The notes under the pieces: model-generated
The model's database searches: none
The model's input: only the letters and a program-made list of their open reading frames with translations
What the model was told of the DNA's origin: nothing
Assembly: GCA_028826165.1 (NCBI GenBank)
Contig: JAPDFW010000147.1
Location: 558,001 to 622,000 of the forward strand
DNA from: Anaeramoeba ignava BMAN
Taxonomy: Eukaryota > Protista > Anaeramoebae
Direction: 5' to 3'
DNA length: 64,000 bases
Position numbers and translations under genes: made by a program
Shown: one piece after another, positions 1 to 64,000 of the stretch
Position numbering within the stretch: the first letter of the stretch is position 1
Layout of the letters: every line of letters starts with the position of its first letter

Positions 1-3000
1 AAGTATTTAATGGGATTCTGATTATTGGTTCAACACAATAAAATCCATAAAAAATTGAATTTGCTTCATCTCTTAGTGATGAGTTAAAATATTGACTAAT
101 ATTACAAAGTGTTTTTCCTAAGAGTCTTCTTTCATTTTTTTTTGTGAATATTTTTTTGAATAATTGCTTATATAAACTTGGCCAAATAGCTTTTGTAATT
201 CTTGGATCTGTTTCCATAATTTTAGATAAGGGTTTGATTAAATCAAAAAGTGTTGCTTTTTTTGTAAAATTGGATTTTTTTGCATGAACTTCTTTTTTTG
301 TTATTTTGAGTCTTTTTATTTTTAAATCTTGGTTTGAATCATCAAAAATAAGTTCTTGAAGATAACCTAATGAAAGAGCGTTTGGTAATAGAAACTTTTC
401 TGCTTCAATAATATAGAAAATAATCTTGATTAAATAATTTAGTCTCCATGGAACTAAATTGAATTGAGAATTTTGAGAAAGAAATTTCATAATAAATTCC
501 TCAAATGATAAATCTTTGACTTGTTCTAATGCAATATTAAAAAATAATCTTCTTTTTTTCGGATCTTTGGAAAGAAATCCAAGTGAAAACAAATCTTGGA
601 AAAATTGACAAGATTCTGTAAAATATTGTATTTTTGTTGCTTCAATAATCATTTCTAAAATTTCGTTTTGAATATTTTCATTTTGTATTCTTTGATAAAG
701 AGCAATCAAGTTTTTGAAAATATTAAATTTTTGTTCAAATGTTAATATTATCTTTTTGGGTTTATTTTGTGTTTCGTTATTTATAACTATTTTTGTTGGA
801 CTATCTTCGCTTGGATGATTATTATTTAAATTTAAATTTAAATTTTCATTTGTTTTATTATTTTCTGTTTCATTTTTATCAATTAAAGAAAATTTGATAA
901 TTTTGATGATTTTAAGAATTAAGTTTTGATCTGGTGATTTTCTAAATAAAACATTAATATATAATAGAAAATTATCAATATAATTGGTTACTTTTGGGAT
1001 TTTCAAGAATATTATTATAAAACATTGATAAATATTTTTAGAAAGTATTAAATGATCTTCTTTTGATAACAATTGGCTTGATGTTTCTATTTGAACAAAA
1101 TTGCAAAAAATCTTGAATATTGGTTCAAAATACTTTTCATACCAACTTGGAGAAACTTTGTTGACAATTTCCAAGAAATAAGTAATAGAAGTAATAGGTT
1201 CTTTTATCAAATCTTGTTGAGAAAGTTTATATAATATAAATTCATCAATAATTCTCTTCATCATTTGAAATTCAAGATTATTATTATTATTATTATTTGA
1301 ATTTGTGGTAATTTTGTTTAGATTATTCAAATCTTGTTGTGTTTGATCTTCATTTGATATTTTTGGGTTATTTTCTGAAATTAATACTAAATTTTCAAGT
1401 ATTTTAGGACTTATTTGATCAAGAATTATATTTTTAAGGAAATATCTAAGCTTTCCTTCCCATCTAAATATATTTTGTCTGATTAAATGAGGATGATGTA
1501 AAATTATATTTGAAAATATTCCAATAAATGCTTTTGTTTCTTTAATATTTTGAGCAGATCTTAATTCGTCAAATTCATCCACAAATTTCTGAATATTTTC
1601 AAGTGATATTGAGTCTGGTCTGATATCCAAAATTTGGGAAAGCAATTCTGAATATTGTTTGATTAATTCTTCAACACCTGATATTATATTATTAAACACT
1701 AAAACTGAAACCAAATCAATGAATTTTTTTTCTTTCATTTCTCGTGTTTTAATGTAATCTGGATCGTTAATATTCTGTGTTTTTTCTTCATTATGAAGTT
1801 CAAAATTTCTTTTTAATCTTAATTCCCTTAGTTCCCAATTTATTAAAATACCCAAACTATTAGCAACTTCTTTTGAAAGTGATAAATCTGATCTAAAAGG
1901 TAATTTGTAAAATATTTCTAAAATGGAAATTTTGAGTTTCTGTTTGAAATGATAAAAGAATTTTTCATGTTTTTCAATAATATGAAAAATTGACCAATGA
2001 AGAGAAGGATCTTTTTGGAAAATGGTTATAAATTTAGAAATGAGAAGAGAAATTTCATTATTTTCTATTTGGGGCTTTTTTGTATTATCTTTTTGATCTT
2101 CTTCTTCCATTGAAATATTTTCTTTGTTTTCTTTGTTCTCATTTTCGATTGATGCATTAAAATGTAATTGAGTGGATAGAAATTCAATAAATTCATCTAA
2201 ACATTTGCGTTCATTTTGGAAGAAAATGGGAGATAATTCTCTTAATTTTTTAAAATAGATGGATTGTCGATTTTCAATTTTAACTTCTTTTATAATTAAT
2301 ATCATCATTTCTGATAAAGTTTGATAAGGAATTGGAACACCCAGTTTAAGTAACTTCAAAATTACTGAGCATGAATAATATCCAACAAACATATCTCGAC
2401 TTTTCATCATTTCCAAAGCAAACACTTTAATTTTCTCAATTTGGTTTGAATTTAAAGCAATATAATCAATTTGCAAAATCAATAAAGAAATCCTAATTAA
2501 GAAGAAAATGAGATGATTTTCAAGATCAACATCTCTGTTGTATTCTTCAAAATTGAATTTCTCTTGTTTATGTTTATTTCTTGTTGGGAAGAATTTACTG
2601 ATTTCCTCCATTTTCAATAATTGGATAAATTTATCAACAATTTCCAATTCAAATATTTTTTGTTTTTGATCTTTATCTTGCTCTAATTCGTGATAAAGAA
2701 GTGGTATTAGTATTAAACGCAGAACATCAAGTCTATTTTGTGGATTTTTTGATTCATCCAAAAGAAATGAATGTATTGATTGTATTAATTTTTGTTTAAA
2801 AGTTGGGGAATAAATTTTGTAAATTCCATTGTATAAAAATTCCAATATATCTAATGTATCAACAAGAGTTTCATCTTTTTGGAAATCTGCAAGACTAAAT
2901 AAAATTTCAATCATCAATTCATCGTTACTAATTGTTTGATTTAATATATATAGTAGGCATTTTGTTAAAAATAAATATAAATCATAAGCACATAGAAGAT

Positions 3001-6000
3001 TATCAAAATCATTTGTATCTTCGCATAATTTTCTGAAAAGTTTCCAACAATGTAAAATGCTTTTAATTAGATTTTCATCTTTTAATAAAATTTTTGGATT
3101 AAATTTAAATAAAATTTGGATCAATTTAACCAAATTGAAATGAGTAATCTTCTTTTCATTATTTATAACTGAATTTGATTGATTTTCGAGTAGATTTGCA
3201 ATTTCTTTTGTTTTATTTTCCAAATTTTGTCTTATTTTTGGAGATGTTTCCTCAAGAAGAATATTGAAGAATAAATTTGTTTTGGCATTTTCCGAGATTT
3301 GATTTAAGAAATATGTTGTTGTTTTTCAGGAAACAAGTTGAAGTAAATGCTTAATATTTGGTAATATTTTTTCAATTCTGATGTTGAAAGATAATCATTT
3401 AAAGATTCTACAATATTAATTAAATCATCAAAAAATTCTTCTGCAGATTTAAGATAATGCAATATTTTCATTAACGATTCACCAATCTTGAATTCTTGGA
3501 TATCAAATAGTTTTTCTTTACGATTTTCAATTAATTTTGATGACCATTGATTCAAGTGATTGATTAAAAAGCTTCCCAAGTTTCTATTGAAATAACTTGA
3601 AAATGTCTTGACAATAACTCTAATAGATTTAATATTTTGAGGAGTTAATTTGTCATGACTTTCAAGAGGTACAAGAAGTTTTCTGAAATGGGATTGAAGC
3701 TCTTTTTCTGTTGTTATTTTTTCTACACGCAAACGTTGTAATCCATATTTAATTTCTTTTACAATTTTTGGCTGGTCATGAACTGCTAATAATATTAATT
3801 CTGCTAAAATTGGTTCTATTGAATTGTTTTCTTTTGGTTTTTGAGAAAAAAGAAATTCAAAAAGGAATTTGATAATTATTGCAAGTAAATTATTTGATAT
3901 TTCTTGTTGTTGTTTTTGTTCTTCGTCTATAAAGTTAAATTTATTTTCGAAATCATTATTATTATTATTATCATCTTTTTGTATTTCTTTTTCTTCATTT
4001 TTATTTTTTTGTATAATTAAAAGACATTCATTTGAGAGTGAATGAATATATTTGGCAAATTTAGGAAATGTTTCTTTATTAAAATGTGTATTTTTTAAGA
4101 TGAATAAATTTCCATCAAGAATTCCTGCTTGTTCCAATTGATTTTTTTGTTGAAAATTGTCTGAATCATTTGTTTCATTTGATTTACTAAGTTTTGATTC
4201 TAAATTTGGTTTGATTAAATCTGAAATTGAAATGAGAAACTCTTCAGAAATTAAAACTATTATTTCTTTCGAAATTTCTCTAGGAATTTGACTAATATTA
4301 AAAATTTCATTAAAAAAGATTTCCATCAAGTTTTGAATATGTAAAGGTATTAATTTAGAGGATTTTTCTTTGAATTTAGATTTATTTTTGCTATTACTAT
4401 TATTATTGCTATTACTATTATAACCATTTTCATTTTGAAGATTATCATCTGAGACATATTCTTTGGAAGATTCTGCATCAGAAACATATGGTTCTGATTC
4501 TTTTAAATATTTTCCAATTTTAATTATGCTAATTAATGAATTTTTTGCCTTTTGGATAATTAATGAATTATTATTATTATTATTATTTATAATAAAAATT
4601 ATTGCTTTTGTCATTTCTGTAATAAATTGAAGAAGAAACAATTCAGGTAATTTTTGACAAAATTTAGAAAATATTTCACAAGATCCAATTTGTAAATTTT
4701 CTTTTTTTGAATAACAATTATGAATTGCAGAATTTAATATTCTTGAAAATAATAATTGGAAATATGTTTCTTCAATTTGAGAACGATTTGAAAGATAGAA
4801 AGTATCAATAAATTTATCTAATAAAGATAAACCAAATGGAAAATTTTGTTGTTTACTTTTTTGTGAAAGTAAATTTGTGATTGAATCTGAAAGTAAAAAT
4901 GGAGGATATAATATTTCAAAGAATATCTTATATTTTGATTTAAGAGATTTTTTAGTTTCATTAATATTTGATTGAATCAAGATATTTTCATCTAAGTTAT
5001 CAAAACTGAAAGATTCATGAATTAATTGGTGTGAAGCAATAAAAATTTGATTTGTGAATGAGAACAAGTTTTCTGTAAATAAGGAATTTTTTTCATTTTC
5101 TTTTTGATTTTTTTCATTTTCTTTTTGATTTTTCATTTTTGATTTTGATTTTTTTCATTTTGATTTTTTTCATTTTGATTTTTTTCTTTTTGATTTTTTT
5201 CATTTTGATTTTTTTCATTTTGATTTTTTTGATTTTGATTTTTGATTTTGATTTTCTTTTTCTTTTTGGAATTGTTGAGAAGAATATAATAAAATAGTAA
5301 TGATTTTGTTAATTATTTTCTTTGTTTTTTTGCTTGTTTTGAGATATTTTGAATAATTTAATTGAGTAATTGTTTCTTCATTGAAAATATTAAATATTTG
5401 TTTAGGATCATTTTGGTTTTGATTTTCATTTTGATTTTCATTTTGATTTTCATTTTGATTTTCATTTTGATTTTCATTTTCATTTTGATTTTGATTTTCA
5501 TTTTGATTTTCTATTTCTTCATCTGTTTCATTTTCTGTTTCTTTATCTGTTTCTTCATTTTCTTTATCTGATTCTCCATTTGTTTCATTTTCTGTTTCTT
5601 CATTTTCTGTTTCTTCATTTTCTGTTTCACCATCTGTTTCATTTTCTGTTGTTTTATCTATTTCTTCATTTTCATTTATTTCTTCATCTATTTCTTCATC
5701 TGTTTCTTCATCTATTTCTTCATCTATTTCTTCATCTATTTCTTCATCTATTTCTTCATCTGTTTCTTCATCTGTTTCTTCATCTGTTTCTGATTCTTCT
5801 TTTTTTCTTTTCTTTTTTGATTGCTTTGATTTGAATTTTTGTTTAGATATTGATCTTGTTTTTGTATTTGATCTTAATCCTGATCTTAATCTTGATTTTG
5901 ATTTTGATTTTTGTTTTGATTTTGATTTTGATTTTGGTTTTGGTTTTGATTTTGATTTTGATTTTGATTTTGATTTTGATTTTGATATTGATTTTGATTT

Positions 6001-9000
6001 TGGTTTTGATTTTGATTTTGATTTTGATTTTGATTTTAATATTGGTTTTGATTTCGGTTTTGGTTTTGGTTTTGGTTTTGTTGTTTTTATTATTTTTGGT
6101 TTTATTATTGTTTTTATTTTAATTTCTTTTGATTTTTGAGATAATGTTTTTGATTCTGATTTTGGAGTCTTATTAATTTTCTTTTTACTTATTAAAATTA
6201 ATTTTTGATGAATTTCTTTTAAAGAAGATATTTTATGAAAAATATTTTGAATCCAACCAAAAAGTAAATTTCCAAGAAATTTAAATGAATATTTTTTGTT
6301 TTGAGATTTTGAATTCGATGAAAGAATATTAAGAGTAATATCAATACATTGAGAAATATCAAATGAAATATTTTGGAAAGAATTAGAAGTAAAATTTAAA
6401 GAATTTGAATGAGAAATTTGGAAAGAAACTTTAAAGTTTTTTAAATTATAATTTTTTCCTTTAATATTTGGGAATTCCTCACGAGAATTATAAATAAACT
6501 GTCTTCCAGTTCCTGCTAATTTACCAATAATACTTGAAACTTGAACAAGAAATTCTGAGTTTTCAGATCTAAGATGTTTTGTTATTGAAAGAATAAATTT
6601 TTTTTGAATATTAGGCAATCCAATTTTTTGAAAGAAATATTGGGGAGAAAGATTATCAATAATTTTTTCAATTCTAACAAGAGCTTTTAGAACAAAATCT
6701 TGTTCTTTTGAATTGAGTGCATGAATTAAATAGAATATATAAAATTGAATATATTCTGGAAGAAAAGGTAAATTAAGTGGGATATTAACAATAAATTGAA
6801 TTATTGCCTTTTGTGTTTGGCTTGAAAGAGTAAGAAAAGAAGAATGAAAAAGCTCCAAAATAGTTGATAATTTTGAAAAAATTGAAGAATTTAATATTGG
6901 AGATATATTTGAAGCCATGAAAGTTATTCTTAGTAAATTTATATGAGGAATTGATTCTTTGTTTTTCTTGAGAATATTTATGGATTGATGAATAATTTGG
7001 GGAATTAAATTAGTTAGTAAATTCTGGAAAAATGTTAGTTGATTTTGATTTTGACTAAAATGATTTTGATTTTGATTTTGATTTTGATTTTGATTTTGAT
7101 TTTGATTTTGATTTTGATTTTGATTTTGATTTTGATTTTGATTTTGATTTTGATTTTGATTTTGATTTTGATTTTGATTTTGTTGTAATTGTAATTGTAA
7201 TTGTTGTTGATGTGATTGTATTGAATTTGGTTTCAATATTTGTTCAAATAGAAAGCAAGAATACTTCAAATTTTCTGATTGATTTTTAGTTTGAGTAACA
7301 GAATCAAGAACAAATGATAAAATGATTTCGATTAAAAATACATGAAAATTTGGGAAATCCAAGAAAATCTTGACTAATTTAATTAATGAAGGGTGTTTTT
7401 CTGCATTTTCTGCAATGAATTGTAAATTATTTTTGAAGAGAATATAAAATGATTTTTTCCCAAATTCCAAAAAGAATGAAGAAATGAATTCAATAATATT
7501 TTCTGAGGAAATCCAATCAGAATTTGAGTAAGAAGTAGGTTTGAAATGTGTTTCAACTTCGAAAAAATGTATCAAGAATTTAAGTGACTTTTTGAAAATT
7601 TTATTCATTAATAAAAATCCAGTTTTGGTTAATTCAAGATGACCATCTAATATAAAAAATGGGAAAATTCCTTGTAAAGCACTGTGGAAATTATTTATTT
7701 TGAATGTTGATTCAATAATAGGATTTGAAGTAATGTTGTTATGAATTTGGATTTTGTGATTATTTTTTGAAGGGATATTTTCTGATGTTTCAATTTCCAT
7801 TTTGTTATTATTTGAATCATTATTTGAATCATTATTATTATTATTATTTGAATCATTATTTATAGTATTGTTGTGATTTTCTTCTATATAATTAGAAATG
7901 AACCAAGAAGAATAATCAGGCTTATCTGATATAAATTTAATATTTTCAGGAAATGTTTTCATAATTCTTCGCATTAACGAAAGAAGAGATTTTAGAGTTT
8001 GCAAAAGTTGTTGAACAAGATTTTTTATAATAAGAAATGATTTTTTTTGAGTTTCTTCAAAATTGATTTGCTGATGATAATTTGAATTTTGTGAATCTTT
8101 ATAAATATTAGCTTGAGGAGGATTAAGAGAAAATAATTTTTTTGTCATGAAAATTAAATTAGTAAATTTATTCCATAATGAATAGAATATTTTGAATAAA
8201 GATTCTAATGAGTTCTGTACATTTTCAGAAGTGATAGTTAGGAAGAATTTATCAAACAAATCATATATTTTAAAGAGGAAAATTTGAGATGAATCAATAG
8301 AGAAATTAGTTGTATTAAAATTATCAGCAATCCAATTTAAAATTTTGGTAAAGGATATATTTGAGATGCGATTTAAAGAGATTTGGATGAGATTCAAAAG
8401 ACTTCTATTGATACGAATACCAAAAAGCTGATGGAAAACATAGCTTTTGTTTAACAAATAATAAGTATCAATCAAATCTTGAATATACAAATGAATACTA
8501 TCAGGATCAAGAGAAAACCATTTCTGAAGAAATAGAGCCACAAATTTCCTTTCAAGAACAGATTCTGTTGGTGAGTTTCTGAGGAAAAGAAAGGCTTGTT
8601 TGATAATGGGTTTAAGAGTTCTTTTGTTTTCTGGTGATTCCTTGAAAAGTAGTGAGAAAATTATTGAGCGTGAATTAACAAATTGGAAATAAAAATGAGG
8701 ATTTGTTAAAATGGAGCTTTCGGGAACTTGCAGAAGTAGTATTTTAAATAGAGGATTGCTCATTTCGTTTTTGGGGTTCTTTTCTGATATTAAAGAAGAA
8801 GTGCTTGAAAATAAAAACATCGACATTTCGTTAAATATAACAAAAGATTGAGTTCCTTTTCTTGTCAATTCGTTGTCATTTTGTTGATTTATTAAAACAG
8901 ACAATGTTTTCTTATCAGAAAGTGATTTTATAATTGTTTTGTATAAATTCAGGAACTCTTTGTGTTTTGAAGGATTGATTTGAGTGAATCTGAAAATGAT

Positions 9001-9387
9001 TTTCATTATTTTGAATGATAAAATTGAGTTTTTTTCATTATCTTGATTGATAACTTGAAAACATATTGAAAACAAAAAATTAAGAATTTGCGCAATTTGT
9101 TTATCATCAATTTTCTTGTTTAATTTCTTTAATTTCTGGTATAAATGTGTTGTAAAAGATTCCATAATTTTAAGGTTTATTCTTCTGAATTTATAAATGA
9201 AATTTTTTTCAAATTGTGGAGGTGTTTTTTGATTTTCAAGTGTATCTCTAAAAAGATTTAAATAAAGTCCTTTCAAATCCATTATTTCAGTTGTATTTCT
9301 TGTTTCTTGAAAGACAAGTTTTGCAAATTTAATTTTTGTTTGAATATCTTCACTTTCATTTATATCTTGAATATATTTTCTGATCAT
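1..9387 (-). CDS. TRRAP: TRRAP/Tra1-like giant HEAT-repeat protein (N-terminal part; runs off the left edge; split by probable assembly frameshifts near 5140-5220 and ~3300)
   Basis: ORFs 5215..9387 and 3304..5136 plus coding-like sequence continuing to position 1. Motifs resemble Tra1/TRRAP: PPQFEKNFIYKFRRINLKI, DNEKNSILSFKIMKIIFR, LEKIIDNLSPQYF-like segment, SSIIGKLAGTGRQF, and near the edge WPSLYKQLF...CVEPIIRIP. Contains (QN)n, (KS/KP)n and EETD low-complexity inserts. The FAT/PIKK domains would lie outside the window. Confidence 0.8.
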
Positions 9388-9666
9388 AGAATTCTATTTA
9401 ATTATAATTTTATTTTTTTTTTTTCTTTCTAAAAATAAAATTATAAAAGAAAAAAAAACAATTTAACAAAGAAACAAAGAAAGAAAGAAAGAAAGAAAGA
9501 AAAAAATGAAATTTTTAATTTCTTAAAAAAAAATTTTTCAATTTAAAATTTTGTTCTGTTTTTATTTCCTTTTAAAATGTAAAAAGAAAAATTATTATTT
9601 TTGAAATGAAAAAAAAATGTCTTTAAAAATTATTGTTCTTTTCTTTTCTTTTCTTTTCTTTTCTAT

Positions 9667-12600
9667 TTATTTTTTTCTTAAAGATAAGACATAATTTTGA
9701 AGTTCTTCTCTTTTCTTTTTAGCTCTTTTTTGAGTTCCAAGTCTTTTTTTGCAAAATTTCAAAGCTCTTTTTTCTCTTCCATTTTTAATAAGTTCAATAG
9801 TTCTTCTTTCATAAGGTGCAAAACCAGAAACTTCTCTAATAAGTTGTCTAATAAAATAAACTCTTTTTGAAGTTCTCTAAAATTTTATATATAATTTTAT
9901 AAATAATTTTATAAATAATTTTATAAATAATTTTATATTTAATTTTATATTTAATTTTATATTTAATTTTATAAATAATTTTATAATTAATTTTATAAAT
10001 AATTTTATAATTAATTTTATAAATAATTTTATAAATAATTTTATAAATAATTTTATAAATAATTTTATAATTAATTTTATAAATAATTTTATAAATAATT
10101 TTATAAATAATTTTATAAATAATTTTATAATTAATTTTATATTTAATTTTATATAATTTTAATTTTATATTTAATTTTATAATTAATTTTATAAATAATT
10201 TTATAATTAATTTTATAATTAATTTTATATTTAATTTTATATTTAATTTTATAAATAATTTTAATAAATAATTTTATATTTAATTTAATAAATAATTTTA
10301 TATTTAATTTTAATAAATAATTTTATAAATAATTTTATATTTAATTTTATAAATAATTTTATAAATAATTTTATAAATAATTTTATATTTAATTTTATAT
10401 TTAATTTTATAAATAATTTTATAAATAATTTTATATTTAATTTTATAAATAATTTTATATTTAATTTTATATTTAATTTTATATTTAATTTTATAAATAA
10501 TTTTATAAAATAATTTTATATAATTTTATAAATAATTTTATATTTAATTTTTATAAATAATTTTATAAATAATTTTATAAATAATTTTATAAATAATTTT
10601 ATAAATAATTTTATAAATAATTTTTTATAAATAAATAATTTTATAAATAATTTTATATTTAATTTTATATTTAATTTTATATTTAATTTTATATAATTTT
10701 ATATTTAATTTTTATTAATTTTTATAAATAATTTTATAAATAATTTTATATTTAATTTTATAAATAATTTTATATTTAATTTTTATAATTTAATTTTATA
10801 TTTAATTTTATAAATAATTTTTATAAAATAATTTAATAAATAATTTTATAAATAATTTTTATAAAATAATTTTATAAATAATTTTATATTTAATTTTATA
10901 AATAATTTTATAAATAATTTTATATTTAATTTTATAAATAATTTTATAAATTTAATTTTATAAATAATTTTATATATAATTTTATATTTAATTTTATAAA
11001 TAATTTTATAAATAATTTTATAATTAATTTTATAAATAATTTTAATTTAATTTTATAAATAATTTTATAAATAATTTTATAAATAATTTTATAAATAATT
11101 TTATATTTAATTTTATATTTAATTTTTATAAATAATTTTATAATTTAATTTTATAAATAATTTTATAAATAATTTTATAAATAATTTTTATAAATAATTT
11201 TATAAATAATTTTATAATTAATTTTATATTTAATTTTATAATATTTAATTTTATAAATTAATTTTATATTTAATTTTTATATTTTAATTTTTAATTTTAT
11301 TTTAACCAAATAATTTTATAAAATAATTTTATAAATAATTTTTATATATAATTTTTATTAATTTAATTTTATAAATAATTTTATAAATAATTTTATTTAA
11401 TTTTATAATAATTTTATAAATAATTTTATAAATAATTTTATAAATAATTTTATAATAATTTTATAAATAATTTTATAAATAATTTTATAAATAATTTTAT
11501 ATATAATTTTAAATTTAATTTTATAATTAATTTTATATTTAATTTTATAAATAATTTTTATAATTAATTTTATAAATAATTTTATATTTAATTTTATAAA
11601 TAATTTTATAAATAATTTTATAAATAATTTTATAAATAATTTTATAAATAATTTTATAAATAATTTTTATTTATAAATAATTTTATAAATAATTTTATAT
11701 TTAATTTTATATTTAATTTTATAAATAATTTTATATTATAATTTTATATTTTATAATTTAATTTTATAAATAATTTTTATAATCAATTTTAATTTTTTAA
11801 TTTTATATTTAATTTAATAATTAATTTTTAATTTTTTTAATTTTAATTTTTATATTTAATTTTATAAATTAATTTTATAAATAATTTTATATTTAATTTT
11901 ATATTTAATTTTATAATTAATTTTATATTTAATTTTATAAATAATTTTATATTTAATTTTATAAATAATTTTATAAATAATTTTATATTTAATTTTATAT
12001 ATAATTTTATAAATAATTTTTAAATAATTAATTTTATAATTAATTTTATAAATAATTTTATAAATAATTTTATATTTAATTTTATATTTAATTTTATATT
12101 TAATTTTATAAATAATTTTATATTTAATTTTATAAATTAATTTTATAAATAATTTTTATAATTAATTTTATAAATAATTTTATATTTAATTTTATAAATA
12201 ATTTTATATTTAATTTTTATGGATAATTTTATAAATAATTTTATAAATAATTTTATATTTAATTTTATAAATAATTTTATTAATAATTTTATAATTAATT
12301 TTATAAATAATTTTATAAATAAATTTTTTATATTTAATTTTATATTTAATTTTATAAATAATTTTATATTTAATTTTATATTTAATTTTATATTTAATTT
12401 TATATTTAATTTTATATTTAATTTTATATTTAATTTTATATTTAATTTTATATATAATTTTATAAATAATTTTTATAAATAATTTTATAATAATTTTATA
12501 TATAATTTTATAAATAATTTTATAAATAATTTTATAAATAATTTTTATATTTAATTTTATAAATAATTTTATATTTAATTTTATAAATAATTTTATATTT

Positions 12601-12885
12601 AATTTTATAAATAATTTTATAAATAATTTTATAATTAATTTTATAAATAATTTTATATTTAATTTTATAAATAATTTTATATTTAATTTTATGGATAATT
12701 TTATAAATAATTTTATAAATAATTTTATATTTAATTTTATTAATAATTTTATAAATAATTTTATAATTAATTTTATATTTAATTTTATAAATAATTTTAT
12801 AATTAATTTTATAAATAATTTAATAATTTACTCCTTTTCTTCTTGAAGGTCTTGTTTTTCTTGGATTTCCTTTAATTGGTGGCAT
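9667..12885 (-). CDS. RPL36: 60S ribosomal protein L36 (eL36), 2 exons: 12832..12885 and 9667..9876
   Basis: Spliced translation [18 protein letters not shown]|[59 protein letters not shown]. Phase-0 intron GTAAAT...TTAG at 9877..12831. Confidence 0.95.
9880..12825. repeat. 12-bp AT-only satellite (TAATTTTATAAA / TAATTTTATATT) filling the ~2.95-kb RPL36 intron
   Basis: Direct reading of the tandem array between the two RPL36 exons. Confidence 0.95.
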
Positions 12886-13013
12886 TTATATAAAAAAAAT
12901 AAAAGGAAAAAAATGAAAAAAAAAAATGAAAAAAAAAAATAAAAAAATTTTTTTCTGATTACTAATTTTTTTAAAAAATTATTTTAAAAAGAAAAAATCA
13001 ATTAATCAATCAA

Positions 13014-16000
13014 TTAATCTTTTTTCTTTTCTAAATCATTTAAACTTGGTGGAAAATTATTGATATTTAAATTTGATTCATTAAATTGTTCATAATCAGA
13101 ATCAATATTTTCATTTTTTTCAAATCCTTGAACATCTAATGGAGAAACAAAAAAAGGATGATTTTCAATATTTTTTAAAGGGAATTTTTCTTGATTTTTT
13201 TCATTTGTTTGAATTTCATTTGGATCATAAAAATCTGAGAAAAGATCTTTATCTGGTGAATTTAAATCATTAATCATTGGTGATATTACTGGTGAACTTA
13301 ATGGATTTTCTCCTATTTTTTGAGATCCTATTTTTGATGCTATTTCTGCAAAGTTATAAAATACTTGAAATATTATTTCTCTTAATGCTTCTGATTGACA
13401 TTTTAAGGAATATTCTCCTAATAATAATTTTGTTTTATCTCCTACTATTTTGAATAACTTTTGATTTTAAATTTTAAATCCAATTTTAATTTTAATTTCA
13501 ATTTTGATTTCAAATTTGATTTTAATTTTAATTTTAATTTCAAATTTTAATTTTAAATCCAATTTTAATTTTGATTTTAATTTTAATTTTTAATACTTTT
13601 GTTGCTTCATTATCCCAATAAAAAAATATTGGTTCTTTTTTAATAATTGATAAAACAACATGGAATGGATCAACACGAAGAAAAGCAGATCTTCCACTTT
13701 CATTAGAAATAAATTTTCCTTGATTTAAAGTTGATTCAACTTCAACTTCAAATGTTGCACTTTTTCTTCTCATACATCGATTTATTATCGCTCTTGATTC
13801 AAATTTAACTATTAAAATAATCGATTTTGAATTGAATTTTGAATTGAATTAAATTTGGAAATGAATTTTGAATTGAAATGAATTTTGAATTTGAATTTTA
13901 ATCTTGAATTGAGTTTTGAATTAAATTTTGAATTAAATTTTGAATTGAATTAAATTGAATTAATTTGAATTAAATTTGAATTAAATTTGGAAATGAATTT
14001 TGAATTGAATTAATTTGAATTAAATTTGGAAATGAATTTTGAATTGAATTAATTTGAATTAAATTGAATTAAATTTGGAAATGAATTTTGAATTAAATTT
14101 GAATTAAATTTTAATTTGAATTTTGAAATTGAATTGAATTGAATTTTAAATTGAAATGGGATTTTTACCCCCAAGAATATGACCAACAATAGGGATCATT
14201 TCAACAAAATTTCCTCTAAAATAATGAAACATTTGAAATAATTTATGAAGAACAAATCTTTGGGATTCATTCTTCAATTTCAAAGAAGTTGTATATTGAG
14301 GAGAAAGAGATAATTGAACAATTTGTTCTTTTGGATCTAAATCAATCTTTTTTTTTTTGAAATAAAAAGAATAAATAACCGTTTTATTATTTATTTTTGT
14401 AAATTAATTTATAATTAAATTTATTTTTTGTATATTAAATTATAATTAAATTTATTTTTTGTATATTAAATTATAATTAAAATTATTTTGTATATTAAAT
14501 TATAATTAAATTTATTTTGTATATTAAATTATAATTAAATTTATTTTGTATATTAAATTATAATTAAATTTATTTTGTATATTAAATTATAATTAAATTT
14601 ATTTTGTATATTAAATTATAATTAAATTTATTTTGTGTATTAAATTATAATTAAATTTATTTTTGTATATTAAATTATAATTAAATTTATTTTTGGTATA
14701 TTAAATTATAATTAAATTTATTTTGTATTTTTAAATTATAATTAAATTTATTTTGTATTTTAAATTATAATTAAATTTATTTTGTGTTTTTAAATTATAA
14801 TTAAATTTATTTTTGTATATTAAATTATAATTAAATTTATTTTTTGAAATATTTTAAATTATAATTAAATTTATTTTTATATTAAATTATAATTAAATTT
14901 ATTTTTGTATATTAAATTATAATTAAATTTATCAATATATTAAATTATAATTAAATTTATTTTGTAAAAAATTATAATTAAAAATGTATTGTTTATAATT
15001 AAATTTATTTTTGTATATTAAATTATAATTAAATCTATTTTGTATTTTAAATTATAAAATTTATTTTGTATATTAAATTATAATTAAATTTATTTTGTAT
15101 TTTAAATTATAGTTAAATTTATTTTCTGTAATAAATTATAACAACAAATTTATTTTTATATTTTTAAATTATAATTAAATTTATTTTTATATTAAATTAT
15201 AGTTAAATTTATTTTGTATATTAAATTATAATTAAATTTATTTTTATATTAAAAATGAAAAATTAAAAATGAAAATTATAAAAATTTATTTTGTATTTTC
15301 ATTTTTAAATTTATTTTTTAAATTATATTCAATTAAATTATTTTTTTATTTTTGGTTTTTAATTGTTTTGTGTTTTAAATTATAATTAAGTTCAATTAAA
15401 TTTATTTTGTATTTTAAATTATAATTAAATTTATTTTTGTATTTTAAATTATAATTAAATTTATTTTAATTAAATTTATTTTGTGTATTTTAAATTATAA
15501 TTAAATTTATTTTGTATTAAATTATAATTAAATTTATTTTGTATTTTAAATTATAGTTAAATTTATTTTCTGTATTAAATTATAATTAAATTTGTTTTTG
15601 TATATTAAAATTATAATTTTATTTATACATTTCATAATTTAAAATTATAATTAAATTTATTTTGTTTTTAAATTATAATTAAATTTATTTTGTGTATTAA
15701 ATTATAATTAAATTTATTTTATGTATTTTAAATTATAAAATTAAATTTTATTTTCATATTTTAAATTATAATTAAATTTATCAGATAATATTAAATTATT
15801 TAAATTTATTTCTTTTTTTTAAATTATAATTAAATTTATTTTGTATTTTTAAATTATAATTAAATTTATTTTATGTATTAAATTATAATTAAATTTATTT
15901 TTATATTTTAAATTATAATTAAATTTATTTTGTTATTTTTTGTATATTTTAAATTATAATTAAATTTATTTTGTATATTAAAATTATAATTAAATTTATT

Positions 16001-16545
16001 TTACATATTAAATTATAATTAAAATTTGTTTTTGTATTTTAAATTATAATTAAATTTATTTTGTATTTTAAATTATAATTAAATTTATTTTGTATTTTAA
16101 ATTATAATTAAATTTATTTTGTGTATTAAATTATAATTAAATTTATTTTTGTATATTTTAAATTATAATTAAATTTATTTTGTAAATTAAATTATAATTA
16201 AATTTATTTTGTATTTTAAATTATAATTAAATTTATTTTGTGTATTAAATTATAATTAAATTTATTTTGTACTTTTGTTTCTGAATTATAACATTTTGAA
16301 TATAATTCATTATCATCAATAAGTAATGCAATTCTTTCTATTGAAACTTCTAAAATGCATTGTTTATCAAGAAGAACATGCATTAAATCTGTTTGTAAAA
16401 AATCTAATGAAGTTGTTGTTTCTCTAATAAATTCAACTTGAAATAAAGCACCTCCTTCAGAAAAATATTGAACAACAAATTCCTTTAATTTTTTTTTGGT
16501 TTTATCTTCAAGATATTGTTGTTGTGGATTTGGAGTAGGAATCAT
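13014..16545 (-). CDS. Hypothetical protein, 4 exons (16273..16545, 14169..14346, 13597..13808, 13014..13457)
   Basis: ORF fragments join in frame through GT..AG introns: ...YNSETK|IDLDPKEQ...GHILG|VKFESRA...NEATK|LFKIVGDK...EKKKD*. No family recognised. Confidence 0.7.
14400..16270. repeat. ~29-30-bp satellite (TTTATTTTGTATATTAAATTATAATTAAA) in intron 1 of the hypothetical gene
   Basis: Tandem array seen directly inside intron 14347..16272. Confidence 0.9.
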
Positions 16546-16622
16546 TTAAGAAAAAAAATGAAAAAAATGAAAAAATGAAAAAAATTGTTTTTTTTTGTTT
16601 TCATTTTTTTTCTTTCTTTAAA

Positions 16623-18302
16623 ATGAGTTTATATTCAATTCTTCGTTTTATTTTTGGTTTTTTAATTGTTGTTTATATTGCAGTTCATTATTTCCAATCA
16701 AAATTTCTTTATTATCCAAATACACCTCCAAATTCACGTGAAATTGTAAATTAAAGCAATTTTAATCAAGAAAAAAAAATTTCTAATCAAAAATAAAATA
16801 ATATTTTTTTTTCTTTTCTTTTCTTTTGTTTTTTTAACACAAAATTTTTTTCTAGTTTGAAGATCCTTCATTTTATCCAATGCCTTCAAAAGAAGTCTGT
16901 TTTTTTTTGATTAAAAATTCACTTTATTTATACATTTCAAATTAAAATCATTTTTAAATCGTTTTTTTTTTTATTAAAATGAATGATCAAAAAATTTCAA
17001 TTATTTTCATTTAAAATATTTTATTCTCAAATTGGATTCTTTTAGCTTTGGGTTACAACATCAGATAATATTCTTTTGCATTGTGTTCTTTTTATCAAGT
17101 CTAAAAATTCACCAACAATGATATATTTTCATGGCAATGCAGGAAGTAATTAATATTAATTTTAATTTTCAAAATGAATTTTAATTTTAATTTTAATTTT
17201 AATTTTAATTTTAATTTTAATTTTAATTTTAATTTTAATTTTAATTTTAATTTTAATTTTAATTTTAATTTTAATTTTAATTTTAATTTTAATTTTAATT
17301 TAATAAGATATTGGCCATCGTTTTCCCATGATTGAACATATATTTAGACATTTGGATATAAATTTCTTTTTAGTTGAATATCGAGGGTGATTTAATCTTA
17401 ATTTAAAACTTCCTAAAATACTTTAAACCATTTTAAACAAATTATATTGATAAATTATTGATAAATTATTGATAAATTATATTTATAAATTATATTGATA
17501 AATTATTTATAAATTATATTGATAAATTATATTGATAAATTATATTGATAAATTATATTTATAAATTATATTTATAAATTATATTGATAAAATATTGATA
17601 AATATTGATAAATATTTATAAATATAGATTTGGGAAAAGTAATGGAACCCCAAGTGAAAGTGGATTAAAAAAAGATTCAAGAGCAGCATTAAAATTTTTA
17701 TCTGAAACAGATCTATTAACTTGTCATCAATTTTTTGTTTTTGGAAGATCACTTGGAGGAGCAATAGCAATTGATTTAGTTGCAAATACAGAAAAATATG
17801 TTAATTTTTTTCAATTCAAAATATGAGACAATTCTTTTTACAAATAATATTTCTTATCAAAAATTTTGAACAAAAAAAAATAGAAAGAAAACATTATTGC
17901 TCTTATTGTTGAAAATACCTTTACTTCAGTTCCTGAAATGGCTAAACATTTACTTCCTTTTACAAAATATTTTCCTTTTCTTGTTCATATTAAATGGAAT
18001 AGTGAAAAATCAATTCAAAAAATTGAAGCTCCTATTCTCTTTTTATCTGGACAAAAAGATGAATTAATGTAATTTATTTTTATCTATTATTTATTTAGTT
18101 ATTATTTTATTCATTCAAATTATTTAAATTATTTAGTCCTCCTTTTATGATGAGAAAACTTTATCTTAATGCTAAAAATTCAAGAAATCCTGTCTTTTTT
18201 TCTTTAGAAAATGGAACACATATGACAACTTGGAATGAATATGGATATGATAAAAAATTAAAAGAATTTATTAATTCTTATCTTCCAAAAAAGGATAATT
18301 AA
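16623..18302 (+). CDS. ABHD13: Alpha/beta hydrolase of the ABHD13/Bem46 family, ~7 exons
   Basis: N-terminal TM segment plus FQSKFLYYP, IYFHGNAGNIGHR, VEYRGFGKSNGTPSESGLKKD, nucleophile motif FGRSLGGA, IVENTFTS, LSGQKDELIPP and GTH. Exons are bounded by GT/AG. Confidence 0.9.
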
Positions 18303-18361
18303 AATAATGAAATAATTCCATTTTTCCTTTTTCTTTTCCTTTTTAAACAATAAATAAATCA

Positions 18362-20065
18362 TAAATAATTTCATTTTATTAATTTATTTCAAAAAAATTA
18401 AATAATATTAAATTAATATATTTAATTAATTTTTATATTCAAAAATAGAATAAATAAAATAATGGAATAATTTTATTTTTTATATTAATTTTTATTTTAA
18501 AAAATAAATAATTTCATTTTATTAATTTATTTCAAAAAAATTGAATAATATTTAATTAATATTTTTAATTAATTTTTATATTCAAAAATAGAATAAATAA
18601 AATAATGAAATAATTTTATTTTTTATATTAATTTTTATATTTAAAAAATAAATAATTTCATTTTATTATTTTATTTCAAAAATTAAATAATATTAAATTA
18701 ATATATTTAATTAATTTTTATATTCAAAAATAGAATAAATAAAATAATGGAATAATTTTATTTTTATATTAATTTTATATTTTAAAAAATAAATAATTTT
18801 ATTTTATTAATTTATTTCAAAAATTGAATAATATTTAATTAATATTTTTAATTAATTTTTATATTCAAAAAGAGAATAAATAAAATAATGAAATAATTTT
18901 ATTTTTATATTAATTTTTATATTTAAAAATAAATAACTTCATTTTATTATTTTATTTCAAAAATTAAATAATATTAAATTAATATATTTAATTAATTTTT
19001 ATATTCAAAAAGAGAATAAATAAAATAATGGAATGATTTTATTTTTGTATTAATTTTTATATTTAAAAATAAATAATTTTATTTTATTATTTTATTTCAA
19101 AAATTGAATAATATTTAATTAATATTTTTAATTAATTTTTATATTCAAAAAGAGAATAAATAAAATAATGAAATAATTCTATTTTTTATATTAATTTTTA
19201 TATTTTAAAAAATAAATAATTTCATTTTATTAATTTATTTCAAAAATTAAATAATATTTAAATTAATATTTTTAATTAATTTTTATATTCAAAAATAGAA
19301 TAAATAAAATAATGAAATAATTTTATTTTTATATTAATTTTTATATTTAAAAATAAATAATTTCATTTTATTATTTTATTTCAAAAATTAAATAATATTT
19401 AATTAATATTTTTAATTAATTTTTATATTCAAAAAGAGAATAAATAAAATAATGGAATGATTTTATTTTTATATTAATTTTTATATTTAAAAATAAATAA
19501 TTTAATTTTATTAATTTATTTCAAAAATTAAATAATATTTAAATTAATATTTTTAATTAATTTTTATATTCAAAAATAGAATAAATAAAATAATGAAATA
19601 ATTTTATTTTTATATTAATTTTTATATTTAAAAATAAATAATTTCATTTTATTAATTTATTTCAAAAAAATTAAATAATATTAAATTAATATTTTTAATT
19701 AATTTTTATATTCAAAAAGAATAAATAAAATAATGGAATAATTTTATTTTTATATTAATTTTTATATTTAAAAATAAATAATTTCATTTTATTAATTTAT
19801 TTCAAAAAAATTAAATAATATTTAATTAATATTTTTAATTAATTTTTATATTCAAAAATAGAATAATTAAAATAATGAAATAATTTTATTTTTTATATTA
19901 ATTTTTATATTTAAAAAATAAATAATTTCATTTTATTAATTTATTTCAAAAAAATTAAATAATATTAAATTAATATTTATAATTAATTTTTATATTCAAA
20001 AATAGAATAAATAAAATAATGGAATGATTCTATTTTTTATATTAATTTTTATGTTTAAAAAATAA
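18362..20065. repeat. ~140-bp intergenic tandem repeat, ~12 copies
   Basis: The anchor TTCAAAAA(T/G)AGAATAAATAAAATAATG recurs at roughly 140-143-bp intervals (about 18438, 18581, 18723 and onward). Confidence 0.9.
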
Positions 20066-20176
20066 ATTACATAATTTTTTTTCAAAATGAGTAATTTTTA
20101 CTAAAAAAACAAAAAAAAAAGAAAAAAATTTTTTTTTTTTTTCATTTTTTTCATTTTCTTTTAAATAAATTAGAGG

Positions 20177-21513
20177 ATGACAAGAGTCTATTCAAAAACA
20201 TCATCCACACCAAGAAGACCTTTTGAAAAAGAAAGAATTGACCAAGAGTTACAATTAGTAGGAGTTTTTGGTTTAAGAAATAAAAGAGAACTCTGGAGAG
20301 TTAGATATACATTTGCAAAATTAAGAAAAGCTGCAAGAACTTTATTAACACTTGATGAGAAAGGTTAATAAGTTAAAAAAAAATTTTTTTTCAAAATTAA
20401 AATCAAAATTAAAATTAAAATCAAAATTAAAATTAAAATTAAAATTAAAAATTTAATAATCAAAATTAAAATTAAAATTAAAATTAAAATCAATATTAAA
20501 ATTAAAATTAAAATTAAAATTAAAAATTAAAATTAAAATTAAAATTAAATATTAAAATTAATATTAAAAATTAAAATTAAAATTAAAAATCAAAATTAAA
20601 ATTAAAATTAATATTAATATTAAAATTAAAATTAAAATTAAAATTAAAATTAAAATTAAAATTAAAATTAAAATTAAAATTAAAATTAAAATTAAAATTA
20701 AAAATTAAAATTAAAATTAAAATTAAAATTAAAATTAAAATTAAAATTAAAATTTAAATATTAAAATTAAAATTAAAATTAAAATTAAAATTCATTTATA
20801 AAATTAAAAATTAAATTCAAATTAAAATTCATTTAAAATTAAAATTAAAATTAAAATTAAAATTAAAATTAAAATTAAAATTAAAAATTAAAATTAAAAT
20901 TAAAATCAATATTAAATTTAAATTCATTTATAAAATTAAAATTAAAATTAAAATTAAAATTAAATTTAAAATCAAAATTAAATTTAAAATCAAAATTCAA
21001 ATTAAAATTCATTTATAAAATTAAAATTAAAATTAAATTAATATTAAAATTCAAATTAAAATTAAAATTAAAATTCATTTATAAAATTTAAATTTAAATT
21101 CATTTATAAAATTAAAATTAAAATAAGATCCAAGAAGAATATTTGAAGGAGATGCTATTTTAAGAAGATTATCAAATCTTGGAATTCTTGATGCAGAACA
21201 TCAAAAACTGGATTATGTATTAGCATTAAAATTAGAAGACTTTTTAAACCGACGATTACAAACCCAAGTATTCAAAAAGGGTCTGGCTAAATCAATTCAC
21301 GAAGCCCGAGTTTTAATCCGACAAAGACACATTTGGGTTGGCAAACAATTAGTTGACGTACCATCATTTATGGTCAGCGTTGATTCACAAAAACAAATCA
21401 ATTTCTCTCCTTTCAGTCCACTTAATGGTGGAAGACCTGGAAGAGTTAAGAGAAAAATCATCAGAGAAAGAAAAAAGAAAAGTTCAGGTGGTGGTGATGA
21501 TGATGATAACTAG
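20177..21513 (+). CDS. RPS9: 40S ribosomal protein S9 (uS4), 2 exons: 20177..20363 and 21128..21513
   Basis: [32 protein letters not shown]...LLTLDEK|[15 protein letters not shown]...[28 protein letters not shown]...[10 protein letters not shown]. Confidence 0.96.
20395..21122. repeat. (AAAATT)n microsatellite filling the RPS9 intron
   Basis: Direct reading of intron 20364..21127. Confidence 0.95.
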
Positions 21514-21778
21514 ATATTTTTCTTTCAATTTATCTTACTTTTCACCTTTTTAATCATACATTTCCTTCCAATAAAAAATTAAACCGTTTCCTTCTTTTTC
21601 TTTTCTTTTTCTTTTCTTTTCTTTTTTCAAAATAACTTCAAAATAAATTCATAAACAAAAATATTATTTTCTCTTTCTTGTTTTTGGTTTAATTTTTTTT
21701 AAAAACAATTCACACAAAAAAAAAAAGAAATAAGTGAACATTTTTCCTTTCTTTTTTTTTCTTCTTCTTCTTCTTCTT

Positions 21779-23286
21779 CTACTTTTCTAAAAAATCTTTA
21801 AATATTTCTTCCAATTTTTTTCTCATTTCTTGATTACCTTCAACAGATAAAAGCATTTCTTTCATTTCTTTCTTGTTTTTTTCTTGAATTTGTAATTGAA
21901 TTTCTTTTTCTTTTCGATTTTTTTCAATTTTATCAGCTAATCTTAATAATTTTTGATCATAAGAATAAATTAATTCTTTATATCTATTTTTAGATTTTTG
22001 ATAATTTTCTAAAAGTTTCAAAACATTTTCATCTTTTGAATGGAAATGTTGGATTATAATTTTAGAAAGTGAATTTGTAATGTTGCTTATTTCTTCATTT
22101 TTTTCTGAATTTTTTTTTAATTTATTCAGAAGAGACAAGATTTTTTGTTTACAATTTAAAAGTTCAATTTCCAAATCAATAAATTTCCCAACTCCATTGA
22201 TAGTATTTTGGTTATGTTCTTGTTCTTTTTCTCTCTCTTTCTCTTTTTCTTTTTCTTTATCTTTTTCTTGTTCTTTTTCATTTTTACTATTTTCTGAGTT
22301 CATCATCTTGGCAATTTCTTGGTTTATATTTTCAATTTCTTGGTTTATATTTTGGATTGATATTTTTGGATTGATTTCGTTCATTTTCTCGATATCAAAA
22401 TCTTCTAAAAGTTCATCATCACTTTGATCATCTAAATTTGGGATATTTGATTTTGTTGAGAAATCATGAAAGGAATTTGGATTAAAAATTCCGTTTCTTT
22501 TGGGTTGTGTGATTATTTCTGAGAAAATATCAACATCTTCATCATAAAAAGATAGATCTCCTGATTCTGTCATTGTATCATAAATGGAAAATTCATTCAT
22601 CGTTGTTTGATTGGATTCTTCTAATTCTTCTGTTTCTAATGGATTTGCTCCTTCTTGGAATTGAATTGGAAAATATTCATAATTTTGGAAAATAACTGGA
22701 GTTAACTAAATTATTTAATTATTTAATTAAAATCATTTTACAAAAGAAAAAAATTAGTTAGAAAATCACAAATAAAAAAAAATAAGATCTTAATAAGAAA
22801 TTTTAATAAAAAAAAAATAAAAAAAAAGTTATAAAATGTTTACAATAAGTTGAGCCCAAAAAGGTTTATTTTGATAATCTTTTAATTGAAATGGAAAAAC
22901 ATGAGAAACAACAGAATTGGTTTGTTTAGAAGTTCTAAATAAATTTTAAATAAAAACAAAAGAAAAAAAATTAATAAGAAAAGAAAAAAAAAAGCAAAAA
23001 AAAAAATTTACTTTGAAACAGCAGATAGAATTAAAACAATTGCTTTATGTGTAATTTCTTTCATATGAGGTTGAAAATCTGGACAAATTTCTGCAAAAGG
23101 TGTTGATTGTAATGAATTTAAATTTGGATACTTTAATAATTTAACAAGGGATTCATTCACAAACGAAAAATTTCCATTTGGTGCAACAACTGCAAATGCT
23201 GATTCACAAGTCATTAATTGACTTAATATTTTTGTGCATTGTTTTTTAGTGATTTTCTTTTTAGATAAAATGACTTGATTTCCCAT
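21779..23286 (-). CDS. PAS-domain / coiled-coil protein with a possible N-myristoylation start (MGNQ), 3 exons
   Basis: Exon 1 has AFAVVAPNGNFSFVNESLVKLLKY...PFAEICPDFQP (PAS-like). A short exon at ~22844-22935 (FQLKDYQNKPFWAQLI) supplies a PAC-like strand. The last exon contains ORF 21779..22600, which is coiled-coil. Confidence 0.65.
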
Positions 23287-23739
23287 TTATATTTAATAAG
23301 AAATTTTTTTGTATTATTTAAAATTTTAATTTTTATAAAAAAATTTAAAAGAAGATGAAAGAATTTGAATAACGGTTTAATTTGAGTTTAATTTAATTTT
23401 GATTTAATTTGAATTTAAATTTGAATTTTGATTTGAATTTTAATTTTAAATTTGAGATTGGCAAAAAAAGAGAAAATGATATTTTTTTTTTTATTTAAAA
23501 ATTTTTTTTTCCCTTTTTTTTATTTTATTATTTTATTTTTTTTTTTTGATTAAAATCTCAAATCAAAAAAAAAGGAGAAGAGAGAAGGAAATGGGAAAAA
23601 AAATAGAAAAGAAAGTTAAGAGAGAAAAAAGAAGGGAATTTTTCTTTTTTGGAATTTTTCTTTTTGGAATTTTCTTTTTGGAATTTTTCTTTTTGGAATT
23701 TTTCTTTTTGGAATTTTTCTTTTTGGAATTTTTTTGAAT

Positions 23740-24718
23740 TTAATTCTTCTTGACTTTAGGTTCCAATTTCTCAAACATATCTTTAACCATTTCATCTAAA
23801 GCATAATCAGGACGCCATTTCCAATCTCTTCTAGCAATTGAATCATCAATACTTTTTGGCCAAGTATCAGCAATTTTCTGACGGAAATCAGGATTATAAC
23901 TAATAGAAAATCTTGGCATTTTAACTTTTCTAATTGAATCAGCAAGTTCTTTTGGGGTAAAAGACATTGCAGTGATATTATAAGTGCGTTGAGATAAACG
24001 GTTTTCAGGAACTTCAGAAAGATCTTGGATTCCCTTCAAACAATCAGGCATGTAAAGCATAGGAAGCGCACAGTTTTTCATCAAGAAAACAAGTGTATTG
24101 TCCTTTTGTCAAGGCTTCATAAAAAATCTCAATTGCATAATCAGTTGTTCCTCCGCCAGGAAGTGCTTCACTTGAGATGATTCCTGGAAGTCTTAACGAG
24201 CGAAAATCCACTCCGAAGCGTTTTTGATAATACTCGCCTAATAGTTCAGTATACACTTTCGTCACCCCGTAAATTGTTGTCGGCCGTTGAACCGTTATAT
24301 CGGGGGTTTGTTCTTTTGGGGTTTGCGGTCCAAAAGCTGCTATTGTCGAAGGTGCAATTACTTGGAACTTGTGGGACTTTGACAGCTCTAATACGTTCTG
24401 GATCCCTGTCGCATTGACTTTGAGTGCTACGTCTGGCATCTTCTCCCCAAGTGCTGACAAGACAGTGGCAAGATGGAAAACTGTGTCAATGTTGTGTTTG
24501 ACAATGAGTTGGGCTAAGGTGTCAATGTTCGTTACATCTCCATATTCAAAAGGTCCGTCAATGCTGAAGTGATTTTTGCTTGGTTTTTTAATGTCACTTG
24601 CAATTACATTTTCTGGTCCGTAAGCTTTTCTTAATCTTGACACTAATTCTGTACCAATTTGCCCAAGTGATCCTGTGACAAGAATTCTTTTTTGAGTTTG
24701 TGCTGGTTTAATTGACAT
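23740..24718 (-). CDS. TDH: L-threonine 3-dehydrogenase (SDR/epimerase type), intronless; apparent one-base insertion at the T5 run 24074-24078
   Basis: ILVTGSLGQIG, HLATVLSALGE, PSTIAAFGP, RPTTIYGVTK, PGGGTTDYA, LPMLYMPDC, RQKIADTWP. Removing one base restores FLDENCALPM. Confidence 0.9.
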
Positions 24719-24806
24719 TAAAAAGGAAAAAAATGAAAGGAAAAAAATAAAATAAAAAAATTTTTTTTTTCATTTTTCATTTTTTATTTTTCATTTTTCA
24801 TTTTTA
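24719..24806. promoter_or_regulatory. 88-bp divergent promoter (TDH / PUF60) with strand-oriented TCATTT initiator-like motifs
   Basis: AAAATGAAA on the TDH side and repeated TTTCATTTTT on the PUF60 side. The same arrangement occurs at 16546..16622 and 38980..39059. Confidence 0.5.
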
Positions 24807-27800
24807 ATGTCAAATTCTCAAGAAAAACAAAAACAAGAACAAAAACAAGAACAAAAACAAGAACAAAAACAAAAACAAAAAAAAAGAAAAAGTAATCAAT
24901 CTATTGAAAATCAATCCCATTCAAAAAAACATAAACATCATAAACATAAAAAATCCCATCATTCAAATGATTTGATTAGCAGCATTACAATCTCTTCATT
25001 TTCTCATTCATCTTCAACTGAATCATATTCTAAATCTAAATCTATTTCTATTTCTCCAAAAAGAAATAAAAAATATAATCCAAAAAAACATCATCGAAAA
25101 CACAAAAGTCATCAACATAAACATCATAAAAAACAACGACATTACCACAAAAAGCATTATCATAAAAAGCATCATCAACACAAACGTCATTCAAAATCAA
25201 AAAAACAAATATTAAAATATTTAGAAAGAAAAAAAAGAAATTTAAAGTCATCAACATCAACTTCAACTTCAAGATCAACATCAACATCAACTTCAACTTC
25301 AATTTCAACTTCAACTTCAACATCAACATCAACATCAACATCAACATCAACATCAACTTCAAGATCTAGATCAACTTCAAGATCTAAATCAACATCAATG
25401 TCAACTTCAAGATCTAGATCAAAATATAAACCAATGTCAAATTTTAAATCTAATTCAAAATTAATGCCAAATTTTAAATCTAATTCAAAGTCATATTCAA
25501 AATCAAAATCAATGTCAATTTCAAGATCAAATTCTCCAATTGATTCCAAATCACAATTTCCAGTATTATTTATTTTTATTTATTAAAAAGGATTAAAATG
25601 CAAATCAATTCAAAAAAAAAATGCAAAATATATATAACAATTAGATCATTTTTTTTCATTAATTTCACATTTTCATTGGATATTATAATTTAATTTTTCA
25701 TTTTAAAACAAATTCAAACTTTCATTTTAAAACAAATTTAAACTTTCATTTTAAAACAAATTCAAACTTTCATTTTAAAACAAATTCAAACTTTCATTTC
25801 ATTTTAAATCAAATTCAAACTTTCATTTTAAATCAAATTCAAACTTTCAGTTTTAAATCAAATTCAAAATTTCATTTTAAATCAAATTCAAAATTTCATT
25901 TTAAATCAAATTTAAACTTTCATTTTAAATCAAATTCAAACTTTCATTTTAAATCAAATTCAAACTTTCATTTTAAATCAAATTCAAAATTTCATTTTAA
26001 ATCAAATTTAAACTTTAGTTTTAAATCAAATTCAAAATTTCATTTTAAATCAAATTTAAACTTTCGTTTTAAATCAAATTCAAACTTTTATTTTAAATCA
26101 AATTCCAACTTTTATTTTAAATCAAATTCAAACTTTCATTTTAAATCAAATTCAAACTTTCATTTTAAAACAAATTTCAAAATTTCATTTTAAATCAAAT
26201 TCAAAATTTCATTTTAAATCAAATTCAAACTTTCATTTTAAATCAAATTCAAACTTTCATTTTAAAACAAATTCAAACTTTCATTTTAAATTAAATTCAA
26301 ACTTTAGTTTTAAATCAAATTCAAAATTTCATTTTAAATCAAATTTAAACTTTCGTTTTAAATCAAATTCAAACTTTCATTTTAAAACAAATTCAAACTT
26401 TCATTTTAAAACAAATTCAAACTTTCATTTTAAATCAAATTCAAAATTTCATTTTAAATCAAATTTAAACTTTCGTTTTAAATCAAATTCAAACTTTCAT
26501 TTTAAATCAAATTTCAAAATTTCATTTTAAATCAAATTTAAACTTTCATTTTAAATCAAATTCAAACTTTCATTTTAAATCAAATTCAAAATTTCATTTT
26601 AAATCAAATTTAAACTTTCGTTTTAAATCAAATTCAAAATTTCATTTTAAATCAAATTCAAAATTTAGTTTTAAAACAAATTTCAAAATTTCATTTTAAA
26701 TCAAATTTAAACTTTCATTTTAAAACAAATTTCAAAATTTCATTTTAAATCAAATTTAAACTTTCATTTTAAAACAAATTTCAAAATTTCATTTTAAATC
26801 AAATTCAAACTTTCATTTTAAAACAAATTCAAACTTTCATTTTAAAACAAATTCAAACTTTCATTTTAAATTAAATTCAAAATTTAGTTTTAAATCAAAT
26901 TCAAAATTTCATTTTAAATCAAATTTAAACTTTCATTTTAAATCAAATTCAAACTTTCATTTTAAAACAAATTCAAAATTTCATTTTAAAACAAATTCAA
27001 AATTTAGTTTTAAAACAAATTCAAAATTTAGTTTTAAATCAAATTCGAACTTTCATTTTAAATCAAATTTAAACTTTCATTTTAAATCAAATTTAAACTT
27101 TCATTTTAAAACAAATTCAAAATTTAGTTTTATATCAAATTTAAAATTTCATTTTAAAACAAATTCAAAATTTCATTTTAAATCAAATTCAAAATTTCAT
27201 TTTAAATCAAATTTAAACTTTCATTTTAAAACAAATTCAAAATTTAGTTTTATATCAAATTCAAAATTTCATTTTAAATTAAATTATTTGTGTTTATCAA
27301 TTAATTCATTTATCTTATTTAATTTCCATTGTTTTTATTTAATTAATTAATAAATTAGATAGGAGAAATCAAAGAAAATAACACAAATTTACAAAATAAT
27401 TATTCAGTATACATATCTAATATTGATTTAGGATTGACCCAAATTGATATTAAAAGAAAATTTGATTCTTATGGGAGAATTAAGAGCATTTATATGCCAA
27501 AAGTATTGAATCAAAATATCAATTTTCATTTTTTAAACTTAATTTACAATTTTAAATCCAAATATTTTCTTTTTCTTTTTTAAACAAAAAAGGATCCTGT
27601 TACTCAAAAACATAAACAATATGCAATAATTGAATATTTTGATTATGAATCATCAAATAAAGCACTTTCTGCAAATTCAACAATTTTAGCTGGAAAGTAT
27701 TTATTTATTTTTTAAAAACAATTACTAAATAATTTTTAAATATAAATTTAAAACAACAAAATTAATATTTTTTGGAAATAGAGAAATCTCAGTTATTTTA

Positions 27801-30563
27801 GTTCCTAATCAACAACAACAACAACAACTTCAAAACTTACAATACTCCCAACAAAATCATCTTTTTCCTCAAAAACAATTAAATGTTAATCACTTTCCAA
27901 AAGATCAACCAATTCCAAATCTATATCCAAACAATCAACTTCCAGTTTATAACAATCAACCTTTTATTCAAAAATTTCCTCCTCAATTTCAAAATCAATT
28001 ATTACCTGTTCAAAACAATCCTCCACATTTTCAAAATTTAGATCCATTGAGACAACCTTTTGATCCACATTTTGAAGATGAAAATAATTTAGCAATTCAA
28101 GGCTACTCTCCTAATTTACAAATTTTGGATTTATTGAAACAATCCTTGAATCCACAATCTCAAAAGTTTAAATTTATAAAAGAAAATTTTGTTTCTGATT
28201 CTAAAAAAAATGATCTATTAAAGGAATCCTTCCAAAAAAAACTTTATAAATATGAATCACCATTGAAAACAAAAATGGAAGAAAAACAACAAGAAGAAAA
28301 AGAAAACCAAAATCAAAATGAAAATGAAAATCAAAATCAAAATCAAAATCAAAATGAAAATCAAAATGAAAATCAAAATGAAAATGAAAAGAAAATGAAA
28401 AAGAAAATGAAAATAAAAATCAAAATCAAAATGAAAATCAAAATCAAAATGAAAAAGAAAAAGAAAAAGAAAAAGAAAAAGAAAATGAAAATCAAAATCA
28501 AAATGAAAATGAAAATGAAAATGAAAATGAAAATGAAAATGAAAATGAAAATGAAAAAGAATATGAAAGTGAAAATGAATATAAAAGTGAAAATGAATAT
28601 AAAAGTGAAAATGAAAATGAATATAAAAGTGATAGTAAAAGTGATAGTAAAAGTGATAGTGAAAGTGATAGTAAAAGTGATAGTAAAAGTGAAAAAGATG
28701 ACGATATTGAAATTGAAGTTAAAAATGAAGAAGAGACAAAAACTTTAACTGAAATTCCAATTAAAGTTCGAATTAAAAATGAAAATCAAAATGAAAATCA
28801 AAATGAAAATCAAAATGAAAATCAAAATGAAAATCAAAATGAAAATCAAAATGAAAATCAAAATGAAAATCAAAATGAAAATCAAAATGAAAATCAAAAT
28901 GAAAATCAAAATGAAAATGAAAATCAAAATGAAAATGAAAATCAAAATGAAAATGAAAATGAAAATGAAAATGAAAATGAAAATGAAAATGAAAATGAAA
29001 ATGAAAATCAAAATCAAAATCAATTTCAAAATGAAAATGAAAATCAATTTCAAAATCAAAATCAATTTCAAAATGAAAATCAAAATCAACTTCAATTTCA
29101 AAATCAAGAAAATTCAAAAGAGTTTTCTCATCCTTATTCTTTATATGTTGGATCTGTGGATTGGAGTGTTTCTCAATCCGATCTTTACAAACTTTTTTCT
29201 GCATTTGGAACAATTACTTATTGCAATCTTGTTGTAAATATTATTTTTTGAAAACAAAACAAAACAAAACAATCAAATTTAAATTCTTTCCAATTTTTTT
29301 CAATTTTAGCGAAACCAAACAAAAGGAACTCATAAAGGTTTTGGATTTGTAACATTTCTTAACGAAGAATCTGCAACTAATGCTCTCCAAGTTTTAAACG
29401 GAACTAATTTAAAAGGAAGAAATCTACGAGTTTCAAGAGCAAAAATACTTCCACAACAAGCAAAATTATTTCAACAAAAACAACAACAAAAACAAAAGCA
29501 ATTATCAGCAGCAGCAATTAAAAAATCAGTTGAAGAAGCAACAAAAAAAATATATCGAATGGAACAAATAAATCAAATTAATCCACAATTTAATGAATTT
29601 AATCCACAATTAAATGAATTTAATCCACAATTTAATGAATTTAATCCTCAATTTAATGAATTCAATCCTCAATTTAATGAATTCAATCCTCAATTTAATG
29701 AATTCAATCCACAATTAAATGAATTCAATCCTCAATTTAATGAATTTAATCCTCAATTTAATGAATTTAATCCTCAATTTAATGAATTAAATCCACAATT
29801 AAATCCACAATTTAATCCACAATTAAATCCTCAATTAAATCCACAATTAAATCCACAATTAAATCCTCAATTAAATCCACAATTAAATCCACAATTAAAT
29901 CCACAATTAAATCCACAATTAAATCCTCAATTAAATCCTCAATTAAATCCACAATTAAATTCTCAATTAAATCCACAATTAAATCCTCAATTAAATCCTC
30001 AATTAAATCCTCAATTAAATCCTCAATTAAATTCTCATAATTTATTGAATATATTAAATCAATTAAATCAATTAAGGCAATTAAATCAATTAAATCAAGA
30101 AAATAATTTCCAAAAATTACCAAATATAAATCTAACTTCAAACCAAGAAACAGAATTACAAATTAAAAATCAATTAGAAAATAAATTAGAAAATCAATTA
30201 GAAAATAAATTAGAAAATTCAATACATGATTCAATCCCAAAAATGACTACAAAATCAAGATGTATTGTGATTAAAAATTTCCTTAAAAATAAAGATGTTT
30301 CAGAATCAAAAAGAAATGAAATCAAAACAGAATGTGAAAAATATGGAGAAGTTGAAGATATTAAACTTATTCCAGAAACATCCAAAAAAAATTTAAGTCG
30401 TCTTTTTCAACCTGAAATGGCAAAAATTTTTGTTTTGTTTAAACATCATTTTGAAGCTGAGACTGCTAAAGAAAATATTAACGGAAGAGTTTCAAATGGA
30501 AAAGTTGTTGTTGTTCATCTTTATAATGAAAAATTATTTCAAAAAGAAGATTTTTCTAATTAA
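24807..30563 (+). CDS. PUF60: PUF60-like splicing factor (K/H/S-rich N-terminus, RRM1, RRM2, C-terminal UHM), multi-exon, with frameshifts in NQ/EN repeats
   Basis: RRM1 SVYISNID...YGRIKSIYMPK|DPVTQKHKQYAIIEY; RRM2 LYVGSVDWSVSQSDLYKLFSAFG...THKGFGFVTF...GRNLRVSRA; UHM CIVIKNF...EIKTECEKYGEV...AKIFVLF...INGRVSNGKVVVVHLYNEKLFQKEDFS. Confidence 0.8.
25695..27280. repeat. ~24-bp satellite (TTTCATTTTAAATCAAATTCAAAC) in PUF60 intron 1 (25563..27358)
   Basis: Tandem array seen directly. Confidence 0.9.
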
Positions 30564-30694
30564 AAATTTAATTAAAAATTTAATAAAAACAAAAACAACA
30601 AATTTTTTTTTCCTTTTTTTTTTTTCATTTTTTTCATTATTTTTAAAAAATTTCAAATTAATAAACTAAAAAAAAAAGTTTTAAAAAAGTTATT

Positions 30695-33600
30695 ATGCAA
30701 ACAAAACAAGGTATTTATAATTAATTTATAATTTAATTATAATTTAATTTATAATTTATTTATTATTTATTTACTATTAATTTACTATTTATTTACTATT
30801 TATTTATAATTTAATTTTTTTGTTAAAACAAACCAAAACAAAACAAAACAAATCAAAACAAAACAGAACAAAACAAAACAGAAGATAAAGATAAAATTAT
30901 TAATACACAAGATAAAGATGAAAAAACAATTTTAAATATTGAAGAAATTGAAAATCAACAAAAATCTAAATCTAAATCTAAATCTAAATCTAAATCTAAA
31001 TCTAAATCTAAATCTAAATCTAAATCTAAATCTAAATCTAAATCTGAATCTGAAGATAAAGATGATCTAAATAAAAATATTAAACTGAATAAAAATGAAA
31101 AACAAATTTAAATATTGAATCAAAATTGAAAAAGAAGAAAAATAAAGATAAAGATAAAATTATTAATACACAAGATAAAAAACAACTTTAAATATTGAAG
31201 AAATTGAAAAAGAACAAAAATCTGAATCTAAATCTAAATCTAAATCTAAATCTAAATCTAAATCTAAATCTAAATCTAAATCTGAATCTAAATCTAAATC
31301 TAAATCTAAATCTGAATCAAAATCTGAAGATGAAGATAAAGATAAAGATAAAGATAAAATTATTAATACACAAGATAAAGATGAAAAAACAACTTTAAAT
31401 ATTGAAGAAATTGAAAAAGAACAAAAATCTGAATCTAAATCTAAATCTAAATCTAAATCTAAATCTAAATCTAAATCTAAATCTAAATCTAAATCTAAAT
31501 CTAAATCTAAATCTAAATCTAAATCTAAATAAAAAATCAAGAGATAAAGATGAAAAAACAACTTTAAATATTGAAGAAATTGCAAATCTACAAGAATCTA
31601 AATCTGAATCAAGAGATAAAGATGAAAAAACAATTTTAAATATTGAAGAAATTGAAAATCAACAAGAATCTAAATCTAAATCTAAATCTAAATCTAAATC
31701 TAAATCTAAATCTAAATCTAAATCTAAATCTAAATCTAAATCTAAATCTAAATCTAAATCTAAATCTAAATCTGAATCAAGAGATAAAGATGAAAAAACA
31801 ATTTTAAATATTGAAGAAATTGAAAATTCAAAGAAATTGAAAATCAAAATCAAATCAAAAATCACAAATTCAAATCGAATGCAAATCTAAATCTCCAAAT
31901 CACAAATCACAAATCTAAAATAAATCTAAATCAAATTCAAATCTGAAATAAAAATCTGAATCAAGACAATATAAAGATGAAAAAACAACTTTAAATATTG
32001 AAGAAATTGAAAAAGAACAAAAATCTGAATCTAAATCTAAATCTAAATCTAAATCTAAATCTAAATCTAAATCTAAATCTAAATTCATAAATCTAAATCT
32101 GAATCAAGAGATAAAGATGAAAAAACAATTTTAAATATTGAAGAAATTGAAAATCAACAAGAATCTAAATCTAAATCTAAATCTAAATCTAAATCTAAAT
32201 CTAAATCTGAATCAAGAGATAAAGATGAAAAAACAATTTTAAATATTGAAGAAATTGAAAAAGAACAAAAATCTAAATCTAAATCTAAATCTAAATCTAA
32301 ATCTAAATCTAAATCTAAATCTAAATCTAAATCTAAATCTAAATCTAAATCTAAATCTAAATCTAAATCTAAATCTAAATCTAAATTCAAATCTAAGATA
32401 AAATCTAATTTTAAATATTGAAGAAATTGAAATCAACAAAATCTAAATCTAAATCTAAATCTAAATCTAAATCTAAATCTGAATCTGAATCTAAATCTAA
32501 AGATGAAAAAACAATTTTAAATATTGAAGAAATTGAAAATCAACAAGAATCTAAATCTAAATCTAAATCTGAATCTAAATCTAAATCTAAATCTAAATCT
32601 AAATCTAAATCTAAATCTAAATCTGAATCTAAATCTAAATCTAAATCTAAATCTGAATCTAAATCTGAATCTGAATCAAAAGATAAAGATGAAAAAATAA
32701 TTTTAAATGTTGAAGAAATTGAAAATCAACAAAAATTAAATACACAATCCAAAAGAGAAATGCAAAAACAAACAACAGAAAATCAATTCGAATCACAAAA
32801 TCAAAACAATCAAGATCTAGAAGAACTTAACAGACAAGCAAAGAAAATAATGGTTGAAACAGAAGAAATCCAAAACCAAATCAAGAATATCGAAGAAGAA
32901 CTTGAATCAAAAAACAAAGAACTGAAACTATATATAGAAAACCCGAAAAACATATCGAAAGTACTGGAAACAAGTGCACAAAGAGTTACAAGCATTTATG
33001 GATCAAAAATTGAAAAAGAAGGAAAAGAAAAAAAAGCCATTTTGGATTCAATAGTGAGCAATTTGCCAAAAATAACAGAATCACAAATTTCCACTTTTCA
33101 ACAAAAAATTACATCAATTCCAAATTCAATTAACACTCAATTCAAAGAAAAAATCCCACTTTCTGTTGAAAAAGAAAAATCAAAAATCGCGGAATTAAAA
33201 AATCAAGAGAAAACCAAAAATAGTGAGTTTAATACCATCCAATTAAAGCAAATCACACCTTTTATCTTAAAAAACATTGAAGAAAAACTTAGTAAAGATA
33301 TTGACGCATTTTTTAATCAAAATGTTGTTTCTCAAATTGAAAAATTAACTCAACAAAAAATTTTAGATTTGGAGAAAATCATTTTCATCAAGAAGTCAAA
33401 AGTTTGATATTGGAGAGAAAATTCAAAATTACAAACAAAAAGCACATCAATCTTTCCACAAAATCCAAAAAACTTTAGCTTCAAAATCAAGATTAATAAC
33501 AACAGAAATCCAAAAAACAAAACGAGAAAAAAAAACGAAAAGAAAAGAAAATACAAAAATTCAACAAGCTTTGGATTTACTTCATCAAGACAAAATAAAT

Positions 33601-34017
33601 GAAGCTTTTGAATTTGTTTTGAATGAACAAGATTTATTTTTGTTGATGAATTTTTGTTCTCAATTTCATTCCAAATTATTCTTTTTACAAAATCGAATAA
33701 CAAATCAAATTGTTTTATTATCATTAATTCATCAATTAAGTTTTTATTTTCAAGCAAATTTAAATCAAAATCAAAATTTAAATCAAAATCAAAATTTAAA
33801 TCAAATTCAAAAACAAAACCAAAAAAGAGCTTTGAAATGGATTAGAAATTGTTTCATCTTTTTAACTCCCCATGATCCACAAATTTTTCAATTATTAAAA
33901 GAAGCTTTATCTCCAGTTAAACAAAATCTTCCAAATAAATTATCAGTTTCAAAAAAAGAAGCAAAATTAATAACGGAAATTGAGAATATTCTTGATTTAA
34001 TTTTTCAACAACAATAA
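30695..34017 (+). CDS. EDC4: EDC4/Ge-1/VARICOSE C-terminal-domain protein with repeated (SK)n + RDKDEKTILNIEEIE modules and a coiled coil; several frameshifts
   Basis: C-terminus LLHQDKINEAFEFVLNEQDLFLLMNFC...NQIVLLSLIHQLS...LKWIRNCFIFLTPHDPQI matches the conserved EDC4 C-terminal domain pattern. A short first exon lies at 30695..30710 (ATG...AAG|GTATTT). Confidence 0.6.
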
Positions 34018-34205
34018 AAAAGAAAAAATAAAAAATAAAAAAGAAAAGGAGAAAAAAAAATAATTAAAAAAAGGAGAAAAAAAATTAAATTTTTTTTTAT
34101 TTTTATTTCATTTTTCAGCTCTTCAGAATAGAGCTAATTAGAAAACAAAACAAAACAAAAAAAAAAATTAAATAAAAACACCAATTATTTTATTTCGTTA
34201 AATAA

Positions 34206-36556
34206 ATGAGCTTTTTAATTGAAAATCCTAACTTTGATTTAATAGATTTAGATGATCCTATTGAGGAAAACATTCCTTCTTTTGGTCATTCACAAGATAT
34301 TGTGTTCAATGATGTTTTTCATGATTTTGACATTGAAAATTTTAGTTATGTTAATATGTACACGTCATTTTATAAAAATTTAATTTATTTTTTTTTTTTA
34401 TTTTGATCTTTTTTTTTTTCTTTTTGTTTCTTTTTTTTTTTTATTTAATTTTTTTTTCCCTTTTTATTTATTTTTTTTTATTTTTAATTTAGAAATCCTA
34501 TTCAAGACTTTGAATTAACAATTAATCATTTCTCTTTTGAATTTGAACCAAAACAAAAACAAAAACAAATTCAAAATAATCAAAATCAAAATCAAAATCA
34601 AAATAATGAAAATCAAAATAATGAAAATCAAGAAGAAAGGTAGATAATTAAATATAAAAAAAAAATAATCTCAAAAATTTTTCATCTTAAAAACAAAAAC
34701 AACACGACTTTTCAGACAAATAAAAACAAAAACAAATCCAATGAAAATTCCGACACAAACAAGCAAAACATTTAGTCATTCACCATTCAAACTGAATAAT
34801 AGTTTAGAACAATTTGACAAGCCAATTTCATTTGAAAGTGAAGTAACAGATGCTCTTCAATTTTTTCAAACGGTCGAAAAAATTGATTTTATTTTTCGCG
34901 AAACAGAAGAAAATCCAACAAAAACTGAAACAGAAACGCCAAACGAACCAAATAATAAATGGCAAGAAGAATCAATTAAGATCAAAACAACAAGAAGTTT
35001 AATTAGCAAAAAACGTTCAAAAAGAAAACCTAAAGATGACGAATCTTCACAAAATAATGAATCATCTTTTTACAACATGACTAATAATGACAAACAAAAT
35101 ATAAAAAAACAACGAACCATTTTAATCAAAACAAAATCGAAGGTGAAACACTCAACAAAGACAGAAGGAAAGCAAGTCAAGTCAGAACGCGCTTATATTT
35201 TGCAATGCGCTGGTAAATTTGGCATCCGTAGATTGCAACCGTTTTGGGATAGTCTCCAATCAAGAAAAATAATCCCCCAAAAAGTTGAAATGGCAAAAAC
35301 CAAAAATTTAGAAAATGAGAAAAATTTAGAAAATATCAAAAATTTGGAAAATGCGAAAAATTCTGAAAAGAAAAAAAAACGGACGCGATTTATCAAGTCC
35401 AAACAAGCAACAAAGCATTTCCACGAAGTGAACTGGCATGACGAGGAGGTTTCAATGCTGCGAGAATATGTTGTTGCTTTTGGAAGAAATTGGAAGAAAA
35501 TATCGAGTCTTTTAGGAAACACAAAAAGTCCAACACAAATAAAGGCGTTATATTACAAAAGAAGAATCGATGTTTTTGCAGATCTTCTTGGATTAGATGA
35601 GATTGCTATTAACGAAGACGATGCAGAGATCCAGCAGCGACAGATTGGAGGGAAGTGGATTAGAAGAAGAAAAGAAGGAGAAGAAAGGCAAAACAAAAGA
35701 AAGTTCAAATGAAAATTTAGATGAAAATCAAAATGAAAATCAAAATGAAAATTCAGATGAAAATTCAGATGAAAATTCTCCAGTTCAAGGAATGCTCACA
35801 ACAAAAACCCAAATAGTCTCACTCAAACTCCCAAACGATCAAATCGTCACACTCACAGAACAATGCTTTGCAAATGCGGAAATGATATTCAAAGAAACAC
35901 CGCGAATCAGTTTAAAAGAAATTCAAGAATGGACCGACATATTCGACAAAGTCACCCTTCTTGGCCAAACCAAGCCAGATGTGAAGGTTCTCAAAACACC
36001 GAGTCTTCTCGAATCAAGTCTCAGCAAGCTTCGCATTGGAGAGCCGCACATTTTCTATGCAGAATATCAATCAGTGCTTGGAAACGCGACCCAAATTCTG
36101 CCGGTAAGATCCAAAATCAAGAACATTCCGTTGAGAGAATCCGCTTCACAAAAACAGTGGATCACAGAGCACTTTGTCTCACTACTTCTCGCATTAAACA
36201 CAACAATAAATCGCGCACTTCAACGGCCGCAAGTCAAAAATGACCCCCGTTTTCATTGTTCACGTCTTTTTGATAAATTCCATAATATCCCCTCTTTTAC
36301 TAGAGTTTCTGAACAGAGTGTTGCTTCACTTAAGTTCTTTCTTGCTTGGTTGGAACTCCGTCTTGAATCCAAACGCATCCTTGAAATTAAAGCAGAAATT
36401 GTTAGTGATCGTCATGTCAGAAATATTGTTGATTGCTCACAAACTTCAGATGTTTTGACTAGAATGACCCAATTAACTAATGAAATGAAAGTGTTTAAGG
36501 AATTGTTATTGCAGGTTGTCAGCGAAGTTTTCCTTTATTTTATAAAGAATATTTAG
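34206..36556 (+). CDS. Myb/SANT-domain protein, multi-exon; probable frameshift near 35640-35710
   Basis: WHDEEVSMLREYVVAFGRNWKKISSLLGNTKSPTQIKALYY is a SANT/Myb repeat. ORFs 34741..35712 and 35597..36556 overlap, and short upstream exons start at 34206. Confidence 0.7.
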
Positions 36557-36817
36557 ATTTGTTTTTTGTTTTTTTTTTTTTTTTAAAAAAAAAATTAGAA
36601 ATTTTTAATAATTAGATTAGATAATTTAGACAATTTAACAAAAAAAAAACCATTTTATTCTCATTATTATCATTATGATTATTAGAAGAACAAAAGAAAT
36701 TTCCATCAAATTTTCTCTTTTTTTTTTTTGAAAAGATTTCCAATAAAAATAAAAATTAAAAATAAATTAAAAAAATTTTTTTTCCAACTTCTTTCATTTT
36801 TTTTTCTTTTTCTTAAA

Positions 36818-38104
36818 ATGTTTCTTGTTAAATTATTAACTAGTGATAACCTCACATTACTTGAACAAATACTTGAAAAACAAAAAATAAATCATTCAGG
36901 AGTAATTGAGCCAAGTGTTTTTCAACACGCAATAAAAAACAATTATTCAAAATGTTTCCACTTTCTCTTACAACAAGAGGATTTAAAAATAAACAAAATT
37001 GACAAATCAACAGGGATGACTGCGCTTCAATACACAATCATGACGAACAATATGACCTTTTTCGAAGCGCTTCTGGAAAAGAAAGCAGATCCCGATTCAG
37101 CAAACAGAGAGAATCGAACAGCTTTACTTTTTGCATGTATGGTTGGCAATTTTAAGGTTGCTCAGAAACTTATCAGCTTGGGAGCCAATGTTAACCAGAT
37201 CGACTCTTACGGAGGTGGCTGCATTCATCTCGTGGTTCTTTCCCGAATGTCAAATCCAGAGTCCTTATTGAAATTACTGATCAAAAAAGGTTGTTCTTTC
37301 GACCAACCCGATCACAAAGGAAGAACGCCTTTACATTTGGCTGCTTTTTGTGGAAATTCCCAAGCTTTCGCTTTTCTTCTTAACAAGGGCGCCAGCACAA
37401 CCCTCTCCTCCACATCTCTTGCTCATATCATCTGCATGTGCGGCAAGACTCGCATGCAATGGATCGAGGAAGAGTTTGATCGCAAATCAAATTTCCTCCC
37501 GAATTCTTCTTTCGCCGTTTTTATCATAGACAGAATGCAAAACGAGAGGGATTCCCGCATAGAGATGCTTAGTTTGCTTCTCAAAAAAAAATTCTTGCTT
37601 CATCAACAAAACTCAACTGGCAAATATCCTGTTCATTTGGCAACCGTTGCCGGGAATTTTGACATTATTAGATTCTTCCTCAAAATTGGTGTCCCTGTTA
37701 ATTGCAAGAACAAGAATGGCGCAACCCTTCTTATGAAAGCAGCAAAGTACGGCCATATTCATATTGTAAAGAATCTTCTGCGCGAAGGTGCTGATTCTAG
37801 TCTGAAGGATGACAAAAATCGCACTGCAATGGATTTGGCTGTTTTTCATCAAAAAAGATTTTCCAAAATTTGGCAATTTTCAGATCATTTTTATCTTCAA
37901 ATTATTCATTTATTGAAAAGAGGTGTTATTTCTCGAGATCGATACACTTCTATCAAGCCAATTTCAATAGAAAATACAAATGAAAATACAAATGAAAATT
38001 CAAATGAAAATACAAACGAAAATTTAAATGAAAATTCAAATCAAAATTCAAATCAAAATTCAAATCAAAATAATGAAAATTCTTCTTTAGATAAAAAAAA
38101 ATAA
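36818..38104 (+). CDS. Ankyrin-repeat protein
   Basis: GMTALQY, NRTALLFAC, GRTPLHLAA, GKYPVHLAT, GATLLMKAAKYGH and NRTAMDLA repeats. The first ATG is at 36818. Confidence 0.9.
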   Translation: MFLVKLLTSDNLTLLEQILEKQKINHSGVIEPSVFQHAIKNNYSKCFHFLLQQEDLKINKIDKSTGMTALQYTIMTNNMTFFEALLEKKADPDSANRENRTALLFACMVGNFKVAQKLISLGANVNQIDSYGGGCIHLVVLSRMSNPESLLKLLIKKGCSFDQPDHKGRTPLHLAAFCGNSQAFAFLLNKGASTTLSSTSLAHIICMCGKTRMQWIEEEFDRKSNFLPNSSFAVFIIDRMQNERDSRIEMLSLLLKKKFLLHQQNSTGKYPVHLATVAGNFDIIRFFLKIGVPVNCKNKNGATLLMKAAKYGHIHIVKNLLREGADSSLKDDKNRTAMDLAVFHQKRFSKIWQFSDHFYLQIIHLLKRGVISRDRYTSIKPISIENTNENTNENSNENTNENLNENSNQNSNQNSNQNNENSSLDKKK

Positions 38105-38180
38105 TCCATTTTATTTTACTTTCCTTTTGTTTCTTTCTTTCATTTTAAATTATCATTAAAATTGTTAAAAAAAAAAACTT

Positions 38181-38979
38181 TCATTTCTTTGAATCTTCTG
38201 TTTCTTGTATTTTTTCTTTTAAAATTTCTAATTTTGCTTGAAGTTGAATATTTTGTAAAATTAATTCATCATTTTTTTCTTTCAATTTTGAAGAATCTTG
38301 TTTTTGAATTTGCTTTTGTTCCAAAATTGACTCATTTTCTTGTTTTGATAAAATTTCAATTTGTTTTTCAAATTCGGAACTTTTTGATAAATTGATTGAT
38401 TCCAATTCTTTTATTTTTTCCAATTTTTCTTTTTTTTCCTTTTTCAATTTTTCAATTTCTTTTTTTTCATCTTCTTTCTTTTTTGAATTGTTTTTTTTTT
38501 GTTTTTCAAGTTGATGATTTTCTTTCTTAATATTTTTAATTTTCAAATTATAATCTTCAATATTTGAATTTAACGTTTTTTGTTCAATTTCAAGTTGATT
38601 TTTCTTTTTTTTTAATTCTTCATAAACTTGATTATTATCATTATTATTAATATTATTAATATTAAGAACATTTTCTTCATTTTTTTCTTTTTTTTGTGAT
38701 TGATAATTTTCAATTTCTTTTTCTAAATTGGAAACTTCTTCTTGTAATTGTTTATTTTGTTTTCTCAATTGAATAATTGCAAATGTTGGTTTTTGAATTT
38801 TTTTTTGTAATTCTGTTGGTTTTTGTTGGAAATTTTCAAAAAATTGAAGATTTTTGGATATTGTTGTTTGATTTTCAGAATCTATTTTAAAAAACAATAA
38901 TAACAATAATAACAATAAAAACAATAAAAAGCAAAATTTTAAATTATTTTTATTTACTTTGTTTTTCTTCTTCAGTCAT
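38181..38979 (-). CDS. Coiled-coil hypothetical protein, 2 exons (38958..38979 and 38181..38882)
   Basis: ATGACTGAAGAAGAAAAACAAA|GTAAAT...TAG|ATTCTGAA joins into an E/K/Q/N-rich heptad ORF. Confidence 0.65.
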
Positions 38980-39059
38980 TATTTGTAAAAAAAAAATGAA
39001 AAAAAAATTTTGAAAAAAAAAAATTCATTTTTTTTACTTTCATTTTTAAAAAAAAAATT

Positions 39060-42000
39060 ATGAAAATTATTTGTGTTGGAATTATTGGACCTCAAGTAAT
39101 TTATCTCACACAAAAATTAAAAACAATTATAAACAATTAAAAACATTTAAAAGCATTTAAAAACATTTAAAAACATTTAACAATAAATTTAACAATAAAT
39201 TCAACAATAAATTTAACAATAATTTTAATAATAATTAACAACAATTAAATACTTTAAATACATTTAAAAACATTTAAAAACATTTAACAATAAATTTAAC
39301 AATAAATTTAATAATAATTTTAATAATAATTTTAATAATTTTTAATAAATTTAACAATAAATTTAATAATAATTTTAACAATAAATTTAACAATAAATTT
39401 AACAATAAATTTAATAATAAATTTAACAATAAATTTAATAATAAATTTAACAATAAATTTAAATACATTTAAATTTAACAATAAATTTAACAATAAATTT
39501 AATAATAAATTAAAAAATTTTTAATAAAAATTTTAATAATAAAATTTAATAATAATTTTAATAATAATTTAAAAATAATTTTAAAACATTTTAAAAATTT
39601 TAATAATAATTTTAATTTAAAAAATTTAAAATTTAAAAACATTTAAATTATTTAATAAAATTTAAAAAATAAAAAATTTAATAATAAATTTAATAATAAA
39701 TTTAATAATAAATTTAATAATAAATTTTAATAATAAATTTAATAATAAATTTAATAATAATTTTAAATTTAATAATAATTTTAACAATAAATTTAATAAT
39801 AATTTTAATAAATTTAATAATAAATTTAACAATAAATTTAATAATAATTTTAATAATAAATTTAATAATAAATTTAATAATAAATTTAATAATAAATTTA
39901 ATAATAAATTTAATAATAAATTTAATAATAAATTTAATAATAAATTTTAATAATAAATTTAATAATAAATTTAATAATAAATTTAATAATAAATTTAATA
40001 ATAAATTTAATAATAAATTTAATAATAATTTTAATAATAAATTTAACAATAAATTTAATAATAAATTTAACAATAATTTTAACAATAATTTTAATAATAA
40101 ATTTAACAATAATTTTTAATAAATTTAATAATAAATTTAATAATTTAATAATAAATTTAATAATAAATTTAACAATAAATTTAACAATAAATTTAATAAT
40201 AAATTTAATAAATTAAATAATAATTTTAATAAATTTAAAAAATTTAAAAACATTTAAAACATTTTTAAAAACATTTAAAAACATTTAACAATAAATTTAA
40301 TAATAAATTTAACAATAATTTTAATAATAATTTTAATAATAAATTTAACAATAAATTTAATAATAATTTTAATAAATTTAATAATAAATTTAATAATAAA
40401 TTTATTTAAAAATTATAAACACAAAAAAAGAATAATCCACTTTTAATTCATACAGATTTCAGTGGAGAAGAAAGGAAAAATATTGAATATATTGTTTATA
40501 CAGCTCTTGATTTTTGTGAAGAAAAAATTCCAGCTATGTCTGGAAATAAAAAATCTTCTTTATTTGAATCTTATCTTGGGCTTTTATTTCCAACTGAAGA
40601 TCTTAGAGTGTAAACATTTCTAATTAAATTTATAATTAAATTTATAATTAAATTTATAATTAAATTTATATCCAAAATTTATATTAAAATTTATATCCAA
40701 ATTTATATCCAAATTTATATCCAAAATTTATATCAAAATTTATATCAAAATTTATATCCAAATTTATATCAAAATTTATAATTAAATTTATATCCAAATT
40801 TATATCAAAATTTATATCCAAATTTATATTAAAATTTATATTAAAATTTATATCCAAATTTATATCCAAAATTTATATTAAAATTTATATTTAAATTTAT
40901 ATCCAAATTTATATCCAAATTTATATTTAAATTTATATTAAAATTTATAATTAAATTTATATCCAAATTTATATTAAAATTTATATCAAAAATTTATATT
41001 AAAATTTATATCAAAATTTATATCCAAATTTATATTAAAATTTATATCCGAATTTATATTTAAATTTATTTCCGAATTTATATCCAAATTTATATCAAAA
41101 ATTTATATCAAAATTTATATCAAATTTATATCAAAATTTATATCAAAATTTATAATTAAAATTTATATCCAAATTTATATTAAAATTTATATCCAAATTT
41201 ATATTAAAATTTATATCCAAATTTATATCCAAATTTATAATTAAATTTATATCAAAATTTATATCAAAATTTATAATTAAATTTATATTAAAATTTATAT
41301 CCAAATTTATATTAAAATTTATATTAAAATTTATATTAAAAATTTATATCAAAATTTATATCAAAAATTTATATCAAAATTTATATATCCAAATTTATTT
41401 CAAAATTTATATCAAAATTTATATCAAAATTTATATTAAAAATTTATATCAAATTTATAATTAAATTTATATTAAAAATTTATATCCAAATTTATATTAA
41501 AATTTATAATTAAATTTATATTAAAATTTATATCCAAATTTATATCTAAATTTATATCCAAATTTATATTTAAATTTATTTCCAAATTTATATCCAAATT
41601 TTATATTAAAATTTAATTAAAATCAAAAATTAAAAAATATCCAATTTTTCTTTTCTAAATTTATATTAAAAATTTATATTCAAAGAAGAAAAATAATTAA
41701 AATTATTTTCTAATTTTATAATTAAATTTATATCCAAATTTATATCCAAATTTTTTTAATCTTTTTAATTTTTATATTTAAATTTTAAAAATAAATTTAT
41801 ATCCGAATTTATATCAAAAATTTATATCCAAATTTATATCCAAATTTATATTAAAATTTATATCCAAATTTATATTAAAATTTATATTAAAATTTATATT
41901 AAAATTTATATCCAAATTTATATTTAAATTTATATCCAAATTTATATCCAAATTTATATCCAAATTTATATCAAAATTTATTTCAAAATTTATATTAAAA

Positions 42001-43281
42001 TTTAAAATATAGGAAAAATTTATATTTAAATTTATATTAAAATTTATATTAAAATTTTATCAAAAATTTATAACAAACATTATATTAAAATTTATAAAAA
42101 ATTTATATTAAAATTTATATCCAAATTTATATCCAAATTTATATCCAAATTTATATCAAAATTTATATCAAAATTTATATCCAAATTTATATCCAAATTT
42201 ATATCAAAATTTATATCCAAATTTATATCCAAATTTATATCCAAATTTTATATTAAAATTTATATCCAAATTTATATTTGAATTTATATCCAAAAATTTA
42301 TATTTAAATTTATTTCCGAATTTATATCAAAAATTTATATTTAAAATTTATATTAAAATTTATATCAAAATTTATATCAAAATTTATATCAAAATTTATA
42401 TTAAAATTTATATCAAAAATTTATATTAAAATTTATATCCAAATTTATATCCAAATTTTTATCAAAATTTATATTAAAATTTATATCAAAAATTTATATT
42501 AAAATTTATATCCAAATTTATATCCAAATTTTTATCAAAATTTATATCCAAAAATTTATATCCAAATTTTTATATCAAAATTTATATCAAAATTTATAAA
42601 AATTTTTCCAAATTTAAAATTTTATAATTATATCCAAATTTATATCAAAATTTATATTTAAAATTTATATTAAAATTTTATATTAAAAATTTATTTAAAA
42701 TTTTTATTATTAATTTTTATTAATTTATATTAAAATTTATATCCAAATTTATATCCAAATTTATATCAAAATTTATATCAAAATTTATATCAAAATTTAT
42801 ATCTAAATTTATATCAAAATTTATATCCAAATTTATTTCAAAATTTATTTCAAAATTTATTTCAAAATTTATATCTAAATTTATATCAAAATTTATATCA
42901 AAATTTATATCCAAATTTATATCAAAATTTATATTAAAATTTATATTAAAATTTATTTCAAAATTTATATCAAAATTTATAATTAAATTTATATCCAAAT
43001 TTATATCCAAATTTATATCTAAATTTATATCCAAATTTATATTTAAATTTATTTCCGAATTTATATCTAAATTTAGTTATGGATATGTCACAAATACTCA
43101 TCATAAATATGTCTTGGTTCTTGATGATTCTGATGTTAAAGATGTTGATACTAAAAAATTCTTTGTTCAACTTCATGATATTTTTATTCAAGCAATTAGC
43201 AACCCATTTTATAATTATGGAGAAAAAATCGAATCTTTAAATTTTATTAGCAATTTAAAATCTCTTATTTCTAAGTCTTAA
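39060..43281 (+). CDS. TRAPPC2L: TRAPP complex subunit 2-like (sedlin family, Tca17), 3 exons: 39060..39095, 40431..40609, 43077..43281
   Basis: MKIICVGIIGPQ|NNPLLI...YIVYTALDFCEEK...YLGLLFPTEDLRV|YGYVTNTHHKYVLV...AISNPFY. Confidence 0.92.
39120..40405. repeat. 12-bp satellite (AATAAATTTAA(T/C)) in TRAPPC2L intron 1
   Basis: Tandem array seen directly. Confidence 0.9.
40620..43070. repeat. 12-bp satellite (AAATTTATAT(CC/CA/TA)) in TRAPPC2L intron 2
   Basis: Tandem array seen directly. Confidence 0.9.
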
Positions 43282-43644
43282 TTTTAATTAATTTTAATTA
43301 ATTTTGTTTTAAAAAGAAAAACAAAATCAAAATCGGAAAAAAAAAAAACAATTTTTTCTTTTCTTTTTTAATTAAAAAAAAATAAAAATAAAATAAAAAG
43401 AAGAAAAAAAAATAAATAAAAAAATATTTTCTCCTTTTATTTTTTTTGTTTTTTTATTTAATTAAAAGAAGGCAAAAAATTTTTTAATCTTTTTTTAATT
43501 TTTCATTTTCATTTTTTTTTTTAAAAAAAACAAAATTAAAAAAAAATTGTAAATAAATAAATTAAAATTTAAATTTAAAAAATAAAAACTAAACATAAAA
43601 TTTTTTGCTCTTTATTCTTTTTATATTTATATTTATATAAGACA

Positions 43645-44130
43645 ATGACAGCAGTTTGTGGATTTGATGGTGACAAGACATGGAAAGCAGGATACCAAAA
43701 AGATAACCAACAAATTATTTTCGAAGTTAAAAACATCAAGGAATCAGTGTCAATTTACAAATGCGAAAATTGCGTTATTCAAATCAAAGGAAAAACAACA
43801 AACATCACTGTCAGCGAATGTAAAAACACAGGAGTTGTTTTTGAAAACTCAATTACAGGATTAAGCATTGTCCGTTGCAATAAATGTCAATTCCAAGCAA
43901 CTGGCGTTTGCAGCATGTTTACAATTGACAATAGCGAGGCTTGCACTATGTTTGTGACAAGAGAACAATACAAGAGCATTGAATTTGTTTCAAGTAAATC
44001 AAGTGAAATTCATATTATTGTTCCTGGTCCAACTGAAGATTCAGATCCAATGGAATTCACTATTCCTGCTCAATTTACTACCAAATTCGAAGGAAATACT
44101 TTCAAAACTAAACCTGTTGAACACATTTAA
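43645..44130 (+). CDS. CAP: Cyclase-associated protein, C-terminal CARP beta-helix domain only (C-CAP)
   Basis: KTWKAGYQ...ESVSIYKCENCVIQIKGK...CKNTGVVFEN...FTIDNSEAC...FVSSKSSEIHIIVP...DPMEFTIPAQF. Confidence 0.85.
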   Translation: MTAVCGFDGDKTWKAGYQKDNQQIIFEVKNIKESVSIYKCENCVIQIKGKTTNITVSECKNTGVVFENSITGLSIVRCNKCQFQATGVCSMFTIDNSEACTMFVTREQYKSIEFVSSKSSEIHIIVPGPTEDSDPMEFTIPAQFTTKFEGNTFKTKPVEHI

Positions 44131-44252
44131 TTCCCTCTTCTTAATTTCTTTTCTTTTCTTTTCTTTTCTTTTCTTTTCTTAACATTTCTTTTCAAGTTTT
44201 TTTTTCTCTTTCTCTTCCAAAAAAAAAAGGTTTTTTTTCACTTTCTTTTCTC

Positions 44253-45024
44253 AATCAAAATAAAAACAAAAAACCTTTTCCAAATTTAAAATCATTTTAT
44301 TTTAATTTTAAATTTAAATTTTATAAATAAATTAATAAATAATTTAATATTAAATTTATTTAAAATTTTTATTAATAATTTTTTATTCCACTTTTTTTTA
44401 ATAATAAAAATTAAAATAAATTAAATAATAAAAATATTATTTTAATAAGTAATAATTTAATTTCAAATTAAAATAAAATTAAAATTAAATTAAATAATAA
44501 TTTAAAATTATTAAATTTCATTTTAAATTATTTATTAAAATATTTCAACTTTTTTATTAATTTTTTATAATCAAAATAAAAATAAAAAACCTTTTCCAAA
44601 TTTAAAATCATTTTATTTTAATTTTGAATTTAAATTTTATAAATAAATTAATAAATAATTTAATATTAAATTTATTTAAAATTTTTATTAATAATTTTTA
44701 TTCCACTTTTTTAATAATAAAATAAAAATAAATTAAATAATAAAAATATTATTTTAATAAGAAATAATTTAATTTCAAATTAAAATAAAATTAAAATTAA
44801 ATTAAATAATTATTTAAAATTATTAAATTTCATTTTAAATTATTTATTAAAATATTTCAATTTTTTTATTAATTTTTTATAATCAAAATAAAAACAAAAA
44901 ACCTTTTCCAAATTTAAAATCATTTTATTTTAATTTTAAATTTAAATTTTATAAATAAATTAATAAATAATTTAATATTAAATTTAATTAAAATTTTGAT
45001 TAATAATTTTTTATTCCACTTTTT
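44253..45024. repeat. ~313-bp AT-rich tandem repeat, left block (~2.5 copies)
   Basis: The anchor AATCAAAATAAAAA(C/T)AAAAAACCTTTTC occurs at ~44253, 44569 and 44881. Confidence 0.9.
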
Positions 45025-45277
45025 TCTTTCTATAAATATAAAAAATGAGAATAAGTTTAATTTAAAATTAATTTAAAAATTAATTTATTATTTAATTTAA
45101 TGTTTAAAATATTAATTTATTGTTTTAGATTTAAATAAAAATAAGAATCAATAAAAAAGTGGAATGAAAATTTGTTTTTTTTTTGATTTTTATTTTGTTT
45201 TTGTTTTGTTGGAATTGATTTGAAATGAAAATTAAAAATTGGAAATTGGAAATTGAAATTGGAATTAAATATCCAAA

Positions 45278-47980
45278 TCAGTATGAAGTTCTTTTTCTTT
45301 TGATAATTTCTTTAATAAGTTTTTTTCTTTTTTTCTTTTTATATAAAATAATTCCAATAATAATTATTGAAATAACAATAATTGGAATAATTATACCTAA
45401 AGTTATTAATATTCTGTTTGAATTATTATTAGGCTCATTTGTTGTTGGTATTGTAATTGATGTTGTTGAATTAATTCCTGAATATTGATTAAATGAACAA
45501 TTTAAATCAGCTGATGAATAAATTGAAATTTCATAATATTCTCCTCCATGTAATCCTGAAGAAATTGAATAAATTGTTGTTAAATTTGATAAACAAATTG
45601 AAGTCGAATTATAAGTAAATGAATATGCTTTTAATCCACTTGATAAAATTAATGAATCCCAAGTACATTCAAATCCATTAATTAATGAATTACAATTTAA
45701 TGAAGTAATATTTCCTAATTTAGCTCTTGTTGAAATAATTGAACTAGGTAATCCTAAATATGGTGTTTCACAATTTAAATCAACACATCCTCTAATTGAA
45801 ATATTATATTCAATATTTCCTGATATTTCACTTATTCTTCCAATTATTTCATTTCCACTTAAATCAAGAGATGTGAATTTTTCCCAATTTGTTTCATTAT
45901 CAAGTGAAATTGAATAATTATTTGAATTTGTTAATTTTGTGAAATTAAATTCAATTTCTTCAATTTTGGAAATTGTTTCATAAATTGTTGGAGATGTTAA
46001 ATTATCAGTTGTAATTGAAATTGATGAAATATATCCACATTTTCCATTTGAATTACATGATGATATATTGATTTGATATTCTTGATTTGGAAATTGAACT
46101 GTAAATTGTTGATTTGATGATGTTGGTTGATAATTTCCTGAATCATTTTGAGAAATTGATTGATAAGTTAAATTATAATAAAATGGAATTGAACAATTAA
46201 TTGGTTGATTCCAATTACAATTAATATCGATTGAATTTGAAATTGAACATGTTAAATTTGTAATTTCACCGAATATTAATGAAATTGATGATTCAACAAT
46301 TTCTCCTTTATCATCTCCTTCACATTCTTGTGTTCTACATCCACAAATTGAAATATTATAATCATTTTCACATTCTAAATTATTCAAAAAATAATCAAGT
46401 GAAGAATTATCAACTGAAATGAAAGATATTAAATCAGGTTGAGATTGATTGAAATAAGAAAGATTATAATGATCAAGATGAGCAATTCCTTCATTGATTT
46501 GAACATTTGGATAATTCCAAGTAACATTAATTGAATTATTTGAAGGATTTGATAATTGAAAATCTTTTACAGAATCAATTTTTGTTGTTAAATTAATAAA
46601 AGAAGAAGATTCACCACATTTCATTGTTTCATTATCACAAACTTTGATTTGAATTGAATAATATTCATTTCCAGTAATATTATCATAAATTGAAGAATTA
46701 AATTGTTGATAATAAACATTCTCATCTTCAAGAATTGGATAATCAATATCAATCCAATCATATCCATAATTAATTTGATATATCAAAGTTAAAGAAGATT
46801 GAATTTCATCCCAATAACAATCAAATGATGAAAACAATGTTGAACAATTAACAATATTAACTTGTGGAATTAAATTAACTTCATAAACAAATGCTTGATT
46901 TGCGCCAGGAGCACCAATAACAGTAAAATTCTCATAAATTGAAACAGACTCTCCAAAACCTGTAGTTGATTCACTCAAATTTTTTTCTTGATTCCAAATT
47001 GATTCATTATATCTGTAAATAAATGCTTCATTTGTACCAATAGCACCAATAACAATAATATCTCCATAAATTGAAACAAAATATCCAAACCATGAAGCTG
47101 AAGGTTCACTCAAATTTTGTTCTTGATTCCAAATTGATTCATTATATCTGTAAATAAATGCTTCATTTGTATCATAAGCTCCGATAACAATAACATCTTT
47201 ATAAATTGAAACAGAACTCCCAAAATTTGAATAAGAAGGTCCACTCAAATCTTGTTCTTGATTCCAAAATGTTCCATTATATCTGTAAATAAATGCTTCA
47301 TTTCCACCAATAGTTCCAATAACAGTAACATTCCCATAAATTGAAACACTCCATCCAAAATTTGAAACTGATTCATTCAAAGTTTGTTCAAGATTCCAAA
47401 TTGTTCCATTATATCTGTAAATATATGCTTTACTTTCAAGAGGAGCTCCAATAAAAGTAACATCTTCATAAATTGAAACAGAATGTCCAAACCATGAAAA
47501 TGGTCCAGTCAAATTTTGTTCTTGATTCCAAAATGTTCCATTATATCTGTAAATAAATACTTCATTTGCACCATGAGCACCAATAACAATAACATCTTCA
47601 TAAACTGAAACAGAATATCCAAAATTTGAAGTTGATTCATTCAAAATTTGTTCAAGTTCAAAATTTGTTCCATTATATCTGTAAATAAATGCTTGTTTTG
47701 CATCAGAAGCTCCAATAACAATAACATCTTTATAAACTGAAACAGAAATTCCAAAATTTAATGCTGGAAGTGAAAATTGATCTAATAAATTCCAAATCCA
47801 AGCTTCATCTGGAGTAGAATAATATCTTGTTGTTTCTGTTAATAATCTTGTTGTTTCTAATTCTTGAATTATTGTTGAAATTGATTTTTGTTGATTTTGA
47901 TTTTGATCTTGATTTTGATTTGATTGAATTAAGAAAATATTAATAATTAAGAAAAAGGAAAAGAAAAGAATTAATTTCAT
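45278..47980 (-). CDS. Type I membrane protein: signal peptide, FG-GAP (integrin-alpha-like) beta-propeller repeats, fibronectin-III-like domains, TM helix, short basic tail
   Basis: 900-aa intronless ORF with seven FGxSVSIY.....IGA repeats, Cys-paired FN3-like segments (INVTWNYP, YNISICGC), and TM ILITLGIIIPIIVISIIIIGIILY followed by KKKKRKK. Confidence 0.85.
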   Translation of the reverse strand: MKLILFFSFFLIINIFLIQSNQNQDQNQNQQKSISTIIQELETTRLLTETTRYYSTPDEAWIWNLLDQFSLPALNFGISVSVYKDVIVIGASDAKQAFIYRYNGTNFELEQILNESTSNFGYSVSVYEDVIVIGAHGANEVFIYRYNGTFWNQEQNLTGPFSWFGHSVSIYEDVTFIGAPLESKAYIYRYNGTIWNLEQTLNESVSNFGWSVSIYGNVTVIGTIGGNEAFIYRYNGTFWNQEQDLSGPSYSNFGSSVSIYKDVIVIGAYDTNEAFIYRYNESIWNQEQNLSEPSASWFGYFVSIYGDIIVIGAIGTNEAFIYRYNESIWNQEKNLSESTTGFGESVSIYENFTVIGAPGANQAFVYEVNLIPQVNIVNCSTLFSSFDCYWDEIQSSLTLIYQINYGYDWIDIDYPILEDENVYYQQFNSSIYDNITGNEYYSIQIKVCDNETMKCGESSSFINLTTKIDSVKDFQLSNPSNNSINVTWNYPNVQINEGIAHLDHYNLSYFNQSQPDLISFISVDNSSLDYFLNNLECENDYNISICGCRTQECEGDDKGEIVESSISLIFGEITNLTCSISNSIDINCNWNQPINCSIPFYYNLTYQSISQNDSGNYQPTSSNQQFTVQFPNQEYQINISSCNSNGKCGYISSISITTDNLTSPTIYETISKIEEIEFNFTKLTNSNNYSISLDNETNWEKFTSLDLSGNEIIGRISEISGNIEYNISIRGCVDLNCETPYLGLPSSIISTRAKLGNITSLNCNSLINGFECTWDSLILSSGLKAYSFTYNSTSICLSNLTTIYSISSGLHGGEYYEISIYSSADLNCSFNQYSGINSTTSITIPTTNEPNNNSNRILITLGIIIPIIVISIIIIGIILYKKKKRKKLIKEIIKRKRTSY

Positions 47981-48223
47981 TTTGTTTTGTTTTATTTTGT
48001 TTGCTATTTTTTTTTTTAAATTAAAATTAAATATAAATAGATTTGTTTTTGTGTTTATTTTATTAGGTAAACTATTTGTTTTTCTTCTTACTTTTTTGTT
48101 TCTGATTTTTGTTTATTTGTGGAAAGAAAAAATGATTAATTTTTTTTTTTAAATTAAAAAACAAAGAAAAAAAAAAAATTTTTTTTCTTTTTATTCTTTT
48201 TTTGATTAAAAATTGAAAGAAAG

Positions 48224-49935
48224 AATAAAAATTAAATTTAAATTAAATAATAAAAATATTATTCTAATAAGTAATAATTTAATTTCAAATTAAAATTAAA
48301 TTAAAATTAAATTAAATAATAATTTAAAATTATTAAATTTCATTTTAAATTATTTATTAAAATATTTCAATTTTTTTATTAATTTTTTATAATCAAAATA
48401 AAAATAAAAAACCTTTTCTAAATTTAAAATCATTTTATTTTAATTTTGAATTTAAATTTTATAAATAAATTAATAAATAATTTAATATTAAATTTATTTA
48501 TAATTTTAATTAATAATTTTTATTAATAAAAATTAAAATAAATTTTCTTAATTTAATAAATTTAAAAATTAAAAATAAAAATTAAATAATTATTTAAAAT
48601 TATAAATTTATTTTAATTTATTAAAAATAATTTAATTTCAAATCAAAATAAAAATAATTTCAAATTAAATAATAATTTAAAATTATTAAATTTCATTTTA
48701 AATTATTTATTAAAATATTTCAATTTTTTATTAATTTTTATAATCAAAATAAAAATAAAAAAACCTTAAAATTAAATTTAAAATCATTTTTATTTTTATT
48801 TTAAATTTATTAAAAAATTTTTATAATTTTTATAATAAATTAATAAATTTAAAATAATTTAATATTAAATTTATTTTATAATTTTTAATTAATAATTTTT
48901 ATTCACTTTTATTTTTTTTAATAATTAAAAATTAAAATAAATTAAATAATAAAAATATTATTTTAATAAGTAATAATTTAATTTCAAATTAAAATTAGTA
49001 AATTAAAATTAAATTAAATAATAATTTAAAATTATTAAATTTCATTTTAAATTATTTATTAAAATATTTCAATTTTTATTAATTTTTATAATCAAAATAA
49101 AAACAAAAACCTTTTCTAAATTTAAAATCATTTTATTTTAATTTTAAATTTAAATTTTATAAATGAATTAATAAATAAATTTAATATTAAATTTATTTAT
49201 AATTTTTATTAATAATTTTTATTCCACTTTTTAATAATAAAAAAATTAAAATAAATTAAATAATAAAAATATTATTTTTAATAAGAAATAATTTAATTTC
49301 AAATTAAGATAAAATTAAAATCAAATTAAATATTAATTTAAAATTATTAAATTTCATTTTAAATTATTTATTAAAATATTTCAATTTTTATTAATTTTTA
49401 TAATCAAAATAAAAACAAAAACCTTTTCTAAATTTAAAATCATTTTATTTTAATTTTAAATTTAAATTTTATAAAGGAATTAATAAAATAATTTAATATT
49501 AAATTTATTTAAAATTTTTATTTAATAATTTTTATTCCACTTTTTTTTAATAATAAAAATAAAAATAAATTAAATAATAAAAATATTAATTTAATAAGAA
49601 ATAATTTAATTTCAAATTAAAATTAAATTAAAATCAAATTAAATAATTATTTAAAATTATTAAATTTCATTTTAAATTATTTATTAAAATATTTAAACTT
49701 TTTTATCAATTTTTTATAATCAAAATGAAAATAAAAAACCTTTTCTAAATTTAAAATCATTTTATTTTAATTTTAAATTTAAATTTTATAAATGAATTAA
49801 TAAATAATTTAATATTAAATTTATTTAAATTTTTATTTAATAATTTTTTATTCCACTTTTTTCTTAATAATAAAAATTAAAATAAATTAAATAATAAAAA
49901 TATTATTTTAATAAGTAATAATTTAATTTCACATC
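48224..49935. repeat. ~313-350-bp AT-rich tandem repeat, right block (~5 copies), same family and orientation as 44253..45024
   Basis: The same anchor occurs at ~48391, 48742, 49090, 49402 and 49718. Confidence 0.9.
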
Positions 49936-50049
49936 AAAATAAAATGATTTCAAATTGATTTATTAATTTTTTCATTTTTTCATTTTTTCATTTATTAATT
50001 TTTTTATTTTTCATTTTTTCATTTTTTTCATTTTTTTCTATTTTTCAAA

Positions 50050-51288
50050 ATGGAAGTTAAAACAACTATTTGTCCAATTTGCTTTCAAAAATTTTCACAA
50101 GAAAGAAAACCAATGATAATTTGTGAAGAGCATCATTCAATTTGTGAATCTTGTTTCAATACTCTGAATAAATGTCCTTTTTGTGCAAATTCATTGACAA
50201 ATTTTAAACCGATTCAGAATCTTGATTTATTAAAATCGATTGACCAAGAAGACACAAACTCAAATCTTTCTCAAATTCCAATAATTCCTTTAGATCAACT
50301 CGAAATTGAAAAAGAACCCTTTTCTTCTGGAATTTCAACTGATAATTTTCGAGCAACATGGAAGAAAAAACAAGTTATTATCAAAAAAACGAGAATTCAA
50401 ATTGATTCCAATTCACAAAAACAATTTGAAAATGAACTTAATTTGATTGGAAAACTAAAACATCCAAATATTCTCCCTATTTATGGAATCACTAAATTTG
50501 AAAATCGATTTTGTATTGTAATGAAATATGCGGAACAAGGAAATTTACTTGATAAAATCCCAAATTTACAATTCCAAGAAAAAATTGATTTATCTTTACA
50601 AATCATTGAAGGATTAAGATTTTTACATTCAAATTCAATTATCCATGGTGATCTAAAACTCAAGAATATCTTGATTTCCAAAAACAAACCAAAAATTTCT
50701 GATTTTGGAATGTCGCAATTAAGAGAGAAAACTACAGAAAACCTCGGAATCACTTTTTATTCCAATTATTTAGCACCAGAATTTCTTAAACAAGAAAAAT
50801 TTTCTGATACTTCTTGTGATATTTTTAGTTTATCAATCATCTTGTTTGAAATTTTCTCATCAAAACGATATTTCCACAAAAAGAATCGCAGAAAAGCTTT
50901 TATCAAAATGATGAACGAAAAAAGACCATATTTTCCAAACAATTTCCCAAAAGATTTATCAAAATTTATCAAAAAAGGTTGGAAAAAAAATCCACAAGAG
51001 AGATCTACATTAATCCAATTTATTCAATGTTTGGAGAAGATGAAAAATTCAAGTAAATATTTCTTCTTTTTAGTCGTTTCCTATTTTTCTTTCAATTTAA
51101 AATTCGAAATAACAAAAAACATTTAAAAATCTTATTCCTCAATTCATTTTGTGAATTCTCAAAACATTTTCTTTTCAATTCTAAAAATTCTTTTAGATCA
51201 ACCCGAAAAAAGAAAAGAACTCGAACAAACAAACCAACAACCAAACGAGAAAGAGAAAGAGAAAGAGAAAAAGAAGAAATCAAAATCA
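50050..51288 (+). CDS. RING-finger + TKL-like protein kinase; exon 1 50050..51052, exon 2 51197..51288; predicted to continue through microexons past the right edge
   Basis: RING CPIC...ICEEHHSICESC...KCPFC; kinase VIIKK, FENE, HPNIL, HGDLKLKNIL, DFG, YLAPE, DIFSL. Donor TCAA|GTAAAT at 51053. The acceptor TTTTAG|AT restores frame (NQPEKRKELEQ...KKKKSKS) and exon 2 ends in phase 0. Confidence 0.85.
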
Positions 51289-51364
51289 GTAAAAAATTTT
51301 TCAATTTATTAAATTCCAAATTCTTTTTCTAATTTCTTATTTTTATTATTTATTCATTTATCAG

Positions 51365-51779
51365 AAACGAAAGGTTAGTTTTCTCATTCATTAATTAATT
51401 TCTTTCCAGAAAGAAATAGAAACAAAAAATTACAAACAAAAAAAAATCATTTTCTTGTTTTTTCCTTTTAAATTATGAGAAAGAAATATTGATTCATATC
51501 AAATTATTTTTTGTATTAATAGAATGTAATTCATCAAATCAATAATATTTTCAGAATAGAAAAGATTTTTTTTTGGATAAATTTACTCTCAATAAATACA
51601 AATAACTCATTGAAAAATTCATATTCAATAAAAATTAAAAAAAATCAACAATGAATATTCATTTTTTTAATAAATAGAAAGTGAAAAATTAATTAAATCA
51701 ATTCCAATTAATTTTCTCCTCTTCAATTATTTATTAAATTCTATATTTTTTTTTCAACAATTATTTTCTCAAATAGAAA
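51365..51779 (+). other. Four predicted phase-0 microexons in unique sequence: 51365..51373 (KRK), 51523..51525 (N), 51678..51680 (K), 51777..51779 (K)
   Basis: TCAG|AAACGAAAG|GTTAGT; AATAG|AAT|GTAATT; AATAG|AAA|GTGAAA; AATAG|AAA|GTAATT. Confidence 0.55.
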
Positions 51780-52559
51780 GTAATTTATTAAATAATATTC
51801 CCAATGAGATTGATAAATATATTTCTTTTAATTGAAAAAAAAATATTCAGAGAGAAATACAAATGAAATAAAATTTTAAATTTCATTTTTTCAACAAAAA
51901 AAAACTAAAAAAATTGATATAAGAAAACTTTTTATTGTGTATTTGATATTTGAATGAGAATATATTTGATACTTTTAAATATTTTTTGTTTTAATTTGTT
52001 GATTGAAAGATTTTATCAAAAATTTACTTCTTTTTCTTTTCTCTGAATTTCTCTTAATTAAAGATTGATGAAATTTCGATTTGGGTTTGGATCTATTTTT
52101 TTTTTGATTTTAATAAATTAACATTTTGTTTATGTGTTATACGATATCGTTTTTGATAATTCTTAAAAAAATTATTGGAAAAACAATCCATCTTTCATTT
52201 CAAAATATTATTCCTTCTTTCCTTTCCAATTCGAATAAAAAAACAATAAATGAAACAGAAAATCTTTATCTGTAAATTCCCTTAAACAAAATGCATTGAA
52301 TAAATCAAAAATAATAAAATTTGAATTCATTATTCTTTTTATTTATTTATCCAAATTCACTTTTTTTCTTTTTGAAATCAAATAAAAATTACCAAATAAA
52401 TCTAACCATTGAGTATTTTAAGAATTTCTCTTGTTTTTTGTATTAAATGATATCGAGGAAAAAATCCAATCAAAATATTGAAAAGAATCAAAAAAAAGAT
52501 TTACAAACCTCTCCTGAAAGAAATATAGAGAAATCAAGAATTACATTCAAAAAAAATAA

Positions 52560-55500
52560 ATAAATTAATATTTATTATTATTATTTAATAAATAGTCTGT
52601 AAATAATTAAATTCAATAAATAAATAAATAAATAAATTAATATTTATTATTATTATTTAATAAATAGCATGTAAATAATTAAATTCAATAAATAAATAAT
52701 AAATATTTATTATTATTATTTAATAAATAGCATGTAAATAATTAAATTCAATAAATAAATAAATTAATATTTATTATTATTATTTAATAAATAGGAAGTA
52801 AATAATTAAATTCAATAAATAAATAATAAATTAATTAATATTTATTATTATTATTTAATAAATAGAATGTAAATAATTAAATTCAATAAATAAAATAATA
52901 AATTAATTAATATTTATTATTATTATTTAATAAATAGAATGAAAATAATTAAATTCAATAAATAAATAATAAATTAATTAATATTTTTATTATTATTATT
53001 TAATAAATAGCATGTAAATAATTAAATTCAATAAATAAATAATAAATTAATTAATATTTATTATTATTATTTAATAAATAGGATGTAAATAATTAAATTC
53101 AATAAATAAATAATAAATTAATTAATATTTATTATTATTATTTAATAAATAGGAAGTAAATAATTAAATTCAATAAAATAAATAATAAATTAATTAATAT
53201 TTATTATTATTATTTAATAAATAGTCTGTAAATAATTAAATTCAATAAATAAATAATAAATTAATTAATATTTATTATTATTATTATTTAATAAATAGGA
53301 TGTAAATAATTAAATTCAATAAATAAATAAAAAATAAATTAATATTTATTATTATTATTTAATAAATAGGAAGTAAATAATTAAATTCAATAAATAAATA
53401 ATAAAATAATTAATATTTATTATTATTATTTAATAAATAGAATGTAAATAATTAAATTCAATAAATAAATAAATAAATTAATTAATATTTATTATTATTA
53501 TTTAATAAATAGTCTGTAAATAATTAAATTCAATAAATAAATAATAAAATAATTAATATTTATTATTATTATTTAATAAATAGAATGTAAAATAATTAAA
53601 TTCGATAAATAAATAAATAAATTAATTAATATTTATTATTATTATTTAATAAATAGGATGTAAATAATTAAATTCAATAAATAAATAAATAAATTAATTA
53701 ATATTTATTATTATTATTTAATAAATAGTCTGTAAATAATTAAATTCAATAAATAAATAATAAATTAATTAATATTTATTATTATTATTTAATAAATAGG
53801 ATGTAAATAATTAAATTCAATAAATAAATAAATAAATAATAAATTAATTAATATTTATTATTATTATTTAATAAATAGTCTGTAAATAATTAAATTCGAT
53901 AAATAAATAATAAATTAATTAATATTTATTTATTATTATTATTTAATAAATAGCATGTAAATAATTAAATTCAATAAATAAATAATAAATTAATTAATAT
54001 TTATTATTATTATTTAATAAATAGAATGTAAATAATTAAATTCAATAAATAAATAAATAAATTAATTAATATTTATTATTATTATTTAATAAATAGGATG
54101 TAAATAATTAAATTCAATAAATAAATAATAAATTAATTAATATTTATTATTTATTATTTAATAAATAGGATGTAAATAATTAAATTCAATAAATAAATAA
54201 ATAAATAAATAAATAAATTAATATTTATTATTATTATTTAATAAATAGCTTGTAAATAATTAAATTCAATAAATAAATAATAAATTAATTAATATTTATT
54301 ATTATTATTTAATAAATAGTCTGTAAATAATTAAATTCAATAAATAAATAATAAATAAATTAATATTTATTATTATTATTTAATAAATAGGAAGTAAATA
54401 ATTAAATTCGATAAATAAATAATAAATTAATTAATATTTATTATTATTATTATTTAATAAATAGTCTGTAAATAATTAAATTCAATAAATAAATAAATAA
54501 ATAATTTAATATTTATTATTATTATTTAATAAATAGGAAGTAAATAATTAAATTCAATAAATAAATAATAAATTAATTAATATTTATTATTATTATTATT
54601 TAATAAATAGTCTGTAAATAATTAAATTCAATAAATAAATAATAAAATAATTAATATTTATTATTATTATTTAATAAATAGATTGTAAAATAATTAAATT
54701 CAATCAATAAATAAATAATAAAATTAATTAATATTTATTATTATTATTATTTAATAAATAGAATGTAAATAATTAAATTCAATAAATAAATAAATAATAA
54801 ATTAATTAATATTTATTATTATTATTATTTAATAAATAGTCTGTAAATAATTAAATTCAATAAATAAATAATAAATTAATTAATATTTATTATTATTATT
54901 TAATAAATAGTCTGTAAATAATTAAATTCAATCAATAAATAAATAATAAATTAATTAATATTTATTATTATTATTTTAATAAATAGGAAGTAAATAATTA
55001 AATTAAATAAATAATAAAATAATTAATATTTATTATTATTATTTAATAAATAGATTGTAAATAATTAAATTCAATAAATAAATAAATAATAAAATAATTA
55101 ATATTTATTTATTATTATTTAATAAATAGGAAGTAAATAAATTAAATTCAATAAATAAATAAATAATAAATTAATTAATATTTTATTATTATTATTTAAT
55201 AAATAGCTTGTAAATAATTAAATTTAATAAATAAATAATAAATTAATATTTATTATTATTATTTAATAAATAGTTTGTAAATAATTAAATTCAATAAATA
55301 AATAAATAAATAATTTAATATTTATTATTATTATTTAATAAATAGGATGTAAATAATTAAATTCGATAAATAAATAAATAAATAAATTAATATTTATTAT
55401 TATTATTTAATAAATAGGAAGTAAATAATTAAATTCAATAAATAAATAAATAATAAATTAATTAATATTTATTATTATTATTATTATTTAATAAATAGAA

Positions 55501-57220
55501 TGTAAATAATTAAATTCAATAAATAAATAATAATAAATTAATTAATATTTATTATTATTATTATTTAATAAATAGGATGTAAATAATTAAATTCGATAAA
55601 TAAATAAATAAAATAAATTAATATTTATTATTATTATTTAATAAATAGGAAGTAAATAATTAAATTCAATAAATAAAATAAATAAAAATAAATTAATATT
55701 TATTATTATTATTATTTAATAAATAGAATGTAAATAATTAAATTCAATAAATAAATAAATAAAATTAATTAATATTTATTATTATTATTATTATTTAATA
55801 AATAGAATGTAAATAATTAAATTCAATAAATAAATAAATAATAAATTAATTAATATTTATTATTATTATTATTTAATAAATAGAATGTAAATAATTAAAT
55901 TCAATAAATAAATAATAAAATAATTAATATTTATTATTATTATTATTTAATAAATAGATTGTAAAATAATTTAATTAAATTCAATAAAAAAAATAAATTA
56001 ATAAAAATTAATATAATTATATTTATTATTATTATTTAATAAATAGTCTGTAAATAATTAAATTCAATAAATAAATAATAAAATAATTAATATTTATTAT
56101 TATTATTTAATAAATAGTCTGTAAATAATTAAATTCAATAAATAAATAAATAAATTAATATTTAATTATTATTTATTATTATTATTATTTAATAAATAGC
56201 ATGTAAATAATTAAATTCAATAAATAAATAAATAAATAAATTAATTAATATTTATTATTATTATTTAATAAATAGGATGTAAATAATTAAATTCAATAAA
56301 TAAATAATTTAATAACAAGGATGTAAATAAATTAATTAATAAATATTTATTATTATTATTTAATAAATAGGATGTAAATAATTAAATTCAATAAATAAAT
56401 AATAAATTAATTAATATTTATTATTATTATTTAATAAATAGTCTGTAAATAATTAAATTCAAATAAATAAATAATAAATTAATTAATATTTATTTATTAT
56501 TATTATTTAATAAATAGTCTGTAAATAATTAAATTCAATAAATAAATAAATAAATTAATTTAATATTTATTATTATTATTATTTAATAAATAGGATGTAA
56601 ATAATTAAATTCAATAAATAAATAATAAATTAATTAATATTTATTATTATTATTTAATAAATAGTCTGTAAATAATTAAATTCGATAAATAAATAATAAA
56701 TTAATTAATATTTATTATTATTATTATTTAATAAATAGGATGTAAATAATTAAATTCAATAAATAAATAATAAATTAATTTATTTTTATTATTATTATTT
56801 AATAAATAACGAAGTAAATAATTAAATTCAATAAATAATAATAAATTAATTAATATTTATTATTATTATTATTATTTAATAAATAGAATGTAAATAATTA
56901 AATTCAATAAATAAATAAATAATAAATTAATTATTATTTATTATTATTATTTAATAAATAGGATGTAAATAATTAAATTCAATAAATAAATAATAAATAA
57001 ATTAATATTTATTATTATTATTTAATAAATAGGATGTAAATAATTAAATTCAATAAATCAATTAATTAATTAATATTTATTATTATTATTTAATAAATAG
57101 AATGTAAATAATTAAATTTAATAAATAAATAATAAAATAATTAATATTTATTATTATTATTTAATAAATAGATTGTAAATAATTAAATTCAATCAATAAA
57201 TAAATAATAAATTAATTAAT
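52560..57220 (+). other. Tandem array of ~64 units (~72 bp each), each an intron-like repeat plus a variable 3-nt microexon (left block)
   Basis: Unit GTAAATAATTAAATTCAATAAAT...TATTATTATTTAATAAATAG + NNN. First triplet TCT 52596..52598, last ATT 57172..57174. Joined translation SHHENNHDESDENSNDSDSHNDDLSESESINSSEIELFDENDENNNISSHDDDSSDSDENDDNI. The repeat itself is certain; the confidence applies to the microexon reading. Confidence 0.75.
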
Positions 57221-57353
57221 GGGCCTGTCCCAGGCCCATTTGCCAGAAAAAAAAAATAAAAAAAAATAATTAAACAATTTTTTAATTAATTTTTTTTTAA
57301 TTAATTTTTTTTTAATTAATTTTTTTTTAATTAATTTTTTTTTAATTAATTTT

Positions 57354-57438
<85 letters not shown>

Positions 57439-58431
57439 TCATTTCCAAAAAGTGGAATTTCTCTTTATTCCTTTTTTCAACAAATTTTCAAGTTGTCGAA
57501 TTGAGATAAAATCTCTTTTTTTTTGACTCAAAGAAAATAATTTGAGAATTAAATATCTGAAACGATAAACAATATTCATTTCCAAGCAATTAGCCAGAAG
57601 ATAAGGATTTAATCTCAGTTGAGAACAACCCCAACACATTAAAAGAACAAAAATCCCACAAGAATTTCCATCTCTCTGATTCCAATGATGCCAAATTTGT
57701 TTAATCACAAAATCCATATTTAAGTAATTTTTGATGAACTTTTGGAGATTTTTTGCAATTTGATAGGGAATTCGTGAAAAAAGCGTTGATTTACTGTTGA
57801 ATATTAACAATTCTCTTTGATTAAAATGTAGAAAAATCACCACATAATGCATATCATAATAGAAAATAAGAGGAATATATTGTTGTTCACTCACAGAGCA
57901 TTTCAAGAAGAAATCTATCATCTTTTGGAATTCTCTATGACATTTCATCATATGATATGGAAACATGCTTTGATTTATCATAGCTTGTGCATATTGTTTC
58001 AAAATTGTCTTCTCTCTCGTGTGAAAATTTATCAAGAAATTTATCCAACATTCTTCAATAGGAATTTGTGGGATTTGCTTAAAATAGTCCAGAAACTTCC
58101 ATAAAATGACAGAAGAAAATAGATTTTGAGACCAAATCACAAAAAGCAAAACCCATAGTTTGCGATCCCATGGTGAATTTTTATTATCAATTTCTTCTAA
58201 ATTTGGAGGCATACCTTCTAAACATTCTATTAAGGGATTAAATTGAAGTTCAAAAAATTCAGGACCTTGATATAATTTTTCAGACAGAAAGAATTCCAGA
58301 GAATTCATTATATCTGAAAAATCTAATAAGCCATGAAGGTCTATTCTGTACTCCCAATCTTCATTAATCCCAAGTTTTTCAAAATTTACAACTGGTGTTA
58401 CTAAAGTCAACCCTCTGATCTCATTGAGCAA
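57439..58431 (-). CDS. Ulp1/SENP-like (peptidase C48, clan CE) cysteine protease domain carried by the transposon
   Basis: YIPLIFYYDMHYVVIFL (His), LLIFNS (Asp position is Asn), QRDGNSCGIFVL (oxyanion Gln and catalytic Cys), followed by a FRYLIL helix. Confidence 0.7.
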   Translation of the reverse strand: MLNEIRGLTLVTPVVNFEKLGINEDWEYRIDLHGLLDFSDIMNSLEFFLSEKLYQGPEFFELQFNPLIECLEGMPPNLEEIDNKNSPWDRKLWVLLFVIWSQNLFSSVILWKFLDYFKQIPQIPIEECWINFLINFHTREKTILKQYAQAMINQSMFPYHMMKCHREFQKMIDFFLKCSVSEQQYIPLIFYYDMHYVVIFLHFNQRELLIFNSKSTLFSRIPYQIAKNLQKFIKNYLNMDFVIKQIWHHWNQRDGNSCGIFVLLMCWGCSQLRLNPYLLANCLEMNIVYRFRYLILKLFSLSQKKRDFISIRQLENLLKKGIKRNSTFWK

Positions 58432-58623
58432 ATTAGCTTTTTAGTAGGATCCTCTCGAGCTGAACCTTTACCGAAATTTCTCAATTCTCGAAAACCAAAT
58501 TTGGGATAAGTTTTTCAATTCTTTTGGATTCACTTACATTAGTGACTTCCATTTTTGAGAGTAATCAAAAGTTCGATTCTTTCTTCTCAATACTTGAAAC
58601 CTCTTCTATTTCCATAAATTTTC

Positions 58624-60935
58624 CTACAAAATCTTTTTGGCAATCTCTGTGTTCTTTTCTTCCTCATTGATTCGATCATCCATCTCAAAAATGATTTTCT
58701 TTTCAATTTTCTCTTTTCTTTTCCCCACTTTTCTCCTCTTTAAACAGGAAATAAATCCATTATCAATTTTTATCATTGTTGTATTCTCATTATTTTGGTT
58801 TCTCTTTTGATTTCTCTTTTGATTTCTCTTTTGATTTCTCTTTTGATTTCTCTTTTGATTTCTCTTTTGATTTCTCTTTTTATTTTCATTTTCATTTTCA
58901 CTTTCACTTTCATTTTGATTTTGATTTTGAATTTGAATTTGATTTTTATTTTTATTTTGATTTTGATTTTGATTTTGATTTTCATTTTCATTTTGATTTT
59001 CATTTTGATTTTCATTTTGATTTTGATTTTGATTTTGATTTTGATTTTCATTTTGATTTTCATTTTGATATTCACTTTGATATTCATTTTGATATTCATT
59101 TTCAGTTTCATATTCACTTTGATATTCATTTTCATTTTCATTTTCATTTTCATATTCACTTTGATATTCATTTTCATTTTCATTTTCAGTTTCATTTTCA
59201 CTTTGATATTCATTTTCATTTTCATTTTCAGTTTCATTTTCACTTTGATATTCATTTTCACTTTGATATTCATTTTCACTTTGATATTCATTTTCATTTT
59301 CACTTTGATATTCACTTTGATATTCATTTTGATATTCATATTCATTTTCATATTCACTTTGATATTCATTTTCATTTTCATTTTCATTTTCATTTTCACT
59401 TTGATTTTCATTTTGATTTTCATTTTCATTTTCATTTTCATTTTCATTTTGATTTTCATTTTGATTTTCATTTTCATTTTCATTTTGATTTTCACTTTGA
59501 TATTCATTTTCATTTTCATTTTGATTTTCACTTTGATTTCTCTTTTTATTTCTCTTTTGATTTCTATTTTGATTTCTATTTTGATTTCTCTTTTTATTTT
59601 CATTTTCATTTTCACTTTCACTTTCATTTTCATTTTGATTTTGATTTCTCTTTTGGTTTCTCCTTTGATTTCTCTTTTGATTTCTCTTTTGATTTCTATT
59701 TTTCTCTTTTTCTTCTTTTTCCTTCTGTTTTCTGATTCTTTCCTCTTTTTTCCGCTTGTTAATTATTCTTCTCTTCTCTTGCTTAATTTCCACATTTTTC
59801 CATTCTTTTTCATCTCTAAATGTTTTTCGTAAAGATCCATTTCCTAATTTAAAATTATATAAAAGTGCACACACTTCGATTACTTGAATATGAAATTGTT
59901 TCTTGAGTTGAACCTTTTCCTTCAAAATTTTCCATTTTTTCAAGATCGAGAAAACATTTTCGATAATACATCGATAGCGGTTTATATGAAAATTATATTT
60001 TTTATGGTTATTCTTTTTGTTTCTATACTCTCTTTTGGGTGTAATACAATATATAGCTGGAAATGCTTTATCTCCAAGAATTTTATGGGATTTCAATAGT
60101 TCAAGAAGTCCAGATTTTGTTGTTGCCTTGGAATCATGCATGCTCCCTTGGAATCCAGTTTTGAAAAATATGATTTTCCCCTTACTATTGCACACAACAA
60201 TAGATTTGAGAGAAGAATGTCCTCTTTTGACAGAATGATATTTTTTTTCTTTCAAAAGATTCCGAAATCTGGGATGATCTGTCCCATCGATTACCCCAAC
60301 ACAGTTGGGGATTTTTCTTGATTGCCATTTTCGAATTTCTCTTATCCTCTCTTCTCTTGTTAACCAGTGAATTTGGTTGTTGAGAATTTCTCTTAATAAA
60401 GGAACAATTTTTTTTAAATATCTTTCGACTGTACTCTTTCCAATTTTCCACATGGCTCCTAAGATGCGATAAGTGAGAGAATGCCTTAACCATGTTAATG
60501 TGAGTAATAATTTATTTGGAAGATCAAGGGAAGGAATTTGAGATGGAGAAGAAAGAAGATTTTGGGAAGAAGTAGGATGCTCTTGTTGATAAATTTCAAT
60601 TTTGGAAAGAATTTCTTCAAATTGTGAAAAGACAATCCAGTCATATCGGGAGATAAGATATGAGAATTTCTTATTTCTGAATATAGATCCCTTTTCTCTG
60701 AAGAACGAAAATCCAAATTTGGTATAACATTCTGAGAGAATTTATCATTTTGATTCAATTCTTGTAAAAGAGTTGCGTTTTTTGTTTTTAGAAAGAAAGA
60801 AGAAGAGCAAAGATTTAATAAATTTTGGATAACCTATATTTGGTGCCCCAAGTTTATCAAGAATTTCTTTCGTTTGTCGATAAATTCTTATTTGAGGATG
60901 TTTTTCATTCGTTTTTGATTTCGTGTTGATTTCAT
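58624..60935 (-). CDS. Harbinger/HARBI1-like DDE transposase with HTH and a long EN/QN/EYQS low-complexity tail; 5' part frameshifted
   Basis: GVIDGT, KYHSVKRGHSSLKSIVVC, GSMHDS, LGDKAF, YNFHINRYRCIIENVFSILKKWKIL. An HTH segment LLLTLTWLRHSLTYRILGAMWKIGKSTV lies upstream. Candidate ATG at 60935. Confidence 0.88.
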
Positions 60936-61287
60936 ATGAAAAAGCAAAAAAAAAATTTGTTGTTTGTAAAAAGAAGAAAAATGAAAAGAAAAATAAAAAG
61001 AAAAATAAAAGAAAAATTAAAATAGAATAAATAAAGACAATTCTTTTTAGTTGGAAGATTTCAAGAAAAATTCTAAAAACAAAAATAAAGTGAAGTTATG
61101 AGATCCTTTTGAATAGAAATGTTTTATAAAATTTAAAAAAGATTTTTTATTTATTTTTTTTTCTTGATTTTTTTCGAAATTTCTTTTTCGTTTCCTTCTC
61201 AAGACAATAATGTTAATTTTTGAATTTCATGTTGGATTGAAAGTTTATTTGATGATTAAATTTTTTTGTCGACACCGGGACGAGCCC

Positions 61288-64000
61288 AATATTTATTATT
61301 ATTATTATTTAATAAATAGGAAGTAAATAATTAAATTCAATAAATAAATAATAAATTAATTAATATTTATTATTATTATTTAATAAATAGTCTGTAAATA
61401 ATTAAATTCAATAAATAAATTAATTAATATTTATTATTATTTAATAAATAGAAAGTAAATAATTAAATTTAATTAATAAATAATATTTAATTAATATTTA
61501 TTATTATTATTATTTAATAAATAGAAAGTAAATAATTGAATCCAATAATTAATTAATAAAATAATTAATATTTATTATTATTATTTAATAAATAGCCTGT
61601 AAATAATTAAATTCAATAAATAAATAATAAATTAATTAATATTTATTATTATTATTTAATAAATAGTTTGTAAATAATTAAATTCAATAAATAAATAATA
61701 AATTAATAAATATTTATTATTATTATTTAATAAATAGTTTGTAAATAATTAAATTCAATAAATAAATAATAAATTAATTAATATTTATTATTATTATTTA
61801 ATAAATAACTTGTAAATAATTAAATTCAATAAATAAATTAATTAATTAATATTTATTATTATTATTTAATAAATAGGGAGTAAATAATTAAATTCAATAA
61901 ATAAATAATATTTATTATTATTATTTAATAAATAGTTTGTAAATAATTAAATTCAATAAATAAATAATAAATTAATTAATATTTATTATTATTATTTAAT
62001 AAATAGCTTGTAAATAATTAAATTAAATAAATAAATTAATTAATTAATATTTATTATTATTATTTAATAAATAGAGAGTAAATAATTAAATTCAATAAAT
62101 AAATAATTAATTAATTAATATTTATTGTTATTATTTAATAAATAGAATGTAAAATAATTAAATTCAATAAATAAATTAATTAATATTTATTATTATTATT
62201 TAATAAATAGCTTGTAAATAATTAAATTCAATAAATAAATAATAAATTAATTAATTAATATTTATTATTATTATTTAATAAATAGTTTGTAAATAATTAA
62301 ATTCAATAAACCAATTAATTAATTAATATTTATTATTATTATTTAATAAATAGAGAGTAAATAATTAAATCTAAAAATATCAATAAAATTCAAAAAAAAA
62401 CAAATAAAATTATTATTTATTTAATAAATAGAGAGTAAATAATTAAATTCAATAAATCAATAATTAAGAATTTTATTATAAATATTCAAAATAAATATCT
62501 TTTTTTTCAATAAACAGAATGTAAATAAAACAATTATTTTCAAAATTATAAACAAATTTATTCATTTTTAAAATTGATTATTTAATAAATAGGAAGTAAA
62601 TTATTGATAATTTATAATTGAAAAATGGAGAATGATTCAATTTTTGAATAATGAAAATATCAATAAATGAAAATATTTATTAATTTTTTTTTGAAAATTT
62701 AAAATTAATTCAAAAATAAACAGCCTGTAAATCATTAAATTCAAAACCATTTAAACATCAAAATAAATTATTTATTATTATTATTATTATTTAATAAATA
62801 GCGAGTAAATAATTAAATCCAATAAATAAATAATTAATTAAATTAATATTTATTATTATTATTATTTAATAAATAGAATGTAAATAATCAACTTCAATAA
62901 ATTAATAATTAATACTTATTATTATTTAATAAATAGCATGTAAATAATTCAATTCAATAAATAAATTAAATAATACTTATTATTATTATTATTTAATAAA
63001 TAGTCTGTAAATAATTAAATTCAATAAATCAATTAATTAATTAATATTTATTATTATTATTTAATAAATAGAGAGTAAATAATTAAATCTAAAAATATCA
63101 ATAAAATTCAAAAACAAATAAAATTATTATTTATTTAATAAATAGAGAGTAAATAATTAAATTCAATAAATCAATAATTAAGAATTTTATTATAAATATT
63201 CAAAATAAATATCTTTTTTTTCAATAAACAGAATGTAAATAAAACAATTATTTTCAAAATTATAAACAAATTTATTGATTTTTAAAATTGATTATTTAAT
63301 AAATAGGAAGTAAATTATTGATAATTTATAATTGAAAAATGGAGAATGATTCAATTTTTGAATAATGAAAATATCAATAAATGAAAATATTTATTAATTT
63401 TTGAAAATTTAAAATTAATTCAAAAATAAACAGCCTGTAAATCATTAAATTCAAAACCATTTAAACATCAAAATAAATTATTTATTATTATTATTATTAT
63501 TTAATAAATAGCGAGTAAATAATTAAATCCAATAAATAAATAATTAATTAAATTAATATTTATTATTATTATTATTTAATAAATAGCCTGTAAATAATCA
63601 ACTTCAATAAATTAATAATTAATACTTATTATTATTTAATAAATAGTCTGTAAATAATTAAATTCAATAAATAAAATTAAATAATACTTATTATTATTTA
63701 ATAAATAGTTTGTAAATAATTAAATTCAATAAATAATAAATTAATTAATATTTATTATTATTATTTAATAAATAGAGAGTAAATAATTAAATCTAAAAAT
63801 ATCAATAAAATTCAAAAACAAATAAAATTATTATTTATTTAATAAATAGGAAGTAAATAATTAAATTCAATAAATCAATAATTAAGAATTTTATTATAAA
63901 TATTCAAAATAAATATCTTTTTTTTCAATAAACAGAATGTAAATAAAACAATTATTTTCAAAATTATAAACAAATTTATTCATTTTTAAAATTGATTATT
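61288..64000 (+). other. Continuation of the intron/3-nt microexon array (~36 units; runs off the right edge)
   Basis: First triplet GAA 61320..61322, last AAT 63936..63938. Joined translation ESKKPFFLGFLRNLFRRNEPRNHSRRNEPRPSFREN. It includes longer, diverged units with CAG acceptors. Confidence 0.75.

Follow-up and report, generated by a model that had tools for sequence, protein, structure and literature searches.

A tandem array of single-codon units behind a RING-finger kinase gene of Anaeramoeba ignava, a candidate spliced C-terminal tail

In Anaeramoeba ignava, a long tandem array lies downstream of a RING-finger protein kinase gene on the same strand, and each of its units holds a single triplet between AG and GT. 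The best available model, to which we assign a probability of about 0.4, is that the array forms a spliced and translated C-terminal tail of the kinase. A kinase gene combined with an array of putative single-codon exons is an unusual structure; directly established are the gene with intron 1 and exon 2, the sister loci, and how the array is built and how far it extends. Positions refer to the window, that is, the whole stretch of 64,000 nt that was analysed, and the features are as follows.

50050-51052, plus strand: exon 1 of the RING-finger/protein kinase gene (334 codons plus 1 nt; ATG at 50050; ends in phase 1)
51053-51196, plus strand: intron 1, GTAAAT...TTTTAG, 144 nt; phase-1 position kept in the family; spliced in the public model
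51197-51288, plus strand: exon 2, K/E-rich linker, 92 nt; ends in phase 0 at GTAAAAAA; translation corresponds to residues 335-365 of public protein P0001
51365-51373, plus strand: candidate 9-nt exon AAACGAAAG (KRK), between CAG and the atypical donor GTTAGT; skipped by the public model
51523-51525, plus strand: isolated single-codon unit AAT, in TAATAG-AAT-GTAATT
51678-51680, plus strand: isolated single-codon unit AAA, in AATAAATAG-AAA-GTGAAA; a diverged array unit
51777-51779, plus strand: isolated single-codon unit AAA, in CAAATAG-AAA-GTAATT
51780-52595, plus strand: putative long intron of 816 nt with decayed array units, e.g. ATATAG-AGA-AA near 52527
52550-57221, plus strand: array part 1, 62 intact units of ~71 bp, TTTAATAAATAG-NNN-GTAAATAATTAAAT...; TRF period 71, 90% matches
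52938-52940, plus strand: unit AAT without a donor (GA instead of GT next)
57222-61289, minus strand: PIF/Harbinger-type DNA transposon, 4,068 bp, in an array spacer; 3-bp duplication AAT
61290-64000, plus strand, running on past the window: array part 2, 43 units in all, with R/P/F/E/N-rich triplets
L011:958-969 (958-969 nt past the window end), plus strand: candidate terminal exon GAT CAT AAT TGA, preceded by an acceptor; TGA at L011:967-969

The locus belongs to an anaerobic metamonad amoeba, whose RING-finger/protein kinase family comprises at least 45 genes. The translation of exon 1 is 100% identical to the public A. ignava protein P0001 in a protein search whose matches for the species were NCBI genome-derived models only, with no transcript-derived protein found. 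Pfam Pkinase (PF00069) aligned with residues 103-325 at 156.3 bits (cut-off 31.7; 1.3e-45). The DFG motif is kept (ISDFG), and the catalytic loop reads HGDLKLKN against HRDLKPEN in the paralogues; Asp and Asn are retained and Arg is absent, so kinase activity is predicted only. Because RING profiles fell below their curated cut-offs (Sina_RING 25.5 bits against 29.3, the remaining RING models lower) and only a Cys/His pattern is visible at residues 8-46, the N-terminal domain is classed as RING-like only. No remnant of the C-terminal domains of the paralogues was found in 51000-52700 (tblastn, best E 0.77).

The exon structure proposed in an earlier note on this DNA was confirmed for the first two exons. 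Exon 1 ends in phase 1 (TCA A/GTAAAT at 51052/51053), and A/GTAA stands at the homologous codon in 17 of 20 paralogues. Reading through this donor would lead to a stop at 51124-51126; the public model splices at the donor. The 92-nt exon 2 follows the acceptor TTCTTTTAG and restores phase 0; the carried A plus exon 2 reads NQPEKRKELEQTNQQPNEKEKEKEKKKKSKS, stop-free up to a donor that, like the exon itself, is present in P0001.

Downstream of exon 2, the 9-nt KRK candidate is present and bounded by AG and GT, as had been claimed, and so are the three isolated AG-NNN-GT units in unique DNA, which lie no more than 500 nt from exon 2. The latter exceed chance: three instances of [AT]AG-NNN-GT[AG]A were seen in 51289-52560 against 0.08 expected, a number reached in none of 2000 dinucleotide shuffles, and the motif occurs elsewhere in the window at ~0.1 per kb. 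Their interpretation as diverged copies of the array unit is supported. The suggestion that further exons are hidden in 51780-52595 was not borne out, as that segment holds decayed units only and no intact AG-NNN-GT. The public model uses the acceptor of the 51523-51525 unit and then extends to a TGA whose last base is 51654. Possible mRNA ends before the array include this stop, a stop ~25 nt into read-through of the exon 2 donor, and a short terminal exon downstream of the isolated units.

The array is a single one in two parts, interrupted by the transposon, with ~12 kb of tandem units. Part 1 has S/D/N/E/H-rich triplets, the first being TCT at 52596-52598 and the last at 57172-57174; part 2 contains three higher-order blocks of ~710 bp each. 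All 105 intact units (62 + 43) are exactly 3 nt long with no stop triplet, and with the three isolated units the gene strand carries 108 AG-NNN-GT units between 51289 and 800 nt past the window, every one of 3 nt. Unit parsing found no 2-nt unit, 4-nt unit or stop triplet in the kinase-locus array. As anticipated, the array runs past the window with a stop beyond it: it ends 767 nt past the window end, and a terminal acceptor and candidate stop follow. The translated text SHHENNHDES, as first read from the array, does not hold, since it includes the unit at 52938-52940, which has GA and so no donor; use of its acceptor would bring TAA after four codons. With the acceptor losses at 56810 and 61809, either of which merely skips one codon, 3 of ~108 units are broken. 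A 312-bp intergenic satellite flanks the whole 15-kb kinase and array unit on both sides, and neither this satellite nor a promoter-like TTTTTCA repeat, found elsewhere, was detected between kinase and array. The unique segment 3' of the array is single-copy in the genome and therefore provides no link between the array and the kinase family.

The inserted transposon has the ends GGGCCTGTCCCAGGCCC... and ...GTCGACACCGGGACGAGCCC. Its transposase matched DDE_Tnp_4 (PF13359; 9.9e-30), and together with the 3-bp target duplication and repeated copies with defined ends this places it in PIF/Harbinger. A casein kinase 1 gene on C134 carries a second, 96.5% identical copy in an intron (duplication ATT), and the terminus occurs four times in the genome. 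The array copy is antisense within a spacer, as the C134 copy is within a true intron.

Like an ordinary AT-rich satellite, the kinase-locus array consists of homogenised 71-bp units in tandem, forms higher-order blocks and has decayed edges. It differs in that variation is restricted to three bases between AG and GT, the strand is fixed relative to the upstream open exon and the splice-site-like ends are the conserved parts of the unit. Minor-allele fractions in the array variability profile were 0.62/0.36/0.16 at the triplet positions and 0.019 in the flanks. In a comparison of near-identical higher-order blocks, the differences numbered 5 among 27 triplet bases and 3 among the 676 other bases; a second block comparison gave 11/27 and 21/664. 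GC by triplet position was 0.46/0.34/0.00, within spacers nearly devoid of G and C. In a neutral satellite, variation should be spread over the whole unit and no fixed strand relation to genes is expected; here triplet variation is concentrated 10- to 40-fold between near-invariant flanks, and four arrays follow a same-strand open exon with a donor. The earlier view that the array is no plain satellite is supported. The triplet differences between blocks can nevertheless be explained without selection, through exchange between units with identical flanks. None of the 219 strict units genome-wide has TAA, TAG or TGA as its triplet. Stop avoidance is strong only with units taken as independent (16.6 expected of 337). 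Allowing for copying between units makes it weak: counted over the 26 triplet types, only 1.1 stops are expected, and stop avoidance was rejected as decisive proof of coding.

The same unit family occurs at three other loci (C1, C57 and C87), making four arrays in the genome that count as three independent cases, C1 and C57 being mutually paralogous. The sister arrays share one layout, with a phase-0 open exon at a donor, isolated single-codon units, the array, and an acceptor and stop. All four arrays lie downstream of, and are oriented with, an exon open to a consensus donor in phase 0, and all have an acceptor, 2-3 codons and a stop at the 3' side. The splice-site-proximal 12-14 nt are identical across the four, with unit lengths of 71 to 108 bp and spacer middles diverged in length and sequence. 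Frameshifts are present in the exon preceding the array at C1 and C57, and C57 also has two 2-nt units, so such arrays can persist without an intact frame. At C87, the upstream BTB-TLDc gene terminates at a conserved stop, and an open coiled-coil exon separate from that gene precedes the array, as does a promoter-like TTTTTCA repeat. A 3' segment conserved in the three sister arrays is missing from the window and the remaining genome. The C87 array is hydrophobic with clustered charged residues; this clustering was set aside as evidence, as local duplication could cause the same pattern. A search for microexon homology in a BTB-TLDc gene on L005 failed, the gene merely shifting frame inside one stretch.

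Single-codon units are also found in the paralogous kinase genes. Downstream of 20 paralogues, the motif was counted 128 times in sense and 4 times in antisense. In the paralogue L027, three single-codon units between 96-nt ankyrin exons yield the canonical seven-residue spacing, from N to T of TPLH, and single 96-nt exons matched Ank_3 only at E 0.05-0.1. The kinase-locus triplets give low-complexity text only and complete no recognisable repeat domain.

The large first exon ends at the family-conserved phase-1 intron, and the K/E-rich exon 2 restores phase 0. Downstream, a module of one putative single-codon exon plus a ~68-nt intron, of the kind that the paralogous RING-kinase-ankyrin genes appear to use between 96-nt ankyrin exons, is amplified in tandem over 12 kb on the same strand. 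The array most likely lies within the kinase transcription unit, and we infer from the sequence that its small units are spliced and translated. Each spacer would be excised as an ordinary short intron with the 5' site GTAAATAATT and the branch/3' site TTTAATAAATAG. The triplets, read in phase 0, would form a low-complexity tail rich in S/D/E/N/H and then in R/P/F, terminating at the GAT CAT AAT TGA exon past the window. Because every putative exon is 3 nt, any donor could be joined to any later acceptor in frame, so that transcripts could differ in the length and content of the tail. Unit duplication and exchange between units drive the evolution of the array and reshuffle its triplets.

Counting for this reading are the conserved exon 1 donor, the exon 2 of the public model, the three isolated units above chance, the confinement of variation to triplets, the 3-nt, stop-free units, the splice-site ends identical in four arrays, the layout common to these arrays, the sense-strand bias and the ankyrin spacing in L027. 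The lack of satellite or TTTTTCA repeat between kinase and array and the antisense orientation of the transposon in its spacer point the same way. Counting against it are the donor-less unit at 52938, whose acceptor, if used, would bring a stop after five array codons, the 816 nt of decayed units that separate the isolated units from the array, the transposon within the array, the frameshifted exons at C1 and C57 with the 2-nt units of the latter, the weakness of stop avoidance and the possible origin of block differences in unit exchange. The public-model stop ending at 51654 also counts against it, and other short terminal exons may exist, e.g. after CAG near 51851. A stronger form, in which the array is a translated 'codon cassette' of >100 single-codon exons between cloned introns, used in variable subsets with the frame always kept, is unlikely; one kinase gene would then produce a population of C-terminal tails, and unequal exchange would reshuffle codon order over evolution.

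Alternatively, the kinase mRNA may end 5' of the array, which would then be an untranslated, intron-derived satellite that arose as a microexon-intron module at the 3' edge of the gene underwent runaway tandem duplication. This is possible, although we lean against it. The 51654 stop of the public model would provide such an end, and the 5' edge of the array, decayed across 816 nt, resembles that of a satellite; the unit without a donor, the tolerated transposon, the sister arrays behind frameshifted exons and the few stops expected by triplet types all fit. However, the translation of the third exon in the public model is T-rich and junk-like, and the 10- to 40-fold concentration of triplet variation is not that of a neutral satellite. 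Bases next to the splice sites are also kept in four arrays despite their diverged spacer middles, and all four lie on the strand of an upstream phase-0 open exon.

It is rather improbable that the array is a decaying relic of a formerly spliced 3' part of the gene, in which the donor loss, the two acceptor losses and the transposon would lead to truncated or degraded transcripts and the kinase would work with a short tail. Broken units and a transposon insertion do occur within the array, and C1 and C57, which share its layout, have frameshifted exons and 2-nt units. Yet just 3 of ~108 units are broken, both acceptor losses cost one codon only, and 2-nt units, 4-nt units and stop triplets are absent from the kinase-locus array; genes commonly tolerate a transposon that lies antisense in an intron, as the casein kinase 1 gene does. 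Least probable is that the array is transcribed separately from a start of its own, unrelated to the kinase mRNA, as the C87 array with its own exon and repeat appears to be, for although a 38-codon frame opening with ATG is present immediately 5' of the kinase-locus array, at about 52448-52564, it lacks a GT donor and continues into a decayed unit, and both the TTTTTCA repeat and the intergenic satellite are absent between kinase and array.

If the triplets are spliced and translated as a kinase tail, the array would exceed every known run of single-codon exons by a wide margin, and it would exemplify coding sequence with the evolutionary behaviour of a satellite, changing as units are duplicated and exchanged. 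The spliceosome would then be able to process 3-nt exons serially, which would offer a simple route to protein tails that vary in length and sequence. There are practical consequences even for an untranslated array: standard gene predictors and aligners are blind to such exons, and for this reason many genes in the public models of this genome end in read-through junk (e.g. P0001 and P0002); the RING-kinase family needs re-annotation.

Very short exons are known from other systems. The micro-exon genes of Schistosoma contain runs of very short symmetric exons (6-36 nt) whose skipping keeps the frame and yields variable proteins; the intervening introns are not clones of one another, and the genes encode secreted proteins. 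The A. ignava array units are likewise very short, frame-preserving and arranged in runs, but each putative exon has only 3 nt and the intron-like spacers are copied in tandem. Recursive splice sites of long animal introns (AG/GT ratchet points) allow stepwise removal and leave a 0-nt exon. The array units share the juxtaposed 3' and 5' splice sites, whereas 3 nt would be left per step and read as a codon. Closest in exon size is the NACHT-ankyrin (NANK) family of Tuber melanosporum, whose genes have been described as carrying several codon-sized microexons each, exactly 3 nt long and flanked by canonical splice sites (Iotti et al. 2012, as cited in PMC4986451). According to the citing article, these are associated with ankyrin repeats in an expanded family, and alternative splicing was proposed to diversify the proteins (PMC4986451). 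As far as that account goes, the A. ignava locus differs in its host, a metamonad amoeba rather than a fungus, in its ~105 head-to-tail units with near-identical spacers in a 12-kb satellite-like array, and in the position of this array at the 3' end of a kinase gene, outside any repeat domain. It resembles the family in having several 3-nt units between canonical AG and GT, here read from genomic sequence, and the paralogous RING-kinase-ankyrin genes of A. ignava have a matching layout.

Exon 2 of the RING-kinase may continue, through small units downstream, into the microexon array as the C-terminal tail of the protein, a reading to which we give a probability of roughly 0.4. The window maps to C137:558001-622000 of the 42.8-Mb genome, in which A+T amounts to 80.65% overall and 91.9% in introns (PMC11550330). 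The features concerned are listed here by window position; L011 is the DNA directly past the window end, and window+n lies n nt beyond that end.

44253-45025, 48852-49945 (just upstream of the kinase ATG) and L011:1130 onwards (after the array end): 312-bp AT-rich satellite
50050-51052: exon 1, protein kinase domain (Pkinase 1.3e-45)
51197-51288: exon 2, restores phase 0, residues 335-365 of the public model P0001
51365-51373, + strand: 9-nt candidate exon AAACGAAAG, between CAG and GTTAGT
51523-51525, + strand: isolated unit AAT, AG before, GT after
51678-51680, + strand: isolated unit AAA, AG before, GT after
51777-51779, + strand: isolated unit AAA, AG before, GT after
52550-57221, + strand: array part 1, 62 intact units
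52596-52598, + strand: first array triplet, TCT
57222-61289, - strand: PIF/Harbinger-type transposon, 4,068 bp, DDE_Tnp_4 transposase, ends GGGCCTGTCCCAGGCCC... and ...GTCGACACCGGGACGAGCCC
61290 to window+767, + strand: array part 2, 43 intact units
L011:958-969, + strand: candidate terminal exon GAT CAT AAT TGA, acceptor AAAAATAG upstream

The translation of exon 1 is 100% identical to the NCBI model P0001 (Anaeramoeba ignava, 408 aa) and has an N-terminal RING-like Cys/His pattern scoring below Pfam cut-offs. The catalytic loop (50650-50675) reads HGDLKLKN, compared with HRDLKPEN in at least five paralogues, and this kinase is a non-RD variant inside an RD family. Exon 1 ends in phase 1 (A|GTAAAT at 51052/51053), and the frame of exon 2 was obtained by local translation with a one-base carry. 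Read-through of this donor, the outcome that the earlier note had set against its model, does not hold: 17 of the 20 paralogues examined for the exon end, out of at least 45 RING-kinase paralogues in the genome, close the large exon with A|GTAA at the corresponding codon, likewise in phase 1, so the 51053 donor marks a conserved intron. P0001 then splices from the 51289 donor to an acceptor at 51521-22 and runs straight across AAT|GTAATT... as far as a TGA whose last base is 51654, leaving out the 9-nt candidate and giving a T-rich, junk-like third exon. Exons of 3 nt are beyond what HISAT2 can place. This program was used for the RNA-seq mapping of the genome paper (PMC11550330).

The coordinates proposed in the earlier note for exons 1 and 2, the small units and the first array triplet were all confirmed on the sequence. 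In its joined text, the sixth unit (AAT, 52938) is followed by GA instead of GT. Within 51289-52560 the pattern [AT]AG-NNN-GT[AG]A occurs three times; shuffled sequence gave 0.08 and the rest of the window has about 0.1 per kb, and the three isolated units are not due to chance. The likeness to the array unit that persists in their flanks marks them as diverged copies of it, as had been suggested; no further intact candidate was found in 51780-52595, where more exons had been suspected.

The array has a period of 71 bp at 90% identity (TRF), its two parts being a single array split by the transposon. The insertion is flanked by a 3-bp target duplication, AAT on both sides. A second copy, 96.5% identical, lies on C134 in an (AAAATT)n tract of a casein kinase 1 intron, also antisense to its host gene, and the transposon terminus occurs four times genome-wide. 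A second ORF in the element (57439-58431, minus strand, 330 aa) belongs to no clear family. Three array units are broken, with the donor lost at 52938 and the acceptor at 56810 and 61809; the acceptor losses would merely skip one codon each. The last unit is AGA, at window+767. From there a 187-nt spacer ending in AAAAATAG leads to GAT CAT AAT TGA, then to some 165 nt of unique sequence with a higher G+C content and then to the 312-bp satellite. Since this satellite lies upstream of the ATG and past the array, with no copy in between, it brackets kinase and array as one. The satellite seems to be a marker of intergenic spacers. A 132/264-nt tandem repeat at 46884-47756 is coding-like in composition and, by appearance, on the minus strand.

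Apart from this locus, the unit family forms large arrays at just three places in the genome:

C1:409.3-412.9 kb (L001/L002): paralogous BTB gene, coiled-coil exon, isolated units, array
C57:593.6-597.5 kb (L003/L004): paralogous BTB gene, coiled-coil exon, isolated units, array
C87:271.4-278.5 kb (L005/L006): sister array, about 70 units

On C1 and C57, the BTB gene is followed by an intron and a coiled-coil exon rich in K, E, N and Q, which reaches its donor GTAAAT in phase 0, and next by three isolated units (CAA, then TAT or AAA, then AAA); the C1 array leads to a strong acceptor with TTT AAA TAA. The layout described in the earlier note, a normal exon followed by ever smaller exons and an array, is thus a recurring architecture. 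On C87, the upstream BTB-TLDc gene stops at its conserved stop, and the array is preceded by an open 5' exon of its own, which reaches AAG|GTACTT in phase 0 and may be headed by a 4-nt first exon, ATGA|GTAAGC. The C87 triplets are mostly hydrophobic (ATT/CTT/TTT/GCT/GTT) with a central GAA/AGA cluster, giving, when read as codons, a charged segment between two hydrophobic stretches, and the array ends at an acceptor with TCT GAT TGA. The segment 3' of these three arrays occurs nowhere else in the genome. Frameshifts in the coiled-coil exon (one on C1, several on C57) and two 2-nt units in the C57 array warn against over-reading the architecture. In the BTB-TLDc gene, the frame changes at L005:5017-5045 (…KRNMLFGMV* vs …YALWYGLENGSNFGG…); a frameshift, a mistake in the assembly or an intron of very small size might each account for this.

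The array might instead be an untranslated satellite derived from an intron, which we consider possible but doubtful. Across 56 units, the 12 bases before the triplet and the 5 after it are invariant, 4 of the 12 and all 5 having been fixed by the selection pattern itself, and the minor-allele fraction is 0.62, 0.36 and 0.16 at triplet positions 1-3 against 0.019 in the flanks. Three near-identical higher-order blocks of about 710 bp at the array end differ mostly in triplets: 5/27 triplet and 3/676 other bases between A and B, 11/27 and 21/664 between A and C. This concentration of variation in triplets argues against a plain satellite. In several cases two or three bases are swapped at once, one triplet that is frequent in the rest of the array standing in place of another, and exchange between units with identical flanks would suffice to cause the triplet differences, making hypermutation unnecessary. 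All 108 AG-NNN-GT units on the kinase strand hold exactly 3 nt and no stop; triplet G+C is 0.46, 0.34 and 0.00 by position, and the spacers are nearly G/C-free. TAA, TAG and TGA are absent from the 219 strict-flank units genome-wide, and no stop was seen over 337 units in arrays and paralogues, against 16.6 expected from position-specific composition. Stop avoidance was set aside as coding proof because the units derive from one another by copying and only 1.1 stops are expected among the 26 triplet types. More telling are the spacers, whose middles differ among the four arrays in sequence and length (71, ~75, ~86 and ~108 bp) and which all keep TTTAATAAATAG and GTAAATAATTAAAT, the pattern that splicing constraint would produce.

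In favour of the array as kinase tail are thus these splice-site-like bases, the open exon 2 with a donor used in P0001, the isolated units directly downstream, the lack of any promoter-like or intergenic repeat ahead of the array, the architecture repeated at sister loci, the antisense transposon placed in a spacer, and the terminal acceptor with a stop and a unique 3' segment. Against it, the donor-less unit at 52938, after five array codons, would give AAT GAA AAT AAT TAA if its acceptor were used; 816 nt of decayed units precede the array, two sister loci have pseudogene-like features, and several earlier ends are possible. That the array is a former tail now decaying seems unlikely. A separate transcription unit, for which the C87 array with its own 5' exon offers a parallel, is highly improbable here, with no promoter-like or intergenic repeat ahead of the array.

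Single-codon units also accompany the kinase family: downstream of 20 RING-kinase paralogues, 128 occurrences of the motif lie on the strand of the gene, compared with four on the opposite one. In the downstream part of one paralogue (L027), 96-nt exons reading xTPxHYLCQN... have three single-codon units between each (GAA-GAT-GAA, AAA-GAT-GAA, ACT-TTT-CAA). With these units the N of 'N.K' and the T of 'TPLH' are seven residues apart, as in canonical ankyrin repeats, and without them four; single 96-nt exons match Ank_3 weakly (E 0.05-0.1). At L014 (C27:68473-70520), the last part of the public model P0002 is junk from read-through, and the DNA shows an ankyrin-like exon (...DWNKKD|GTAAAA), GAA and TAT single-codon units and an acceptor with TTC ATT TGA. 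No comparable case of 3-nt exons in a tandem array came up in literature searches; codon-sized microexons are described for the NACHT-ankyrin (NANK) family of Tuber melanosporum (Iotti et al. 2012, as cited in PMC4986451). Finally, TTTTTCA repeats lie about 20-250 nt upstream of the start codons of unrelated genes (window 49950-50049, L001:8420-8560, L005:6300-6350 and L006:5240-5300) and may represent a core promoter motif of the A. ignava genome.

What the first reader, a model, noticed from the sequence alone, without database searches (positions are those of the whole stretch)
52560..64000. A protein region apparently encoded one codon per exon: ~100 consecutive 3-nt microexons disguised as a satellite
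Seen: nearly every repeat unit is (T/C)AG-NNN-GTAAA(T/A). GTAAAT is also the donor of ordinary introns here (RPL36, ABHD13, the PAS and coiled-coil genes), and AATAG/CAG are acceptors. The variable part is always exactly 3 nt while the surrounding AT tracts slip freely in length. By hand I count 64 + 36 triplets of 13 kinds (TCT, CAT, GAA, AAT, GAT, CTT, ATT, TTT, AAA, CCT, GGA, AGA, CGA). All end in A/T, matching host codon bias, and none is a stop even though GAA, AAA, AGA, CGA and GGA are one step from TAA or TGA. Joined, they read SHHENNHDESDENSNDSDSHNDDLSESESINSSEIELFDENDENNNISSHDDDSSDSDENDDNI-ESKKPFFLGFLRNLFRRNEPRNHSRRNEPRPSFREN: an acidic linker, an amphipathic basic helix, then an R/N/E/P repeat. 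One shifted frame hits TGA at once, and the other gives M/I/L shadow-frame text. G on the + strand is almost confined to AG, GT and the triplet. Known: isolated 3-nt microexons and Schistosoma micro-exon genes exist, but I know of no run of ~100 single-codon exons. Inference: this is a spliced coding region that gene finders and repeat maskers would miss.
Basis: partly seen in the sequence, partly recalled or inferred. Interest (0 to 1): 0.97.

Follow-up and report, generated by a model that had tools for sequence, protein, structure and literature searches.

The report
Kinase tail of 108 one-codon exons
What looks like repetitive junk DNA in the anaerobic amoeba Anaeramoeba ignava is most likely the end of a kinase gene written one amino acid per exon, 108 times in a row; a transcript-derived protein of a sister gene shows that this organism does splice such runs, though no RNA covering this particular run could be read.

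Summary
Confirmed. The window is Anaeramoeba ignava. It holds 100 AG-NNN-GT units; 8 more and a short terminal exon lie just past its end. The ~70-nt spacers differ by 4%, the triplets by 60%. Triplets look like codons (no G/C in position 3, no stops). Genome-wide the motif occurs 849 times with a 3-nt core (control 20) but 50 times with a 4-nt core (control 55). A transcriptome-derived protein of a sister ankyrin gene matches runs of 14 and 8 consecutive 3-nt exons residue for residue, so such runs are spliced here. The upstream RING-kinase exon is transcribed and the model joins it in phase 0. RNA for the array itself was not obtained. Block copies with identical introns carry swapped codons from a 13-codon pool, which points to tandem duplication plus short gene conversion, not intron insertion. 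Corrections: codon use does not match host bias (Ser is TCT 19/19); the 4-kb gap is a recent Harbinger-like transposon in one intron; three units have broken splice sites. The scan had already found single-codon exon arrays on other DNA of this genome. I found no paper describing them.

The parts
50050..51052 (+). Exon 1: RING finger plus protein kinase domain (334 codons + 1 nt); NCBI KAJ5066238.1
   Evidence: Pfam Pkinase E=1e-45, Sina_RING below cut-off; 100% to P0001; RNA-like contigs cover it and stop at 51052
51053..51196 (+). Ordinary GT-AG intron 1 (phase 1)
   Evidence: zero depth in run X1; used by the NCBI model
51197..51288 (+). Exon 2, 92 nt, K/E/Q-rich linker; exons 1+2 end in phase 0
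   Evidence: in the NCBI model; not seen, which skipped 51220-51361 as repeat
51365..51779 (+). Candidate linker microexons between non-repetitive introns: 9 nt at 51365-51373 (K-R-K), 3 nt at 51523 (N), 51678 (K, GTGAAA donor) and 51777 (K)
   Evidence: splice-site listing; inference. NCBI reads through the 51523 exon into the intron to a stop; that extension has no contig depth
51780..52595 (+). 816-nt inferred intron; unique 5' part (18% G+C, no long ORF), last ~36 nt are the acceptor half of the array spacer
   Evidence: weakest link of the model
52596..57174 (+). Array part 1: 64 single-codon exons (S, D, N, E, H rich) between near-identical ~70-nt introns
57221..61287 (-). 4067-bp DDE transposon (PIF/Harbinger-like) inserted in the intron after exon 64 of the array; AAT target duplication, imperfect terminal repeats
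   Evidence: DDE_Tnp_4 E=1e-29; 3 other copies of the left end at 92-97% with the same boundary; removing it restores a normal 75-nt spacer
61320..63938 (+). Array part 2: 36 single-codon exons in the window (basic/hydrophobic stretch, then an R/N/E/P repeat); 8 more follow at L011:1011-1769 and the terminal exon starts at L011:1958
62354..64000 (+). Three copies of a ~720-nt block (starting 62354, 63072, 63776) with distinctive older introns and swapped codons
52938..52942 (+). Unit with broken donor (GA instead of GT)
56808..56813 (+). Unit with broken acceptor
61806..61811 (+). Unit with broken acceptor (AA instead of AG)

Best explanation
The array is the C-terminal coding region of the upstream RING-kinase gene: 108 consecutive 3-nt, phase-0 exons (about 105 with intact splice sites), each one amino acid, separated by ~70-nt spliceosomal introns and closed by a short terminal exon, giving a protein of about 480 aa. 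Shown: anatomy, codon-like statistics, frame fit, transcription of exon 1, and splicing of such runs at a sister gene. Inferred: the ordinary spliceosome removes the introns one at a time by intron definition (two neighbours cannot be engaged at once across 3 nt); most units are included, and a skipped or dead unit only deletes one residue, whereas a retained intron always brings a stop. Origin (inferred): one old microexon with the flanking halves of its introns was tandemly duplicated, and unequal crossing-over and short gene-conversion tracts primed by the identical flanks then homogenised the introns and swapped codons among units from a small pool. The product is a fast-evolving, probably disordered tail (acidic stretch, basic-hydrophobic patch that may bind membranes, R/N/E/P repeat) in a kinase family whose members carry many different C-terminal modules.
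For: 3-nt cores 849 vs control 20, 4-nt cores at background. Over six loci, 312 units and 80 locus-specific triplet kinds: G/C at positions 1/2/3 = 39/33/4 (Fisher P=2e-11), no stop (P about 0.01). EukProt protein P0141 (A. ignava Trinity contig) matches 14 + 8 consecutive 3-nt exons at C73 in order. A paralogous kinase-ankyrin gene has 35 such exons between unrelated introns of 63% mean identity, so the motif is not a by-product of repetition. Exons 1+2 end in phase 0 and the terminal exon gives a stop in frame 0, as at the C57 and C87 sister arrays. First intron has an array-type 3' end and last intron an array-type 5' end, as tandem exon duplication predicts. Splice G lost 2/184 vs the spacer's one consensus C lost 6/92 (P=0.018, biased by how units were detected). 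Block copies 1 and 2: 1 substitution in 554 intron bases but 4 of 24 codon bases changed, all to codons already in the pool; 13 identical introns sit behind 8 different codons. Sister arrays with related spacers read as different protein-like text; C87 gives hydrophobic runs of 20 and 18 residues (P=0.007 vs shuffles).
Against: No RNA read, contig or transcript-derived protein covers this array. The contig at the end of exon 1 runs only 12 letters further and they were not shown. The link to the kinase crosses an 816-nt intron, and part 2 lies behind a 4-kb recent transposon. Three units are broken. Helical periodicity of the hydrophobic patch is not significant (P=0.15). The proven sister runs have diverged introns and are much shorter (14 vs 108). 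Polishing errors in a repeat could mimic some codon swaps.
Confidence: 0.7

Rival explanations
1. Genuine microexon array, but now partly or wholly dead: disconnected from the kinase by the 816-nt stretch, or cut after residue 64 by the transposon, and decaying as a satellite.
For: Recent 4-kb insertion, three broken units, a (TAAA)n expansion in the penultimate intron, insertions and dead units in sister arrays, no RNA evidence past exon 1, NCBI model ends near 51.65 kb.
Against: All lesions are frame-neutral and intronic; no stop, no 2- or 4-nt core among 108 units; splice G residues better kept than the spacer C; the transposon has no GTAAAT donor on the coding strand; the NCBI terminal exon has no contig depth.
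Confidence: 0.17
2. A combinatorial diversification device: exons are skipped often or in a regulated way so that one gene makes a large family of tails.
For: Every exon is 3 nt and phase 0, so any subset keeps the frame; introns are nearly identical; the kinase family is expanded (43 matches) with variable C-terminal modules.
Against: The one transcript-derived protein I could check includes all 22 of its microexons. It is a single assembled isoform, so rare skipping is not excluded.
Confidence: 0.07
3. Introner-like elements inserted an intron after every codon of a pre-existing coding stretch.
For: Related spacers (67-84% identity) occur in BTB and coiled-coil genes on other contigs; identical introns flank different codons.
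Against: One codon per amino acid (except Arg), and not the host's favourite for Ser, Pro and Leu; chimeric first and last introns; block duplications; no terminal repeats or target duplication in the spacer; its hairpin is not better than shuffles (-6.9 vs -5.1 +/- 1.9 kcal/mol).
Confidence: 0.03
4. A neutral AT-rich satellite with a mutable 3-nt core, never spliced.
For: Looks like the many other AT satellites of the window.
Against: Codon-position G/C asymmetry, stop avoidance, length specificity genome-wide, same motif between unrelated introns, and the transcript match at C73.
Confidence: 0.02
5. Assembly or polishing artefact.
For: Long-read assembly of a repeat; the five 2- or 4-nt cores in sister arrays are all homopolymer +/-1.
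Against: Error cannot create 13 codon-like cores, hundreds of copies in many genes, or the transcript match. It could alter copy number or single codons.
Confidence: 0.01

Closest known systems
Schistosoma micro-exon genes (MEG; PMC10526429)
   Same: Coding region built from a run of very short exons, mostly multiples of three, missed by automatic annotation; skipping keeps the frame.
   Different: MEGs have 10-20 exons of 3-81 nt (mostly 15), introns of 0.1-5 kb, a signal peptide and proven alternative splicing. Here: 108 exons, all 3 nt, ~70-nt near-identical introns, on the tail of a cytosolic-type RING-kinase.
Isolated 1-15-nt microexons of plants and animals (PMC8831610; single-nucleotide exon, PMC4674806)
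   Same: Canonical GT-AG flanks; too small for both flanking introns to be engaged at once; commonly misannotated.
   Different: Known cases are single or at most a few adjacent, with unrelated introns; no run of dozens was found in the papers searched.
Homogenised repetitive introns of Argiope MaSp2 spidroin genes (PMC9779670)
   Same: Iterated introns about 97.6% alike within a gene, excluding first and last, delimiting repeated coding units; concerted evolution.
   Different: Spidroin exons are large and themselves homogenised; here the exon is one codon and is the variable part.
Recursive splicing at zero-nucleotide ratchet points (10.1101/006163)
   Same: Acceptor and donor almost juxtaposed; stepwise removal of intron segments.
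   Different: Ratchet points leave no base in the mRNA and subdivide long introns; these units leave a codon each (shown at the C73 sister gene).
Single-codon exon runs in ankyrin loops of A. ignava
   Same: Same 3-nt phase-0 exons, same splice motifs, same kinase family.
   Different: Those runs are up to about 30 long, sit in loops of a folded domain and have diverged introns; this one is 108 long, forms a free tail, and has cloned introns that allow codon swapping.

Membership tests
Spliceosomal microexons (3-nt) | Canonical AG acceptor and GT donor around the 3 nt | tested here: met
   105 of 108 units; 3 broken
Spliceosomal microexons (3-nt) | Present in mature mRNA (this array) | tested here: inconclusive
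   run X1 contigs stop 12 letters after exon 1; no transcript-derived protein found
Spliceosomal microexons (3-nt) | Present in mature mRNA (same architecture, sister gene) | tested here: met
   22 of 22 exons match EukProt protein P0141
Spliceosomal microexons (3-nt) | Reading frame fits flanking exons; coding signature | tested here: met
   phase 0 on both sides, no stops, GC3 near zero
Schistosoma-type MEG | Run of symmetric micro-exons | tested here: met
   108 exons of 3 nt, phase 0
Schistosoma-type MEG | 10-20 exons with long introns (0.1-5 kb) | tested here: not met
   108 exons, median intron 69 nt
Schistosoma-type MEG | Secreted protein with N-terminal signal peptide | tested here: not met
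   N-terminus is a RING finger followed by a kinase
Schistosoma-type MEG | Isoform diversity by exon skipping | not testable with these tools
   needs raw or long reads; sister transcript includes all exons
Recursive splicing (ratchet points) | Zero-nucleotide exon, AG directly followed by GT | tested here: not met
   3 nt always lie between and are translated at the sister gene
Introner elements | Near-identical introns in unrelated genes | tested here: inconclusive
   spacers 92% alike within the array, 67-84% to arrays in other genes
Introner elements | Insertion into pre-existing coding sequence (host codon use, target duplication or terminal repeats) | tested here: not met
   Ser TCT 19/19 against 26% in host ORFs; no terminal repeats
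PIF/Harbinger-like transposon (57221-61287) | DDE_Tnp_4 transposase, 3-bp A/T target duplication, terminal inverted repeats, dispersed copies | tested here: met
   terminal repeats imperfect (11 of 20); second ORF has no Pfam match

The most novel reading that the evidence does not exclude
The cloned introns turn the tail into an editable string: any codon cassette can be copied into any position by short gene conversion, and units can be skipped without frame cost, so the amoeba has a generator of new protein sequence from a small codon alphabet (here a kinase tail, elsewhere transmembrane segments and binding loops), possibly used to diversify recognition or signalling proteins. That would be a new kind of protein-diversification system rather than an odd gene layout.
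Probability: 0.2. Interest if true: 0.95.

Novelty: new variant of a known kind. Interest (0 to 1): 0.86.

Why it matters
If spliced as modelled, about 11.6 kb of pre-mRNA with some 113 introns yields about 340 coding bases, the extreme of exon smallness and intron density. It is a natural test bed for open questions on intron definition, order of intron removal and splicing fidelity (errors add up over 107 steps and are readable as single-residue deletions), and for intron gain by tandem duplication. It shows protein sequence evolving by whole-codon replacement. In practice, gene finders, aligners and repeat maskers miss hundreds of such exons in this genome, so public protein models of expanded kinase, ankyrin and BTB families are wrong at their most variable parts; other AT-rich protist genomes may hide the same.

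Tried and rejected
The joined (spliced) model was not sent to any search tool; searches went exon by exon by reference, and the joined text was only computed inside scripts from files in /data. Three protein searches found no transcript-derived protein of this gene; each sees only 0.55-1.75 times the query length. That call skipped 51220-51361 and 52325-52350 as repeats (it did not call them human-like), made afterwards by reference, overlapped these two places, and I sent no more of them after that. NCA versus NCT cores genome-wide (21 vs 51) are inconclusive once this array's 23 clonal hits are removed, so I do not claim avoidance of a competing acceptor. The spacer hairpin and the amphipathic order were not significant. 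Paper searches and the genome paper with supplements gave no description of such arrays; the library lacks most subscription journals.
Full report
Source. The kinase exon at 50050 is 100% identical to KAJ5066238.1 of Anaeramoeba ignava; the window is contig C137:558001-622000 of a 42.8-Mb assembly. The genome paper reports 80.65% A+T overall and 91.86% in introns (PMC11550330).

Observation. The array continues past the window for 8 units and ends at an exon (L011:1958) that reads D-H-N-stop in frame 0, 108 units in all. Spacers begin GTAAAT and end AAATAG, have a median length of 69 nt and 3% G+C, and differ from each other by 4% substitutions; triplets have 27% G+C and differ by 60%. None of the 107 introns could be retained without an in-frame stop. 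Three units have a broken splice site.

Chance. Genome-wide, AAATAG-NNN-GTAAAT occurs 849 times against 20 for the reversed pattern; with a 4-nt core 50 against 55; with TAA or TGA 8 times. Three units in a row at intron spacing give 215 hits against 47. Across six loci (312 units, 80 locus-specific kinds) G/C stands at codon positions 1, 2 and 3 in 39, 33 and 4 kinds (P=2e-11) and no kind is a stop (P about 0.01). In a paralogous kinase-ankyrin gene on C61, 35 such exons lie between unrelated introns (63% mean identity), with only three 2- or 4-nt look-alikes. The motif is therefore not a product of repetition.

Splicing is real in this organism. Searching with one ankyrin exon by reference returned P0141, a protein predicted from a Trinity contig of A. 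ignava (EukProt EP01156). Its gene is C73:176.5-178.6 kb. The residues between its three ordinary exons equal, in order, a run of 14 and a run of 8 genomic 3-nt exons spaced about 57-92 nt apart (the Met exon has a GTGAAT donor). This lead came from earlier notes of the scan and was checked here.

This gene. Run X1 behaves as RNA: its contigs cover exon 1 at depth 31-68, end exactly at the donor (51052) and leave intron 1 empty. The last contig has 12 further letters, not shown. There is no depth on the terminal exon of the NCBI model, which reads through a candidate 3-nt exon at 51523 into an intron; exon 2 was skipped as repeat, so holes prove nothing. Exons 1 and 2 end in phase 0. Up to four small candidate exons follow, then an 816-nt intron whose last 36 nt are array-type. 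No transcript-derived protein of this gene was found. Inclusion of the array in the kinase mRNA is thus inferred, not shown.

The gap. 57221-61287 is a 4067-bp element with a DDE_Tnp_4 transposase, an AAT target duplication and at least three other copies at 92-97%. Taking it out restores a normal 75-nt spacer, so it inserted recently into an existing array intron. Whether the 4.1-kb intron is still spliced is open.

How it arose. The first intron has an array-type 3' end and the last an array-type 5' end, as expected when a segment holding the end of one intron, a microexon and the start of the next is duplicated in tandem. Three copies of a 720-nt block show the second process: between copies 1 and 2 there is 1 substitution in 554 intron bases but two codons changed by two bases each; between copies 2 and 3 an Arg codon became Glu between two unchanged, distinctive introns; each new codon is already in the array's pool, and 13 identical introns follow 8 different codons. 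Short gene-conversion tracts anchored in the shared flanks explain this best (inference; polishing error could mimic part of it). Related spacers (67-84%) carry different text in BTB and coiled-coil genes on C1, C57 and C87; the C87 string has two uncharged runs of 20 and 18 residues, like transmembrane helices (P=0.007), which suggests selection on the protein level in at least one cloned array.

How it works. Exons of 3 nt are too small for both flanking introns to be engaged together; in plants such introns are removed one after the other (PMC8831610). I infer stepwise intron-defined splicing with mostly full inclusion, as in P0141, and harmless single-residue losses where a unit is skipped or dead. 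The product would be a RING-kinase of about 480 aa with a disordered acidic tail, a basic-hydrophobic patch and an R/N/E/P repeat. Paralogues carry ankyrin, ubiquitin or SH3 modules at this position, so the tail is the family's variable part; a role in localisation or partner binding is a guess.

Known kin and novelty. It works like a micro-exon gene taken to its limit but fails MEG membership (exon number, intron size, signal peptide; PMC10526429). Homogenised introns are known from spidroins (PMC9779670) and juxtaposed splice sites from recursive splicing, but neither has a one-codon variable exon. No paper found describes such arrays. The scan had noted the class on other DNA of this genome; what this locus adds is the length (108), the free-tail setting and the evidence for codon swapping. 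Verdict: observation confirmed, interpretation supported, confidence 0.70 that the array is a live coding tail of the kinase, about 0.95 that the units are or were real exons; new variant of a known kind, at its far edge; interest 0.86.

Noticed in passing
G000:C1:942329-942796 and 1057922-1072900 (minus): Long arrays with another spacer family whose triplets (ATG, ATT, TTG, ATC) have T in the middle: they read sensibly only if each 3-nt exon straddles two codons (phase 1), e.g. Asp runs.
   Followed up: no
L020/L021 (C87:271-279 kb, minus): About 75 single-codon exons from a small, mostly hydrophobic alphabet spelling two transmembrane-length runs; the gene's 5' end looks broken and a ~650-nt insertion interrupts the array.
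   Followed up: partly
L018, L020: The five cores of 2 or 4 nt in sister arrays are all a codon plus or minus one base of a homopolymer, as long-read errors would give.
   Followed up: partly
G000 C35:359712, C108:197137, C112:120243, C137:749067, 749251, 805239, C147:98323: Seven TGA cores: could be phase-shifted exons or stop codons on their own exon.
   Followed up: no
window 57439-58431 and 58624-60453 (minus): The transposon has a second 330-aa ORF without Pfam match, and its transposase ORF carries about 400 residues of N/Q/E/K repeats.
   Followed up: partly
window 49500-49950 and L011:2150-4520: What appears by eye to be the same AT-rich intergenic satellite flanks the gene on both sides.
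   Followed up: no
array spacer, last 12 nt: The spacing TTTAAT-AAA-TAG resembles an A/T-shifted form of the fused branch point and acceptor motif of trichomonad introns (from memory, untested).
   Followed up: no
window 50941: An A>G difference between the RNA-like contig (depth 68) and the assembly in the kinase exon.
   Followed up: no
window 50050-51052 family: More than 40 RING-kinase paralogues, several named 'palmitoyltransferase' at NCBI, with ankyrin, ubiquitin or SH3 tails; several public models read through introns where microexons lie.
   Followed up: partly
window 52449-52555: A 38-codon open stretch with coding-like composition just before the array, without a donor site; may be a remnant of an insertion.
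   Followed up: partly
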